Assembly: GCA_945863885.1 (NCBI GenBank)
Contig: CAMAZY010000014.1
Span: 500 to 64,499 of the forward strand
Length of the DNA: 64,000 nt
From: an uncultured Clostridia bacterium
Lineage (GTDB): Bacteria > Bacillota > Clostridia > Oscillospirales > Acutalibacteraceae
Direction: 5' to 3'
Shown here: positions 1-64,000 of the stretch, one piece after another
Layout of the letters: each line of letters begins with the position of its first letter
How positions within the stretch are numbered: position 1 is the stretch's first letter
Made by a program: the position numbers and the translations under genes
Notes under the pieces: model-generated
Told to the model about the DNA's origin: nothing
What the model saw: the letters and a program-made list of their open reading frames with translations, nothing else
Database searches by the model: none

Positions 1-59
1 CGACAAGCTAAAATTTGTCGTCAAGCATATTCTCAAACCTCAAATCCATATCAAAAACA

Positions 60-92
60 GGGAAGCGGCTTCAAGTCACTTCCCCTTTTTTA
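60..92. terminator. Terminator-like hairpin downstream of argH, usable on either strand
   Basis: Stem gggaag (60-65) / cttccc (79-84). T-run at 86-91 on the + strand. A-run at 53-57 gives a T-run on the - strand. About 80 nt past the argH stop. Confidence 0.45.
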
Positions 93-173
93 TCTATATA
101 ATTCTTTTTGCTCGTACTTCGGTATTATCCCGACAACTGTCGTCCGTGAAAACACCGCACCCATGAGGTAAAC

Positions 174-1553
174 TCATTTTCTTTCGTCAATCTTCTTTTC
201 CATTGCTTCAATCTCCCGGAGCACACATTCCGGTGACGGACCACCTTTGACGGTGCGCTTTTTGACGCAGTTGTCAAGGTCGATGGCTTCATAAACGTCC
301 GTATCAAAAATATCGCAGACCTTTTTGTATTCTGCAATCGGGAGCGTTTCGAGCGTCAGCCCCTTGTCAATACAAAGCGCAACCAGTTCGCCTGTCGCCT
401 TGTAAGCGTCACGGAACGGCAAGCCCTTATACACAAGATAGTCGGCGCAGTCGGTCGCATTGATAAAGCCCTTGGCGGCGGCGTTTCTCATGTTCTCTTT
501 GAGCACCTTTGCCGTGTCGAGCATCGGGGCGAGGGTATCGACACACATCAGCACCGTGTCAACGGCATCAAAGACCGCCTCTTTATCCTCCTGCATATCC
601 TTGTTATACGCAAGCGGAATGCCTTTCATGACGGTCAGAAGCGTCATCAGGTCACCGAACACCCTGCCCGATTTGCCTCTGACAAGCTCGGCAATATCGG
701 GGTTCTTTTTCTGCGGCATGATACTGCTGCCGGTCGAAAAAGCGTCGTCAAGCTCGATAAACTTGAACTCCCACGAGCACCACATGATGATTTCCTCGGC
801 GAAGCGGGAAAGATGCACCATCACGATTGAGAGCATCGAGAGTAATTCAAGCACATAGTCACGGTCGGAAACACCGTCAAGGCTGTTGTCCGATACACCC
901 GAAAGGCCTAAAAGACCGGCAACATATTCACGGTCAAGCGGATAGGTCGTACCGGCAAGAGCTCCTGAACCCAAGGGAGACACCGCCATACGCTTTTTGC
1001 AGTCGGAAAGCCGGTCGAGATCACGCATGAGCATACTTGCATACGCCATGAGATGATGACCGAACGTAATCGGCTGAGCCCGCTGTAAATGCGTGTAGCC
1101 GGGCATAACGGCATCATAGTTTTCCTTCGCCTTATTCACGATCACCCGGATAAGGCCGGTGATTGACTTTTTGAGTTTTTCGCTTTCGTCAAGCAAGTAA
1201 AGCCGCAAATCGAGCGCAACCTGGTCGTTTCGGCTTCGTGCGGTGTGAAGCCGTTTTCCGCTGTCACCGATTCTTTTTGTCAGTTCGCCCTCAACAAAGG
1301 TGTGAATATCCTCGGCGGTCATGTCAATTGAAAGCTCACCGCTTTCGATTTCAGCGGCAATCTCTTTCAGGGAAGCGACGATTTTTTCGCTTTCCGACTT
1401 GTCAATGATTCCCTGCTTACCGAGCATCGTTGCATGAGCGACCGAGCCTTTAATGTCCTGCTCAGCCATGCGGCAGTCAAAGCGAATCGAGGAATTGAAA
1501 TCGTTTGTTTTTTTATCAAGTGTCTTTTTAAAGCGTCCTGTCCATAAAGGCAT
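174..1553 (-). CDS. argH: Argininosuccinate lyase
   Basis: Track ORF is 174..1670. I set the start at the internal ATG 1551-1553 (MPLWTGRFKK...), with GGAGGA 7-8 nt upstream; the longer form would overlap the ddl 3' end. Lyase_1 family signature GSSIMPQKKNPD. Length is typical at about 459 aa. Confidence 0.93.
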   Translation of the reverse strand: MPLWTGRFKKTLDKKTNDFNSSIRFDCRMAEQDIKGSVAHATMLGKQGIIDKSESEKIVASLKEIAAEIESGELSIDMTAEDIHTFVEGELTKRIGDSGKRLHTARSRNDQVALDLRLYLLDESEKLKKSITGLIRVIVNKAKENYDAVMPGYTHLQRAQPITFGHHLMAYASMLMRDLDRLSDCKKRMAVSPLGSGALAGTTYPLDREYVAGLLGLSGVSDNSLDGVSDRDYVLELLSMLSIVMVHLSRFAEEIIMWCSWEFKFIELDDAFSTGSSIMPQKKNPDIAELVRGKSGRVFGDLMTLLTVMKGIPLAYNKDMQEDKEAVFDAVDTVLMCVDTLAPMLDTAKVLKENMRNAAAKGFINATDCADYLVYKGLPFRDAYKATGELVALCIDKGLTLETLPIAEYKKVCDIFDTDVYEAIDLDNCVKKRTVKGGPSPECVLREIEAMEKKIDERK

Positions 1554-1569
1554 GAAAATTTCCTCCCTA

Positions 1570-2832
1570 TTAAAGCTTTGCGCCGCCCTTGGCTCCCTTC
1601 GTGCCGCCGGAAAGATTCGCTCCCTGAAGCACGTTCGAGTCAAAGGTATAGGTGATGTTTTCGCTTTCACGCTCCCGCTTTAAGGAAAGGGAGATCATTT
1701 TGTCAAGAAGCTTCTTGTAGGGAACACCTTTCGGCTCCCAGAGATAGAATGACAGCGAGCCGGGAATCGTGTTGATTTCGTTCAGCCAGATTTCGCCGCT
1801 TTTTTCGTCCATCATAAAGTCGATTCTTGACACACCGTTACAGCCGAGCACCTGAAACGCCTTGACGGCAAGTGACTGTATCGTCTCTTTTTGTTCGTCG
1901 GTGATTTCCGCAGGAATCTTCCGGCTTAAGGACGCCATGCCGGCACTGCCGGACTTTGCGCCGCCTTTGGCTCCGCCGAGCTTTGGCGGCATTTTTGCGC
2001 CCTTGGCGCCCTTTGTTCCGCCGCCGCTTAAGTACTTTTCGCTGAAATCGAGAATGTCGCCGTGGCTGATCGGCTCTTCACACTCGGAGGCTTCGGCTGC
2101 TTCGTAGTCGCCGCAGACCGAGCAGTTGATTTCCTTGAGATTCTGAACCGCTTTTTCAACAAGCACCTTGTCGGCGTAGCAAAATGCCGTTTCCAGCGAG
2201 GAGGCAAGAGCGTCTCTGTCCTTTGCCTTTGAGATACCGATGGACGAGCCTAAGTTGACCGGCTTTACAATCATCGGATAGTCGATTGCCTGTTCAATGC
2301 TGTCAATTACGTTTTCGCTGTCCTCGTCATACTGCTTCGAGGTAAAGCACTTGCAGTCGAGCACGGGAATGCCATTATCCTTGAGTACGGTTTTCATGAC
2401 ATATTTATCCATGCCGACCGCCGAGGAAACAACGTCACAGCCGACATACGGAATGTTGAGCATTTTTAAGTAGCCCTGAAGCGTGCCGTCCTCGACGTTC
2501 GTGCCGTGAACGATCGGAAAAGCGATATCGATATAGTCAACGTACGGGTTCGAAAAACGCTTGAACGGATACTTGATGATTTTTGTTTTGCCCTCATCGG
2601 AAACAAGAATGACACGTTGACTTTTATTCAACAGCTGTTTGATACCGTTTGCGTATTCTTCGATTTTGCCGATGCCCTCGCCGATATAAAACTCGTTATT
2701 CTTTGTGACGTAAATCGGAATCACATCATATTTTTCGGTGTCGAGATAGCCGATGGCCTGAATGGCGGAAATGATGGAAATTTCGTGTTCAACGCTTTTT
2801 CCGCCGAAAAGAACACCTACCTTTATTTTCAT
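1570..2832 (-). CDS. ddl: D-alanine--D-alanine ligase with an expanded omega loop and a Gly/Ala/Lys C-terminal tail
   Basis: N-terminus KIKVGVLFGGKSVEHEISIISA, then FPIVHGTNVEDGTLQG, the ATP-grasp core and EINTIPG. SEKYLS aligns with the E. coli DdlB omega-loop AKYLS. 420 aa, against about 306-365 aa for typical Ddl. Confidence 0.88.
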   Translation of the reverse strand: MKIKVGVLFGGKSVEHEISIISAIQAIGYLDTEKYDVIPIYVTKNNEFYIGEGIGKIEEYANGIKQLLNKSQRVILVSDEGKTKIIKYPFKRFSNPYVDYIDIAFPIVHGTNVEDGTLQGYLKMLNIPYVGCDVVSSAVGMDKYVMKTVLKDNGIPVLDCKCFTSKQYDEDSENVIDSIEQAIDYPMIVKPVNLGSSIGISKAKDRDALASSLETAFCYADKVLVEKAVQNLKEINCSVCGDYEAAEASECEEPISHGDILDFSEKYLSGGGTKGAKGAKMPPKLGGAKGGAKSGSAGMASLSRKIPAEITDEQKETIQSLAVKAFQVLGCNGVSRIDFMMDEKSGEIWLNEINTIPGSLSFYLWEPKGVPYKKLLDKMISLSLKRERESENITYTFDSNVLQGANLSGGTKGAKGGAKL

Positions 2833-2851
2833 TCATAAAACCCCTTTCGGT

Positions 2852-4435
2852 TTAGTAGTTGTCGGGAAGGTCGTTTTCAAGAAGAATGACCTTCTTTTTG
2901 CCGTGGCTTGCCAAAGCATAAACGTGCGTCAGTGCCTCGTTAATTGTGGAAGCGACAAAGATTTTGTTCTCATCATAGTTTTCGTCAAGAAGTCCGGCTT
3001 TGATGGGAACAGCCTGCTTCTGACCGACAAGGACAACATAGTCGCATACCTTCGCCGCATTTTGTCCGAATTCACGGTTGAGTTCGTCCTGCTTTTCTCC
3101 AAGCTCGACCATACCGGGCGTGACGAGGATTTTAAATCCGTCGAAAAGGCTGAGTGCTTCGAGCGCCGCTTTCGTACCGCTCGGATTTGAGTTGTAAGCG
3201 TCGTCGATAATCGTAACGCCATTTTTCTCCGTCAGCTCAAGACGGTGCGGAACACCGGCAAGCTTTCTGACCTGACCTTTGAGGTCGGAAAGAGGAATCC
3301 CGAGCTTATGGCTGATGGCGATTGCGCCGACGATGTTCAGAACGTTGTGACGACCGATCAGCCTTGTCGAATAGCGCTCGGTTTCGCCGTCTCTTGTGCG
3401 GACAGAAAACGACGTGCCTTTTTCGCTGACCGAAAGGTCGTAGGCGACATAGTCCGCGTCACCCTCAACGCTGTATGTGATTGCCGGTCTTTTACAGCCG
3501 TAGTCTTTAATGTTCTGATCGTCCCCGTTCAGGAACAACATACCGTCCTCGGGTAAAGCGTCGGCAAGCTCGAACTTTGTGCTTTTGACCGCATCGAGCG
3601 TTTTGAACGATTCAAGATGCTGAGGACCGATGGACGTGATGATACCGTGCTTCGGGTGAACGATGTCGCAAAGCTCCTTGATATCGCCGACCCATTTGGC
3701 GCCCATTTCGCAGATGAAAATTTCGTGCGTGGCTTTCAGCGAGCCTCGTATTGTTTTCACTACGCCCATCGGGGTGTTGTAGCTTTCGGGGGTCATGAGA
3801 ACATTATATTTTGCCCGTAAAAGCGTATTGAGGTAGTATTTGACGCTCGTTTTGCCGTAGCTTCCCGTAACGCCGATAATCGTAAGGTCGGGACAGGCGG
3901 CAAGAATTTTCTTGGCGTCGTTGGTGTAGTGGCGGTTAATCGAAAGCTCGATCGGCTTGTTGATAAGGTTTGCCAGAAGGACAAGCAAGGGCGATAGAGC
4001 ATAAAGAAGAACCAAGGCGGCCGCCGCAATCGTCTGACGTTTTACGATAAAGCAGGGAACGGCTGTTGCAACCATACACACGACAGCAAAAACGGAAAGC
4101 GTCACAAGCATTCTTTTGACTCTCGGCGTATAAACCAAGGGCTTCTTGGCCTTCTTCGGTATTTCCGGCTTGATTGTGACGGCGAAAAGGACAGCAAGCA
4201 GTATCAGCTTTACCTTAATCTTGATCGGAACCGTTACGACAATAAGAAGCATGACCGACAAAATGGCATGCGGAAGATACTTACTGTGGTTTTCTTTGAG
4301 CCATTTGGTGTGCGTGTCAAAACGGTAGGAATTGAGCTGGAAAAAGTGCATTGAGTCTACAACTGACAACGATGTGCTGACCATAAACAGCAAAACGCAT
4401 ATCAGATAAAAAATTAAAGTCAGAAGCATAACCAA
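2852..4435 (-). CDS. murF: Mur ligase family protein, MurF-like, with a hydrophobic N-terminal domain of about 165 aa
   Basis: P-loop GVTGSYGKTS, DDAYNSNP, and a C-terminal Mur ligase domain (LVTPGMVELG). Sits directly upstream of ddl with a 19-nt gap. Residues 1-165 contain 4-5 predicted TM helices. Confidence 0.72.
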   Translation of the reverse strand: MVMLLTLIFYLICVLLFMVSTSLSVVDSMHFFQLNSYRFDTHTKWLKENHSKYLPHAILSVMLLIVVTVPIKIKVKLILLAVLFAVTIKPEIPKKAKKPLVYTPRVKRMLVTLSVFAVVCMVATAVPCFIVKRQTIAAAALVLLYALSPLLVLLANLINKPIELSINRHYTNDAKKILAACPDLTIIGVTGSYGKTSVKYYLNTLLRAKYNVLMTPESYNTPMGVVKTIRGSLKATHEIFICEMGAKWVGDIKELCDIVHPKHGIITSIGPQHLESFKTLDAVKSTKFELADALPEDGMLFLNGDDQNIKDYGCKRPAITYSVEGDADYVAYDLSVSEKGTSFSVRTRDGETERYSTRLIGRHNVLNIVGAIAISHKLGIPLSDLKGQVRKLAGVPHRLELTEKNGVTIIDDAYNSNPSGTKAALEALSLFDGFKILVTPGMVELGEKQDELNREFGQNAAKVCDYVVLVGQKQAVPIKAGLLDENYDENKIFVASTINEALTHVYALASHGKKKVILLENDLPDNY

Positions 4436-4446
4436 ACCCCTTTCGT

Positions 4447-5217
4447 TTAAAGCTGGATGTTCATAAACGAGGCAAGCACCCGTAAAAACTGCGCCTGCTG
4501 TTCAAGAAATGAGTAGTGACCGGCGTTTTCGAAAACAACCAACGCCGATTCGGGCATCAGCTTTTCCATCAGCTGACCGTCCGAAACGGGGGTTGCGTCG
4601 TCGTTTCGTCCCCAGATGAGAAGGGTGGGGCACTTCACCGACGACATAAGGTCGGTCAGGTCTTCGTTGACGACCTTGACAAGCGTCGCACGCATGACGG
4701 GAGAAGCGGCGTTATAATCGGCTGAGCCGTTCTTTTTTCTTAAATTTTCGAGCGCATCGGGGAACATCGTCTTAACCGCCTTGGTTTCAAAAAGACGCTT
4801 TGTCATTTTGTAGCCCTTTTGCTTGATTTTCTGCGAGGTCGTTTTTTCGGGCTTGACGCCGGCGGAATCGACAAGGATCACCTTTTCGATTTCAAACGGA
4901 AGCGAACGGGCGCAAAGCTTGATGATAACTCTTCCGCCGAATGAATGACCCAACAGTGTCACCTTTTCAAATTCATACTTTGAAAGAAACTTCAAAACAA
5001 AATCCACATAGTCGTCCACACACCACGGCTCTTTCGGCTCGTCGCTTTCACCGAAGCCCGGCATATCAAAAGCAAGTACTTTATATTTCGTACTCAGCAA
5101 ATCAATGGTAGCATTAAAAAGGGTGATATTCGAGCCCCAGCCATGCAAAAGCACAACAAGCTCACCCTCGCCTTTCAATACATAGTTAATATTCAATCCG
5201 TCAATATTCTCAGTCAA
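4447..5217 (-). CDS. Alpha/beta hydrolase
   Basis: HGWGSN oxyanion region and GHSFGG nucleophile elbow. I prefer the TTG start at 5217, which lies 7 nt after AAGGAGG. The track start at 5277 would read through the SD sequence. Confidence 0.7.
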   Translation of the reverse strand: MTENIDGLNINYVLKGEGELVVLLHGWGSNITLFNATIDLLSTKYKVLAFDMPGFGESDEPKEPWCVDDYVDFVLKFLSKYEFEKVTLLGHSFGGRVIIKLCARSLPFEIEKVILVDSAGVKPEKTTSQKIKQKGYKMTKRLFETKAVKTMFPDALENLRKKNGSADYNAASPVMRATLVKVVNEDLTDLMSSVKCPTLLIWGRNDDATPVSDGQLMEKLMPESALVVFENAGHYSFLEQQAQFLRVLASFMNIQL

Positions 5218-5401
5218 AAGGAAACCTCCTTTGTAAGTTTCAAAAATATATACGCATAATCTAATAGAGTATACCATAAAATAAGAAGAAATTCCATAGA
5301 AATCGGAAGATTGATTTCATTTTCTTTATTTTTTTATTGTAATTATATTTGAACCCCTCAGTGATAAAATAGATTATACTTATTTATAAGGAGGAATCAT
5401 T

Positions 5402-6523
5402 ATGTCAGATGCCTTTTCCAAAATCGGTAGCTTCTTTTTGGCGATTCTGTTGTTTATCATGAGCCTGTTCGGTATTAGTCCGGAGGGCAACGACAAAAAC
5501 CCGGGAAACAATGATATACAGGAATCACAAGTTGAAAATGTGATTCTGCTTATCGGCGACGGTATGGGCGTCATGAGTATCGAAAAAACAAAATACGAAA
5601 CCGGCAAAACCCTTACGCTTGATTCTTTCGAAATCCAAAGCCGCTCTCAGACCGCTTCCGCAAACAGCAGTGTCACGGACAGCGCCGCCGGCGCAACGGC
5701 ACTTGCCTGCGGTGTCCGCACCAACAACGGCTGTGTCGGTGTCTATCCCGACGATGTGAACGCTCAGACGAGTTATCCGATGAATCTTTGCGAATTCGCA
5801 AAATCAAAAGGTATGATGACCGGTGTTGTTACGACCGACAGCACAAGAGGTGCGACGCCGGCGGGCTTTTCGGCACACACAAGCAGCCGGAATAACACAA
5901 CGGATATCACCAATCAGCAGATCAAAAGCGGAATCGACCTGATCTGGGGCGTTGCCACTTCCACCTGTAAAAAGAGTGCGGTCGAAAACGCCGGGTACGA
6001 ATATGTCGCCGACTATGCGTCGATGTCCGCTCTGACTGAGGGTACAAAGTCCTTCGGTCAGTTCACGGGCGACCTTTGGAAAAGCGACTGCGGCGATATG
6101 CCGACACTCTCTCAGATGACAGAAAAAGCCATTGACCTGCTTGACGACGGGGAGAACGGATTTTTCCTGATGGTTGAGGGTGCGCACATCGACAAAAACA
6201 GCCACAGCAACGACGGTGAGGGCATGAAAGAAGCACTTCTTTCGTTTGATGACGCCGTAAAAGTTGCCCTTGAATACGCAAAGCAGGACGAACACACGCT
6301 TGTTGTTGTCACCGCTGACCACGAAACCGGCGGAATCAAACTTGAAAACGGCGAATATGTCTACACCTCAGCCGGTCACACGGGTGCCGATGTCCCGCTT
6401 TATGTTTACGGATACGATGAATTCATCAAAGACGGCGAACAGTCTGTTCTCAACACCGATATACCAAAGCGGATTGTTGCCGCCTTAAAGCAGGACGGTT
6501 TTCCGCAGTCAATTGTTGCTTAA
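5402..6523 (+). CDS. Alkaline phosphatase family protein with an N-terminal signal/anchor
   Basis: IGDGMG, DSAAGATA (Ser nucleophile motif) and TADHETGG. Hydrophobic N-terminus. AAGGAGG SD 7 nt upstream. Confidence 0.88.
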   Translation: MSDAFSKIGSFFLAILLFIMSLFGISPEGNDKNPGNNDIQESQVENVILLIGDGMGVMSIEKTKYETGKTLTLDSFEIQSRSQTASANSSVTDSAAGATALACGVRTNNGCVGVYPDDVNAQTSYPMNLCEFAKSKGMMTGVVTTDSTRGATPAGFSAHTSSRNNTTDITNQQIKSGIDLIWGVATSTCKKSAVENAGYEYVADYASMSALTEGTKSFGQFTGDLWKSDCGDMPTLSQMTEKAIDLLDDGENGFFLMVEGAHIDKNSHSNDGEGMKEALLSFDDAVKVALEYAKQDEHTLVVVTADHETGGIKLENGEYVYTSAGHTGADVPLYVYGYDEFIKDGEQSVLNTDIPKRIVAALKQDGFPQSIVA

Positions 6524-6573
6524 GAAGCCCTTTGCTTCTTACAAATATATAATAATATAGGAGGATTTTACCA

Positions 6574-7113
6574 ATGGAACTCAAAGGATCAAAAACCGAA
6601 GCGAACCTGATGGCGGCTTTTGCCGGTGAAAGTCAGGCAAGAAACAAGTACACCTATTATGCGAGCAAGGCCAAGAAAGACGGTTATGTTCAGATTGCAA
6701 AAATCTTCGAAGAAACCGCCAATAACGAAAAGGAACACGCTAAAATCTGGTGGAAGCTTTTAACCGACGGCGGTGCAAAGTCAACGGCTGAAAACCTGAA
6801 GGATGCCGCCCTCGGTGAAAACTACGAGTGGACCGAAATGTACAAGGGCTTTGCCGAGGACGCAAGAAAAGAAGGCTTTGACAATATCGCCGTACTCTTT
6901 GAGCTTGTCGCAAAGATTGAAAAGGAACACGAAGAAAGATATCTCAAGCTTCTTGAAAACGTTGAAAAAGAGCTCGTCTTTTCCCGTGACGGCGACAGAA
7001 TGTGGATTTGCGGAAACTGCGGTCACGTTCACATCGGACCTGCCGCTCCCGAGGTTTGCCCCGTATGCGCTCATCCGAAAGCATACTTTGAAATCAAAGC
7101 AGATAACTTTTGA
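6574..7113 (+). CDS. rbr: Rubrerythrin
   Basis: Diiron ferritin-like ExxH motifs ([16 protein letters not shown]) plus a C-terminal rubredoxin CGNCGH...CPVCAHP. Confidence 0.94.
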
Positions 7114-7136
7114 TAGACTTTTGTATATTCTCTCAT

Positions 7137-7166
7137 GGGTGAGCTGTTGCTCACCCTTTTGTTTTG
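7137..7166 (+). terminator. rbr terminator
   Basis: gggtgagc (7137-7144) / gctcaccc (7149-7156), followed by ttttgtttt. Confidence 0.75.
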
Positions 7167-7318
7167 GAAAAATTGCATAAAAATACGTTTTCAGATTCAT
7201 AAATGTTGGTTGCCTTGACATTGAAATGAGAAAAAAATCATGATAAAATAAGTAAAATGTTTTTGCGCGTTAAAGCGGTAATAAATAAAACCGCTTCAAT
7301 CGGGAATAATTTTAATGA

Positions 7319-8683
<1,365 letters not shown>

Positions 8684-8718
8684 ATTCAGATTTTAGATTT
8701 TAGACATCAGATATCAGA
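8684..8718 (+). repeat. Five tandem heptads NNNYAGA, located between the gdhA stop and its terminator
   Basis: attCAGA tttTAGA tttTAGA catCAGA tatCAGA with strict 7-nt periodicity. Starts 1 nt after the TAA stop. Confidence 0.8.
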
Positions 8719-8720
8719 TC

Positions 8721-8750
8721 GACCGCCGAAAGGCGGTCGGTTGTTATATT
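8721..8750 (+). terminator. gdhA terminator hairpin
   Basis: gaccgcc-gaaa-ggcggtc (GNRA-type loop), followed by ggttgttatattt. Confidence 0.65.
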
Positions 8751-8788
8751 TATTGCTTATGAATATGCATCAATATACTGACACCATA

Positions 8789-8817
8789 TTGACTTTTAAA
8801 GTAATATAAGATATACT
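8789..8817 (+). promoter_or_regulatory. Sigma-70-type promoter for the 8875 gene
   Basis: TTGACT (8789-8794), 17-nt spacer, TATACT (8812-8817). Confidence 0.55.
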
Positions 8818-8874
8818 TGAAATCGGAATTCAACCTTAAGACAAGAGTCTGGAATAACAAAAACGAGGAATAAA

Positions 8875-9546
8875 ATGCTTCTTTATAACAACACACCCGA
8901 TACCCTGCTTGTAGCCTACGGCAACACAACGGCTGTCTGCAAAAGCCGGGAAAGCCTGACGATGGAAGCCCCCGACAGTCTCATAACCATTGAATCGGGG
9001 AATCAAAGCAAATCCCCTTTTTCAAGCTTCAAGCTGATTCAGTATGAAACTTTAACGACAGCAAGATATAAGGCTTTGGACATCTGCTGCTACACGGAGT
9101 ATGCGACAAAAATTAACGTAACGCATAAGACGAAGAAAATTGTTGTCAACAAAAACAATTATTGGATGTACAATCACATGGTTTTTTCGCTGTATCAGAC
9201 CGATGAATCGGTCGAACAGGAATATGATTTTTGTAAAAAATCCGACAAAACAAGGCTGATGCTATTTTCCGCTCTCAAAGGTACTGTTTACGGTCTGATC
9301 TCATCGCTGCTTTTGATTTCGATGCTGTATTGGGCATTCACCGATTTTGAATGGCTCTGCATACCCGGACTGATTTTAGGCATCTGGTTTTTCGTTTCTT
9401 ACATTCAGTATATCATCGCCTTGCGTAAGATTCAGAATTTTAAAGACCAAGGGAATGCAATCGTTCAGTCAGAGCTTAGAAAAATACGAATCAACAAAGT
9501 GAAGCCGTGGTTTTTCAAAATTGAAAGAATCGTAACAATCATATAA
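8875..9546 (+). CDS. Hypothetical protein with two C-terminal TM helices
   Basis: GAGGA SD. 223 aa with no motif I recognise. Hydrophobic segments at VYGLISSLLLISMLYWAF and IPGLILGIWFFVSYIQYII. Lies in a locally AT-rich stretch. Confidence 0.6.
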   Translation: MLLYNNTPDTLLVAYGNTTAVCKSRESLTMEAPDSLITIESGNQSKSPFSSFKLIQYETLTTARYKALDICCYTEYATKINVTHKTKKIVVNKNNYWMYNHMVFSLYQTDESVEQEYDFCKKSDKTRLMLFSALKGTVYGLISSLLLISMLYWAFTDFEWLCIPGLILGIWFFVSYIQYIIALRKIQNFKDQGNAIVQSELRKIRINKVKPWFFKIERIVTII

Positions 9547-9630
9547 GACACAGAAACGCAAGATTGTAATGACAATGTATTGACACTTTAACAAGATCGG
9601 GTATACTTATATAAAGGAGGCATGATTGAT

Positions 9631-9954
9631 ATGAACGAATACTTTTCTGTCACAAATCTTCCAAAAACAGCCACGTTTCAAATGCGCATCAATCCTGAAG
9701 TGAAAGCTAAGGTTGAAGACATCTATGCGCACTGCGGAATGACACTGACCGACGCTGTCAACATATTTATTCAGCAATCTATCAACATCGGAGGTATGCC
9801 GCTTATCGTCACGCAAAACAGCAAAGAAGCTTTAAAGCAACAGGCGATTGCCGTTTTAATGAGCGAGCTGAAAAAGGGAGAAGATAGTGTTGAAGACAAA
9901 AGCGATGTTATTGATATTGATGATCTTGCAAAAGACTTCGGGATAAGTTTATGA
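9631..9954 (+). CDS. RelB/DinJ-family antitoxin
   Basis: MRINPEVKAKVEDIYAHCGMTLTDAVNIFIQQS is the ribbon-helix-helix RelB/DinJ N-terminus. ATG 9631 is 11 nt after AAGGAGG, whereas the track ATG 9622 is only 2 nt after it. The stop overlaps the toxin start (ATGA). Confidence 0.8.
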   Translation: MNEYFSVTNLPKTATFQMRINPEVKAKVEDIYAHCGMTLTDAVNIFIQQSINIGGMPLIVTQNSKEALKQQAIAVLMSELKKGEDSVEDKSDVIDIDDLAKDFGISL

Positions 9955-10262
9955 GAATAGTTTTTACGCCTATGGCTCATCAGGATTTAAGAGACATACA
10001 TGACTATATTTCCGACACTTTAAAAAATCCCGAAGCCGCAAAAAGCATAATACATAAAATTCTATTATCATGTCAGCGTCTCGGCGATTTTCCGAATCTG
10101 GGTGTCAGCCTGCAAGAAAAAATTGAGCGGGACACCGATTACCGCTGCCTGTTTTGCAGCAATTATATTACATTTTACACTTTTGAAGACAACATCGTCA
10201 CGGTCAGCCGAATTCTTGACGGGCGAACGGACTATATGAAAACAATCTTTTCACAGAACTGA
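9951..10262 (+). CDS. ParE/RelE-family toxin
   Basis: 103 aa, translationally coupled to the antitoxin. ParE-like pattern ...DLRDIHDYI...YRCLFCSNYITFYTFEDNIVTVSRILDGRTDY. Confidence 0.8.
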   Translation: MRIVFTPMAHQDLRDIHDYISDTLKNPEAAKSIIHKILLSCQRLGDFPNLGVSLQEKIERDTDYRCLFCSNYITFYTFEDNIVTVSRILDGRTDYMKTIFSQN

Positions 10263-10265
10263 AAA

Positions 10266-10293
10266 CTCCCTGCCGTAATTTCACGGTAGGGAG
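10266..10293. terminator. Hairpin between the convergent toxin and fumarase-beta genes
   Basis: ctccctgccgt / acggtagggag (one G-U pair). T-rich on the + side. Confidence 0.55.
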
Positions 10294-10308
10294 TCATTCT
10301 TTATCTTA

Positions 10309-10863
10309 TCAGTCCTTCTTATACTTCGCAACAGCCGAAATATAAAGGTCATCGCCGGTGCTGTCCATTACAACAACCGCCGGAAGCTCTTCCACTTCAA
10401 GCTTGCGGATCGCTTCGGGACCCAAGTCGTCGTAAGCGATAACCTCGCTTGACTTGATGCAGTGGGAAAGAAGTGCGCCGGCACCGCCGACAGCGGCGAA
10501 GTAAACGGCTCCGTTTCGAATGACAGCGTCACGAACCTCGTTCGTTCTCTTGCCTTTGCCGATCATGCCGCGAAGACCTAAGTCAAGAAGCTGCGGAGCA
10601 TACGGATCCATTCTGCCTGAGGTGGTCGGACCGGCCGAACCGATGGGTCTTCCCTTTCTTGCCGGGGAGGGTCCCATGTAGTAAATAACGTTGCCCTCCA
10701 CGTCAAGCGGAAGCTTTTCGCCTTTTGCGAGAGCTTCGCTCATTCTTTTGTGAGCGGCGTCACGGGCGGAATAAATGGTGCCGGTGAGATATACATAGTC
10801 ACCTGTCTTGAGGCTCTTTGCGTCCTCTTTGCTTAAGGGTACCTTGACAATTTTCTTATCCAT
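10309..10863 (-). CDS. Fe-S hydro-lyase beta subunit (class I fumarate hydratase or L-tartrate dehydratase C-terminal domain type)
   Basis: GTIYSARDAAHKRM block typical of FumA-C/TtdB. Start set to ATG 10863, 6 nt after GAGGTG. The track GTG at 10872 overlaps the SD. Confidence 0.85.
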   Translation of the reverse strand: MDKKIVKVPLSKEDAKSLKTGDYVYLTGTIYSARDAAHKRMSEALAKGEKLPLDVEGNVIYYMGPSPARKGRPIGSAGPTTSGRMDPYAPQLLDLGLRGMIGKGKRTNEVRDAVIRNGAVYFAAVGGAGALLSHCIKSSEVIAYDDLGPEAIRKLEVEELPAVVVMDSTGDDLYISAVAKYKKD

Positions 10864-10873
10864 CGTTTTCACC

Positions 10874-11719
10874 TCATATCTCTCTTACTGCGTGTCTGTT
10901 GACGTGACAGCAGATGTTTACGGCAACGGGAAGACCCGCAATGTGGGTTGCGTAAGTGTTGATGTTGACAGCAAGAGCGGTGGTCTTTCCGCCGAGTCCG
11001 CCGGGGCCGATGCCGCTGTTGTTGATTTTCTCGAGCATTTCCTCTTCTAATTCCTTGACATACGGAATGTCGGAGCGGACGGAAACGTCTCTTGTAAGGG
11101 CTTTTTTGGCAAGATAGGCGCATTTTTCGAAGGTGCCGCCGATACCGACACCGACAACCATCGGCGGGCAGGCGTTCGGGCCTGCGTCCTTGACAGCGGT
11201 GAGGATAGCGTTCTTGACGCCCTCGATTCCGTCAGCCGGGGTCAGCATGAACATACGGCTCTTGTTTTCGCTTCCGAAGCCTTTCGGCGCAACGGTGATT
11301 TTCACCTTGTCGCCGGGAACGATTTCGGTGTGAAGAATGGCAGGGGTGTTGTCCTGGGTGTTGACACGGATGAGCGGATCACCGACAACGGACTTACGAA
11401 GAAATCCGTCAACATAGCCTCTTCTTACGCCCTCGTTGACAGCGTCGAAAACATCGCCGCCGACGAAGTGAACGTCCTGACCGATTTCAAGGAAAACGAC
11501 CGCCATACCGGTGTCCTGGCAAATCGGGATCATTTCTTTTCCGGCGATTTCAAGGTTTTCACTTAAGGAGTCGAGAACCTTTTTACCGAGAGGAGAAATC
11601 TCCTCGTCGGTTGCCTTTTTGAGTGCGGCGCACATATCTTTTGAAAGATAGTGAGTCGCTTCGATGCACATCTCTTTGATGTTGTCTGTTAAAAGATTGA
11701 CATTAACGTCTCTGACCAT
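10874..11719 (-). CDS. Fe-S hydro-lyase alpha subunit (class I fumarate hydratase or L-tartrate dehydratase N-terminal domain type)
   Basis: CQDTGMAV and NICCH cluster-ligand regions. 281 aa. GGAGGA SD. The stop lies 8 nt upstream of the beta-subunit start at 10863. Confidence 0.85.
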   Translation of the reverse strand: MVRDVNVNLLTDNIKEMCIEATHYLSKDMCAALKKATDEEISPLGKKVLDSLSENLEIAGKEMIPICQDTGMAVVFLEIGQDVHFVGGDVFDAVNEGVRRGYVDGFLRKSVVGDPLIRVNTQDNTPAILHTEIVPGDKVKITVAPKGFGSENKSRMFMLTPADGIEGVKNAILTAVKDAGPNACPPMVVGVGIGGTFEKCAYLAKKALTRDVSVRSDIPYVKELEEEMLEKINNSGIGPGGLGGKTTALAVNINTYATHIAGLPVAVNICCHVNRHAVREI

Positions 11720-11747
11720 AACAGTTTTCCTCCGTTATTTTATTTTT

Positions 11748-13007
11748 TTATCCTACAAACAGGCAGATCGCCTGCGAAATAATAACAACCGCAATCAAAG
11801 CAATCGGATAGGTGGCAGCGTAAGCGGAAGCAACGTCGTCCGTTCCGGCAACGTTAATCAGCGTGCCGAGAGCCGGTGTGCTTGTCATACCGCCGGTGAT
11901 GGAGCCGAGGTTATTCAGCAGGCTCAGCTTTAAAACGTACTTCGCGAACAGGAAGCCTAAAACCATCGGTATAATTGTCATGACGATGCCGTATACAAAG
12001 TAAATCAGCTTGAAGTACTCAACGAACTTTGCGCCGCCGGCAATACCTGCGCCGATAAGGAAAAGCATCAGACCGAGCTCACGGAAGATTTCGAGAACTC
12101 TTTTTTCGACCTTGACGCTCATCGGACCAAAATGTCCGAAGTGACCGAAAACAAGAGCAGTCAGAAGCGTTCCGCCTGTTGTGGTAAGCGAGAACGTTGT
12201 ACCCGAAAAGCCCTTGGAAGAAAGCGGAATACGGATTGCGCCGACAAGAATACCGATAAATGCGGCAAGAGCGAACGCCATAAAGCCGAACTGATCCATT
12301 TCGATAAGCTTTCCTTTATATTCCTTTTTCTTTGAGCCGGTATCAACAACGGCAATCTTGGCTCTTTCCTCGTCCATGTTGGCTTTCATAAGCTTCGGCA
12401 TAATCTGAACGAAGAGAACGACACCGATAACGCCAAACAGGTACGCAATACCGTGACCGACGGTAACGGCGTCCTCGTATTCGGGAAGAACGGTTGCTTT
12501 CGCCGCCGAGAAAGCGGGCGTACTCGTCAGCGAGCCGGAAAGAAGTCCGACAAGCATGGCGACAAACTCTTTCGGGTCGCTTTCGCCGCCCTTACCGATA
12601 TAGAAGCAGGCAATACACGAAAGACCGCCGGCAAGAATGACGACAAGACCTAACAGGATATAGGACTTATAGTTTTGCTTGAGGTTTTTAAAGAAGTTCG
12701 GGCCTGCGATAAAGCCGACCGAGGTAACGAACAGGATAAGACCGAGATTTTCAACAATTTTCAGCGCATTCGAGCTGATATCGACCGGCGATCCGTTTAC
12801 CATCTGCGTTACCGTTGCCTGAAGCGGACCCGAGAAAAGGGCACCGTAAAAAAGAGCGACGATGAAAACGCCGGCTGTACCGAGGCTTACGCCTTTAATT
12901 GTGATTCTGCCAAGTGCATAGCCGACGGCCGCAATGACGAACACCGAGAACATCAAAAACGCTATACCCTTGACGGAGATAACTCCACCTAATAAACTCA
13001 TTGGCAT
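11748..13007 (-). CDS. Permease of the YidE/YbjL/AspT (Asp-Al_Ex) type, lacking the TrkA-C insert
   Basis: Two-fold repeat, each half ending in a G(S/G)xTSTPA motif (SGSLTSTPAF and TGGMTSTPAL). About 10-12 TM helices. The start could be ATG 13001 instead, which has better SD spacing. Confidence 0.7.
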   Translation of the reverse strand: MPMSLLGGVISVKGIAFLMFSVFVIAAVGYALGRITIKGVSLGTAGVFIVALFYGALFSGPLQATVTQMVNGSPVDISSNALKIVENLGLILFVTSVGFIAGPNFFKNLKQNYKSYILLGLVVILAGGLSCIACFYIGKGGESDPKEFVAMLVGLLSGSLTSTPAFSAAKATVLPEYEDAVTVGHGIAYLFGVIGVVLFVQIMPKLMKANMDEERAKIAVVDTGSKKKEYKGKLIEMDQFGFMAFALAAFIGILVGAIRIPLSSKGFSGTTFSLTTTGGTLLTALVFGHFGHFGPMSVKVEKRVLEIFRELGLMLFLIGAGIAGGAKFVEYFKLIYFVYGIVMTIIPMVLGFLFAKYVLKLSLLNNLGSITGGMTSTPALGTLINVAGTDDVASAYAATYPIALIAVVIISQAICLFVG

Positions 13008-13114
13008 TTCACCGCTAAAATAAAGCGGCGCAGCACCTACCTTTCATTGTTTTTTCTCTGAATTTGAACAGAGGATTCAGCCGTAGTGTTCCCTACGGCT
13101 GAACGCTTTATCAA

Positions 13115-14719
13115 TTATTGATTGACTTTTCTTGTGTAATCCGGAAGAAGCTTCGGGCTGACGCAGTCGCTTTCGATGCCTGCGTCGTCAAGCTCTTTCT
13201 GGAAAGCGTCAACGTGAGAAAGAGTAAGCTTTCCGACGGTCGTCTCCTTTGCAGCTTTTGCAGCGTTCTGACCGGCGTTTCTGCCGAATACGATGATGTC
13301 AAGAAGAGAGTTACCCATCAGACGGTTTCTTCCGTGGATTCCTCCGACAGCCTCACCGGCAACAAAGAGGTTTTCAACGTCCGTCATGCCGTTAGCGGCA
13401 ATCTTGAGTCCGCCGTTCTGATAATGAAGAGTCGGGTAAACAAGGATCGGTTCTTTTCTCATGTCGATGCCGTACTGAAGATACATACGAAGCATAGCGG
13501 GGATTCTCTTTTCGATTGCGCCCTCGCCGTGAATCATTTCAATCATCGGGGTATCAAGCCATACGCCGTATCCGCCGCCCGGAGTCGGAACACCCTTGCC
13601 TCTTGTCGAGCACTCACGAATAATCGAAGAAGCGGTAACGTCACGGGTCTCAAGCGGATTCATGAACGCTTCACCGTCAACGTTAACGAGAAGTGCGCCG
13701 AGAGAACGAACCTTTTCGGTAACAAGTGCGCCGAAAATCTGGGACGGATAGGCAACGCCTGTCGGATGATACTGAATCGTATCGGCGTAAAGAAGCGGTG
13801 CGCCCGCCCGGTAACCGAGAATCAGACCGTCGGCGGTTGCGCCGTAGTGGTTCGAAGTCGGGAAGCCCTGATAGTGAAGACGTCCTGCACCGCCGGTGGC
13901 GATGATGACGGTCTTGGCTTTCGCAACGTAAAGCTCGTTTGTTTCCATATTCTGAAGAACGGCGCCGGCAACCTTGCCGTTTTCGTCCTTGATCAGCTCA
14001 ATAGCCGCTGTGTAGTCCACAACGGGAATGCCGAGGTTCCATACCTCGTCACGAAGAACACGCATAATTTCTGCGCCGGAGTAGTCCTTGCAGGCGTGCA
14101 TTCTCTTTCTTGAGGTTCCGCCGCCGTGGGTGGTAACCATGGTGCCGTCCTCTTCCTTGTCGAACATAACGCCGAGGTCATTAAGCCACTTGATAGCGCC
14201 CGGAGCGTCACAGACAAGCTTCTTTAAAAGCTCGGGCTTGTTGCAGAAGTGACCGCCGCCGAGAGCGTCAACGTAGTGGATCGCCGGGGAATCGTTGGGC
14301 TTGTCAGCCGCCTGAATTCCGCCCTCCGCCATCATGGTGTTGGCGTCACCGATACGAAGCTTGGTAACGATCATGGTGTTTGCCCCTGCGTTGAACGCCT
14401 CAATCGCTGCCGAGGAGCCTGCTCCGCCGCCGCCGATGATGAGAACGTCAACGTCATATTTCGGGTTTTCGAGGTCGATATCCTTGCCGAGAACACGGCT
14501 TGTACCCTCGAGAAGATGACGAAGCTCCGACGGAACCTTTTCGCCCTTGTTGGGGCCTACATGAAGCGTCTCGAAGCCTGCGTCTTTATAGTCGGGATGG
14601 TATTCCTTAAGAAGCGCATCCTTTTCGTCGGCTGTCATCTTGCGAAGATCCATGCCGAGTCTTGCCTGTCTTGTTGCTTCAACCTTTTTAATGGAAGCGA
14701 GCATTTCTTCTGTTAACAT
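13115..14719 (-). CDS. Soluble SdhA/FrdA/NadB-family FAD flavoprotein (fumarate-reductase-like)
   Basis: Start set at ATG 14719 (MLTEEML...), with GGAGGGA 8 nt upstream. Motifs VLIIGGGGAGSSAA, QYHPTG (the HPT motif of FrdA), TEKVR (position of the catalytic Arg) and RLMGNSLLD. Has an N-terminal extension of about 85 aa before the dinucleotide fold. Confidence 0.8.
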   Translation of the reverse strand: MLTEEMLASIKKVEATRQARLGMDLRKMTADEKDALLKEYHPDYKDAGFETLHVGPNKGEKVPSELRHLLEGTSRVLGKDIDLENPKYDVDVLIIGGGGAGSSAAIEAFNAGANTMIVTKLRIGDANTMMAEGGIQAADKPNDSPAIHYVDALGGGHFCNKPELLKKLVCDAPGAIKWLNDLGVMFDKEEDGTMVTTHGGGTSRKRMHACKDYSGAEIMRVLRDEVWNLGIPVVDYTAAIELIKDENGKVAGAVLQNMETNELYVAKAKTVIIATGGAGRLHYQGFPTSNHYGATADGLILGYRAGAPLLYADTIQYHPTGVAYPSQIFGALVTEKVRSLGALLVNVDGEAFMNPLETRDVTASSIIRECSTRGKGVPTPGGGYGVWLDTPMIEMIHGEGAIEKRIPAMLRMYLQYGIDMRKEPILVYPTLHYQNGGLKIAANGMTDVENLFVAGEAVGGIHGRNRLMGNSLLDIIVFGRNAGQNAAKAAKETTVGKLTLSHVDAFQKELDDAGIESDCVSPKLLPDYTRKVNQ

Positions 14720-14733
14720 TTTACCGTCCCTCC

Positions 14734-15408
14734 TTATTTCTCGATATCTCTGTTGTTGTAAAGGTCTTTCAGCTCGTCGATGCTCTTTGCCATCACTTCG
14801 GCAACCGGAGCGTCCCATTCACCGTTCTCGATTTCGGCAACTCTCTGTTTGAGGTGCTCGGTTTCGGGGGCGATGTATTTGCCGGTAAGACGTCTTGCCA
14901 GAACGGCAACCTGAGCGTGGGTGATGCCGGCCGGGCATCTTGTTGAGCAAAGTCCGCACGCAACACAGTCAAACGAGGTGTCGGCGCACTTTTTGTATTC
15001 GCCTCTCTGGGCGTAAGCGATGTACTGCATAACCGGCAGGCTCTGCGGACAAACCTTGGTGCAGGCGTTACAGCCGATGCAGGAATAAATCTCGGGATAA
15101 AGCTCCATCATAATCTGCTCGGTGGGCTTGATCTCACGGATATCGTAGGTCGCTTTCTTGGTCGGGAAGAACGGAACGGAGGAAATGTACATACCCTCCT
15201 GAACCTGCGTCTGACAGGCAAGGCCCGTCTTCAGCTCAAATTCACCCTTGATCCGGTAAATCGTTCCGCAGGCACCGCAAAAGCCGTTACGGCAGCCGCA
15301 GCCTCTGACGTACTTGTAGCCCGCATATTCCATAGCGGTCATGATGGTAAGGCTTGCCGGTACTTCGTACTGCTTGCCCATGATATAAATATTTACTGTT
15401 TTTTCCAT
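14734..15408 (-). CDS. SdhB/FrdB-like iron-sulfur protein
   Basis: CRNGFCGAC...C (Cx4Cx2C...C, 2Fe-2S pattern) plus CIGCNACTKVCP and CVACGLCSTRCP. ATG 15408 lies 8 nt after AAGAGG. Confidence 0.78.
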   Translation of the reverse strand: MEKTVNIYIMGKQYEVPASLTIMTAMEYAGYKYVRGCGCRNGFCGACGTIYRIKGEFELKTGLACQTQVQEGMYISSVPFFPTKKATYDIREIKPTEQIMMELYPEIYSCIGCNACTKVCPQSLPVMQYIAYAQRGEYKKCADTSFDCVACGLCSTRCPAGITHAQVAVLARRLTGKYIAPETEHLKQRVAEIENGEWDAPVAEVMAKSIDELKDLYNNRDIEK

Positions 15409-15420
15409 ACTCAAAACCTC

Positions 15421-16266
15421 TTAATATTCGTTCGGTAATTCGTCAATTTCGTCACAGCGGAAAACGGGGCCGTCCTTGCAGACGTATTTGCTTCCGATAT
15501 TGCATCTTCCGCACTTTCCGATTCCGCATTTCATTTTAAGCTCAAGCGTGGTGTAAACCTGCGTTTTTTCGAAGCCCATTTCAATCAACGCCTGAAGCAC
15601 GAACTTAATCATAATCGGCGGACCGCAGATAACGGCCGTGCTTGTCGGCGGGAAATCAAGCTCCTTGAGGTAGGACGGAACAAAGCCGACGTGGCCGTCC
15701 CAGCCCTCCTGCTCGCGGTCAATCGTCAGGTATACGTTGATACCCTCCTCCTTGAGCCATTCATTTTCGATCTCGTCGAAGTCAACCAGATCGTCCTTGC
15801 TTCTTGAGCCGTAGAGAATGTCGATCTTGCCGTAGTTTTCTCTGTTGGCTCTGACATAGTTAATAACCGAATGAAGCGGTGCAAGACCGATACCGCCGGC
15901 AATAAAGAGTAAGTCCTTGCCTTTGAATTCGGTGTCGACCGGGAAGGGCTTTCCGTAAGGTCCTCTTACGCAAACCTCTTCGCCCGCTTCCATCGAATGA
16001 AGATAATCGGTCAGAAGTCCGCAGCGTTTGATGCTGAAATCCTTGTAGCCTTTTTCTGTCGGGGAGGAAGTAATGGAGAACATCGCCTCGCCGACGCCGG
16101 GAACGGTGAGCATTGCGCACTGTCCGGGCATGTGGTCAAAAAGCTCTTCGCCCTCGAGGGCAACAACACGGAAGGTCTTGACGTCGGGGGTGTCCTGACG
16201 GATGCTTACGACCTTGACCGTCTGCGGGATGAGCTTATCAACCGGTGTTCCGCAATTACAGCTCAT
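15421..16266 (-). CDS. FlxA / AsrB / sulfhydrogenase-gamma-like FAD-NAD(P)H oxidoreductase with a C-terminal 2Fe-2S
   Basis: FNR-like fold (AMFSITSSP, FIAGGIGLAPL) and C-terminal CGIGKCGRCNIG. The start overlaps the upstream stop (ATGA). Confidence 0.8.
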   Translation of the reverse strand: MSCNCGTPVDKLIPQTVKVVSIRQDTPDVKTFRVVALEGEELFDHMPGQCAMLTVPGVGEAMFSITSSPTEKGYKDFSIKRCGLLTDYLHSMEAGEEVCVRGPYGKPFPVDTEFKGKDLLFIAGGIGLAPLHSVINYVRANRENYGKIDILYGSRSKDDLVDFDEIENEWLKEEGINVYLTIDREQEGWDGHVGFVPSYLKELDFPPTSTAVICGPPIMIKFVLQALIEMGFEKTQVYTTLELKMKCGIGKCGRCNIGSKYVCKDGPVFRCDEIDELPNEY

Positions 16267-17288
16267 GATTTGTCACCTCCGAATGCTTTTATTACCTTTG
16301 CGATATTCATGGAAATCGGACACTTGTTGACACAGCGTCCGCAGCCTACGCACGAATACATACCGTCGTTGTTGGCCGGGAAGTAAACGAGCTTGTGCAT
16401 AAATCTCTGTCTGAAGCGCTGAAGCTGAGAGGGTCTCGGCGTTCCGTGCGCCATCATGGTGAAATCGTTATACATACATGAGTCCCAGCAGCGGTACCGC
16501 TGGATTCCGTGGCCGGTGTCATAGTCCCGGATGTCGTAGCACTGACAGGTCGGGCAAACGAAGGTGCACGCACCGCAGCCGAGGCAGGAAGCCGAAAGCT
16601 TTTCCCATTCGGGAGCATCAAACTTCGCTTCGGTTGCGTCGCCGTCCCAGCCGTCAAGCGAAAGAGAGGCAAGCGGAAGATTTTTCACGATTTCCTTAAT
16701 TTTTGCTTTTTCGGCTTCGACCGTACCGTCAGCGTTTTCTTCGGTAAGAACCGAAGCTACTGCTTTGGTGAGTTCTTCGCCCTTTTCGGTAAGGGCCTTC
16801 CAGTAAAGCTTTTCGCCGACAAACCATGTTGCAACGTCCGCCTTGGGTTCGGACGGGTCGATGCCGAAAACCGAGCAGAAGCAGCTTTCTTCGGGCTCAC
16901 TGCAAGCGGTCGCAACAACCGTGCAGTTTTCACGTCTTGCCTTGTAGAAGGAATCGGCAGGCTCTGACAGGAAAACTCTGTCAAGAACGTCAAAGGAAGC
17001 GACATCGCAGGCACGGACACCGAAAACAACGGTCTTTTCCGTCGGAATCGTGTCGGGCGTCACCTTGATTTTTCCGTCTGTCTTTTCAAAGGAAACAATG
17101 TTCTCGCTTTGCGGGAAGAACATATCCTTGGGGGATTTTACGGTTTTAAGCTCGTCGCAGTATTCGGTACCGGCTTCATACTTTGTGAAGTTATTCTGAC
17201 CTGCCTTTTTAACGGGGAGGTACAACTCACAAGAAGCCGAGATAGCACCGAACAAATCGGACAGCTTGGATTTTTCAATCGTATACAT
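16263..17288 (-). CDS. FlxB / AsrA / sulfhydrogenase-beta-like 4Fe-4S protein
   Basis: CLGCGACTFVCPTC and CVGCGRCVNKCP. N-terminus similar to AsrA/HydB type. Confidence 0.72.
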   Translation of the reverse strand: MYTIEKSKLSDLFGAISASCELYLPVKKAGQNNFTKYEAGTEYCDELKTVKSPKDMFFPQSENIVSFEKTDGKIKVTPDTIPTEKTVVFGVRACDVASFDVLDRVFLSEPADSFYKARRENCTVVATACSEPEESCFCSVFGIDPSEPKADVATWFVGEKLYWKALTEKGEELTKAVASVLTEENADGTVEAEKAKIKEIVKNLPLASLSLDGWDGDATEAKFDAPEWEKLSASCLGCGACTFVCPTCQCYDIRDYDTGHGIQRYRCWDSCMYNDFTMMAHGTPRPSQLQRFRQRFMHKLVYFPANNDGMYSCVGCGRCVNKCPISMNIAKVIKAFGGDKS

Positions 17289-17290
17289 GC

Positions 17291-18277
17291 TTATTCGTTC
17301 CCCCTCTCGTGTACAATTGACGGCTCGGCATCGTCAAAGGTGAAGTTGACAAGCGGCGCTCTTGAACCGACTTCTTCACCGGCCTGATAGTCGCCGTAAA
17401 GCTCGTCAATATCCTTGATGAACTTTCTGTTGAGAAGATGAAGCGGAATGCCCTGCGGACAAACTCTTGAACATTCGCCGCAGTCCGTGCATCTTCCGGC
17501 AACGTGGAAAGCCCGGATGATATGGAACATTTTTTCTTCGAACGAGTTCGAGTTTACCTTTCCGGCGGCTCCGGAAACGGGGTTGTCAAACACGCACTTC
17601 ATGCATGAGCAAGCGGGGCATACGTTCCGGCAGGCGTTACAGCGGATACACTTCGAAAGCTCGTTGTTCCAGAAAGCGAAGCGCTCCTCGCTTGTCATGT
17701 TTTCGAGCAAAGCAACACCCTCGAAGCGGTCTGCGCCCTTTTCGCCGGGTTCTTCGACGTCAATCACTTCGTCGAAAGCCTTGAAGTCCTTGCCCTTACA
17801 GCAAACGCACTTTTCCAAAAGAGCGTCCGCACGTTTACATTTTTTATCGCCGTAAATCGTCTTGATGTCAAGCTCGTCGCCGTTGTCAAGTACCTTTGTA
17901 ATGCCCTTGAAGCCCATCGCCTTAAGCTTTTCGATGTCAAGCATCCCCTTACAGCCGACGCCGATGACATAAATCTTGTCCCGGTCGATTCTGTGCTCGG
18001 TTAAAAGCTGATTGAACGAATAGGTGTCGCAGGGCTTAAGAAGAACAAGAATTTTGCCCTCTTTCTGATCCTTGCAGGCATTGATGAGATATTTACTTAA
18101 GTTCGCGCCGCAGAAGCTGCCGTATTCAAGGTCGGAAAGCTGGTCAGCGGACTCAAAAAATGCGGGAGTGACATCATAGAAAAAGTCGCCGCATTTATAG
18201 CCGAGAACTCTTGTGACCGTACCGTCCGAAAGAAGCTCGCCGGCTCTTTTGATTACTAATCCTCTTACTTTTTGCAT
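17291..18277 (-). CDS. FlxC-like 4Fe-4S protein
   Basis: CIRCNACRNVCPAC and CTDCGECSRVCP. Only 2 nt from the next gene, and its start overlaps the mvhD 3' end by 13 nt. Confidence 0.7.
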   Translation of the reverse strand: MQKVRGLVIKRAGELLSDGTVTRVLGYKCGDFFYDVTPAFFESADQLSDLEYGSFCGANLSKYLINACKDQKEGKILVLLKPCDTYSFNQLLTEHRIDRDKIYVIGVGCKGMLDIEKLKAMGFKGITKVLDNGDELDIKTIYGDKKCKRADALLEKCVCCKGKDFKAFDEVIDVEEPGEKGADRFEGVALLENMTSEERFAFWNNELSKCIRCNACRNVCPACSCMKCVFDNPVSGAAGKVNSNSFEEKMFHIIRAFHVAGRCTDCGECSRVCPQGIPLHLLNRKFIKDIDELYGDYQAGEEVGSRAPLVNFTFDDAEPSIVHERGNE

Positions 18278-18711
18278 CTGATGTCTCCTAACTTCACATT
18301 CTCGCCAAGTTCCGTAATGGTTTTCGCAAAGTCATTCATAACGAGCGAAAACTTCTGACCCTCGGCGGCGGAAACCCATTCGACTCTTGTTCTCTTGCGA
18401 TCGATTCCGAGATAGTCGAGCATACTGAACAAAAGAGTCATTCTTCTTCTTGCGTAATAGTTACCCGTGCTGTAATGGCAGTCGCCGGGGTGACAGCCGC
18501 ACATGATCACGCCGTCTGCGCCTTTCTCAAAAGCCTTGAGAATGAACATCGGGTTCACACGGCACGAGCACGGGACTCTGATTATTTTCACGTCGGCAGG
18601 ATAGCTGAGTCGGCTTGTTCCGGCAAGGTCGGCGCCGGCGTAGCTGCACCAGTTACAGCAGAAAGCAACAATCAGAGGTTTCCATTCTTTTGCGTTTTCG
18701 TTTACTTGCAT
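18265..18711 (-). CDS. mvhD: MvhD/FlxD-type hydrogenase iron-sulfur delta-subunit-like protein
   Basis: CCNWCSYAGADLAG...RVPCSCRVNP...CGCHPGDCHY, the canonical MvhD pattern. Confidence 0.88.
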   Translation of the reverse strand: MQVNENAKEWKPLIVAFCCNWCSYAGADLAGTSRLSYPADVKIIRVPCSCRVNPMFILKAFEKGADGVIMCGCHPGDCHYSTGNYYARRRMTLLFSMLDYLGIDRKRTRVEWVSAAEGQKFSLVMNDFAKTITELGENVKLGDIRCKK

Positions 18712-26378: not shown

Positions 26379-27479
26379 ATGCCGCCTCTTTCACTGATGA
26401 TCAAACCGGCTTCGTCGCTTTGCAACCTTTCGTGCGAATACTGCTTTTACCGTGACGTTTCCGAGCACAGAGAGCATTTGGGCTTCGGCATCATGACCGA
26501 GGACACGGCAAGGGTGCTGATTGAAAAAGCGCTTTTGTTTGCCGACGGTCAGAGTGTCGCATTCGCCTTTCAGGGCGGAGAGCCGACGCTTGCCGGTAAG
26601 GAATTTTTTAAGTTTTTTGTTGACACGGTAAACGAACTGAACCGTAAGCACAGCCGGATTTATTACAGTATTCAGACCAACGGCACGGGAATCGACAACG
26701 AATGGGCACGCTTTTTCGCCCGGAACAAATTTCTTGTCGGGCTTAGTCTTGACGGCGATTTTGACGGCAACAAATTCCGCAAAAAGCCGTCGGGGCAAAA
26801 TTCCTTTTATCAGATTGTAAGAGCCGCCGACATTCTGACCAAGCATTCGGCTGACTTCAATATTCTGACGGTGCTTACCGGCTACTGTGCAGAAAACGGC
26901 GAGCGGATTTACAAATATTTCCGCTCAAAGGGCTATAAATATCTTCAGTTTATCCCGTGTCTGCGTCCGTTTGACTCCAACGAACAAAGCGAGCTTTACA
27001 TGACGAACGAGCAGTACGCCGACTTTTTAATCAAGGTCTTTAACCTTTACGTCAAGGATTATGTCCGGGATCAGTACATCAGCATCCGTCAGTTTGACAA
27101 CTGGGTGCGGCTTTTCCTCGGACAGCGTCCCGAACAATGCGGCGTCGCCGGCTTTTGCTCTCATCAATTCGTCAGCGAAAGCAACGGCAACATCTATCCA
27201 TGCGACTTCTACTGTACGGACGAATATCTGCTCGGCAACATTCTTGAAACCGACTTTCAAAAAATGGCGAACAGCGAAACCGCCAAAAATTTCATCAAAG
27301 AAAGCCTGACGGTGTCGGAAGAATGTAAGAAGTGCCGCTATTATCCCGTCTGTCGTGCCGGCGGCTGCAAGCGGACACAGCAAAGCGAAAACTACTGCAA
27401 GGCGTACAAGAAATTTTTCTCGTCGTGTCTGCCGCTGTTTCGGGTTTTCGCCGCCGAAAAACCGAGAGAGAAGCGGTAA
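26379..27479 (+). CDS. Radical SAM/SPASM anaerobic sulfatase-maturating enzyme
   Basis: SLCNLSCEYCFY (CxxxCxxC), GGEPTL, and a C-terminal SPASM Cys cluster (CxxxxxC...CKKCRYYPVCRAGGC). Confidence 0.85.
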   Translation: MPPLSLMIKPASSLCNLSCEYCFYRDVSEHREHLGFGIMTEDTARVLIEKALLFADGQSVAFAFQGGEPTLAGKEFFKFFVDTVNELNRKHSRIYYSIQTNGTGIDNEWARFFARNKFLVGLSLDGDFDGNKFRKKPSGQNSFYQIVRAADILTKHSADFNILTVLTGYCAENGERIYKYFRSKGYKYLQFIPCLRPFDSNEQSELYMTNEQYADFLIKVFNLYVKDYVRDQYISIRQFDNWVRLFLGQRPEQCGVAGFCSHQFVSESNGNIYPCDFYCTDEYLLGNILETDFQKMANSETAKNFIKESLTVSEECKKCRYYPVCRAGGCKRTQQSENYCKAYKKFFSSCLPLFRVFAAEKPREKR

Positions 27480-27528
27480 AATGAATAAGGAAGCCTCCGT
27501 TTTCACCCGGAAAACGGAGGTCAATTTT

Positions 27529-28653
27529 TTAGTTCCGATGGTTGAACACAATTCTTTCGGCAATTCGTTTTGCGCTGAAAGAATCGCAATAATCGAAATT
27601 AAATTGCTTGAATTTTTCGTTCTTTTCCCTGTCAAACGGTGCCGCAATCGCCTTGGCGGTCTCCTCAATGCTTGTTGTCACCGAGCCGGGCACATAGTCG
27701 GCATAATCAAAATAAAAGTCACGGTCTTTGCGGTATTCCTCAAGGTCAAAGGCAAAGAACACCGTCTTTTTGTCAAGCAGGGAGAAGTCCATACAGATGG
27801 ATGAATAGTCGGTAATCAGCGCATCACACACCGCCACAAGCTCTCTGACGTCTTGGTACTGTGTGACATCAACCGCACCGTCAAGCCCCGTTTCTTTCGG
27901 TCTTATTTGCGGATGAAGCCGCAAAAGGACGGCGTATTCGTCACCGAGCAGGTTTGAAAGTTTTTTTGCGTCGAAGTGTTCGAGAATCTTTTCGTTCTGC
28001 TCGGGGTCGTCCCGGAACGTCGGCGCATACAGCACAAGCTTTTTTCCTTGAAGTGCGGGATACCGCTCGAAGAAGTGCTCTTTCGCTGCTTCAAGGTTTT
28101 CCTCTTTGAAGAACCAATCCGTTCGTGCCGAACCGAGCGGCAAAGCCCTGTCGTCGCTTATGCCGAATGCCTCGGCATAAAACGGGACAACATTTTTTGA
28201 CGAGCAAATTACGAAGCTTAGCCGTTTATTGCTTTCGATTTCGTTTTTGCGTACCTCATCGGGCTGTTCAATCGACAGTCCGAACTTTTTAAATACGCCC
28301 TCTGCGTGCCACAGCTGAACGACCGTCGTTTCTTTCCGGAAGTGACAGCCGGACATCGGCAAAAAGTTGTCGTTTAAGAAAACATAGCCGGAAGTGGCAA
28401 GCTTTCTTGATTTTACAAAGAAAAACGACAGCGCACGGGGCACATTTTTCAGCTTCACTTCAAGGTCTTTTCTTGTGATAAAAACAAACTCAAAGCCGCC
28501 TTTTTCTTCAAGAGCTCGTCTGACTTCACCGAGGCTGTCGTTGAAGCTTTCGTTATGCATCGAAACGAAAGCGACGCGGTTTTTCTTCACTTTGAAAAGC
28601 TTCGCCGAGATATTGAAAAGCAGAGCATAAATAGCATAAATCAGTTTTTTCAT
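27529..28653 (-). CDS. CDP-glycerol glycerophosphotransferase (TagB/TagF family)
   Basis: 374 aa. Resembles the TagF catalytic domain (QLWHAEGVFKKFG, YAPTFRD, ITDYSSI). Confidence 0.8.
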   Translation of the reverse strand: MKKLIYAIYALLFNISAKLFKVKKNRVAFVSMHNESFNDSLGEVRRALEEKGGFEFVFITRKDLEVKLKNVPRALSFFFVKSRKLATSGYVFLNDNFLPMSGCHFRKETTVVQLWHAEGVFKKFGLSIEQPDEVRKNEIESNKRLSFVICSSKNVVPFYAEAFGISDDRALPLGSARTDWFFKEENLEAAKEHFFERYPALQGKKLVLYAPTFRDDPEQNEKILEHFDAKKLSNLLGDEYAVLLRLHPQIRPKETGLDGAVDVTQYQDVRELVAVCDALITDYSSICMDFSLLDKKTVFFAFDLEEYRKDRDFYFDYADYVPGSVTTSIEETAKAIAAPFDREKNEKFKQFNFDYCDSFSAKRIAERIVFNHRN

Positions 28654-28668
28654 ACCGTCCGCCTCTGT

Positions 28669-30018
28669 TTACTTGATGATTTTTTTGACCAGCACGAAAT
28701 TCATCAGCCTGAACAAAAGCGGATAGAAAGCGGTTTTCAGCTTTGCGGGAAGTCCGAGCTTATATAACAGCCGGATAACTCTTACGTCAAGCGTTTTCGG
28801 CTTCCTTAAAACGACCCTGTTCCTCGACCGTGCTTTCTTTTTCGCATTTTTCAAAAAGCCCTTGTCGTCAAGCACAACAAGATTTTGCATAGCAAGGTAT
28901 TCCGGCGGTATTTTTCCGGCCGCCGACTTCGGAATAATGACCTCAAACAGCGGACAGTACTGCTCGTATACCGTAGCAAGAATTTTTTCACATTCGTCCG
29001 TATTTTTGATGATAAAGGTTGCGTTCGGCTTTTGCGCCGCCTCCTCTTTCGATTGAGCAATCGTGTCAAGGTGCAGATCGTTTTCGGCGTTTTTGAACTT
29101 GTTGTACCGTTCGGGCGTCATAAGAGCACGAAGCCGCTTGAATTCCTTGGAACAGAATTCGGCACATTCATCGTCGCCGTGCCACATCAGACGGTAAAAC
29201 TGCATAATCAGAATGTGCGTATGCTTATAGACGATTTCCTGAAGATACGTTTCCTTATCCACGCTATCTGGAGCTTTTTCAAGCGCCTTTTTCGCTCCGT
29301 CATAAATCATGTTCAGCGAATCTGTGAAGCTTCTGACAAGCCCGATATTGACCGTCTGACTGACGGAAAGTCCCTGCTTTTTCGTGTGGCGGCGGTAGAA
29401 CATACAAGCGTCCATCGTTCCGCACAGCTTCTTCACGCCCGAATAGACATACGACATGAAGAATGCACCCTCTTCGCAGTAGCGGAAAAGCGGAAATTCA
29501 ACGCCCGAAGCGACAAGCCGCTCCCGGTTATAACACTTGTTGCCGACAAGAAACTTCCAGATCAGGTCGATATCAAACGGGTCAATTTCATCCTTTTCGG
29601 CAAGCCGGTCGGCGACCTTGCTGTATTCGCCCTTGATACCGTCGCCGAAGGTCGCAAGTCTGCCTAAAACGATATCGGCGTCGTGCGCTTCGCCGGCCTT
29701 GTAGAACGCTTCAAGCGACGTGTCCGAATACGTGTCGTCTGCGTCAAGGAAAACGACATATTTGCCCGTCGCTTTCGTAAGTCCGTTGTTTCTTGCTGCC
29801 GAAACGCCCGCATTTTCCTGATAGTATGACTTGATCCAAGGGTATTTATCCGAGTAACTGTCAATAATGCTCTGGGTCGAGTCGGTCGAGCCGTCGTTGA
29901 TGATGACGGCTTCGATATCGTCAAGCGTCTGACGCACAAGGCAATCTAAGGTTTCCCCGATAAACTGCTCACTGTTATAGGCAGGGATAATAACCGAAAC
30001 TTTTGGCACTGTTTTCAT
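28669..30018 (-). CDS. Family 2 glycosyltransferase with a C-terminal extension
   Basis: VSVIIPAYNSEQFIGETLDCLVRQT, NDGSTD and LDADD. Start assigned to ATG 30018 (weak SD). The track start at 30132 would overlap the sulfatase gene. Confidence 0.75.
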   Translation of the reverse strand: MKTVPKVSVIIPAYNSEQFIGETLDCLVRQTLDDIEAVIINDGSTDSTQSIIDSYSDKYPWIKSYYQENAGVSAARNNGLTKATGKYVVFLDADDTYSDTSLEAFYKAGEAHDADIVLGRLATFGDGIKGEYSKVADRLAEKDEIDPFDIDLIWKFLVGNKCYNRERLVASGVEFPLFRYCEEGAFFMSYVYSGVKKLCGTMDACMFYRRHTKKQGLSVSQTVNIGLVRSFTDSLNMIYDGAKKALEKAPDSVDKETYLQEIVYKHTHILIMQFYRLMWHGDDECAEFCSKEFKRLRALMTPERYNKFKNAENDLHLDTIAQSKEEAAQKPNATFIIKNTDECEKILATVYEQYCPLFEVIIPKSAAGKIPPEYLAMQNLVVLDDKGFLKNAKKKARSRNRVVLRKPKTLDVRVIRLLYKLGLPAKLKTAFYPLLFRLMNFVLVKKIIK

Positions 30019-30077
30019 CTCCAATACAAAAGGGGCTGTCTGAGTGGGCAGCCCCCGTAATTTTATTATTTCTCGGT

Positions 30078-32099
30078 TTACTGAGAAATAATACCTCTGC
30101 GGTTTTCCTTGAAGTTCTTCTGAATCTCGCAAAGCTTCTGATTATACTCGTCGGCGATTTCGGGATATACCTTGGAGCGGTTATAGTTTTCGCCTGAGTC
30201 GTCGGTCAGAATGTGAAGCCAGTTCTTGCGGTACTTATCAAAGAAAGCGGAGTTATCGTTCTGAATCTTGTCGAAGTACTTGAAGGTGACATATTCGTTT
30301 TCTTTGAGTACATCATATGTATAATCCGGATATTTCTCTAAGACGCTTTCGGTCGTTACCGTATACTGAATGGCCTTGATGTCCTCTCTCTTCATGTGAA
30401 GAATCGGGTGTTCGGCGGTATGAATTACGCTGTCGTCCTTAAGAAGCGGAGCCATCGAAACGCCGTCAATGACACGGTCAGTCGGAAGATAAGACGCCTG
30501 TCCGCCGTTGCCTGTAATACCGCAAAGGTCAACAAGAGTCGGATAAAGGTCAGCAAGTGTCGCCGACTGCTTTCTTGTTGTGCCGGTTTCACCGAGCTTG
30601 CCGTCTGCGTTGTCCCAGCGGATCATGAACGGCTCTTTCTGTCCGCCTTCATAGGCAAGATACTTACCGCCGCGAAGCTCGTTGACTGAGCCCTCAAGAG
30701 CCGGGCCGTTGTCGCTCGTGAAGACGATGATGGTATTTTCAAGTACGCCGAGCTCTTCCATGGTGTCGAAAAGCTGACCTAAGTAAGCGTCAAACTCGGT
30801 TACGCAGTCGGCGTAGGTGCCCATACCGGACGCACCGTCATATTCCTTGCCGACATAAACCGGAGCGTGCGGCCACGGAGAAGCGTAGTAAGCAAAGAAC
30901 GGCTTATCCTCCTTGGACTTTTCGGTAATCCATTCGGTGATTTCGGCATGAATCCACTTCGTCGCATCGGACTGATCCTTGAGGTCGTCCGTACCCTTGA
31001 CGATTTCGTATTCGCCGTTTTCTTCCTTGACGTGATAGAACGGGGTCATATCGTTTACATGGTGGCTTCCGTAGAAGTAATCAAAGCCCTGGTTGGTCGG
31101 GAGATATTCGCCGTAGTCACCTAAGTGCCACTTGCCGAATGCACCGGTGTTATAGCCTGCCGCCTTGAAGGTTTCGGCAATCGTGATTTCGTCGCCGAGC
31201 ATACCGTCAGCGTTGCCGCCCATTTCAATGGAGTTGAAAATTCTTGTTGCGGCGAACGGAGAAAGGGTATCAATCGTCGGATAGCAGACGTTGTCCGCAT
31301 AGCCTCTGTACGGATAACGGCCGGTCATAGCGGCAAAACGTGACGGAGAGCAGACAGAATAAGAGGAATAAAAGTTTTCGAAGTTCAGTCCGTTTTCACC
31401 GATGGAGTCGATGTTCGGCGTCTGAATGAGAGAACCGTTGAGCGAAACGTCGCCGTAGCCGAGGTCGTCCATGAGAATGAAAAGGACGTTCGGACTTTTC
31501 GAATCGGCGTTCTTGTCAACACCCTTGAGATAGTCGTCCTGACCCTCCCAGAGTCTTTGTGCATTCGGCTTGGTTCTCATGTTGGCGGTAAGGACATAGA
31601 AAATGCTCGTACCGATTAAAAGCACGCTCAGCACAAAGGACATCGCCTTTTGAAGCGCAAGCTTTTTGACGTTTTTCTTTCTTGCGATGAAGAAGATTGC
31701 CCAAAGGCAGACAGCACACGGCAGAACAAGAAGCAGGTTTCCAAGAAGTCTTGTTCCGAAGTTGCCTTCGCTGGTAAGAAGCGGATGCTCAGCGCTCTTG
31801 AAGCCGGCAAGACCCGAGCTGAAAGCACCGAAGCCTGCGTCTGCGCCCCAGATGATGTGGAAAAGAACATTGCCGAAGCTTGAAGCGGCGTAGCCGATAA
31901 CCATTGTCAGATAGACCTTGCTCTTAAAAAGAATCGAAAGCAGAATCACAAGCGACATCACACAGCAATATGCCATGGAAACCACGCTTACGATATTCAG
32001 ATGCAAAATCCATTGTGCGAGCATGATGAGAATTCCGACAATCATCAGAGTCATCGGGAATACCTTGAGCCCTTTGTCGAGTTCGAGTTTTCGTTTCAT
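30078..32099 (-). CDS. Membrane-anchored Cys-type (formylglycine) sulfatase
   Basis: About 5 N-terminal TM helices (residues 1-175). Then LFILMDDLGYGD and the sulfatase signature VCSPSRFAAMTG (Cys250, codon 31350-31352). Confidence 0.85.
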   Translation of the reverse strand: MKRKLELDKGLKVFPMTLMIVGILIMLAQWILHLNIVSVVSMAYCCVMSLVILLSILFKSKVYLTMVIGYAASSFGNVLFHIIWGADAGFGAFSSGLAGFKSAEHPLLTSEGNFGTRLLGNLLLVLPCAVCLWAIFFIARKKNVKKLALQKAMSFVLSVLLIGTSIFYVLTANMRTKPNAQRLWEGQDDYLKGVDKNADSKSPNVLFILMDDLGYGDVSLNGSLIQTPNIDSIGENGLNFENFYSSYSVCSPSRFAAMTGRYPYRGYADNVCYPTIDTLSPFAATRIFNSIEMGGNADGMLGDEITIAETFKAAGYNTGAFGKWHLGDYGEYLPTNQGFDYFYGSHHVNDMTPFYHVKEENGEYEIVKGTDDLKDQSDATKWIHAEITEWITEKSKEDKPFFAYYASPWPHAPVYVGKEYDGASGMGTYADCVTEFDAYLGQLFDTMEELGVLENTIIVFTSDNGPALEGSVNELRGGKYLAYEGGQKEPFMIRWDNADGKLGETGTTRKQSATLADLYPTLVDLCGITGNGGQASYLPTDRVIDGVSMAPLLKDDSVIHTAEHPILHMKREDIKAIQYTVTTESVLEKYPDYTYDVLKENEYVTFKYFDKIQNDNSAFFDKYRKNWLHILTDDSGENYNRSKVYPEIADEYNQKLCEIQKNFKENRRGIISQ

Positions 32100-32189
32100 T
32101 ATTGATCCTCCCGGAATTTTTTGTTTTCCGGCTTCCGCCTGTCAGCTTCCGCCTTCATTTATATCCTGTGCAGGGTTTTCCTGCACCGA

Positions 32190-32981
32190 TTACCTGAATT
32201 TTGTAAGCTCAATTGTATCGGTAAGCTTCAGTCCGTAGGAAAGAAGCGTCTCAATTGCTTTATTCCGTAAAGCCTTATCGAAATAGGCTTCCGGCTTGTG
32301 GGCATCGATTCCGATAACAGCCGTCGCACCCATTTCGCCCGCTATCCGCCAGAAATCGGGATAGGGATAGCCCTGCCGTCCGTCCTCGATTCCGTGAGCG
32401 AAGCCTAACAGGTTATATTCGAGCGGAACGCCGCACGCCATCGCTTTTTCGATGATTTCCCGTGACGCCCTTTCGCAGTCCCTGTCAAACGACGGGTACA
32501 TTCTCATAAATAAATCGGGATGCGCAACGTAAGAAAACAGTCCGCTTTCAATCGCTTCGACAACGTCGTTTTTGTAGTTTTCAAGCTCCCCGGGTTCGGT
32601 TATCATGCCATTATAGACGCCTGTCGGCTCATCGGGCGAATAATGATGACCGAGAATAATATAATCGAAGCCGTATTCATGAAGAACCGTTTTCAACCAC
32701 GGAATATACTTTTTAAAGTATTCGCATTCGAGTCCGAGCCGGATTGTGATTTTGTCCTTATATTTTTCCCGCAAGCCTTTTACCGAGTCAACATACCCGG
32801 GAAGCTGTTCGGGCGTCATTCTCATATACGACACATAGCCGTTTTCAAACGGCCACGGGCTATGGTCGGAAAAGCCGATTTCGGAAAAGCCCGCTTCAAT
32901 CGCCGCTTTCACAAACGCTTCATCTTCACCCGTTGCGTGCTTACAGCGTTCGGTATGGGTATGATAGTTATAAAGCTTCAT
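32190..32981 (-). CDS. PHP-family histidinol-phosphatase-like phosphoesterase
   Basis: MKLYNYHTHTERCKHA N-terminus, with His/Asp PHP motifs throughout. Start at ATG 32981 after GGAGG. Confidence 0.8.
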   Translation of the reverse strand: MKLYNYHTHTERCKHATGEDEAFVKAAIEAGFSEIGFSDHSPWPFENGYVSYMRMTPEQLPGYVDSVKGLREKYKDKITIRLGLECEYFKKYIPWLKTVLHEYGFDYIILGHHYSPDEPTGVYNGMITEPGELENYKNDVVEAIESGLFSYVAHPDLFMRMYPSFDRDCERASREIIEKAMACGVPLEYNLLGFAHGIEDGRQGYPYPDFWRIAGEMGATAVIGIDAHKPEAYFDKALRNKAIETLLSYGLKLTDTIELTKFR

Positions 32982-33197
32982 CAAAAAGCCTCCGTTAGTA
33001 AATTGACATGTCAAGTTATTATACCATTATCTTCTCAAAAAATAAAGCCCGAAAAAAATATTTGTAAAATTCTTCATTTTATGGTATGATAATTTGAAAG
33101 CGTCTTGAAAAACAGTCAATCGTGTAGTTGAGACAAAGAAAGACGCACCGATATATTATCTGAAAGGAAAAAGTGCCAACGCACAGGGAAGAAGAAA

Positions 33198-33935
33198 ATG
33201 AAAGTAGTATTACTGAACAGCGCCTATGAAATATCAAAAGCAGTTTCGTCCATAATAATTGAGCAGATCAATCGCAAGCCCGACAGCGTCCTCGGCTTTG
33301 CAACCGGCTCGTCCCCCGTTGAAACCTACAAAAGAATCATCGAAGCGTACGAAAACGGCGAGGTCAGCCTGAAGAACATCACGACCTTCAATCTTGACGA
33401 ATACTGCGGACTCGAGCATGAAAACGAAAACAGCTATTATTATTTCATGAAAGACAATCTTTTCGGAAAGACCGATGTTGACTACGACAAGGTTCATTTC
33501 CTTTCGGGTACGACCGGCGACATCGACAAGGAATGTCAGGCGTACCGCGACGACATCGAAAAGGCGGGAGGTATCGACATTCAGCTTTTAGGCGTCGGCA
33601 CAAACGGCCACATCGGCTTCAACGAACCGAGCGAAAGCTTTACCGACGGTCCGTTCAAGGTCAAGCTTGCCGAAAGCACCATCAAGGCCAACAGCCGCTT
33701 CTTTGAGGACGGAAAGGTTCCCGAATATGCTCTGACGATGGGAATCGGCGACATCATGAAAGCCAAAAAGATTCTGCTGATTGCTACCGGCTCGTCAAAG
33801 GTCAACGCCGTCAAGCAGATGGTTGAGGGCGAGGTCACACCGCACTGTCCGGCTACAATTTTACAAAATCACCCGGACACCACCATTTTCATTGACAGTG
33901 AAAGTGCCGCTCTGCTTGCGAACAAGAATTTTTAA
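33198..33935 (+). CDS. nagB: Glucosamine-6-phosphate deaminase
   Basis: GFATGSSP, FNLDEY and LGVGTNGHIGFNEP. Confidence 0.93.
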   Translation: MKVVLLNSAYEISKAVSSIIIEQINRKPDSVLGFATGSSPVETYKRIIEAYENGEVSLKNITTFNLDEYCGLEHENENSYYYFMKDNLFGKTDVDYDKVHFLSGTTGDIDKECQAYRDDIEKAGGIDIQLLGVGTNGHIGFNEPSESFTDGPFKVKLAESTIKANSRFFEDGKVPEYALTMGIGDIMKAKKILLIATGSSKVNAVKQMVEGEVTPHCPATILQNHPDTTIFIDSESAALLANKNF

Positions 33936-34002
33936 TCGAAGATTATTTTTTCGGAAATGACCTGTTTTCTCTTTTGTGATTTTCCGATTATAAGGTGATG
34001 GA

Positions 34003-34887
34003 ATGAAAGACGGAAAATTGACTGAAATCAAAAACAAGCCCGAAATCCTGTCAATCGTCATCAACGGCGACGACGACAGTGTGGCTTTAAAATGGTGCCC
34101 GGCGGTCGGCGCCGACAAATATGTCATTCAGCGCAAAACCCCCGAGGACGAAAAGTTCACAAAGGTCGGAACGACCAAAGCCGCCGTAACCGAATTTACC
34201 GACAAAACCGTCCCCGGCGAGGGAGAATACAGCTACCGTATCGTTGCAAGAAAAACGGTAAAGGACGAAGAGCCGAAAACCAAGAAAAGTCAGGCGGAAA
34301 CCGTTACCATCGTGCATCTTCCGTCCGTAAGCTTTGAAAAGGTCGAAACCAACAAAACCGGTAAGGTGACGCTTTCGTGGAAAAAGGCGCCGGACGTTGA
34401 CGGCTACGTCATTTACCGCCGTTACAGCTTTATGACAAAGCCCATTGATCTTGCCGTCGTCGAGGAGGATGTCTGCCGTTTTGTTGACGACAGCACAGTC
34501 AAAGGTCAACATTATTATTACAGCATCCGCTCGTTCCTTCAGAGTGAAAACGGAAAGAATTACAGCGCTCACGGCGACGAAACGTCTGTTGTGCTGTTGG
34601 ATACGCCGTTTTTGCTCAGCACGAAGCGGCTTCACAGAAAAAGAGTCCGGTTTTCTTTCCGGCTTTCCTCCGGTGCGGACGGCTACGCCGCTTTCAAAAG
34701 TGACAGCGAGGACGGCGACTATACCGAAGCGGTAAGAACCGAGGGTAAATTTGTTTTTGAATGCACCGACTGCGCCGAAAAGGGAGTCAAGGGTGCCTAT
34801 TACCGCTTTGCGTGTTATAAAACGGTGGGTGAACAAACCGTTTTCGGCGAAAAAACAAAGCCGGTATTCATCAAATATAAAGTATAG
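34003..34887 (+). CDS. Protein made of three Fn3-like repeats, with no signal peptide
   Basis: Three repeats of the pattern L(K/S)W..(A/V).(A/V)DGY.I(Q/Y)R...Y.Y.I(V/R). N-terminus is MKDGKLTEIKNK with no hydrophobic leader. Confidence 0.6.
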   Translation: MKDGKLTEIKNKPEILSIVINGDDDSVALKWCPAVGADKYVIQRKTPEDEKFTKVGTTKAAVTEFTDKTVPGEGEYSYRIVARKTVKDEEPKTKKSQAETVTIVHLPSVSFEKVETNKTGKVTLSWKKAPDVDGYVIYRRYSFMTKPIDLAVVEEDVCRFVDDSTVKGQHYYYSIRSFLQSENGKNYSAHGDETSVVLLDTPFLLSTKRLHRKRVRFSFRLSSGADGYAAFKSDSEDGDYTEAVRTEGKFVFECTDCAEKGVKGAYYRFACYKTVGEQTVFGEKTKPVFIKYKV

Positions 34888-35042
34888 GCAACCTCTGAAA
34901 ACTCAAGGCGTTCGGCAAAGTGCACAAATGATGCCCATAGGTTTTTAGATGTCCGGCGCAAGAATTTCCCGTTTTTTTATTGACTTGACGGGATAATATG
35001 GTTATAATGTATATGAATAAATTTCAAATTAGGAGGAATAGT

Positions 35043-35327
35043 ATGAATAAAACACTCAAGAAGTTTACTGCATTGATTCTCAGTCTCATTCTTGCTGTGT
35101 CTGTTTTCGCCGTCGGCTTTACTGCTTTTGCAGAAGATGGCATCGCCGCAGATACAACTGTAGCGGCAGCTGAACAGGAAACCGAAAAGCACGGGGATCA
35201 CGCAACATTTTTCCAACTGTTTATCGATTTCTTCAAGGAGATCGGCTCGTTCTTCAAGTACATTTTCTATGATATTTGGCTCGGAAGACCCGCCCCTCCG
35301 GCTCCGACAATTCCCGACAGAGGATAA
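35043..35327 (+). CDS. 94-aa secreted small protein with a Phe-rich amphipathic C-terminal segment
   Basis: ATG 35043 lies 5 nt after AGGAGGA. Signal peptide MNKTLKKFTALILSLILAVSVFAVGFTAFA. C-terminal part is FFQLFIDFFKEIGSFFKYIFYDIW. Confidence 0.7.
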   Translation: MNKTLKKFTALILSLILAVSVFAVGFTAFAEDGIAADTTVAAAEQETEKHGDHATFFQLFIDFFKEIGSFFKYIFYDIWLGRPAPPAPTIPDRG

Positions 35328-35348
35328 GTAAATAACGACTGACAATGA

Positions 35349-35379
35349 AAGCACGGACATTTCGGTTCCGTGCTTTTTT
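35349..35379 (+). terminator. Terminator of the 94-aa gene
   Basis: aagcacgga...tccgtgctt followed by tttt. Confidence 0.75.
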
Positions 35380-35426
35380 GTGTTGATTATCTTTAACGCA
35401 GCTATGCCAACTATTCCAAGCCATTT

Positions 35427-36095
35427 TTACCGCTTGTTCTTCACTGCTTTTTTATCCCAGAAATCTGTAAATTCGGTCTTTAACTGCTCAAAGGTAATAT
35501 CGGCGGATAAATCGCCGTCAAGATAAAGAATCCACGCTCTTAACACCATGGTTCCTGCACAGCCGCTTTGGTATTTTGCTTTAAAAATTGTATCCCGATG
35601 CGCTTTGTCACCGCTGATAAACAAAAGGCCGCTCAGCAGGGACACCAGAATCTGATTATCGGTTTTGGCTTTAATTGTGTCTTGCAGGTGTTCCCGTATA
35701 GCAGGAATATTGTCATTGACATCCGGAGCATATTTTTTATAGGCGTCAATCGCCTCACGAAGTTTTTCTTCCTTTTTCGGAATGCTTTTACGCAGCTGGG
35801 TTTTCATCCATACGGAATAATCGTTATAATCCCGTGCAAGTAATCTCATCAATTGAAAATCCTCATATCTGAAATAAAACTGCCGTGCAAAAACGCCCGC
35901 TATTATCGGTGTAAAGAAACAGGCAGTTAAAGGTGAGATGAAAACCTCACACAAAAGAGCAACCGCAACACATAGAATAAAAGCAAGCAACGTATACAGG
36001 AGATTTCTCCAAAAATCCTTTGCAAATTCGCTCTTCAATTCCTCCATTTTCGGGATACCGTCTAATACATGCCTTTTGTAAAACCTGCTTTTCAT
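35427..36095 (-). CDS. Hypothetical membrane protein
   Basis: Two TM helices near the N-terminus (LLYTLLAFILCVAVALLCEVF and CFFTPIIAGVFA). ATG 36095 lies 5 nt after AAAGGTGA. No motif recognised. Confidence 0.55.
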   Translation of the reverse strand: MKSRFYKRHVLDGIPKMEELKSEFAKDFWRNLLYTLLAFILCVAVALLCEVFISPLTACFFTPIIAGVFARQFYFRYEDFQLMRLLARDYNDYSVWMKTQLRKSIPKKEEKLREAIDAYKKYAPDVNDNIPAIREHLQDTIKAKTDNQILVSLLSGLLFISGDKAHRDTIFKAKYQSGCAGTMVLRAWILYLDGDLSADITFEQLKTEFTDFWDKKAVKNKR

Positions 36096-36280
36096 ATATA
36101 TCACCTTTGATATATTTCCTCTTCATTATTCATTATAACATATCCGACTGCCTTTTGCAATAAGAAATTATCGCCGATACTTTGTTCCCTGCCGCAAAAG
36201 AATACCGCCTGCACTGTCAAAAATAACCAATCCGTTTTGCGGCAAATAATTTACCTGATGCACGAATCTAAAGCGCCGTT

Positions 36281-36371
36281 ATTCACTATTCAATATTCAT
36301 CATTCATTATTCATTACAAAAATCCGTTCTTCTTAATGAATAGTGAAGGGCGAATAATGAAGAATGAATAG
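36281..36371. repeat. Inverted pair of 5x7-nt heptad arrays forming a long imperfect hairpin
   Basis: Left arm: attcact attcaat attcatc attcatt attcatt (36281-36315). Right arm: tgaatag tgaaggg cgaataa tgaagaa tgaatag (36337-36371). About 26 of 33 positions are complementary by hand alignment. Confidence 0.75.
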
Positions 36372-36377
36372 TACAAA

Positions 36378-36414
36378 GAAAAATCCGTCCTCAAAGAGAA
36401 CGGATTTTTCTTTT
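36378..36414. terminator. Terminator downstream of the metallophosphoesterase gene
   Basis: gaaaaatccgt / acggatttttc, with T-runs on both strands. Confidence 0.7.
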
Positions 36415-36456
36415 CAGTAGTGCGACAGCCCGTTTCGCCGTATACTGCACTGCGTT

Positions 36457-37473
36457 TTACCGTATCACCGAAAAATCATACATGTCTTTCACGCTGTCCT
36501 CACGGGTGTGAATCGTGATAAGCGTGCTTGAAACAGAAGTTTTCGCAGCAATATGATAGTATGTTCCGTTGTAAAAGCTGCACATATTGCTTACCGGGTG
36601 GACGTGACCGATTGCAACAAGTCCGACAACACCGCTTTCGTCAAAAACATCGTCAAGCGGCTGATTCTTCGGAATGTTGAATCTTTCCGCCGAGCGGGCA
36701 ATGGTTGCATAGCCCTTTTTGTAAGCCGCTCCGCTTTCGGCGGCCTTCTGAAAAGCCGGGGTGTTTTCGTGCATAAAGACGCTTACGGTAACATTTTCGT
36801 TTTCGATCTTCTTTTCGTCAATTTCTTCCTTGCACCAGTTCACCTGATCCTCGTGAACATATCCGTAAGTGTGTTCGCTGTCCTCGCTGTCGTAGTCCAT
36901 CGAATCGAGAAAGACCATTGAGTGCGTCATCTCTTCGCCGTCAAGAATATCGATACTGTACGAAGTCGCACCGGAAATGTCTTTTTCGTCCGCAATCAGA
37001 CAATGCTCATAGCCGCAAAGATAGGCGGCGACATCCTCCGTTGAACCGTAGTTCTGACCGTCGTTGTTGCCGGGAACATAAGCCCAATACTGACCGAGAT
37101 CCTCAAAAAGTCCTGCGACCTGACGCAGAACGTAAAACTTGTTGAAAGCGCCGCTGTCACCGTCGTTGATCATATCCCCCGTAATGACAACAAGATCCGG
37201 GTCGTATTTTTCTGTCTGGTCTTTCATTTTGGTAAGGGTGAGAACGTCGGCAAACGAAATGCCGGTCGTAAAATGTGTGTCCGTAAACTGTAAAACGGTG
37301 AAGTCTCCGTTTTCGTCAGTCTCAAGGTCAACAAGCTCTTTTTCGCAGGAGGCGGTAAGGGCGTAGCCGGAAATGTCGCCCTTTCCCTTCAGCTCGTTGA
37401 CGCTGTCGACGCTTGTGAAAAAGCCGCTGATAACGGTAAGGAATGCAAGGATTGCGGAAATAAATGTTTTCAT
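36457..37473 (-). CDS. Secreted calcineurin-like metallophosphoesterase
   Basis: Signal peptide. Motifs QFTDTHF, TGDMINDGD, GNNDG and IGHVHP. Confidence 0.82.
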   Translation of the reverse strand: MKTFISAILAFLTVISGFFTSVDSVNELKGKGDISGYALTASCEKELVDLETDENGDFTVLQFTDTHFTTGISFADVLTLTKMKDQTEKYDPDLVVITGDMINDGDSGAFNKFYVLRQVAGLFEDLGQYWAYVPGNNDGQNYGSTEDVAAYLCGYEHCLIADEKDISGATSYSIDILDGEEMTHSMVFLDSMDYDSEDSEHTYGYVHEDQVNWCKEEIDEKKIENENVTVSVFMHENTPAFQKAAESGAAYKKGYATIARSAERFNIPKNQPLDDVFDESGVVGLVAIGHVHPVSNMCSFYNGTYYHIAAKTSVSSTLITIHTREDSVKDMYDFSVIR

Positions 37474-37510
37474 ATTGAATACTCCTATGTTTTTTTATTA
37501 ACATGACTTC

Positions 37511-38821
37511 TCACTGTGCAGCGGACTTTGAGCTGTCAATGCTTTTTTCATTTTTCGGTTTTTCAATCAGATAGGCGATCGGAACGACCCGTCGTACAAC
37601 TTCGCTGATTCCAAGGCAGAGCACAGCCCACAGTACGGCTACGACTGCATAAAGGACAGCCTTTCCCGACAGGGTCGCAACGAACGAAGAAAAATATGCC
37701 AACGCAAAACGGCGGACAATTACATAACATACGGGAGAAAACGCAAAGAAGGTCATGAAAGCCTGACAAAGCTTTTGTGATCTTCCCGGATTTACCGTGC
37801 TTTTTCCGACAACAAACGGGAAAAGCTTGTCGGTTATTTTGGAAAGCGGGACAAGCAGGAAGTACAAGGAAACTGCACAGATGAGGATAAACGGCATTGA
37901 TTTGATATCGATAAATTTTCCGCCGATTTGCTCACAGATATTTTTCAGTTGGGCATGAACACCAAGGTAAAACAACGTGCTTTGTCCGATATAGACATAC
38001 ATATTGCGGATTTTGTGCGGAAGCCGGTCTGAGATTTTCATCAGAACAAGAGATAAGCCAATATTGATAAAAAGCGCACAGATCACGTAGACCGCAAAAT
38101 CCTTGCCGTATCGGTTCCCGTGAAGACTTGATCTGCCGTTTAAAAGAGCAAGAACCGAGCCCGTAATCAGCAAGGAAGCGGAAACAGCAAAATATCTCAC
38201 GGATGAAAGCGACTCTAATTTTTCTTTGACGCCGCCGTTGTAAGCATCCATCAGGATTCTTCCGATAAAAATCATCATCATTGCAACGGGAGTGACGTAA
38301 ATATGCATAAAGCCGCCGCTGCCTTTTTTAAGAAAGCTTATCGGCAACAGTAAAAACAAAAGAATGAACATCTTCTGCCTGTCGCATTTAGCGAGTCGTA
38401 TCACGGCCCAAAGCGCAATTTCGGCAAAGAACAAAAGCAAAATATAATACAAGGCCGGACCGGGAGAATATTTGCTTATCGATGTATTGGAAATCAGAAT
38501 ACCGTAAGCATATCTGGACAGATCAGGAATGGCGCCGCCGATGACAATGCGTCTGAGATACAAAATGGCAAGCGATATCATCTGAAGCCAGAAATACGGA
38601 ACGATCAGCTTTTTAAAACAATTCAAAAAGAAATCCTTAAACGAGGTTTTATAGCATTTTTCAACGTTGAACGTAAAGCCCGTTGCCAGAAGAAACAACG
38701 GCATATGAAAGGAATAAATCCAGGTATCCAATTTTCCGCCGATTTCGAAATGTCCGAGAATAACGAAGAAAAAGCCTACGGCCTTGAGAAGATCGATCCA
38801 TACGATTCGTTTACTTTTCAT
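37511..38821 (-). CDS. Acyltransferase family 3 membrane protein
   Basis: Start at ATG 38821 (MKSKRIVWIDLLKAVGFFFVILGH, the typical Acyl_transf_3 N-terminus). At least 10 TM helices. Confidence 0.8.
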   Translation of the reverse strand: MKSKRIVWIDLLKAVGFFFVILGHFEIGGKLDTWIYSFHMPLFLLATGFTFNVEKCYKTSFKDFFLNCFKKLIVPYFWLQMISLAILYLRRIVIGGAIPDLSRYAYGILISNTSISKYSPGPALYYILLLFFAEIALWAVIRLAKCDRQKMFILLFLLLPISFLKKGSGGFMHIYVTPVAMMMIFIGRILMDAYNGGVKEKLESLSSVRYFAVSASLLITGSVLALLNGRSSLHGNRYGKDFAVYVICALFINIGLSLVLMKISDRLPHKIRNMYVYIGQSTLFYLGVHAQLKNICEQIGGKFIDIKSMPFILICAVSLYFLLVPLSKITDKLFPFVVGKSTVNPGRSQKLCQAFMTFFAFSPVCYVIVRRFALAYFSSFVATLSGKAVLYAVVAVLWAVLCLGISEVVRRVVPIAYLIEKPKNEKSIDSSKSAAQ

Positions 38822-38973
38822 GGTTGAAATCCTTTCTTTTACAGGGACGGCTTCCGTTATCGCACCTGTACCGTACTTAGGAAAGAGAAAATCTGCCAAA
38901 AAGAGCAAAAATTGACTTTTCCGGTTTTCGGCAAGGAGATTGCTTATCCTTACAATCCCCTTGTGAGCTGAAT

Positions 38974-39696
38974 TTATTCGATTTTTTTGATGACATCGAT
39001 AACGTCCTCGTTGAATGTCAGCGAGGCATAGCGGTCAAACGAGGTTTCGGATTTGTTGATCAGCACAAGCTTGTCCCCCTTGAAATACCGGACAAAAGAG
39101 GCGGCGGGATAAACGACGAGCGAAGTGCCGATGACGATCATCGTGTCCGCTTTTTCGATCGCCGAAACCGCCCGGTCGATAACCGATTCGTCAAGCGGCT
39201 CTTCGTATAAGACAACGTCGGGCTTGATAACGGCGCCGCATTCGTCACAAAGCGGAATCCCCGTGCTTTGGGTAATGAATTCAAGCGGAAAGCTCTTTTT
39301 GCATTTTGTGCAGAAATTTCTGTGAACGCTTCCGTGAAGCTCAACAACGTTTTTACTGCCTGCCGCCTGATGAAGTCCGTCGATGTTCTGCGTGACGACC
39401 GTAACGTTTTTGCCTGTTTCTTCAAGCTTTGCAAAATAAAGGTGCGCCTTGTTCGGCTTGGCGTCGGGATAAAGCATGGCGCTTTTATAAAAATCATAGA
39501 ACATTTCCGTATGCTCAAGAAAGAACGAATGGGAAATAATCTGTTCGGGTGAAAACATATAGCCGGATTCTCTGTTATAAAGACCGTCAGCGGAACGGAA
39601 ATCGGGGATTCCCGACGGACAGCTGATGCCGGCTCCGGTAAAGGCGCAAAGGTTCCGGCTTTCATCGATCATCGTTTTCAATTTTTCGTATTTCAT
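38974..39696 (-). CDS. cobB: NAD-dependent protein deacylase (Sir2 family)
   Basis: GAGISCPSGIPDFRS, QNIDGLH, ELHGS and Zn ribbon CTKC...CDEC. Confidence 0.9.
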   Translation of the reverse strand: MKYEKLKTMIDESRNLCAFTGAGISCPSGIPDFRSADGLYNRESGYMFSPEQIISHSFFLEHTEMFYDFYKSAMLYPDAKPNKAHLYFAKLEETGKNVTVVTQNIDGLHQAAGSKNVVELHGSVHRNFCTKCKKSFPLEFITQSTGIPLCDECGAVIKPDVVLYEEPLDESVIDRAVSAIEKADTMIVIGTSLVVYPAASFVRYFKGDKLVLINKSETSFDRYASLTFNEDVIDVIKKIE

Positions 39697-39847
39697 TTCA
39701 GACCGCCTTTCCTTTATATTTAGAAAAGTTTACCATATTTTTGATTTTTTTTCAACCTCGATTTTTCCGGGCGAAAAGCCGATTTACAATGAGGAAAAAT
39801 TATGATATAATAAAAGCACTAAGAAACAGAAAAAAGGAGAAACAGCC

Positions 39848-40900
39848 ATGAGCGTAACCAAAACACTTTACGATACCATGCCGGATTCCCGTCCGGTCTA
39901 TCTTTATACGATTGAAAACAACAAGGGGGTCACCGCCGGAATCATCACAAGAGGAGCAACGCTTGATTCCTTCTGCTGTCCCGATAAGAACGGCGAAAAC
40001 GGCGACATCATTGCCGGCTTTGACAATATTCTCGGTCATATCAATTCGGGCACCTTTACGGGCGAAGTAATCGGTCAGTACGCCAACCGGATCGGCGGCG
40101 GAAAATTCACGCTCGGCGGAAAGGAATATGAGGTCACCAAGAACGAAAAAGGCATCACCTGCCTGCACGGCGGCGCCGAGTACAGCAGCGCCCTTTGGCA
40201 TGCGATCATCGTTGACGACAACGCCGTTGAATTTTCTTATCACAGCCCCGACGGCAAAGAGGGCTTCCCCGGTAACGTTGACGTAAAGGTCACATATATT
40301 CTGACCGATAAAAACGAGTTGGAGCTTCATTACGAGGCCGTCAGCGACAAGGATACCATCATCAATCTGACCAATCACGCCTACTTCAATCTCGGTACGA
40401 CCGCAAACGGCGATATTCTTGATACCGAGCTGATGCTCAACTGCGATTGCTTTACCCCGACGGACGAAAACAGCATACCGACCGGCGAGATAAGACCGGT
40501 TGAGGGCACGGCCTTTGATTTCCGGACGCCGAAGAAAATCGGTCGGGATATAAACGCTGACGATATTCAGCTGAAAAATGCCGGCGGCTATGACCATAAC
40601 TTCTGTATCAACGGGGAAGCCGGAACGCTGCGTCTTGCTGCAAAAGCAAAGGATGAAAAGAGCGGCAGACAGCTTACGGTATTGACCGACCTTCCGGGCG
40701 TACAGTTTTATACCGGAAACTTTATGGACGGCGAGACCGGGAAAAACGGTATCGGACTTAACAAGCATTACGGATTTTGCTTAGAGACGCAGTTTTATCC
40801 CGATTCGCCGAACCGTCCGGAGTTTCCGTCGTGCGAGATAAAGGCAAACGAAAAATTCAAAACGCTTACCGTTTTCAAGGTCGGCGTTTGTGAAGAGTAA
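39848..40900 (+). CDS. galM: Aldose 1-epimerase
   Basis: LHGG, NHAYFNL and CLETQFYPDSPN. 350 aa. Confidence 0.9.
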   Translation: MSVTKTLYDTMPDSRPVYLYTIENNKGVTAGIITRGATLDSFCCPDKNGENGDIIAGFDNILGHINSGTFTGEVIGQYANRIGGGKFTLGGKEYEVTKNEKGITCLHGGAEYSSALWHAIIVDDNAVEFSYHSPDGKEGFPGNVDVKVTYILTDKNELELHYEAVSDKDTIINLTNHAYFNLGTTANGDILDTELMLNCDCFTPTDENSIPTGEIRPVEGTAFDFRTPKKIGRDINADDIQLKNAGGYDHNFCINGEAGTLRLAAKAKDEKSGRQLTVLTDLPGVQFYTGNFMDGETGKNGIGLNKHYGFCLETQFYPDSPNRPEFPSCEIKANEKFKTLTVFKVGVCEE

Positions 40901-40907
40901 AAAGAAC

Positions 40908-41066
40908 GGGGCTGTCGCATTTAGATGCAGAAACCGTTTTCTTCACCCCGAAGCTGTATAAAGATACCGCGAGCGGGTGAAAAAACGGTTAAAAAAGAAA
41001 AATGCAACCATTTCATTTTCAATTTAAGCATTTTTCTTTTTGTTCTGCGCTAAATGCGACAGCCCC
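40908..41066. repeat. 159-nt element bounded by a perfect 17-bp inverted repeat, with a nested 15-16 bp hairpin
   Basis: ggggctgtcgcatttag (40908-40924) pairs with ctaaatgcgacagcccc (41050-41066). Inner hairpin: aaccgttttcttcaccc (40932-40948) with gggtgaaaaaacggtt (40975-40990). Confidence 0.75.
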
Positions 41067-41074
41067 ATTTGTTA

Positions 41075-42007
41075 TTATTTTTCGATATTCGTTTCGTCTA
41101 CGATAAAGACGGGTCTGCCCTTGACCTCTTCATAAATTCTTGCTAAGTATTCGCCGATAATGCCGAGACACGCCATGATGATTCCGCCGATGACAAGCAA
41201 AGCGGCAAGAACCACATGAAGGCCCGAAAGCGGCCTTGAAACGCCGTAGCGGAGAATCAGAAAAACGACAAAGTAAATCAGTCCGGCAGCACCCGAAAGA
41301 CCGCCCAGATAAATCGGAAGCCGTAAGGGCGAATTGCAGTAGCTTAAAATTCCGTCAATCGCATATTTCAAAAGCTTTTTGATGTTCCACTTTGTGTTGC
41401 CGGCGGCACGCTCCCGGTTTTCGTGCGGGAACCATTTTGTTTTAAAGCCGACCCAGCTGAAAATACCCTTTGTGAAGCGGTTGTGTTCGGTCATGGACAG
41501 CATCGCTTCGACGACCTTGCGCTTCATGATGCGGAAATCCTGAGCACCGTTGTCGATTTCAACCTCAGTCATTTTGTTGGCCACCTTATAAAACGAATCG
41601 GACAGGAAGCTTTTCAGTCCGCTTTCACCCTTGCGGTCGCTTCTTTTCGCCGCCGCAACGTCGTAGCCTTCTTCGAGTGCTTCAAGCATTTCGGGAATCA
41701 GCGCCGGGCTGTGCTGTAAGTCGGCGTCGAGAATGCCGACATACTCCGCACTGCTGTACCGAAGTCCCGAAAGCATCGCCGCCTCTTTCCCGAAGTTTCT
41801 CGAAAAGGATATGTATTTGACTCTTTCGTCTTTTTCGGCAAGAGCCTTGATAATTTTCAGTGTGTCGTCACGGCTTCCGTCGTTTACGAAAATAAAGCGG
41901 TAATCGTAGCCGTCAAGCGACTGCATAACAGGTGTGACTTCTTTATAAAATAAGTCGAGAACGTCGCTTTCGTTAAAACAGGGAACTATCATTTCAAGCG
42001 TTTTCAT
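41075..42007 (-). CDS. GT2 polyprenyl-phosphate glycosyltransferase (GtrB/DPM1-like) with two C-terminal TM helices
   Basis: Start at ATG 42007 (MKTLEMIVPCFNE). VNDGSRD, DADLQH, and a C-terminal hydrophobic pair. Confidence 0.82.
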   Translation of the reverse strand: MKTLEMIVPCFNESDVLDLFYKEVTPVMQSLDGYDYRFIFVNDGSRDDTLKIIKALAEKDERVKYISFSRNFGKEAAMLSGLRYSSAEYVGILDADLQHSPALIPEMLEALEEGYDVAAAKRSDRKGESGLKSFLSDSFYKVANKMTEVEIDNGAQDFRIMKRKVVEAMLSMTEHNRFTKGIFSWVGFKTKWFPHENRERAAGNTKWNIKKLLKYAIDGILSYCNSPLRLPIYLGGLSGAAGLIYFVVFLILRYGVSRPLSGLHVVLAALLVIGGIIMACLGIIGEYLARIYEEVKGRPVFIVDETNIEK

Positions 42008-42224
42008 TATTCTTATCTCCCGAATGAATTTTGTCAATACACTATATACTATATCACTTTTTTTTGCAGGTTTCAACAAAGGAAAGAAAATCAATTATTA
42101 AAATATTGTAATAATTGAAGCAAGCGTTTTCCGCAAACGGATTGTCCCGTCAGAACGCAGAAGTTTTGCTGTACTGTCGGCGGCAAATATGCTATAATAC
42201 AGAAAAAGCTTTACGAGGTTCAAA

Positions 42225-42875
42225 ATGAAAAACTATTCTTACGTTTTATGGGACTGGAACGGGACGCTGATTGACGATCTTCAGATGAACATCGACCTTG
42301 AAAACAGTATGCTTCGTCAAAGAAATCTCCCACCGCTTCCGTCAAAGGAGTTTTATCTTGAAAACTTCGACTTTCCGATTCTCGATTTTTATCACCTGAT
42401 CGGCTATACGTTCGAAAACGAAACTTATGAAGAAGTCGCTGAAATTTACGCCGCCGAATACGAAAAGAGACTTGCGACGACCTCTCTTTTCCCCGATGCC
42501 GAAAACGTACTGGATGCTCTTTCAAAAAGCGGCTCCCGACAGGTCATCATCTCTGCAACCGAACAGAATATGCTTCTGTCTCAGATTGAACGTTACGGTA
42601 TTTCAAAGTATTTTGAATCGATTCTCGGGACGGACAACAAATTAGGGCAAAGCAAGGTGCAGACCGCTCTTTCGTGGCTTCGGGAAAACGAAATCGACCC
42701 GAAAACGGCGGTGTTTATCGGCGATACGCTTCACGACCTTGAAACTGCAAAAGCATTAGGCTGCGACTGTATTCTGACAAGCCGGGGACACTTTTCGAAA
42801 AAACGGCTTCTTTCTGCCGGCGTGCCTGTTGCCGACAGCCTTGACGAAGTAATGGAAATGCTGGTGAAAAAATGA
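42225..42875 (+). CDS. HAD-superfamily hydrolase
   Basis: LWDWNGTLIDD motif I region, SATEQ, and GDTLHD motif IV region. Confidence 0.75.
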   Translation: MKNYSYVLWDWNGTLIDDLQMNIDLENSMLRQRNLPPLPSKEFYLENFDFPILDFYHLIGYTFENETYEEVAEIYAAEYEKRLATTSLFPDAENVLDALSKSGSRQVIISATEQNMLLSQIERYGISKYFESILGTDNKLGQSKVQTALSWLRENEIDPKTAVFIGDTLHDLETAKALGCDCILTSRGHFSKKRLLSAGVPVADSLDEVMEMLVKK

Positions 42876-43972
42876 AGATTATCCTTGCACCCGACTCATT
42901 CAAGGGGACGCTTTCGTCCGTGAGCGTCTGCGACATCATCGGCGGGGTACTGAAAGAGAAGTACCCCGAAGCCGAGATTATTAAAATCCCGATTGCCGAC
43001 GGCGGCGAGGGCACAAGTGAAGCGTATCTGCATATTTTCGGCGGCGAGATGATTACCGTAAAAGCCGAAAGTCCGCTCGGAAACATCATTGATGCAAGCT
43101 ATGCACTGCTATCGGATAAGACCGCTGTCATTGAAACGGCGGCGGCAAGCGGTATCAGTATCGAGAAAGAAAACAATGCGCTGAAAGCTTCGACCTACGG
43201 CACGGGTCAGCTGATTCTTGATGCGCTGAACAAGGGAGCCGAACGGATCATTTTAGGTCTTGGCGGAAGCGCAACCACCGACGGCGGAACGGGCTTTCTT
43301 TCCGCTCTCGGTGTGCGGTTTTTCAAGTCGGACGGCTCTTGCGTAAAGAGGGGCGGTATAGGACTTGCTGAACTTGACCGCATTGACCTTACGGGGCTTG
43401 ATAAGAGACTGCAAAGCGTACCGCTGACTGTTTTGTGCGACGTAAAAAATCCGCTTTTCGGCGAAACCGGCGCCGCCTTTGTCTTTGCTCCGCAAAAGGG
43501 CGCTGACAAATCTCAGGTACAGCTTCTTGACAACGGGCTTCGTGTTCTTGCCGCAGTAACCGCAAAGACGCTCGGAAAAGATTTCGCCTCTCTTCCCGGA
43601 GCCGGAGCGGCAGGCGGAATGGGATTTGCGGCGGCGGCTTTTCTCGGCGCAACACTTCAAAGCGGAATCGACTGTATTCTCGATGCGGCAAATTTTGAAA
43701 AAATGAGCGAAAACGCCGATCTTGTGATAACGGGCGAGGGAAAAATGGATTCGCAAAGCCTTTTCGGAAAAGCACCGTTCGGTGTTGCAAAACGAAGCCG
43801 GGCGAAAAAGACGATTGCCGTTGTCGGCGTTTTTGAGGCGGACAAAGAGGAAGCAAGGCGGCTTTCAATTGAAGAAGTCATCGAAACGAATCCGCTCCAC
43901 CTGCCGTTTGTGTCGATAAAAGACAGGGCGGAAGAGATGCTCACGGAAGCGGCGAAAAAAATCACGGTATAA
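42872..43972 (+). CDS. Glycerate kinase
   Basis: MKIILAPDSFKGTLS N-terminus, GGSATTDGG and ITGEGKMDSQS. The start overlaps the HAD gene stop (ATGA). Confidence 0.88.
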   Translation: MKIILAPDSFKGTLSSVSVCDIIGGVLKEKYPEAEIIKIPIADGGEGTSEAYLHIFGGEMITVKAESPLGNIIDASYALLSDKTAVIETAAASGISIEKENNALKASTYGTGQLILDALNKGAERIILGLGGSATTDGGTGFLSALGVRFFKSDGSCVKRGGIGLAELDRIDLTGLDKRLQSVPLTVLCDVKNPLFGETGAAFVFAPQKGADKSQVQLLDNGLRVLAAVTAKTLGKDFASLPGAGAAGGMGFAAAAFLGATLQSGIDCILDAANFEKMSENADLVITGEGKMDSQSLFGKAPFGVAKRSRAKKTIAVVGVFEADKEEARRLSIEEVIETNPLHLPFVSIKDRAEEMLTEAAKKITV

Positions 43973-44061
43973 CACAACAAATATTCTCGTTTTACTTGAT
44001 TTTTTTCTTTGTTTGTGGCTTAATATTAAATGTAAATTATAAAGTAAGGAGATGTGTTCCG

Positions 44062-45585
44062 ATGGCACAAATCAAACAGCTCAAGTACTTCGCCGGCGGC
44101 GAATGGCTTGAGTCAAAGACCGAAAAATACATGGACGTTTACAACCCCAGCACAGGCGAGGTAATCGCTAAGACTCCCTGCTGTACCGCAAACGAGGTTG
44201 AATACGCAATCCAATGCGCAAAAGAAGCCTTCGGTCCGTGGTCAAACACCCCGGTTATGAAAAGAGTTCAGGTTCTCTATAAATTCAGAGAGCTTTTGAT
44301 CGAAAACATGGATGAGCTTTCCAAGCTTTGCGCTCTTGAGCACGGCAAGGTTCTTTCCGAAGCCAAGGGCGATATTCTCAAGGTTAAAGAGCCGGTCGAG
44401 CACGCCATCAGCGCTCCGTCGCTCACTATGGGTGACAGCATGAGAGATACCTCAAGCGGCTACGACACCACGCTTTATTACGAGCCGGTCGGCGTTTTCG
44501 CCGGTATCGTTCCGTTCAACTTCCCGGGCATGATTCCGATGGGCTGGATGGTTCCGATGTGCATCGCCTGCGGTAACACAATTGTGTTGAAGCTTGCTTC
44601 CATGACGCCGATGACCGCTATGCGTCTTTGCGAGCTTCTTGTCGAAGCCGGACTTCCGAAGGGTGTTGTCAACCTTGTTACCTGCAGCCGTGTTGAAGCT
44701 GATATCTTCCTGACCCACCCCGACGTTAAGGGTATCACCTTCGTCGGCTCGACAAGCGTCGGCAAGCATATTTACGCAACCGCCGCCGCTCACGGCAAGA
44801 GAGTTCAGTGCCTTTGCGAAGCGAAGAACCACGCCCTTGTTTTAGAGGACGCCGCTCTTGAAAGAAGCGCAAGAGGTATCATCAACTCCGCTTTCGGCTG
44901 CGCCGGTGAACGTTGCATGGCTCTTCCCGTTGTTGTTGCGCAGGACACGATTGCCGACAAGCTTGTTGCTTACTTAAAGCAGTTCGCAAGCGAGCTTACC
45001 GTAGGTCCGGCTTATCTTCCCGACTCAAAGCTCGGCCCCGTGGTTTCCGCCGCTCATAAGAAGAGCGTTCTTGACTGGATCCAGAAAGGTCTTGATGAGG
45101 GCGCCACGATGGTTCTTGACGGACGTGACGTGAAGGTTCCGGGTGCGGAAAACGGCTTTTATATCGGGCCGACAATCCTTGATAATGTTACCGAGGATAT
45201 GACCGTCGGCACGCAGGAAATCTTCGGACCCGTACTTTGCATCAAGAGAGTCAGGAGCTTCGAAGAGGGTCTTGCGATCATGAACCGCAACCCGTTCGCA
45301 AACGGCTCAGTTATCTTCACCCAGAACGGCTACTATGCAAGAGAATTTGCAAAGCGTACGGACGGCGGTATGGTCGGCGTTAACGTTGGCATCCCCGTTC
45401 CCGTCGGCGTCTTCCCGTTCACGGGACACAAGAATTCTTTCATCGGCGACCTTCATTGTCTCGGCAAGGACGGGTTCCGCTTCTTCACCGAAACCAAGGC
45501 GGTTACCACCCGTTGGTTTGACGAAGAGGAAATGAAAGCGACGCACGTTGACACCTGGGACGGTTCCGTTGGCGGCGGCGTGTAA
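44062..45585 (+). CDS. mmsA: CoA-acylating methylmalonate/malonate-semialdehyde dehydrogenase
   Basis: Start at ATG 44062, 10 nt after AAGGAG. FNFPGMIPMGW, catalytic GERCMA and EIFGPV. Confidence 0.85.
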   Translation: MAQIKQLKYFAGGEWLESKTEKYMDVYNPSTGEVIAKTPCCTANEVEYAIQCAKEAFGPWSNTPVMKRVQVLYKFRELLIENMDELSKLCALEHGKVLSEAKGDILKVKEPVEHAISAPSLTMGDSMRDTSSGYDTTLYYEPVGVFAGIVPFNFPGMIPMGWMVPMCIACGNTIVLKLASMTPMTAMRLCELLVEAGLPKGVVNLVTCSRVEADIFLTHPDVKGITFVGSTSVGKHIYATAAAHGKRVQCLCEAKNHALVLEDAALERSARGIINSAFGCAGERCMALPVVVAQDTIADKLVAYLKQFASELTVGPAYLPDSKLGPVVSAAHKKSVLDWIQKGLDEGATMVLDGRDVKVPGAENGFYIGPTILDNVTEDMTVGTQEIFGPVLCIKRVRSFEEGLAIMNRNPFANGSVIFTQNGYYAREFAKRTDGGMVGVNVGIPVPVGVFPFTGHKNSFIGDLHCLGKDGFRFFTETKAVTTRWFDEEEMKATHVDTWDGSVGGGV

Positions 45586-45777
45586 CGCTTGAAGAACTTC
45601 AAGCGTAAGTAAGAAGTAAGAGTGAATAGTGAAGAAGTGTCGTAGTTTTCGGCACTTGACTGTCGGCAGTAGCCGGGACGTTTGATTTAAGTTTTCCCTT
45701 AAAACAAAACAAGCTCTCGGTATGCCGACAGTTTTTTGTTTTCAAAACGCAAAACAGCAAAAAGGAGAAAAAAGAGA

Positions 45778-47202
45778 ATGAAGAAAACAGCAAGAAAATT
45801 TTTGGCTTTCGTGCTGACTCTGCTGCTGACCGCTTCGGTTTGTATACCGGCTGTTGCGGTAAGCGAGGACGAATGGGCGGCTTATTGGGAAACAGCGGAC
45901 GCAAAAAGCGCCGTCACCGTCTTTCCGGGCAGTGACGAAAGCGAAAGGCGGCTTTCGTGGTACAGCGACGAAGAAAGCACGCCGCAAGTGCTTCTCGGAG
46001 AAAGCCCGGACGCACTTGATACGGTTTTTGTGGGTACCTGTCTGAAAGCCACGGACGGCGACTATGCCAATAAGGTGACCGTAACGGGACTTAAAGAAGA
46101 CACCGTTTACTATTACCAATGCGTCAGCGGCGATTTTGAATCCGCCGTCTACTCGTTTAAAACCGACAAAATCGACGGGAAGTTTTCCGCTCTTTATGTA
46201 ACGGACGTGCACGTCAGTCTTGAAGAGAATGAACCGGATTCGGTTAAGGAAAGCGCACGGGTGTTCAGTGAAACACTTGAAAATGCCGCCGCAAAAAGAC
46301 CCGACCTTTCGCTTGTGCTTTCTGCCGGCGACCAGGCTTCTTTGGCTCTTGAAAGCGAATACAAGGGTTTTTCGGCTTCCCCGGTTTTAAAGTCGGTCAG
46401 TGTAGCAACGGCAATCGGAAATCACGACAAAAAGGGCACCGAGTATAAAACGTTTAAAAATATGCCGAACGAAGACAACGGTCAGCTTGTCAAGTCCTAT
46501 ATCGGCTCGGATTACTGGTTCGTCAAGGACAATGCGCTGTTTCTTGTCATGGACAGTACGACAGGAAGCGGTGTTGACCACCGTGCGTTTGTCAAAGAGG
46601 CAGTCGAAAAGAATCCCGGCGTCAAATGGAAAATCATGATGTTCCACCATGACCTTTACGGCGAAAGAGAGCCGCACCGGATTCCCGAGGTCAGAATTAT
46701 GGAGCTTTTATGGTCGCCGATTTGCGACGAATTCAAAATCGACCTCGTGCTGTTGGGTCACAGCCATTTCTACACGGTTTCCAACGTTATTTACGGCAAC
46801 AGAACCGCCGAAAAATACCAAAGTGAAATGATCGACCCGAAAGGAACAATCTATTTCACCTCCGGCGCCGTCAACCGACCCGAAACGGCAACCGAAGCAC
46901 CGCTCGGAAAGAATGCGGGCTTCTCGTATCTTGCGCCTGAGGCGATGTACAATCTTCTCGACTTTGACGGCGATACGCTGACGGTAAATTCGTATACGCT
47001 CGAATCGGACACGCTGTTCAACACCTTTACGATTACGAAAACAGGCGAAACCGGCGGTCACCCGGACAAAACGAGAAATCCGTTTGACAGCCTTGTAAGA
47101 CTCATCGGCACGGTCTATTCATTCATCAACAATTTCAGCATTTTTTCCGAAATCAAAGAAGCCGGGTACGATGTGAATCTGCTTGAATGGCTGTTCGGAT
47201 AA
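45778..47202 (+). CDS. Secreted purple-acid-phosphatase-like metallophosphoesterase
   Basis: Start at ATG 45778 (MKKTARKFLAFVLTLLL signal). N-terminal PAP Fn3-like domain (LSWYSD...TGLKEDTVYYYQ), then DVH, GDQA, GNHD and GHSH. Confidence 0.8.
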   Translation: MKKTARKFLAFVLTLLLTASVCIPAVAVSEDEWAAYWETADAKSAVTVFPGSDESERRLSWYSDEESTPQVLLGESPDALDTVFVGTCLKATDGDYANKVTVTGLKEDTVYYYQCVSGDFESAVYSFKTDKIDGKFSALYVTDVHVSLEENEPDSVKESARVFSETLENAAAKRPDLSLVLSAGDQASLALESEYKGFSASPVLKSVSVATAIGNHDKKGTEYKTFKNMPNEDNGQLVKSYIGSDYWFVKDNALFLVMDSTTGSGVDHRAFVKEAVEKNPGVKWKIMMFHHDLYGEREPHRIPEVRIMELLWSPICDEFKIDLVLLGHSHFYTVSNVIYGNRTAEKYQSEMIDPKGTIYFTSGAVNRPETATEAPLGKNAGFSYLAPEAMYNLLDFDGDTLTVNSYTLESDTLFNTFTITKTGETGGHPDKTRNPFDSLVRLIGTVYSFINNFSIFSEIKEAGYDVNLLEWLFG

Positions 47203-47213
47203 AGAAAAGCATA

Positions 47214-47250
47214 AACCTGCCGCAGGGATTGTCCTTGCGACAGGTTTTTT
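47214..47250. terminator. Hairpin between convergent genes
   Basis: aacctgccgcaggg...ccttgcgacaggtt followed by tttttt. Confidence 0.65.
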
Positions 47251-47311
47251 CTCGTATACAAAAGAGACTGCCCGAAAATAGCCTCTTGTAAAATCCGACA
47301 AAAAGCCGGAA

Positions 47312-47785
47312 TTACTTTTGATTTCGCCTGTTGATAAGGCTTTCGACTTTTTTCAGAATAATTTCGTCCTCTTCTTCTAAGTCCGCCATTAAGCAGTCAA
47401 TCGCACAAAGTGCGCCGGAAGCATCGGTATCGTCGTGACAGAATTCGCCGTCCAGGTCATATTTCTTTCCGTCGAGAATTACTACACGGCAATCATCATA
47501 ACCGGAGAAGCGGAAAAAGCGGAAGTTTTGGGCGCCGAGCTCCTTTATCAGAAGAAAATAATTGTCGACGATTTCTTCGTAAATTTCGTCATCGGATACA
47601 GGCTCAAAAGGCTCCGACAGCCCCTCGGAAAGGATTTCTTCAAAGAAATCGACTATGCCGCTTTTTTGAATTTCGTCAAAATCGAAATCTTCCACGTTAA
47701 GAGAACCGTCTGTCAGTCCCTTGATCTTATCGGCAATCGCCTTGAATTGAAGCAGGTTTTCTGCATCGAAATTTTTATCGCTCAT
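47312..47785 (-). CDS. Highly acidic hypothetical protein
   Basis: 157 aa from ATG 47785. Asp/Glu-rich throughout. No motif recognised. Confidence 0.55.
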   Translation of the reverse strand: MSDKNFDAENLLQFKAIADKIKGLTDGSLNVEDFDFDEIQKSGIVDFFEEILSEGLSEPFEPVSDDEIYEEIVDNYFLLIKELGAQNFRFFRFSGYDDCRVVILDGKKYDLDGEFCHDDTDASGALCAIDCLMADLEEEDEIILKKVESLINRRNQK

Positions 47786-47862
47786 ATCATAACCGCCCTT
47801 TCCTGTTGATAAGTAACAGAGCAAAGCATTCGTTTATCTTTTTGCTCTGTTATTCTATCAGT

Positions 47863-48573
47863 TTATGAAGCTTCTGTCAAGCTGTTATCTGCTGTCTCAC
47901 CTACGGATTCGTCTTCGGCGACCGCGGAGGAGACACTACAGGTGACTTCTTCGCTTTGTTCGTCAATCGTATAGACGGCATCTATCACAAAGTGGGCGGC
48001 GATTGCCGCAGAAACGATAAGAACAATACCGATAATAAGAAGAATCATCAACCGTTTGGTTTTTTTCGATGTTTTTCCGGTTTCATCTTTCTTTCGAAGA
48101 CACTTTATCATGATAATACCGCCGACCGCCAAAGCGATTCCCGTCAGTACCGAAAAAAGGAGCGGAAGAAAAGCGGCGGCGCCGAGCACCCCGAAAGCGC
48201 CTGCATTTCCTAAGGTTGCGATACTTGAAACAGCGCTGACAATCCGCCAAAGACCGAGCAAAAGAAGCACAACGCCGAGAATCCAACCGTAGTTTTGAAA
48301 CAGCGATTCGGCTTTGCTCATGACCTTATCGGCGGTGTCAATGCTTTTTGCCGCCTGAGGGGGAATATATTCCTCCTTGCTGTCGTCCAGAAGATAATCG
48401 GTTGTCACCGAAAATATTTTCGCAAGTGCCAGAAGCTTTGCTATTTCGGGCACACTGTCGCCCGTCTCCCACTTTGAAACGGACTGACGGGAAACCGAAA
48501 GCTTGTCGGCAAGCTCGTCCTGCGACCAGCCGGACTTTTTTCTGAGTGTATAAATCTTTTCGTTGATTTTCAT
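47863..48573 (-). CDS. XRE-family HTH regulator with a C-terminal membrane domain
   Basis: LRKKSGWSQDELADKLSVSRQSVSKWETG is an HTH_3 motif. Three or four TM helices follow. AAGGAGG SD. Confidence 0.82.
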   Translation of the reverse strand: MKINEKIYTLRKKSGWSQDELADKLSVSRQSVSKWETGDSVPEIAKLLALAKIFSVTTDYLLDDSKEEYIPPQAAKSIDTADKVMSKAESLFQNYGWILGVVLLLLGLWRIVSAVSSIATLGNAGAFGVLGAAAFLPLLFSVLTGIALAVGGIIMIKCLRKKDETGKTSKKTKRLMILLIIGIVLIVSAAIAAHFVIDAVYTIDEQSEEVTCSVSSAVAEDESVGETADNSLTEAS

Positions 48574-48604
48574 GCTGTCTCCTCCTTGTGAAACTTACAG
48601 AGAA

Positions 48605-48633
48605 ATTATAGCAACAGCACAAAGGAAAAGCAA
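48605..48633 (-). promoter_or_regulatory. Candidate promoter of the XRE-TM gene
   Basis: On the - strand: TTGCTT, 17-nt spacer, TATAAT. Just upstream at about 48651-48685 is an 11-bp inverted repeat, ctttcgcaacc/ggttgcgaaag. Confidence 0.5.
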
Positions 48634-48707
48634 TATATCACGCCGTGCACTTTCGCAACCGGCGGTTGCAATCGGTTGCGAAAGTACTTACTTGTCTTTT
48701 ATGCAGG

Positions 48708-48983
48708 TTACGAAATTGCCGCCGAAACGACTTTTCCGAAAACACGAAGCTCGGAGCGGATGATAATGTCGTCCCGATCCGGTTCGGCACCCTTTCCTTT
48801 TTCAATCTGTGCCGTATATCCGAGACCAACGTAATCGATCACTTTGTTCCGGCTTGTTTTTTCAATTGCGAAAACCGGCGCCTTCAGGTTGGCGCAGCGG
48901 TTATAATCCACCGAGAACATGGTAAGCCAGAGTGCAATCACTACGACAAAAATGCCAATGATAATTTTTGTTCCTTTTTTCAT
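48708..48983 (-). CDS. Small single-pass membrane protein, third gene of the sigma operon
   Basis: MKKGTKIIIGIFVVVIALWLTMF anchor. AAGGAGGA SD. Starts 3 nt after the anti-sigma stop. Confidence 0.65.
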   Translation of the reverse strand: MKKGTKIIIGIFVVVIALWLTMFSVDYNRCANLKAPVFAIEKTSRNKVIDYVGLGYTAQIEKGKGAEPDRDDIIIRSELRVFGKVVSAAIS

Positions 48984-48986
48984 TTT

Positions 48987-49997
48987 TTATTCCTCCTTTG
49001 ACGGTTCGGAGTATACTTCGGTTACTTCGATTGAATCGACCATATATACGTCGCTCGGGTTAGGCAGTGCTGTGGTCGGAACATACTTTACACCGCCGGT
49101 TTTGTCCGCCGTTTCAAAAAGAGCTTTGACGGCTTCTTTTCCGACGAAAAAGCTCACGCCGACATCAACAAGGTTTGTCATGATATAGCCGTCCTCGGAG
49201 ATAGTCAGGAACAGAGAATACCGGCTTAAAAGCGGAGACGATACGCCGAATTCGAGAATGCGCTCGCCGTCTTTTGCCATATTATCCGACGTGTATTCAA
49301 GTGCTTTCGCTTTTCCGCAAGCTTCAAGCAACCGGTAAACCGTATTGGGTAGTGCCTCATTTTCATGAAGCTTGATCTGACTTGCACTGACATCAGAATT
49401 CGAACTGAGAATGATATCGCTGTCGATTTTTATGTTTTCGGAAAAGTTCAACTTGTCGGTAAAATCCTTTAGGTCAGACGGAAACCAGTCTTCCGCTTTA
49501 TAGGAATAGGTGTTGCCGTCCGTATCAAATTTCACCGCAACAAGAAAATCACTTTTGAACGTTCCGACCGTATAAACCTCACAGTCGGTTTCGTAGATTT
49601 TATCGGTGTAGCTATCGAACCCTTTGGCTTTTGCCGGACCGAGCTTCGTTCCGATTTCGGTCTTTCCGGCTTTCATGCCGGTTGAAAGATATGTCTTTCC
49701 GTTAAAGCTTAGTTCCGTGTACTTTTCGTTGCTTTCTTTTTCGTCCCACTTCTTTTCCGGACAGATTTCTGCCGCCGCTGTCTGAACAACAAGGTTCGCC
49801 TGATTTTGCGTCTGCTCGTCCTTGATTTTCGGCTTGTCAGCCTTCATAAACACAACCGCAGCCGCAACCGCCAAAACAATACAGGCGACCGATGCGACCT
49901 TCAAAAAGGTTACCCGTTTCGTCTTTTTTCCGTTCGCCGCTTCGGCGATTTTTTCGTCGGAAATTTCACCCAATGCGTCATTGAGATATTCATTCAT
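48987..49997 (-). CDS. Putative anti-sigma factor (single-pass, with an extracytoplasmic domain of about 275 aa)
   Basis: Start at ATG 49997, overlapping the sigma gene stop by 8 nt. Short cytoplasmic N-terminus, then TM helix VASVACIVLAVAAAVVF. The call rests on position and topology only. Confidence 0.6.
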   Translation of the reverse strand: MNEYLNDALGEISDEKIAEAANGKKTKRVTFLKVASVACIVLAVAAAVVFMKADKPKIKDEQTQNQANLVVQTAAAEICPEKKWDEKESNEKYTELSFNGKTYLSTGMKAGKTEIGTKLGPAKAKGFDSYTDKIYETDCEVYTVGTFKSDFLVAVKFDTDGNTYSYKAEDWFPSDLKDFTDKLNFSENIKIDSDIILSSNSDVSASQIKLHENEALPNTVYRLLEACGKAKALEYTSDNMAKDGERILEFGVSSPLLSRYSLFLTISEDGYIMTNLVDVGVSFFVGKEAVKALFETADKTGGVKYVPTTALPNPSDVYMVDSIEVTEVYSEPSKEE

Positions 49998-50544
49998 CGT
50001 ATACACCCTCCTTAACAAGATAAGCTTTCAGTTTCTGTCTCGTCCTTGAAAGCCTTTTATGTACGGTGTTTTCGCTCAGACCGAATTCTTCGGCAAGAAC
50101 TGAAGTCTCACAGCAAAACCAGTACCGCTTGACAAAAAGCCGCCGGTTTTCGCTGTCAAGCGTATCCAAAAAGCTGTCAATCAGCTTGCCGAGCCGCTTT
50201 GAATCAAGATGCCTTTGCAACTCGTCACAGCCGATCGCTTCGTCAAGCTCTTCAAGCGGAATGGTGATTCCCGTCCGTTTGCGTGCCGTTTTTTCACGCA
50301 GTCTCTTAAGCGACAGGTTTTTCGCAATCCGGCAAAGAAACGCAGAAAGTGGGTCGGGCTCTTTCGGCGGAACGCTTTTCCACAAAGCGAAATAGGTGTC
50401 GTTTTCACATTCGGCGGCGTCCTCGTCGCTGTTTACAATGTTTTTTGAAAGAGAGAAAAGCAATTTTCCGTATTTTTCTTTCGCTTCTTTCAGTCCCTGC
50501 TCATTCCGGACAAAAAGGAGAGAAATGATTTCGCTGTCCGACAT
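49990..50544 (-). CDS. ECF-type sigma-70 family RNA polymerase sigma factor
   Basis: Start at ATG 50544 after AAAGGAGG. Region 2 (DAAECENDTYFALWK) and region 4 HTH (SVLAEEFGLSENTVHKRLSRTRQKL). Confidence 0.85.
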   Translation of the reverse strand: MSDSEIISLLFVRNEQGLKEAKEKYGKLLFSLSKNIVNSDEDAAECENDTYFALWKSVPPKEPDPLSAFLCRIAKNLSLKRLREKTARKRTGITIPLEELDEAIGCDELQRHLDSKRLGKLIDSFLDTLDSENRRLFVKRYWFCCETSVLAEEFGLSENTVHKRLSRTRQKLKAYLVKEGVYDE

Positions 50545-50638
50545 AAGAAGACCTCCTTTCACTTTTTCGGGCGGGTTCGGATTATATGTGTCACCCTATA
50601 GATACCGTTTGCGTCTCGTTTCTGACACGCATAGTATG

Positions 50639-50838
50639 TAACAGATGTTGGATTTTAGATGTTAGATGTTAGAATCGGTCGCGGGTTTCCTTTGTGCCAA
50701 AGGAATAGTTCAACCCGCAGAGTCGGTTTTTTCGTGTCGGGAAGCCGGTAGATTATAAGCGGAGGGAACCTTTGCGGCTTCGGGGAAAACACTTCCGCAG
50801 GCGGCAAAAGTGCGGCTTCGCCGCACCCGGGCGCCTTA
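50639..50838 (+). repeat. Modular intergenic element, copy 1 (candidate structured RNA; strand unresolved)
   Basis: Five heptads (taaCAGA tgtTGGA tttTAGA tgtTAGA tgtTAGA), then the blocks cggtcgcg, cgcagagtcgg, ccggtagattataagcggaggga and gcggcaaaagtgcggcttcgccgcacccgggcgcctt. All are shared with 61139-61416. Confidence 0.7.
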
Positions 50839-50991
50839 CTTCCCATCGGCACCGGTTACGTTTCATTTTATCATTTTCCCCATCGGTTGTAAATCGTCTG
50901 CAATATCGGCCGACAGGCAAAAATGTACTCGGATTGTCACAAATTAACAAAAAACTTCCCTTTATTTACTTTAAGGTGTTGCTTTGGCTCA

Positions 50992-51020
50992 TTGACAGAA
51001 ATTTTGACAAAGTGTATACT
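50992..51020 (+). promoter_or_regulatory. Candidate serA promoter
   Basis: TTGACA (50992-50997), 17-nt spacer, TATACT (51015-51020). Confidence 0.55.
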
Positions 51021-51074
51021 TTATATAATGATATATTTTTCGATTTACCCAAACAAATATTTACGGAGGAAGCC

Positions 51075-52247
51075 ATGTATAACATTCTTACTCTCAATTC
51101 CATTTCACCGAAAATCAATACACAGCTTACAAACGACCGCTTCAATGTTTCTTCGAGTATCGAAGATCCCGACGCTGTCGTTGTCAGAAGCTTCAATATG
51201 CACGAAACCGAGCTTGGCGAAAACCTGAAAGCCATTGCAAGAGCGGGCGCCGGCGTCAACAATATCCCGGTTGACAAGTGCACCGAAAAGGGTATCGTTG
51301 TTTTTAATTCACCCGGAGCGAATGCAAACGCTGTTAAAGAGCTTGCGCTTTGCATGATGCTTATTTCTTCGAGAAACGTACTTGACAGCATCGACTGGAC
51401 AATGTCCTTAAAGGGCGGCGGAGACGCTGTGACAAAGACTGTCGAAAAGGGCAAGGGTGCTTTTGTCGGTCACGAACTCAAAGGAAAGACCCTCGGCGTT
51501 ATCGGACTTGGCGCAATCGGCTCTCTTGTTGCGCAGACGGGCGTTGATCTCGGCATGAAAGTCATCGGCTGTGACCCGCACCTTACGATTAACGCCGCTT
51601 TGAAGCTTTCGAACGCCATCAAGGTCGTCACCGACGAGGACGTACTTATCAAAAATTCCGACATCATCTCTGTTCATGTTCCGCTTTGCGACGAGACGAG
51701 ATATAAATATAACGACGCTTTCATCTCAAAGTGCCGCAACGGCGTGATTCTTTTGAATATGTCAAGAGCGGAAATCGCCGACCCCGACGCCATCAAGAGA
51801 GGCATCGCCGACGGAAAGATTGCCAAATACGTCTGCGACTTCCCGACCGACAACCTGATCGGTGAAAAGGATGTTATCCTGACGCCGCACTTAGCCTCCG
51901 GCACCTACGAAGCCGAGGACAACTGTGCGCTTATGGCGGCGGAAGAACTCAAGAACTATCTGCTTTACGGCAACATCAAAAATTCCGTTAACTTCCCCGA
52001 GTGCTCGCTCGGTTATCTTGAAAGCAAAACAAGACTTTGCATTTTCCACGAAAACAAGCCGACGCTGATTCAGCAGATTACTCATCTCGTTTCCTCAACC
52101 GGTGCCAATATCGACAACATGATAAGCAAGGCAAGAGGCACCAAGGCATATACAATGCTTGACGTCGGAGCCGAAGTCAGTTCCGACACAAAAAAGAGCA
52201 TTGAAAAAATCGACGGTGTTGTCAGGGTTATCAGTATTGAAAAGTAA
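51075..52247 (+). CDS. serA: D-3-phosphoglycerate dehydrogenase with a C-terminal ACT domain
   Basis: Start at ATG 51075, 5 nt after GGAGGAAG. The track 5' extension runs through the promoter and the repeat. GLGAIGSLVA NAD fold and HLASGT. Confidence 0.85.
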   Translation: MYNILTLNSISPKINTQLTNDRFNVSSSIEDPDAVVVRSFNMHETELGENLKAIARAGAGVNNIPVDKCTEKGIVVFNSPGANANAVKELALCMMLISSRNVLDSIDWTMSLKGGGDAVTKTVEKGKGAFVGHELKGKTLGVIGLGAIGSLVAQTGVDLGMKVIGCDPHLTINAALKLSNAIKVVTDEDVLIKNSDIISVHVPLCDETRYKYNDAFISKCRNGVILLNMSRAEIADPDAIKRGIADGKIAKYVCDFPTDNLIGEKDVILTPHLASGTYEAEDNCALMAAEELKNYLLYGNIKNSVNFPECSLGYLESKTRLCIFHENKPTLIQQITHLVSSTGANIDNMISKARGTKAYTMLDVGAEVSSDTKKSIEKIDGVVRVISIEK

Positions 52248-52266
52248 ATCATTTTTATCACCAAAA

Positions 52267-52290
52267 AGCCGTGCGGAAATCCGCACGGCT
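52267..52290. terminator. Hairpin shared by convergent serA and the EF-G paralog
   Basis: agccgtgcgg-aaat-ccgcacggct. T/G-rich tail on the + strand, and an A-run at 52263-52267 giving a T-run on the - strand. Confidence 0.7.
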
Positions 52291-52339
52291 TCTCGGTTTG
52301 TGTGTGTTGTGTGTTTATCTTGAAAAAAGTTGATAGCAA

Positions 52340-54409
52340 TTATTCGTCGGCTTCTGCCTTTGCGTCCTCGATGACCTTTTGCGCAACGTTGCCCGGTGCG
52401 TCCTCATAGCGGACGAAGGTCAGGCTGTAATGTCCTCTGCCGGCGGTGACCGAACGCAGAACGGTTGAAAAGTCGCCCATTTCCGCCATCGGAACTTCGG
52501 CAACAAGCTCCTGCATCTTCGGCTCGTCAGCGGCGCCCATGCCGAGAACTCTGCCGCGGCGCTTGGTTACATCGCCCATGATGTCGCCGAGGTTTGCGTC
52601 GGGGATATATGCTTTCAGCTCGCCGATCGGTTCAAGGATAACGGGGTTCGCCTGCGCCATGCCGTTTTTGTAAGCAATCTTTGCGGCGGTGCGGAACGCC
52701 ATATCGTTCGAGTCAACCGGGTGGTAAGAACCGTCGTAAAGAACAGCCTTAAGACCGACAACCGGATAACCGGCAAGCGGACCTTTCTGAATCGCTTCCT
52801 GAAGTCCCTTTTCAACGGCAGGGAAGTAGTTCTTCGGAACGGAACCGCCGACAACCTCGGTTTCGAAAATCAGCTCGTCGCCGTCGTGCGGCTCAAAGCG
52901 GATCCATACGTCACCGAACTGGCCGGAACCGCCGGACTGCTTCTTATGTCTGCCCTGAACCTGACAGCTCTTTCTGATGGTTTCTCTGTATGCAACTTTC
53001 GGAACCTTAAGGCCGATTTCAACGCCGAACTTTGTCTTAAGCTTTGCGATAACGATATCAAGATGCTGTTCGCCGAGACCCGAAAGCACCATTTCTCTTG
53101 TTTCTTCGTTATTGACAAGCGTGACGGTCGGATCCTCGCCCATGATACGGCGAAGTCCCGAGGCAACCTTGTCCTCTTCGCCCTTCTTCTTAACAACGAT
53201 TGCCATGGAAAGCGACGGCTTCGGGAAGTCAACGCCCTTGAGCTTAACGATATTCTTCGGACTGCAGATCGTGTCGCCCGTTGCAAGACCGGAAAGCTTT
53301 GTGATAACACCGATATCGCCGGCTGTGATAGCGGAGACGTCCTCCTGCTTGTTGCCTCTTACGGAAATCAGCTTGCCCATTCTTTCGCTCTCGCCCGTTC
53401 TTGCGTTGTAAGCCGGAACGTCGGCGGAAAGCTTACCGCTGATGACCTTGACAAAGGACATCTTACCGACAAACGGGTCGGCAACGGTCTTAAAGCAGAT
53501 CGCCGCAACGGGACCGTTCGGGTCACACTTGACGTCGACCTCGTTGTCGTTTTCGTCAAGTCCCTTTTCGTTTGCCGCCGTAAGCGGATTGGGAGCGGAA
53601 TAAACGAGTGCATCAAGAAGAAGATCAACACCGTCCATATTGTAGCCGGAGCAGGCATATACGGGATAAATCTCACCGCTTTCGACGCCCTTGGTAAGAC
53701 CGTCGATGATTTCTTCTTTCGTAAGTTCTTCACCGTCGAAGAATTTCATCATCAGATCGTCATCAACGGAAGCGACCGCCTCCATGAGAACGTCCTTCAT
53801 TTCCTGAATGTGATCGTCTTCAGGCATACTGACTTCGGCCGCCTTGCCCTTGTTGTATTCGAAAGCCTTGTTGGAACAAAGATTGATGTAGCTGACTGCC
53901 TTACCGTCAACCATATGCGGAATAACGACGGGGCAAAGCTTAGTGCCGATGGCATCTTTCAAAGCGTCAAAGGTCTTATAAAAGTCACGGTTTTCACCGT
54001 CAAGCTTTGTGATAACAAAGAATTTGGAAAGTCCTCTTGCGTCGGCGGCTTTGATGGCCTTTTCCGCACCGACGTCAAAGCCGGAGCCTGCGGAGGTTAC
54101 AATCAGAGCACAGCCTGCGGCTCTCATAGCCTCATATACGCCGCCCTCAAAGTCGAACTTACCGGGAGCGTCAAGAAGATTGATTTTGGTATCTCTCCAT
54201 TCAAGAGCCGCTACGGCGGTCGAAAGAGAACACTGGCGCTTCTTTTCTTCGGCGTCAAAGTCCATGACGGTGTTGCCGTCGGCTACTCTTCCGAGTCTGT
54301 CGGAAGCACCTGTAATATAAAGCATTGCCTCGGCAAGGGTGGTCTTGCCTTTTCCGGTGTGACCTGCGATGGCAACGTTTCTGATTTTATCGGCGCTGTA
54401 AGTTTTCAA
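52340..54409 (-). CDS. Elongation factor G paralog
   Basis: G1 motif AGHTGKGKTT, switch II DAPGKFDF, G4 motif TKLD, and EF-G domains II-V. 689 aa. Not in a str-operon context. Confidence 0.85.
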   Translation of the reverse strand: MKTYSADKIRNVAIAGHTGKGKTTLAEAMLYITGASDRLGRVADGNTVMDFDAEEKKRQCSLSTAVAALEWRDTKINLLDAPGKFDFEGGVYEAMRAAGCALIVTSAGSGFDVGAEKAIKAADARGLSKFFVITKLDGENRDFYKTFDALKDAIGTKLCPVVIPHMVDGKAVSYINLCSNKAFEYNKGKAAEVSMPEDDHIQEMKDVLMEAVASVDDDLMMKFFDGEELTKEEIIDGLTKGVESGEIYPVYACSGYNMDGVDLLLDALVYSAPNPLTAANEKGLDENDNEVDVKCDPNGPVAAICFKTVADPFVGKMSFVKVISGKLSADVPAYNARTGESERMGKLISVRGNKQEDVSAITAGDIGVITKLSGLATGDTICSPKNIVKLKGVDFPKPSLSMAIVVKKKGEEDKVASGLRRIMGEDPTVTLVNNEETREMVLSGLGEQHLDIVIAKLKTKFGVEIGLKVPKVAYRETIRKSCQVQGRHKKQSGGSGQFGDVWIRFEPHDGDELIFETEVVGGSVPKNYFPAVEKGLQEAIQKGPLAGYPVVGLKAVLYDGSYHPVDSNDMAFRTAAKIAYKNGMAQANPVILEPIGELKAYIPDANLGDIMGDVTKRRGRVLGMGAADEPKMQELVAEVPMAEMGDFSTVLRSVTAGRGHYSLTFVRYEDAPGNVAQKVIEDAKAEADE

Positions 54410-54835
54410 TATGATTACCTCCCTGAGCTTTCGGAAAACACAAAACCGAAGCCCGTTTATATTTTGACAAACGGTAAATCCGCCTGCTTTTTTTCAGTCA
54501 CTTATAGATACGCTTCGTAAACTAACGGTAACTTGTATCATTTTACCATAATATCAACAAAAAATCAAACTGATTTATCACTAATTTTGTGCATTGTTTT
54601 TTGTTCATGCTGTACAGTTCAGACGGTTAAAACAGAAAACCTGTAACCTCAACTATTATCTTTTATCTGTTATCTATTCATTAAGCTGTCTTCCGGCTCG
54701 GGCAGTCAAGTGAAAGAATAGTTCAAACCACCTCGACCGGTGGCATCGAACTACGATCCCGGGATCTCCGTTTCAACACAACAAAATCACAGCCCGGAAA
54801 ATTTCTTCCGAGCTGTATGCTGTTCGATATTTGTT

Positions 54836-57589
54836 TTACTCGGTGCGAAGTGCTTCGACCGGGTCTTTTTTCGCCGCCATTCTCGACGGTACCAAACCGG
54901 CAATAAACGTCAGGAATACGCTGATTGCAACAAGGATTACACCGTCAATAAACGGTAATACGGCACCGACGGTCGTACCTGTCAGATGGTTGAGTATCAG
55001 ATTTATCGGGATTTCTATCAGTATCGTCATCAGAATACCGACCAGTCCCGCACTGAAGCCGATGATGACCGTTTCGGCGTTGAACACGTTGGAAACGTCC
55101 ATCTTCGACGCACCGATACTTCGTAAGATACCGATTTCCTTTGTTCTCTCGATAACCGAAACGTAGGTGATGATTCCGATCATGATCGACGAAACAACAA
55201 GGGAAATGGCAACGAAGATAATCAGCGTATAGGAAACGATGTTGATCGCCTGCGTGGCAAGGTTCATCGCAATACCGATGTAGTCGGTCGGCCGGATCGT
55301 ATATTCGGAATGACCGTCCTCAGTCACCTTGTTGTTGTAGTAGTCGATCATTTCGTTCAGCTCGGCTTTGGTTTCGAAATCCTTCGGATAAAGGGAAATG
55401 GAGGTCGGGCTGTTTTCATCGCAGTAGCCTAAGGTTTCATAGGTCTTATCAAGGGAGCATTCGGCGTTTATCGTATCGATATAGGCCTGCTTGAGAGCGA
55501 GAACCTGTTCGTCGGAAAGATAGCCTTCCATCAGCTTCTTTTGCAGATCAGACATATCGCCGAAATTGAACAGCGAGGACATATCCATGATGTCGACCTG
55601 AGAAAGATCGATGTTTTCCGCCATGCTCATGAACGGCGAGATATCAAGATAATCCATGTTGATGTCGTTGAGATCAATATCAACAAGATCGAAGTCGTTC
55701 ACCGTCTTATCGAAGAATTGCTTGCCGGTAATGACGTCCTTTTTGGGGTTGCCGAGCTGTTCTTTGACAACGGTTGCTTCTTTTGTCCTGCTCATGACGT
55801 AGTCCATCAGCTCGGGTGTATAGCCGATGCTGCCGGCGGCAAGGGAAAGTACGTTGTCCTTTGACGGACGGATGATGCCGACGATGCTGATGTCAAGTCC
55901 TTTTGCAACAAGGTCTTTTACATAAAGGTCGTTATCTCTCATGTCTTTCCAAAGACCTGTTTTTTCGTCCTTGACCATATAGTCGGGGCTTAAAACAAGC
56001 TTGAACTTCATATTGAGAATATCATCGTAGGTGTATTTTTCTGCTTCCGCCTCTTCGAGCTGCTCGCCTTTTGTAATGGCGCTGATAAGATTGGAGGTAA
56101 ACTGTTTCTGATCCTTGAGGCCCAAAGCGTAAGCCACAAGCTCGTTGATTTCGTTGTTGCCGTCGACAACAAGAACAACCTCGTTATAGGCGGACGGAAG
56201 CTTTCCGTAAACGATGTCATAATGCTCGCTGATGCTTTCGTTGTCGCCGACAAGCTGTTTCCAAAGATTGGCGTAGCTGTCAAGATCGACAAAGCCGCTT
56301 ACCATATCCATACTCGCTCCGCCGCCCGATGAAGCGAACGTATCCATAAGCGTGCTCGGATTAACCTGAACAACACCTTGTGAGGTGTCGGCCTTATATA
56401 TGTTGAGCGGTGTGGAATAATTGATCTGAACATCGTTGCAAAGAGAATTGAATTTTTCCTGATTGTCATCGATGTATTTTTTGAAGCTTTTAAGATTGTT
56501 CGCCGACGACTGGGCGATAAACGCATTGACCATGGTGTCAAAGGACTTGTTGACATAAATCTGATCAAGTTCGTGGTCAACCCCGTTGAGCGGACTTAAG
56601 CCCAAAGCGGTATTCATCAGACTGTCGGTGTCCATAGCCTCTTTTTCGACCGACATCGGGTAAAGCAGCAGCGCATCGCTTTCTACTTTGGCGATATATC
56701 GGTTAATACCGGTCTGTAACGCAAGAACAAGTGCAATACCGATGATGCCGATTGAGCCGGCAAAGGCGGTAAGCAGCGTTCGCCCTCGCTTCGTGAAGAG
56801 ATTCCGAAGACTCAGCGAGAAAGCTGTCCGCATGGACATGGACGGTTTTTTGCCCTTTGCTTTTTCTTCTTCGGCTTTTTTCTTTTCGTTTTCAAAATCA
56901 GCCGCTTCCGGCTTAAACGGATTCGAGTCGTCAATGATCCGGCCGTCGAAGCATTTGATGATCCGGTTGGCGTACTGATACGCAAGATCGGGGTTGTGTG
57001 TTACCATGATAATCAGCTTATCCTTGGCGATCTCTTTTAAAAGCTCCATGATCTGGACGCTTGTTTCGCTGTCAAGAGCGCCGGTCGGCTCATCGGCAAG
57101 AATGATATCGGGGTTGTTGATGAGAGCACGGGCGATGGAAACACGCTGCATCTGTCCGCCGGACATCTGGCTCGGACGTTTGTTGATGTGATTTTCGAGT
57201 CCGACCTTTTTCAGCGCTTCGATGGCTCTTTCCCGTCTTTCCTTCTTGGAAACGCCGGACAGGGTAAGGGCGAGCTCAACGTTGGCAAGTACCGTCTGAT
57301 GCGGAATCAGGTTATAGCTTTGGAAAACAAAACCGATGGAATGGTTACGGTATGTATCCCAATCGTTGTCGGTAAAGGTCTTGGTTGACTTTCCGTTTAT
57401 GATAAGGTCGCCGCTTGTGTAGCGGTCAAGGCCGCCGATGATGTTGAGCATTGTTGTTTTTCCGCAGCCGGACGGACCGAGAATGGCAACGAACTCATTT
57501 TCTCTGAAATTGACGCTGATGTTTTTCATGGCACGGACGGTTGTGTCGCCCGTAACGTAGTCTTTGATTATATTTTTTAATACCAGCAT
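54836..57589 (-). CDS. Fused MacB-type ABC transporter (ATPase plus FtsX-like permease with an extracytoplasmic domain of about 480 aa)
   Basis: Walker [10 protein letters not shown], signature MSGGQMQRV and Walker B IILADEPT. Then TM1, a long loop, and three C-terminal TM helices ending [10 protein letters not shown]. Confidence 0.88.
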
Positions 57590-60457
57590 TTACTGCACCT
57601 CCTCGTTTGACTGTGTGTTGTCGTCTGTTTGCGGGATGTTCTGCGGTCTGAAGTTCTCGCCGGCTGTGGCTGACTGCGGAGAGAACATACGTCCTTCGCT
57701 CAAAGCAGATACGCCATCCGTTCCTTGTCCTGCCGCCTGCTGCGCTTTCAGCTTTTCCTGTTCTTCAAGATAACGTCTTCGGATTTCAAGCCTGTACTGT
57801 TCTATTTCGGCTTCGTGCTTTTTCTTCAGCTTCTGTTGCCGTCTTTCTTCAAGACGGTCAAAAATGACCTCTCTTTTGATGATGCAGACGACTGCCGCCG
57901 CTAAAAGCAAAACAACCAGAATGCCGAAAATCACCTTGCCGACCGCACTCTTTTTCGATTCGACATAAATGATAGTCGGGGTATAATCTTCGTTTCCGAC
58001 GGTGTTGGAAACCGCTCTGTCACGGAAGAACAGTTTGTAAAGCCATTCGATGGTTTCGTCTACTGTCATTTTTTCCATTTCGGAGCCGATGTTCGACGAA
58101 TAGGTTTCAAACATATTGTTGCCGCCGCCTTCGGACGAATTGCCCGCCATCATGCCGGTCAGAAAATCGGCATTTTCCGGATCTTTCATTCCGGTTACAA
58201 AATAGCGAAGCAGTGTCACCATGACTGCCGGCTGGTCAGCTTTTACATAATAAGCGTCTACCGGATTTCCCTGATAGGTCCGCTTGCTTGCAATTGTTTC
58301 AAGCTGACCTAAGGGGCCGAGTTTTTTCAGATCCGGTGCCGGAAGCTTCATGCTGTCTTTCATCATGTCGGGAATCATCGAGGAAACTTCGGAAAGAATA
58401 TCAAGATTCTGAAGCTTATCAAGTCCGAGCTGATCGGTGCTGACAGAAAGCTTGTTTAAAAGATCCGTTACGGGAACAAGAAGATTATTGATACACTGCG
58501 TCAAAGAGCCGTCGGACAGAAAACAGATCATATTCGGCAAAATCTCAGTCAGTGTATAAATCGGCTTTTCGGCGATTTTATTCATCAGAGCCACAATCGG
58601 AGCGACAATGTTTTTGACGCAGGCGTTTTCGCTTTCGTCCGCTTTGAATTCGGCGTAGGTTTTGATGGATTCCGACGGACAGCCGAACGCTTCAAGCATC
58701 GGAATCACGGCGGTGTTGTAGCCGCTCGTTCCGCAAAAGCTGATAGCGCCGAGCAGTTCGATTTTTCCGCCCCGTAAAAGCATATTGAGCATCGGCTCAA
58801 GCGGACTTAACGCCGCTGTCAGCGCCTTTTCAAAGCCTTTGCTGTCGCCGGCGGCAAAGCCCCAGTTGATTTCGGCTTTCCCTGCCTTTTCCCATGAACT
58901 GTATTGAGAAAGAACGGCTTTCGCCCGATAATATTCCGAGCCGAGCGAAGAAGCAAAGGCTGCGGGGGACGAGGGAAGCGAAAGAAGCTTTGCGGCGTCT
59001 TTCATTTCGTCCGAAGAAAGCTGACCGTAAAGCATACTGACAAGTGCCGTAACGGTGCCTGACGAGAAAAGAGACACTTTTACCGCCTGAGAAATGCTTT
59101 TATATTCTCCGCTTTCAGCGATGAATTCGCTCATGGTTTTGTCGATTCCGTCGACGACCTTCTGAAAGTTATCTTTGGTAAGATTCGGCGTATAGGTGAC
59201 GCTTCCGGGTGTAAATGCGGGCGCCGCCCACTGATATTCCGTGTCGGTGCCCTCCTGTTTCGTCAGAAGCTCAACCAAAAGGGCCAAAATCTCGTCTGTA
59301 TTTTTATTGAAAAGAGAGTCGATAACCGGCTTCATCTGCTCGGCTTCTTCACCGCCGAACTCAGACAGGAGACTGTCCTTATTCATTTTTGCCGTTTCCA
59401 AAAGCCACGAGAAAAGAACGACATACGCTTCCCCTTTGTTGGCGACGACCTTGCCGTTTTGTACTGTTCCGCATGAGGCTAACAGCTCGGTGTCCAGCTC
59501 GGCAAGCTTCATATCCCCAGAGGAGGTGAAGGACGAAAGCAAAGAAGAAAAGCCGCTTTCTCCGTCCGCTGTGCCTTCGCCGCTTCCGCCCATAAGAGAA
59601 GAAAGGGAAGATCCGGAAAACAGGGTGATGTAGCCGCCGATTCCGACTTTAAGCGGATTGATGAGTGCGTTCATACAGTCGTCCATTCCGCCGTTGTTCA
59701 TAAAGTAAGCGATGTTCGGTCCGATTTCACAAAGTGTTTTTGCCGGCGCGTCAAGCACTCTGTCGAGAAGGGAAAAGACCGAATCGACGATGTTTTTTAT
59801 CATTGTACTCCGGTCGGCATCGGCATCGGCTTTGAACTGGCTGTTCGATGTTATTTCGGTACAGCCGAGTGCGTCAAGCATGGGCACGATCCCGTTCTGA
59901 TAACCGTCATCGCCTTTGACGGTTATAAAGCCGCGTCGATAAGTGCCTGAGCACATGATGACGTAAATCAGCTCATCAAGCGGTGTAAACATGGAGGCAA
60001 GGGCATTTTTGAAGCCCGTTTTATCGCTGACGTTCCATGCCGCACCGTCAAGATTGACACTGTTCCAATCGCTTGCCGAGGAAAGAGCCTGCGATACCGA
60101 CGGATAGGCCGTAAGAGCGGACGCAACATTTTTTGTTGAAACGTCGACACCGAGAACCGAAAGTGCATTTTCCTGCTCCCCGAAAGAGGAGTAAATACCG
60201 ACAAGAATCGACGAAAGCGTTTCGTCCGAATACAGCATCGGCATGACGAGTTTATCCAGTGTGGTGTTTTGGAATTGCTTGAGCACATTTTTGATAAGAA
60301 TATCGGTCTTGTCAATGCTTTGCTCTGCTGTCTGTTCGGTCACGCCCTGTGGGTATGTGACGCCGGCCGCAAGCGACGGTAAGGCGGCTAACCAGATAAT
60401 ACTCAGACAAAGCAGAAAACTGACCGCTTTTTTAAATACCGTTTTCAGAATGATCAC
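57590..60457 (-). CDS. 955-aa surface protein: signal peptide, internally duplicated ectodomain, C-terminal TM anchor and a charged cytoplasmic tail
   Basis: Signal peptide ...WLAALPSLAAG. Repeats at about residues 70-270 and 460-665. TM helix VIFGILVVLLLAAAVVCII (residues 842-860). Tail EERRQQKLKKKHEAEIEQYRLEIRRRYLEEQEKLKAQQ. The TAA stop abuts the ABC gene ATG. Confidence 0.7.
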   Translation of the reverse strand: MIILKTVFKKAVSFLLCLSIIWLAALPSLAAGVTYPQGVTEQTAEQSIDKTDILIKNVLKQFQNTTLDKLVMPMLYSDETLSSILVGIYSSFGEQENALSVLGVDVSTKNVASALTAYPSVSQALSSASDWNSVNLDGAAWNVSDKTGFKNALASMFTPLDELIYVIMCSGTYRRGFITVKGDDGYQNGIVPMLDALGCTEITSNSQFKADADADRSTMIKNIVDSVFSLLDRVLDAPAKTLCEIGPNIAYFMNNGGMDDCMNALINPLKVGIGGYITLFSGSSLSSLMGGSGEGTADGESGFSSLLSSFTSSGDMKLAELDTELLASCGTVQNGKVVANKGEAYVVLFSWLLETAKMNKDSLLSEFGGEEAEQMKPVIDSLFNKNTDEILALLVELLTKQEGTDTEYQWAAPAFTPGSVTYTPNLTKDNFQKVVDGIDKTMSEFIAESGEYKSISQAVKVSLFSSGTVTALVSMLYGQLSSDEMKDAAKLLSLPSSPAAFASSLGSEYYRAKAVLSQYSSWEKAGKAEINWGFAAGDSKGFEKALTAALSPLEPMLNMLLRGGKIELLGAISFCGTSGYNTAVIPMLEAFGCPSESIKTYAEFKADESENACVKNIVAPIVALMNKIAEKPIYTLTEILPNMICFLSDGSLTQCINNLLVPVTDLLNKLSVSTDQLGLDKLQNLDILSEVSSMIPDMMKDSMKLPAPDLKKLGPLGQLETIASKRTYQGNPVDAYYVKADQPAVMVTLLRYFVTGMKDPENADFLTGMMAGNSSEGGGNNMFETYSSNIGSEMEKMTVDETIEWLYKLFFRDRAVSNTVGNEDYTPTIIYVESKKSAVGKVIFGILVVLLLAAAVVCIIKREVIFDRLEERRQQKLKKKHEAEIEQYRLEIRRRYLEEQEKLKAQQAAGQGTDGVSALSEGRMFSPQSATAGENFRPQNIPQTDDNTQSNEEVQ

Positions 60458-60980
60458 CCCTTATTGGTTCGTCTGTGTCAGCCGGGTTTTCCGGCTTGGT
60501 CTCATTGTTTGTGTCCGGCTTCTCGGATTGATTATCGGCATCGTTCTCTTGCGTTTCGGAAAGTTTTTCATCGAAGCCGGTACACTTTTTTAAGATACGC
60601 AAAAACTCTCTTGCATCGTCTTCTCCTAATTTTTCAAGCAGTGCCTGTGCTCGTTTGCTCACGGCTTCGCTTATGGACTCAACAAACTGTTTTCCCGCTG
60701 CTGTGATCGTTACCGTGACCCGCCGCTTATCTTTTTCGTCGCAAACCCTTTCAACAAGCTTCTTGATTTCCAAAGAGCGGAGCATGGCGGCAATTCTTGC
60801 CGCGGAAACGCCCAAGTCTTCGGCGAGGGCACCGGGCGTGCTTTTTCCGCCTGACGCAATCAACTGAAGCAACAGCGCATTTTCACCCTTGAGGTTGATT
60901 TGCAGGAAATTCAGTGCGTTTTCTCTTGCTGCAAACGCAATTGTTTTCAGGGTTTCCTCAAGGATTTCCTCTTTCATCAT
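60432..60980 (-). CDS. MarR-family transcriptional regulator with an acidic C-terminal tail
   Basis: Start at ATG 60980, 8 nt after GGAGG. Winged helix PGALAEDLGVSAARIAAMLRSLEIKKLVERVCDEKDKRRV. The last approx. 45 aa are Asp/Glu/Asn-rich and overlap the next gene by 26 nt. Confidence 0.82.
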   Translation of the reverse strand: MMKEEILEETLKTIAFAARENALNFLQINLKGENALLLQLIASGGKSTPGALAEDLGVSAARIAAMLRSLEIKKLVERVCDEKDKRRVTVTITAAGKQFVESISEAVSKRAQALLEKLGEDDAREFLRILKKCTGFDEKLSETQENDADNQSEKPDTNNETKPENPADTDEPIRGDHSENGI

Positions 60981-61080
60981 TATTGCCGCCTCCTTTAAAA
61001 AATATTTAACGGTGTTAAACAAGTCGTTAACATTGTTAAGTACTATAGCACACACCCTATTAAAAATCAATAAAATAAAA

Positions 61081-61129
61081 ATTAAAAATAATAAAACTGC
61101 ACAAATTCTCGGCTTGGTATTTGTGCAGT
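61081..61129 (-). terminator. Terminator or attenuator hairpin between repeat copy 2 and marR
   Basis: actgcacaaat (61096-61106) / atttgtgcagt (61119-61129), followed on the - strand by ttttattattttt. Confidence 0.55.
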
Positions 61130-61138
61130 TTAATGAAA

Positions 61139-61416
61139 CAACAGATGTTGAATTGAAGATATTAGATTTTAGATGTTAGATATTAGAAGCGGTCGCGTTG
61201 GTACACGGTACTAAAGAAAACCCTCTGCCCGCAGAATCGGCTTTTGCGTGACGGAAAATCCGTAGATTATAAGCGGAGGGAAGCCGGGCGATCTTGGGCG
61301 AGTCGCAGCCACAGGCGGGACGGCGGCCGACAAAACCCTTTTTTGGGGTTTTGTTTTTGCCGCTGCCTGCGGCAGCGGCAAACGTGCGGCTTCGCCGCAC
61401 CCGGCCGCCTTGCCGG
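61139..61416 (+). repeat. Modular intergenic element, copy 2 (longer variant)
   Basis: Seven heptads (CAGA...TGAA, AAGA, then TAGA x4), then the same conserved blocks as copy 1. Carries an extra segment of about 80 nt with two hairpins (61331-61358 and 61359-61379). Confidence 0.7.
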
Positions 61417-61507
61417 AAATCCGCCTCTTCACACAATACCAAAAAAGGCAGATGACAGCTTCACGCTAATCATTATATTATATATATGCACGACCCGTGC
61501 CGGATTT

Positions 61508-62359
61508 TCAAAGCTCCCGCTTGAAGGCAAGACCGATGAAACCATCTGAACAGTATGTCGCCATACAACAGCCGGCTTCGGTCACCGTCACATCTTTTGC
61601 GCAGGAGACCTCTTTCACATAAGCGCAAAGCTCGTCGGCTTGCTTTTGCCTAAACCCGCAGACCGATAAAATCACACATTCGCTTCCGCCGTTTCCGATA
61701 TTTTCAAGCTTCCGGCCGAGAAATTTTTTCCGGGCACTGTCCGGGGTTCCCTTGTGCTTTTCCCCGACCGCCAAGGCACCGTCCGTAATATCGACGGACG
61801 GATAAAAGCCGAAAAGGTCTGAACCGGTTTTTTCGAGCGCCGTGCAGATTCCGCTTTTGTAAAGAAGCCGGGCGTCGCCGGCGAGGAAGCTTGTTTCGAT
61901 CTGTGCCTTGAGCGCCTCAACACCCGAAACGATTTCATCGGCGCTTTTTTCCTCGAGCCGCATTCTCGACGCTTCGAGGCATAAGAGCATAAGACCCGCC
62001 GAAACGGTCTGAGAGTCGACAACATGAACCGTTTCAAAAGCGTTTGCGGCGAAACAGGCGTTTTCGTAACACGGAAAAAGCTTTCCGGACGGGCATAGGT
62101 GAATCACGTCGTAGCCCTTTTCGACAAGAGAAGAGAAAACAAGCTTGTATTCCTGTGCGGATACCGCTGTGGCTTTCGGTATGCTTTTTGTCTCTTCGTA
62201 TTTTTCAAGCATCCGGCCCGGTGTGACGTCGATCCTGTCCTTGAACTGACTTTCCGCAATAAGAATATTCATCGGAATGACGTGAAGGTCATATTCTTTG
62301 GCAAGCGGTTTGCTGATGTCGGCGGCGCTGTCGGTGGTAATGGCAATTTTTCTTTTCAT
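61508..62359 (-). CDS. DegV-family fatty-acid-binding protein
   Basis: Start at ATG 62359 (MKRKIAITTDSAADI, the typical DegV N-terminus). Confidence 0.85.
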   Translation of the reverse strand: MKRKIAITTDSAADISKPLAKEYDLHVIPMNILIAESQFKDRIDVTPGRMLEKYEETKSIPKATAVSAQEYKLVFSSLVEKGYDVIHLCPSGKLFPCYENACFAANAFETVHVVDSQTVSAGLMLLCLEASRMRLEEKSADEIVSGVEALKAQIETSFLAGDARLLYKSGICTALEKTGSDLFGFYPSVDITDGALAVGEKHKGTPDSARKKFLGRKLENIGNGGSECVILSVCGFRQKQADELCAYVKEVSCAKDVTVTEAGCCMATYCSDGFIGLAFKREL

Positions 62360-62681
62360 AGCTGTAAGCGGCAGTCCCTGCGGCAAAGGCAACCTCTGAA
62401 AACCTCCCGGCACTCGTCACAGCACCCGACTAATACCGTCTTTGTTGTTAAAAATCCGGCATCATTTGTGCACTGTGCCGGGTACCGTCAGGCTTTCAGA
62501 GATTGTCAAAAATCGGACTGCCTTTCCTTTCTTCAAAATTAAATAGACATATCTTGTGTGATTGTTCTCTTTCATTTTATATTTTGTCCGAAAAATTGTA
62601 AAACTTTCATAAAACTATTGAAAATTCAGGAAAGAAATAGTAATATAATACTGTAATCTGATACAGAAAGGATTGATAGCA

Positions 62682-63887
62682 ATGTGGCAATTAAAGAAGG
62701 CATATTACAGAGCCTTTCAGAAAGTAATGAAAATTGCGATGTATGCTTTTGACTGGTCCGAGCCTCTTTTACTCGAAGGCCCCGGCGCCATCAAAAAACT
62801 TCCCGACCTCATCAAGTCAAAAGGACTCAAGAACGTTCTCATCGTAACCGATAAAGGCCTTATGAGCCTTCATATCCTTGACAGCCTTTTTGCAAAGCTT
62901 GAGGAAACGGGCATCGAATACGTCGTTTACGACGGCACACAGCCGAACCCGACGATCGACAATATCGAAGACGCACGTCAGCTCTACCTTGACAATAACT
63001 GTGAGGGTGTTATCGCTTTCGGCGGCGGCTCCCCGATGGACTGCGCAAAAGCTACCGCAGCAAGAGTCACCAACCCGAAGCTTCCCGTCAGAAAGATGAG
63101 AGGTGTTCTGAAGCTTCATCATAAGCTTCCGCCGCTCTTCGCCGTTCCGACGACAGCCGGCACCGGCTCGGAAACCACTCTTGCCGCCGTTGTTACCGAC
63201 CCGACGACGCACGAAAAGAACGCCATCAACGACCCGAGACTTCGTCCGAAGTATGCCGTTCTTGACCCTGAGCTTACGATCGGACTTCCGCCTCACATTA
63301 CTTCAACAACGGGCATGGACGCTTTGACCCATGCAGTTGAGGCGTATATCGGAAGAAGCAACGTCAAGTCAACCGAGCACTACGCTGAGCTTGCGACAAG
63401 ACTCATTTACGCAAACATTGAAGAAGTATACAATAACGGCAAGAATATCGAAGCAAGAAATGCGATGCTGAAGGCTTCCTATTACGCCGGAATGGCTTTC
63501 ACAAGAGCCTATGTCGGTTATGTTCACGCCATCGCCCATAACCTCGGCGGCTTCTACGGCGTACCGCACGGTCTTGCAAACGCCATTATACTTCCCTACG
63601 TTCTCGAATATTACGGCGAAACGGCACACGCAAGACTTGCCAAGCTTGCGGTTATTTCCGGCGTAAAGACCGACGGAACCGATGCCGAAAAGGCGGAAGC
63701 CTTTATTGAGTCGATCAAGCAGCTCAACCGCAATATGAACATCCCTGACAAGTTTGATATGATAAAGGAAGAGGATATTCCGACGATCGTCAAACGTGCT
63801 CTGAAGGAGGGCAACCCGCTTTATCCCGTACCGAAGATTATGGACGAGGCGGACTGCGAGGCTGTTATCAGAAGAATGATGAAATAA
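62682..63887 (+). CDS. Iron-containing alcohol dehydrogenase
   Basis: GGGSPMDCAK and the His cluster HAIAHNLGG...HG. ATG 62682 lies 9 nt after GAAAGGA. Confidence 0.88.
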   Translation: MWQLKKAYYRAFQKVMKIAMYAFDWSEPLLLEGPGAIKKLPDLIKSKGLKNVLIVTDKGLMSLHILDSLFAKLEETGIEYVVYDGTQPNPTIDNIEDARQLYLDNNCEGVIAFGGGSPMDCAKATAARVTNPKLPVRKMRGVLKLHHKLPPLFAVPTTAGTGSETTLAAVVTDPTTHEKNAINDPRLRPKYAVLDPELTIGLPPHITSTTGMDALTHAVEAYIGRSNVKSTEHYAELATRLIYANIEEVYNNGKNIEARNAMLKASYYAGMAFTRAYVGYVHAIAHNLGGFYGVPHGLANAIILPYVLEYYGETAHARLAKLAVISGVKTDGTDAEKAEAFIESIKQLNRNMNIPDKFDMIKEEDIPTIVKRALKEGNPLYPVPKIMDEADCEAVIRRMMK

Positions 63888-63920
63888 TTCTGCAATATGC
63901 CTTAAAACCAAAAATTCTGA

Positions 63921-63955
63921 AAACAGGTTTTCATTTCCGAAAGCCTGTTTTTTTA
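63921..63955 (+). terminator. adh terminator
   Basis: aaacaggttttc / gaaagcctgttt (one G-U pair), followed by tttttt. Confidence 0.75.
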
Positions 63956-64000
63956 TGAATAAAGACGGATTTTATTGCATTTGCCCGAATTTTGTTTACA

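Follow-up and report, generated by a model that had tools for sequence, protein, structure and literature searches.

The window analysed here, a stretch of 64,000 nt from an uncultured Clostridia bacterium, contains two intergenic regions, some 10.5 kb apart, that share a non-coding element. Copy 1 (c1) lies between a gene for an ECF-like sigma factor (49990-50544, − strand) and a divergent serA-like gene (51075-52247, + strand). Copy 2 (c2) is flanked by a MarR gene (60432-60980, − strand) on one side and by a DegV gene (61508-62413, − strand), at its 3′ end, on the other. The proteins encoded beside the elements point to an Acutalibacteraceae bacterium of gut metagenomes. A reading of the sequence alone had described the same ordered blocks, in the same orientation, at both places. 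We read and aligned the two regions and found every listed block where it had been reported, in that order and orientation. On the + strand the blocks are AACAGATGTTG (50640 in c1, 61140 in c2), followed in both copies by YAGA-type heptads; GGTCGCG (50677 and 61191); CCCGCAGA(G/A)TCGG (50714 and 61228); small CGG-loop-CCG hairpins common to the two copies; TAGATTATAAGCGGAGGGA (50749 and 61263); and a last block, GCGGCAAA(A/C)GTGCGGCTTCGCCGCACCCGG(G/C)CGCCTT, with a 7-bp hairpin (50810-50826 and 61384-61400). A sensitive blastn self-search of the window aligned c1 with c2 over 162 nt (72% identity, E 3e-25) and over another 37 nt (95% identity, E 2e-8). The 21-mers GTAGATTATAAGCGGAGGGAA and GTGCGGCTTCGCCGCACCCGG each occurred exactly twice in the window and not once in shuffles.

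The two regions are homologous, as had been proposed, but the unit had been drawn too short: c1 reaches about 50864 and c2 reaches 61455. We set the right boundary of c1 by comparison with a related contig, L033, in which the element is missing. Both copies are half elements. Blastn and alignment place c1 at 50640..50864 (+ strand), where it consists of a heptad array, a 95-nt arm (LM) and, at 50769..50864 (+ strand), a linker and a truncated junction. This junction has kept only hairpin C, the 3′ arm of hairpin B and, from the closing stem, the 3′ half (50828-50835), together with the linker that follows. The 60 nt missing from the window c1 are present in c2 and in the c1 orthologues of contigs L034 and L044, which come from other species. 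Copy c2 (61140..61455, + strand) has an intact junction, and comparison of strain contigs delimited a right module of 175 bp within it (61281..61455, + strand). Toward its right end lies a terminal hairpin (61421..61451, − strand) that is followed by AUUUCC and is terminator-like for degV; it is fully paired on the − strand, two G-U pairs included, and forms a perfect stem in L037. The first hairpins of the two copies had been said to share a position and to be unrelated in sequence. We found that their positions are not strictly the same and that their 3′ halves, CAAAGGAA and TAAAGAAA, are homologous.

Further copies turned up elsewhere, which bears out the earlier view of a real, modular and conserved non-coding element. 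We gathered orthologous loci from contigs carrying the same or homologous flanking genes, and an nhmmer profile of the arm, run across all 247 kb of related contigs, found arms only at c1, c2, c3, c4A, c4B and c6 (E 1e-14 to 5e-25). A weak arm remnant, opposite in orientation, was detected by nhmmer upstream of a marR homologue in L039. The c1 orthologues in L034/L035 and L044 are full length, including the 60 nt. Copy c1 is also present in L001/L032, with heptad units GCGTAAT/TCGTAAT instead, and is missing in L033, where 32 unrelated nt lie between the conserved flanks. A third copy, c3, follows an ABC-transporter gene in L037 (MAG HGM12744); it has AATGAAA heptads, and a different palindromic repeat is nested inside it. 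The window has a decayed c3 (54410..54835, − strand), whose heptads (~54652-54683) and upstream flank are homologous to the intact L037 copy. The arm of the window c3 is gone, and nhmmer gave no arm match in this region.

Copies c4 and c6 lie in an unrelated genomic region, in L046/L047, and were found in a protein-database search through a spurious ORF overlapping c2. At L046 9985-10425, c4 is a complete foldback with inverted arms, in which GGTCGCG pairs with CGCGACC. Its parts are, in order, (AATGAAT)n, GCGGTCGCGGG, the 95-nt arm, a linker, the four-way junction, a linker, the inverted arm, CGCGACC and (ACATCTA)n. As single-stranded DNA this copy folds at −101 kcal/mol (z −6.2), with both heptad arrays left as unpaired tails. 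A HMMER search with the L046 ORF against 1.84 billion representative proteins returned nine clusters (50% identity) of spurious ORFs overlapping such elements, all of them from metagenome assemblies, and an exact 21-mer occurred in 1 of 185,579 species-representative genomes (L001). The family is real, dispersed, low-copy and phylogenetically narrow. Since there are no near-identical paralogues among the nine aligned arms and copy number is low, we see no sign of recent transposition. A BLAST search of c2 against plasmids and phages produced just a 31-nt heptad match in a cyanobacterial plasmid, and four exact patterns searched in viral contigs gave either no match or chance coding matches. 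Metagenome matches to the 3′ block of the junction were rejected as a chance coding match (...RFTSPHPAAF...), which presumably resembles a Bifidobacterium miaB-type gene; 18 of the 19 were near-identical copies of it.

The outermost part of the element is the heptad array. That of c1 (50642..50676, + strand) reads CAGATGT TGGATTT TAGATGT TAGATGT TAGAATC, and that of c2 (61142..61189, + strand) has seven units of the TAGATNT type. The order of variant units AGATGTT GGATTTT AGATGTT AGATGTT AGAA.. is common to four loci (c1, its L034/L044 orthologues, c4B and c6), and AATGAAT-type ends accompany a distinguishable arm subtype (c3 and c4A). This shared unit order and the pairing with arm subtypes indicate that the array is an inherited, subfamily-specific part of the element and not a product of ongoing slippage. 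The number of heptads in c2 is identical in the window and in the eight strain contigs that span the whole array, with SNP differences only, and differs by one unit between species (comparison with L037). We rejected a phase-variable simple-sequence locus because array length is constant among strains. HutP-like and TRAP-like proteins bind UAG repeats in RNA. A site for a protein of this kind was rejected too, since orthologous and paralogous arrays use unrelated units (GCGTAAT, AATGAAT). Heptameric repeats are known to be enriched in the intergenic DNA of bacteria and to differ between related genomes (PMC4692102, PMC4679880). Those known from other lineages (GGGAATC in Xanthomonas, GGGGAYT in Nostoc, and TAACTGA in Beggiatoaceae, Cyanobacteria and Bacteroidetes) are likewise tandem 7-nt intergenic units, often near start codons, and their unit sequence and number vary between related genomes, as here (PMC4692102, PMC4679880). 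The arrays described here differ from them in being the integral, subfamily-specific end of a larger element, in being AT-rich and in having a strain-invariant length.

Next to the heptads lies the arm, at 50674..50768 (+ strand) in c1, where the nhmmer match spans 50676-50768 (E 9e-25), and at 61189..61282 (+ strand) in c2 (nhmmer E 6e-23). The nine arms could be aligned in 95 columns with just one 1-nt indel, at 57-81% identity, and in the identity matrix of these nine copies the paralogues are as diverged as the orthologues. The invariant blocks are GGTCG.G, CCC.CA.A..GG, CG, GG, G.GAT.ATAAG and GG; GGTCG.G, CCC.CA.A..GG and G.GAT.ATAAG keep a fixed spacing. The sequence-only reading had explained the hairpins of this part of the element by selection on structure, and the explanation is not supported there. 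The arm folds no better than dinucleotide shuffles (mean z about −0.4 on the + strand and about −0.6 on the − strand), the covariation term from RNAalifold was +0.16, that is, about zero, and the consensus reached just −11 kcal/mol. An apparent folding advantage of the + strand was rejected as compositional on the basis of the same kind of shuffles. A small coding ORF (the − strand 'GFPPLIIY' frame) was rejected because it has stops in c2 and L044 and because different frames are called in different copies; no open frame is common to all copies, and no codon periodicity was found (variability 0.63, 0.67 and 0.69). By eye, we found no conserved ECF-type or sigma-54 promoter motif in the arm.

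A fixed length with blocks at fixed spacing is what would be expected of a protein-bound DNA segment. The c1 arm of L034 is 81% identical to that of the window, compared with 59-69% at third codon positions in the flanking genes; for L044 the corresponding values are 69% and 68-76%. Measured against these third positions, the arm taken as a whole changes at close to the synonymous rate, but its blocks and length are kept. The orthologous arms without block indels, and the 81% against 59-69%, suggest that some host-level constraint may act as well.

The GC-rich centre of the element is a four-way junction (RM). In c2 it covers ~88 nt (61322..61409, both strands) and has an 8-bp closing stem (61322-61329 with 61402-61409) around hairpin A (CAAAACC..; 61331-61353, followed by T5), hairpin B (TTTGCCGC..; 61356-61382) and hairpin C (GTGCGGC-NNN-GCCGCAC with invariant stems; 61384-61400). 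The minimum free energy of the c2 junction is −65.2 kcal/mol on the + strand and −63.5 kcal/mol on the − strand, with a z of −7.9 on both. For the last block, the earlier suggestion of selection on structure is supported. The same four-way fold is the minimum-free-energy structure of each of six copies (−55 to −65 kcal/mol, z −7 to −8), and compensatory changes were counted at three pairs in the closing stem and hairpin B. To these, c6 adds by eye an A-U to G-C change in hairpin A and a rebuilt hairpin B. In the junction alignment 96.6% of cells are paired, versus 39-49% when the partners are slid. The pairs are Watson-Crick only, with no G-U, and almost no unpaired base is conserved.

A T-run follows hairpin A on the + strand and hairpin C on the − strand, both coming from the base of hairpin B. 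T5 stands after hairpin A in c2, L034, L037, c4 and c6, and the U-run is lost in L044. A terminator scan flagged both hairpin A (+ strand) and hairpin C (− strand) of c6 as terminator-like and did not flag the junction of c2. Like bidirectional intrinsic terminators, the junction has GC-rich hairpins flanked by A-runs and U-runs and offers a hairpin with a U-tract on either strand. Unlike them, it has three hairpins in an 8-bp closing stem and not one symmetric hairpin, its U-runs are short (3-5), and its terminator role is a predicted one.

We then looked at presence and absence among close relatives. The left part of c2 is present in each of the 10 strain contigs that encode an identical MarR, two of which break off inside the element. 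The 175-bp right module of c2 is found in the window and L027 and is missing in eight of the 10 (L022-L026 and L028-L030). The ends of this indel are flush, GCGGAGGG|CAGCTTCACGC, with no duplication and no microhomology. The module also occurs in another species, in L037, where it ends at the identical right boundary; its absence from the strains is therefore most simply explained by a deletion. Excision of the IS200/IS605 type was considered for the flush indel and set aside: no conserved target or end hairpins were found, and with the module present in another species deletion is the simpler account. Whole elements or modules have been lost repeatedly: c1 in L033, the c2 module, the 60 nt of the window c1 and the window c3. 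Assemblies L001, L027, L031 and L032 end inside the element. The flanks of c4, c1, c2 and c6 have no target-site duplication. No clean empty site was found, L033 carrying its 32 unrelated nt at the c1 position, and neither the contigs compared nor the plasmid, phage and viral collections yielded a transposase or an autonomous copy.

Both window copies had been described as lying immediately 5′ of a regulator-led operon. This link is not supported for the family, other copies of which adjoin FHA-FtsW-PBP genes or a HAD/beta-lactamase-family pair or follow an ABC transporter gene. Nor is it accurate for c2, because a terminator-like hairpin and marR's own promoter (TTGATT-17-TGnTATAGT; 61070..61042, − strand) intervene. 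The hairpin (61097..61128, − strand), which lies outside the repeat, has a 10-bp stem, CTGCACAAAT/ATTTGTGCAG, followed by TTTTATTATTTTT, and is conserved in L037, L038 and L039. With this promoter and the hairpin and its long T-run in between, c2 lies outside the marR leader. Two promoter-like sites flank c1. The first, TTTACA-17-TGnTAAAAT (50865..50893, − strand; 10/12, with TG), reads through c1 toward the sigma gene, and its hexamers are kept in L033, L034 and L044, including the element-free locus (L033). The second, TTGCGT-17-TA(G/T)(T/A)AT (50609-50637, + strand), lies to the left of c1 and is conserved, also in the element-free L033.

The element is neither a riboswitch nor a regulator-specific leader. 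A riboswitch or other cis-regulatory RNA was rejected because the arm has a z of about 0 and a covariation term of +0.16, the junction is equal on both strands, and neighbours and orientations are heterogeneous. An RNA-family identity, which the sequence-only reading had sought among the consensus structures it knew, did not emerge from Rfam either: across the whole window no family reached its gathering score, and a relaxed search of both window copies and the full copy, with E up to 10, gave chance-level matches only. A tRNA/tmRNA search found none.

The reading that we prefer, and hold with about even confidence, is that both regions are truncated copies belonging to a dispersed family of composite intergenic repeats, low in copy number and restricted to a few Acutalibacteraceae, nearest in kind to MITE, BOX and REPIN elements. 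The complete unit would be a foldback of ~440 bp: array, 95-bp arm, linker, junction, linker, inverted arm and array. The family would have spread as this foldback unit, leaving the copies that now stand at operon boundaries. The arms would act as double-stranded DNA, with their blocks as a putative binding platform for a protein that copies or moves the element, and the junction would form from either strand, as a transcript or as single-stranded DNA. With hairpin A and a U-run on one strand and hairpin C and a U-run on the other, it would be a two-way stop or a 3′-end stabiliser at operon boundaries. After insertion, copies would be inherited vertically and erode, often losing one arm or the junction. 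We observed a family of common architecture that is dispersed and eroding, with a stable junction and an arm without structure; its mobility and terminator activity we infer. Several observations speak against this reading: the missing target-site duplication, clean empty site and transposase, the low copy number without near-identical paralogues, the constraint suggested by the orthologous arms, the c2 junction that the terminator scan passed over and the U-run lost in L044. The heptad sides that abut gene 5′ ends in four of the six arms would suit a promoter or leader role as well. The earlier reading had named the terminus of a known mobile element as an outcome that would count against it. 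The evidence suggests something close to that, but the element is not a known one.

The readings that compete with a dispersed repeat are partly compatible with a mobile origin. One of them, which we consider unlikely, is that the element is a promoter and leader module, with an outward promoter (the − strand TATAAT) in the arm, the rest of the arm and the heptads as a 5′ UTR, and a junction that terminates the upstream operon. Such a module would amount to a portable terminator-promoter boundary cassette, which we likewise think improbable and which is itself compatible with a mobile origin. In favour of this reading, the − strand TATAAT lies in G.GAT.ATAAG, which is the longest of the arm's invariant blocks, and in four of the six arms the heptad side abuts a gene 5′ end, with the start codon on the arm's − strand. 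The distances from heptad side to start codon are ~95 nt for the sigma gene, ~160 nt for marR, ~40 nt for FHA and 22 nt for HAD; the HAD and FHA genes leave little space for a further promoter. On the arm's − strand the heptads contain almost no G, and Correia and other MITEs carry promoters (PMC10969869). However, the box called a −10-like hexamer (TTATAAT) in the sequence-only reading, although nearly invariant, has no −35 partner and no extended −10 in any copy, and a sigma-70-type site is predicted in none. The c2 arm is parted from marR by the − strand hairpin and the marR promoter, and the conserved promoter of the sigma operon lies outside the element and is present in the element-free L033 as well. 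In addition, the arms of c3 and c4A face gene 3′ ends, and the L039 remnant is oppositely oriented. A + strand sRNA gene, divergent from the regulator genes, seems quite unlikely to us; its transcript of ~200 nt would run through heptads, arm and linker and end at hairpin A and its U-run. We give as little credence to the corresponding view of the full foldback as the source of a convergent pair of RNAs, one ending at hairpin A and the other at hairpin C. The conserved TTGCGT-17-TA(G/T)(T/A)AT would make the first base of the c1 element the transcription start, the T5 runs after hairpin A in the five copies listed above would suit such a 3′ end, and the small helices of the arm have G-U pairs on the + strand only. 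A promoter-like site is found only at c1, though, with nothing comparable upstream of c2, c3, c4 or c6, and hairpin A with a U-run, although present in most of the intact copies, is missing from L044 and from the window c1. In the latter the terminator is deleted, and the whole 3′ part is missing in most c2 strains. The junction also extends well past the supposed 3′ end, the arm is no more structured than shuffles, with a compositional + strand advantage and no covariation, and there is no Rfam family match.

It is very doubtful that the element is a DNA recombination or cassette-boundary site, in which inverted arm-and-junction units would be the ends used by a recombinase or transposase to move or invert operons. 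Inverted copies with their heptads inward do bracket marR-X-ABC (c3/c2; window and L037) and FHA-FtsW-PBP-adh (c4A/c6; L046), and gene content changes exactly at c3, where L033/L034 have a sigma/anti-sigma pair, L037 has a GH95 gene and the window has neither. An invariant hairpin C and purely Watson-Crick junction stems would also fit. These are the only two bracketing cases, however, and bracketing is automatic for symmetric elements at operon boundaries. No recombinase gene lies nearby, the bracketed operon is missing or inverted in no genome compared, and in L039 the marR homologue stands in another context, with a remnant oriented differently. A lambda-type att site was rejected because the flanking copies are inverted, not direct. 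A bolder version, to which we assign very little probability, is that the arm-and-junction units are the ends of an undescribed operon-cassette system, in which an enzyme reading the arm and the GTGCGGC hairpin would move, invert or swap operons while the units also supplied a terminator and a promoter at the new boundaries. Mobile insertion cassettes and pdif modules are comparable in logic.

We compared the repeat family, our preferred reading, with known systems. REPINs are REP doublets mobilised by RAYT transposases. They resemble the present family in being replicative inverted doublets that form a hairpin, with singlets as decaying remnants, a relation like that of full and half copies here (PMC3116915). 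Unlike REPs, which are palindromes of ~20-40 nt in hundreds of copies, the arm is 95 nt long, non-palindromic and low-copy, and on these grounds we rejected REP/REPIN membership. BOX, RUP and SPRITE repeats are known to be modular, clustered and co-transcribed and, like the elements described here, they are composite, narrow in lineage, intergenic, and clustered or nested with other repeats (PMC3049150). We also count as a likeness that in BOX of Streptococcus pneumoniae (boxA-boxB(n)-boxC) the terminal modules pair, the number of internal modules varies, lone modules occur and folding is predicted when they are co-transcribed (PMC3049150). Unlike BOX, to which it has no sequence similarity, the family has 7-bp tandem units outside the arms, a four-way junction at its centre, an apparently far lower copy number and no target-site duplication.

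MITEs such as Correia, MITEAba12 and BrickBuilt are, like the present elements, short, non-coding, dispersed and variable in presence, with inverted arms in the full copy, and bacterial MITEs may carry promoter-like or terminator-like signals (PMC10969869); BrickBuilt carries an internal minisatellite (PMC4596501). The elements described here are 225-440 bp long with no frame open in all copies, and they occur at six or more loci and in the nine ORF clusters, with polymorphism at c1, the c2 module and c3. The arms of c4 are inverted and fold back at ~60% identity, and both window copies are single-armed. Unlike MITEs, the family has long arms (95 bp plus array) that are only ~60% identical in the one full copy, and it has no known parent IS; for want of a target-site duplication it does not qualify as a classical MITE. 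None of the BOX, MITE and REPIN elements shares sequence with the family, and heptad arrays at the ends, an unstructured arm with a fixed length of 95 nt and a four-way junction do not occur together in any of them. The repeat family is undescribed. It is not a riboswitch-like discovery, and its effects on operon boundaries are testable.

The interspersed repeats of uncultured gut Clostridia are almost undescribed. Copies of this one adjoin envelope-related operons, namely those for the ECF-type sigma factor, the MarR/ABC-FtsX transporter, the FtsW/PBP cluster and the beta-lactamase-family gene. Should the junction act as a transcriptional insulator, or the arm as a source of promoters, the expression and rearrangement of those loci would be shaped by the element. 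It also breaks metagenome assemblies and yields spurious ORF calls. Annotation would gain from models of the arm and junction. Pieces of the element occur on their own as well. Heptad arrays without arms lie at 8686-8719 and 36279-36370 of the window and in L039, and a lone fragment similar to the junction's 3′ part, GGCTTCGCCGCACCCGACCGCCTTTGCCGG, lies at 22327..22365 (+ strand; E 2e-5 versus c2).

In two related contigs (L033, 2366-3768; L034, 3601-4946), the ABC-transporter and EF-G-like genes are separated by a second pair of sigma and anti-sigma genes. The window counterpart of this locus is a mere 426-bp spacer (54410-54835), and in L037, the contig with the intact third copy of the element (c3), a GH95 gene takes the place of the pair. 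Gene content thus switches exactly at c3.

The spacer 3′ of the ABC-transporter gene also contains an inserted, distinct palindromic repeat of approximately 180 bp (CCCCTCTGTC...TCTCCCCTGAAAGGGGAGA...GACAGAGGGG; L034, 3125-3255; L037, 16450-16630), which in L037 is nested within c3 and which is absent from the window. A further module, TTACTCCCTCCGACGGCT.., is common to c3 (L037, 16667-16684), where it lies past the nested repeat, and to c6, a copy on another contig (L046, 15179-15196), where it follows the GC-rich four-way junction. It is related to the linker TTACTTCCCATCGGCACCGG that follows the junction of copy 1 (window 50837-50856).

Four independent metagenome contigs (L001, L027, L031, and L032) end in the interior of the element, as would be expected given that repeats or strain indels break assemblies.

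The stretch 5′ of the sigma gene at window 50565-50640, CCGTTTGCG(T/C)C..TTTCTGAC(A/G)CGCATA..ATG, was kept in all orthologues. It contains a small hairpin, GCGTCTC..GACACGC, and its conservation is independent of the presence or absence of the element. This stretch is probably the sigma operon's own control region. On the other side, a TTG-initiated ORF (window 50772-52247) begins within copy 1 and runs stop-free for 101 codons, in frame with the serA-like gene. This N-terminal extension looks spurious from the sequence signals, because a strong promoter (TTGACA-17-TATACT, 50992-51020) lies ahead of the serA-like gene and an RBS precedes its ATG at 51075.

Heptad arrays were also found standing without the arm. 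In one case (window 8686-8745), a + strand gene has an armless array (CAGATTT TAGATTT TAGACAT CAGATAT CAGATCG) immediately 3′ of its stop codon, abutted with no gap by the GC-rich hairpin GACCGCC-GAAA-GGCGGTC, which looks like the terminator of that gene. The arm is likewise absent at window 36279-36415, where two inverted TTATTCA/TGAATAA-type arrays, spaced 20 nt apart and able to pair as a long hairpin, are followed by a terminator-like hairpin (AAAAATCCGTCCTC..GAGAACGGATTTTT); their unit corresponds to that of the AATGAAT-type arrays in c3 and in c4A, one arm of a foldback copy on L046. Finally, a more distant relative has a solitary, armless TAGATGT-type array of five units (L039, 2845-2882), which separates a divergent DUF951 gene and S1-domain gene.

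Follow-up and report, generated by a model that had tools for sequence, protein, structure and literature searches.

What does a MacB-like ABC protein do when the protein encoded beside it belongs to no annotated family? What is understood of type VII ABC systems has come by way of their partners (MacA-TolC, LolA, EnvC/PcsB and, most recently, TesA), and each new partner has so far revealed a new envelope function. A dedicated extracytoplasmic partner accompanies every characterised type VII ABC protein (PMC12646458; PMC5985334). The locus considered here lies on the - strand of the window (the whole stretch of DNA that was analysed, 64 kb) and joins such an ABC gene to a regulator gene and to a gene for a 955-aa surface protein, hereafter the partner. 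We put at about 50% the probability that, as its sequence suggests, the locus is a stand-alone operon under repressor control that encodes an envelope machine of two proteins, most likely one for conditional envelope defence, in a gut Oscillospirales (Acutalibacteraceae-type) bacterium. The unit comprises the following elements.

60432 to 60980, - strand: marR, encoding a 182-aa winged-helix MarR-family repressor (Pfam, RBS, public gene calls)
57590 to 60457, - strand: partner gene, encoding a 955-aa type I membrane protein (ORF, topology, AF2 model)
54836 to 57589, - strand: gene for a fused type VII (MacB-fold) ABC protein of 917 aa (Pfam, PDB sequence matches, Foldseek)
61042 to 61070, - strand: sigma-70-type promoter with -35 TTGATT (61070-61065), a 17-nt spacer and an extended -10 TGcTATAGT (hexamer 61047-61042) (consensus scan)
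54788 to 54817, - strand: intrinsic terminator-like hairpin of 13 pairs with a T-rich tail, 19 nt past the ABC stop codon (sequence scan)

The sequence-only reading had described three tightly coupled genes, and each of the features it named is present. The TAA of marR (60432-60434) and the GTG start codon of the partner ORF (60457) create an overlap of 26 nt, and the partner TAA abuts the ATG of the ABC gene, which has GAGGAGG 8 nt upstream. Public gene calls agree on all three lengths (955, 917 and 182 aa). In a sequence scan, the unit was flanked by a promoter and a terminator of its own, and the DegV gene upstream has its own hairpin and T-run at 61128-61097. With their genes overlapping or abutting, marR, the partner gene and the ABC gene are predicted to constitute a single transcription unit.

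The marR reading frame begins with ATG at 60980, preceded by the ribosome-binding site AAAGGAGG. Its product carries a winged helix-turn-helix MarR domain, with Pfam scores of 34.4 bits for HTH_27 (cut-off 22.2), 32.5 for MarR_2 (27) and 25.2 for MarR (24.6), and ends in a polar/acidic extension of about 40 aa (aa 143-182); no NCBIfam equivalog scored above its cut-off. Two candidate binding sites lie in the promoter.

61027 to 61039, unstranded: operator O1, the perfect palindrome TTAAC-AAT-GTTAA, directly downstream of the -10 box and a candidate MarR site (pattern scan)
61006 to 61018, unstranded: operator O2, the perfect palindrome TTAAC-ACC-GTTAA, between the -10 box and the RBS (pattern scan)

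The centres of O2 and O1 are 21 bp apart. A scan of the 64-kb window finds TTAAC-N3-GTTAA at just two places, both within the operon promoter, against 0.07 occurrences expected. Among 48 loci with MarR, the palindrome is exact in 34 and present in relaxed form in 45, and 10 of the 48 orthologous promoters hold two exact copies. Across 80 species loci, 64 of the 67 exact sites fall 250-750 nt upstream of the partner ORF start, and the promoter layout TTGAnn-17-TGnTATAnT is seen again upstream of marR in orthologous loci. Palindromes just past the -10 box are the classic layout of MarR autorepression, and two palindromic candidate MarR sites at the gene's own promoter point to autoregulation. 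We conclude that this conserved, promoter-specific palindrome is consistent with a putative MarR operator. The proposal that the operon is under MarR control held in part: the palindrome is conserved and specific to this promoter, but the regulator varies, with a MarR homologue directly upstream of the partner in 48 of the 80 species loci, TetR in its place in at least 5 species, and no regulator encoded by the gene upstream of the partner in locus L001. Repressors of either family typically act on efflux and defence genes and are released by a ligand. At 46 of the 80 loci a divergent MarR_2 gene and two genes for type IV ABC exporters adjoin. Regulator type and neighbourhood are the two lines of evidence that point to defence as the most likely task.

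The partner and the ABC gene stay together across species. All 74 informative species loci (those with more than 1.2 kb downstream of the partner) have an orthologous ABC gene directly after it, with a gap that is mostly just the stop codon, and the same order is found at loci L001 to L004; the expectation that homologues would be ABC-linked is thus borne out for the orthologues in the neighbourhood survey. The linked ABC proteins are 47-95% identical in the extracytoplasmic domain. The distance matrices of partner and ABC protein correlate (r 0.68-0.83), which fits co-inheritance without shuffling; since the correlation is equal or lower for the extracytoplasmic domain than for the nucleotide-binding domain (NBD), it singles out no interface. 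Paralogous fused ABC proteins with a similarly long extracytoplasmic domain gave more than 1,300 matches, and their neighbours are heterogeneous or absent, so an ABC protein of this type needs no such partner in general. On that ground the two genes might be co-transcribed without their products forming a complex. The ABC protein would then be a pump for resistance or efflux that acts independently, and the 955-aa surface protein would be unrelated to it and share its regulon by chance. We regard this as highly improbable, because the genes remain adjacent, stop against start, even though the partners of these species share only 35-50% identity, and because each of the two proteins has a conserved stretch specific to this linked subfamily.

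The ABC protein divides as follows.

56915 to 57589, - strand: nucleotide-binding domain, aa 1-225 (sequence, invariant columns, NBD matches)
55226 to 56719, - strand: extracytoplasmic domain, aa 291-788, 498 aa (topology, AF2 secondary structure)
55592 to 55711, - strand: 40-aa acidic insertion in the extracytoplasmic domain, aa 627-666, subfamily-specific (alignment)
54887 to 55225, - strand: TM2-TM4, aa 789-901, FtsX-type permease core (Pfam FtsX over aa 790-910, hydropathy)

In the topology the NBD lies at about aa 1-225, TM1 at 272-290, the extracytoplasmic domain at 291-788 and TM2-4 at 789-901. Pfam matched ABC_tran (7.7e-35) and FtsX (4.9e-17; 62.5 bits against a cut-off of 25.5), and the NBD motifs are intact (Walker A GPSGCGKT, signature MSGGQ, Walker B with the catalytic glutamate ILADEP at E167, and the H-loop at H198). 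The closest PDB sequence matches are MacB structures (5gko, 5nik and 5lil, E 1e-65 to 1e-69), and Foldseek aligned the AF2 model (pLDDT 72.7) with full-length MacB at E 1e-31 to 1e-25 and TM-scores, normalised to the target, of 0.63-0.71. In the model, long helices (268-309 and 770-824) stand on either side of the extracytoplasmic domain. The number of TM helices (four), the large domain that separates TM1 from TM2 and the modelled fold, compared as a whole, place the protein in type VII. The protein is therefore what had been proposed from the sequence, a fused MacB/FtsX-type ABC protein with an unusually long extracytoplasmic domain, measured from the topology at 498 aa. This is about 2.5 times the size of the periplasmic domain of MacB (approximately 200 aa; PMC5985334).

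MacB of MacAB-TolC (5gko, 5lil, 5lj7, 5nik) is the nearest known system, sharing the N-terminal NBD, the four TM helices, the extracytoplasmic domain between TM1 and TM2 and the intact ATPase motifs, and it is the top match in both sequence and fold across the full MacB length. Unlike MacB, the protein has the enlarged domain with its acidic insertion, and no MacA/HlyD-type adaptor or TolC is listed in the Pfam-annotated loci. Assignment to MacB proper was rejected on two counts: the NF007826 equivalog scored 292.7 bits against a cut-off of 966, its best stretch aligning residues 2-290 (NBD and TM1), and no HlyD/MFP neighbour is listed in the window or at L001 to L004; the gene that is conserved beside the ABC gene is instead the one for the helical 955-aa protein. 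FtsEX was rejected as well; the NBD and permease are fused here, FtsE (TIGR02673) scored 189.3 bits against a cut-off of 264.85, and Pfam and NCBIfam found no hydrolase or LytM/CHAP/NlpC domain in the 955-aa protein. The acidic insertion is missing from more than 70% of 40 aligned paralogous fused ABC proteins and is conserved and gap-free in 67 of 67 syntenic orthologues. We consider it a candidate partner-binding element.

The partner is a type I membrane protein with the following parts.

60365 to 60457, - strand: Sec-type signal peptide, aa 1-31, ...PSLAA/GV, without a lipobox (hydropathy, sequence)
59228 to 60364, - strand: module 1, aa 32-410, conserved core aa 161-200 (duplication, conservation profile, AF2)
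58013 to 59227, - strand: module 2, aa 411-815, conserved core aa 561-600 (GYNTAVIPMLEAFGC) (duplication, AF2, conservation profile)
58007 to 58069, - strand: extracellular juxtamembrane signature, aa 797-817, MTVDETIEWLYKLFFRDRAVS (conservation)
57878 to 57934, - strand: C-terminal transmembrane anchor, aa 842-860 (hydropathy 3.39)
57593 to 57877, - strand: cytoplasmic tail, aa 861-955 (conservation profile)

Hydropathy and sequence gave a signal peptide (1-31), an ectodomain (32-841), a TM helix (842-860) and a tail (861-955), confirming the layout first proposed, including a tail of about 95 aa. Signal-like N-terminal segments are found throughout the family, and the anchor is poorly conserved, as expected of a generic one. 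The AF2 model (pLDDT 72.8, pTM 0.60) is mostly helical. The ectodomain had been described as lacking any recognisable motif, and this did not hold: it comprises two modules of about 400 aa each, both with conserved motifs, that are duplicates of each other (27% identity over 246 aa, E 2e-27). The core of module 1 is a beta-hairpin followed by GYxxGxVPxLxALGC, and [NDS]GYNTA[VI]IP in module 2 is one of the two most conserved stretches picked by a locus scan. The signature at aa 797-817 is likewise one of the best-conserved parts of the protein. Of 106 giant paralogues (see below), only 1 was matched by a strict pattern for this motif of the partner, DETIEWLYKLFFRERAV, and by this measure the signature is specific to the ABC-linked two-module subfamily. 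It is a candidate ABC-contact element.

The tail had been proposed to touch the ATPase. Only its basic, membrane-adjacent stretch (861-880) is conserved; aa 881-955 are lineage-specific, with a gap fraction of 0.55-0.81 past aa 881, and are missing from about 80% of homologues, which makes a conserved contact between tail and ATPase unlikely. Tail length across the family runs from 7 to about 300 aa, and the AF2 model shows the tail as a single helix (862-908).

The partner had no above-threshold match in Pfam and none in NCBIfam, PHROGs or PADLOC. Searches of the PDB by sequence or profile gave no match, and Foldseek with the model found none in the PDB or BFVD (best E 0.29 and 0.029). An S-layer/SLH protein, an LPXTG adhesin, an MFP adaptor and Ebh-type FIVAR/GA repeats were each considered and rejected, there being no diagnostic domain or fold match; nor did the searches relate the partner to any MFP adaptor, to LolA, to EnvC/PcsB or to a binding protein of any sort. 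The earlier reading required that the partner match no well-known family such as the adhesins or S-layer proteins, and the sequence, profile and Foldseek searches all agree with it on this point.

Comparison with other type VII systems indicates what such a partner may do. YknXYZ and S. pneumoniae Spr0693-0694-0695 (5xu1) likewise combine a MacB-fold ABC protein with a membrane-anchored extracytoplasmic partner in a single-membrane bacterium, and it has been proposed that Gram-positive MacB-like systems free the membrane's outer face of toxic peptides or xenobiotics (PMC5985334). Unlike those systems, the NBD and permease are fused here, and the partner is a non-MFP protein (without lipoyl, beta-barrel and hairpin domains) from an unannotated helical family, anchored at its C terminus rather than its N terminus. 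YbbAP-TesA of E. coli is also a type VII ABC protein with a co-located extracytoplasmic partner, from which its function was worked out; it is proposed to extract hydrophobic molecules from the membrane and hand them over to that partner (PMC12646458). YbbP, however, has 10 TM helices in a fused double unit and works with a soluble esterase, whereas the present system has a 4-TM, homodimer-type ABC protein and a non-enzymatic, membrane-anchored partner.

FtsEX with EnvC, PcsB, CwlO or RipC offers an analogy in its type VII logic and its dedicated, largely helical extracytoplasmic partner, on which the extracytoplasmic domain acts by moving at the expense of ATP while nothing is carried across the membrane. 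FtsE and FtsX are separate, however, the extracytoplasmic domain is small, and the partners carry or control hydrolase domains in a constitutive, division-linked role, whereas here we see nothing that ties the system to a hydrolase, and its regulator is MarR or TetR. By this analogy the partner, helical and non-enzymatic, could be a non-catalytic, ABC-driven activator of a peptidoglycan hydrolase or other wall enzyme encoded elsewhere, as in the Firmicutes precedents of FtsEX-CwlO with SweCD and FtsEX-PcsB (PMC6705773; PMC6355983). We think this very unlikely: the partner has no hydrolase, LytM, CHAP or NlpC/P60 domain, the survey of species loci showed that no gene following the ABC gene is conserved, the fused MacB-type ABC protein with its long extracytoplasmic domain does not resemble FtsX and scores below the FtsE cut-off, and a ligand-type repressor would be unusual for a housekeeping division function.

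We conclude from these sequence comparisons that the operon encodes a dedicated, putatively repressor-controlled system of a type VII ABC protein and its partner. In the reading that we favour, conditional envelope defence, an envelope or small-molecule signal would release MarR (TetR in some species), and both proteins would then be produced together. The ABC homodimer would hydrolyse ATP and its stalk helices would carry the movement to the extracytoplasmic domain, a mechanotransmission in which nothing would pass across the membrane through the ABC protein; the machine would work at the outer face, with the partner beside the ABC protein in the membrane. The likeliest contact would be between the acidic insertion (aa 627-666) and the conserved ectodomain of the partner, notably its membrane-adjacent helix (aa 797-817). 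The likeliest task would be to clear the outer leaflet of a hydrophobic or amphipathic compound that acts on membranes, for example a bile acid, a fatty acid or an antimicrobial peptide, by extracting or expelling it, with the partner serving as extracytoplasmic adaptor or acceptor, as MacA/YknX, LolA, TesA or EnvC do for other type VII ABC proteins. Several findings weigh against this reading: the partner resembles none of the known adaptors or binding proteins, its invariant residues look structural, giants built from its module stand without an adjacent ABC gene (see below), and at L001 the upstream gene encodes no regulator.

The partner-type module is also the building block of giants at the cell surface, the longest of 7,700 aa. 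Behind a signal peptide these carry helical modules in tandem, and they often end in a TM helix and a basic tail. In the family that contains the giants the module measures about 400-490 aa. Nine giant relatives showed no credible Pfam domain (P0170 and P0254 had only sub-threshold matches with no matching stretch, and the other seven had none), and no ABC gene adjoined multi-module giants at the four loci examined. These ABC-free giants hint that the primary role of the module is structure or adhesion, not transport. S. aureus Ebh is a giant helical-repeat surface protein with a C-terminal membrane anchor. The same description applies to Apilactobacillus Giant1-3 (PMC12863079). The partner's family resembles them in its signal peptides, tandem helical modules and giant members but differs in its much larger module, which matches neither solved structures nor Pfam repeats (including FIVAR/GA), and the protein in the window is the minimal two-module form, the only one coupled to an ABC gene.

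This kinship raises the converse possibility that the partner is not a helper but the protein acted upon, a structural or adhesive two-module version of the fibril-like giants whose conformation, oligomerisation, wall exposure or release the ABC protein controls. FtsEX, which switches the states of EnvC and PcsB, and LolCDE, which extracts lipoproteins, would be precedents by analogy, and FtsEX-EnvC and FtsEX-PcsB are type VII cases in which a helical partner is controlled through its conformation (PMC7668044; PMC6355983). The shared module agrees with this account, as do the invariant residues of the partner, which are mostly Gly, Pro, Trp and Tyr and hence structural rather than catalytic or ligand-like, and the strict 1:1 coupling with translational linkage. 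We nevertheless hold it to be unlikely, although a real contender, because the giants do without an adjacent ABC gene, because MarR or TetR control speaks for induction by a chemical and not for constitutive assembly of a surface, and because the partner, a type I protein held by a full TM helix and a basic stop-transfer stretch, lends itself poorly to extraction. A bolder version, which we offer tentatively and rather doubt, is that the module of about 400 aa defines a family of surface proteins in Oscillospirales that has not been described before, its members having from 2 to more than 20 modules and reaching 7,700 aa. The two-module form would have been recruited as the obligate extracytoplasmic partner of a specialised MacB-type ABC protein, giving a new class of type VII machine in which cytoplasmic ATP hydrolysis does conformational work on a membrane-anchored surface fibril unit. 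If so, the machine might switch adhesion or surface exposure, or gate a path across the wall, on a chemical signal sensed by MarR or TetR, and it would differ from the known type VII roles of transport and hydrolase activation.

What is new at this locus, as judged from sequence and model searches, is an unannotated partner family with no solved relative or fold match, tied in at least 74 species to a separate MacB-type subfamily. The system could uncover a new mechanism of envelope defence or surface switching in bacteria that are hard to culture, and the well-delimited candidate operator and the candidate interface elements on both proteins provide a concrete route into its function. The shared module also flags a large, unexplored "dark" component of the cell surface of gut Oscillospirales, made up of proteins of several thousand residues. 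The host has the look of a sporulating Firmicute, a cell that lacks an outer membrane. All relatives come from MAGs, and the species that carry it are abundant gut Clostridia of humans and ruminants.

The sequence-only reading had described a MarR-family gene, a gene for a 955-aa surface protein (hereafter the partner), and a gene for a fused ABC protein as three tightly coupled genes, and we found every detail of that description borne out, from the ORFs and their overlap to the abutting stop and start codons and the topology of the products. Public gene calls contain the identical three products (955, 917, and 182 aa); they name the ABC protein 'ABC transporter ATP-binding protein/permease [Oscillospiraceae bacterium]' and leave the partner unnamed. 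The operon comprises the following elements:

61070-61042, − strand, promoter, sigma-70-like with extended -10 (TTGATT-17-TGcTATAGT)
61027-61039, palindrome TTAAC-AAT-GTTAA, between the -10 box and the RBS
61006-61018, palindrome TTAAC-ACC-GTTAA, between the -10 box and the RBS
60432-60980, − strand, marR, MarR-family ORF of 182 aa with its ATG at 60980 behind AAAGGAGG
57590-60457, − strand, partner gene, 955-aa ORF with a GTG start
54836-57589, − strand, ABC gene, 917-aa ORF
54817-54788, − strand, terminator-like hairpin with a 13-bp stem and a T-rich tail, 19 nt past the ABC stop codon

The end of marR overlaps the GTG of the partner gene by 26 nt, and the TAA of the partner gene abuts the ATG of the ABC gene, which has GAGGAGG upstream. 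Upstream, the operon is bordered by a DegV gene, which carries a separate hairpin and T-run (61128-61097), and downstream by an EF-G paralogue (52340-54409, − strand); neither neighbor is related to it, and we therefore consider the operon self-contained. The 425 nt that separate the EF-G paralogue from the operon terminator (54410-54835) are non-coding and would be the leader of the EF-G gene, and an Rfam scan of window positions 50000-64000 gave no match to an RNA family. At the junction of the first two genes, a purine-rich AAGGGG element inside the end of marR touches the partner GTG without a spacer (60455-60470, − strand), this GTG is the sole canonical start of the partner gene, and translation of the partner probably depends on coupling to marR. 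The MarR protein extends ~40 aa beyond its winged-helix core in an acidic, polar, low-complexity C-terminal stretch, SETQENDADNQSEKPDTNNETKPENPADTDEPIRGDHSENGI (60432-60554, − strand), and the region encoding it runs at its 3′ end into the beginning of the partner gene.

We surveyed gene neighborhoods with a locus scan of one genome per species, which yielded 80 loci, all of them in MAGs of Acutalibacteraceae, Oscillospirales, or Clostridia recovered from human, ruminant, and other animal guts. An orthologous ABC gene directly followed the partner gene in 74 of the 74 loci with more than ~1.2 kb of downstream sequence, mostly with the stop codon alone between the two genes, and these ABC proteins were 47-95% identical in the extracytoplasmic domain. 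The remaining 6 of the 80 loci lie at a contig edge and were not counted for pairing; four loci obtained by protein look-ups (L001-L004) had the identical partner–ABC arrangement. No fourth gene was conserved downstream of the ABC gene, the largest downstream cluster covering 17/80 loci. Partner ectodomains evolve faster than the ABC (mean distance 0.59 in the partner ectodomain, against 0.43 in the extracytoplasmic domain of the ABC and 0.16 in its NBD). In a mirror-tree comparison, the distance matrices of partner and ABC correlated for all ABC regions (r 0.68-0.83), which fits co-inheritance of the two proteins; because every region correlates, as shared descent predicts, the comparison gives no position for an interface.

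The same survey bore on the earlier proposal that MarR, partner, and fused ABC belong together: the pairing of partner and ABC held, but MarR was not constant. A TetR-family gene occupies its position, directly upstream of the partner–ABC pair, in at least five species (loci from other genomes at L047:4863-5471, L054:7009-7677, L056:9132-10001, L070:3043-3705, and L085:2762-3418), and at L001 the gene upstream of the partner is not a regulator. In the TetR species, the regulator is swapped around a constant two-gene core. Where the regulator is an orthologous MarR, a candidate operator is mostly retained. Both palindromes in the window are perfect, with centers 21 bp apart, and these two copies of the pattern are the only ones in the 64-kb window (0.07 expected). 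Of 48 promoters of orthologous marR genes, 34 carry the exact palindrome, 10 of them in two copies, and 45 carry it when one degenerate position is allowed in each arm; the MarR products of these genes share only ~30-50% identity with that of the window. Across the 80 loci, 64 of 67 exact palindromes fall within the marR promoter region, at 250-750 nt before the start of the partner ORF. Judged from sequence, this layout is the one expected for MarR autorepression. We conclude that the three genes form one transcription unit, whose conserved palindrome, specific to its promoter, is consistent with control by a repressor. A divergent MarR_2 gene and two type IV ABC exporter genes adjoin the operon in 46/80 loci (at L002:3059-7212, for example, two heterodimer-type exporters with ABC_membrane and ABC_tran domains), and this MarR_2-linked heterodimeric exporter pair is absent from the present window.

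The partner has the following topology:

aa 1-31, signal peptide (Sec)
aa 32-841, ectodomain
aa 842-860, TM helix
95 aa following the TM helix, cytoplasmic tail

The ectodomain, in which no motif had been recognized from sequence alone, indeed gave no known family in sequence, profile, or Foldseek searches. Searches of Pfam, NCBIfam, PHROGs, and PADLOC returned nothing meaningful, the sole Pfam line being HAMP_2 at E 0.029, below the cut-off; nor did phmmer and profile searches of the PDB, or Foldseek (best E 0.29 in the PDB and 0.029 in BFVD). The ectodomain is an internal duplication (residues ~33-270 versus ~417-660, 27% identity, E 2e-27), and the AF2 model (pLDDT 72.8, pTM 0.60, from a 35-sequence alignment) predicts two mostly helical modules with short beta-hairpins, with low-confidence linkers between and after them. 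The most conserved parts are the module cores (161-200 and 561-600, motif GYxxxxxPxLEAxGC) and the helix beside the membrane (aa 797-817, MTVDETIEWLYKLFFRDRAVS). The invariant residues are mainly Gly, Pro, Trp, and Tyr, and the conserved residues suggest no catalytic site. The sequence-only reading had also suggested that the cytoplasmic tail could contact the ATPase. As a conserved feature we reject this contact as unlikely, because aa 881-955 are absent from ~80% of homologues and tail length varies from 7 to ~300 aa across the family, leaving only a short basic stop-transfer stretch in common. Cysteines of the partner (C169, C199, C329, C575, and C593) are conserved, with matching positions in the two module cores (...C-x-G...GYxxxxxPxLxAxGC). 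For a strict anaerobe, such conservation in an extracellular protein is unusual; disulfide formation, or binding of a metal or another ligand, is conceivable.

The ABC protein has the following topology:

aa 1-225, NBD
aa 272-290, TM1
aa 291-788, extracytoplasmic domain
aa 789-901, TM2-4

Its Pfam matches are ABC_tran and FtsX, and its closest solved sequences are three MacB structures (E 1e-65 to 1e-69). The AF2 model (pLDDT 72.7, from a 46-sequence alignment) aligns in Foldseek along the full length of MacB (E ~1e-31, target-normalized TM-score 0.63-0.71), and the ATPase motifs are intact (Walker A, signature, Walker B with E167, and H198). The extracytoplasmic domain, however, is ~2.5-fold larger than the periplasmic domain of MacB, which is ~200 aa (PMC5985334). 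We rejected an assignment to MacB proper, since the protein scored 293 bits against the MacB equivalog cut-off of 966, with the NBD and TM1 alone as its best stretch, and no MFP gene appears among the annotated neighbors in the window or at L001-L004. A reading as a defense system found no support; the PADLOC matches of the ABC protein cover generic ATPase/permease segments only. Fused ABC paralogues with a long domain are common in Clostridia (>1,300 found, ~35% identity in that domain) and appear to be uncharacterized as a class. They adjoin heterogeneous, mostly unannotated genes (loci including L005:8001-10598, L006:8001-10544, and L007:8001-10538); the possibility that their own partners resemble the 955-aa protein was rejected on the heterogeneity of the neighbors in these three loci, none of which gave a profile match. 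At L007, a MarR gene lies upstream of the paralogous ABC gene and a 382-aa gene without assigned function lies downstream.

Together, sequence and predicted fold establish an operon in which a competent ABC of the MacB fold is coupled to a surface protein of its own, helical and with a C-terminal anchor. By analogy with the type VII superfamily, the 955-aa protein would be the extracytoplasmic partner of the ABC, which would do mechanical work at the outer membrane face with no substrate moved across (PMC5985334; PMC12646458). The MarR/TetR regulator type and the frequent exporter neighbors favor an inducible envelope-defense role, in which a membrane-active compound would be extracted or expelled and the partner would serve as adaptor or acceptor. 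The pairing of a type VII ABC with its own partner is a known pattern; new, as judged by libraries and full-text searches, are the partner family, the enlarged, insertion-bearing extracytoplasmic domain, and the operator. The partner–ABC pairing and the module were undescribed in the full-text literature search, although such absence is no proof.

Among 1.84 billion cluster representatives, a profile search returned 751 relatives of the partner (E up to 0.001). Of the best 150, ~40 have two modules and 850-1,160 aa. Most others are giants, 1,400-7,700 aa long, that have signal peptides, match the module up to 22 times, and in many cases end in a TM helix near the C terminus; with the L008 protein described next, those from this search (P0170-P0318) form a large unannotated surface-protein family. 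One giant gene (L008:1122-20483) is a single uninterrupted ORF of 6,454 aa with 14 module matches, split in two by the public calls, and the whole window partner aligns with its last two modules and TM helix. Pfam scans of nine giants, meant to reveal accessory domains that might hint at a function, gave no credible domain. The use of the module in giant fibril-like proteins speaks for the main rival to an adaptor or acceptor role, in which the partner is instead a client, a structural or adhesive unit of the surface whose state the ABC would control; the data fit both readings.

For a partner–ABC contact, two subfamily-specific elements stand out. The partner-linked ABCs carry an acidic 40-aa insertion in the extracytoplasmic domain (aa 627-666), gap-free and well conserved in 67/67 syntenic orthologues and absent from >70% of 40 aligned paralogues. 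The linked partners bear a DETIEWLYKLFFRERAV signature, whose strict pattern matches only 1 of 106 giants; the counterpart in the giants examined is related but different (ED[VI]D[SA]VIE[ML]L). We infer that the insertion and the signature are the best contact candidates.

The giant-protein family is a lead separate from the ABC operon. No ABC gene comes next downstream of the multi-module genes in the four loci examined. In three of the four, the next gene, overlapping or closely adjacent at its start, encodes a protein of ~315-380 aa (L008:20483-21622, L089:8983-9948, and L092:10003-10950), which may be a different dedicated partner. The L008 protein gave no match in a Pfam scan; it shares 60% identity with its L089 counterpart, and both have an N-terminal anchor.
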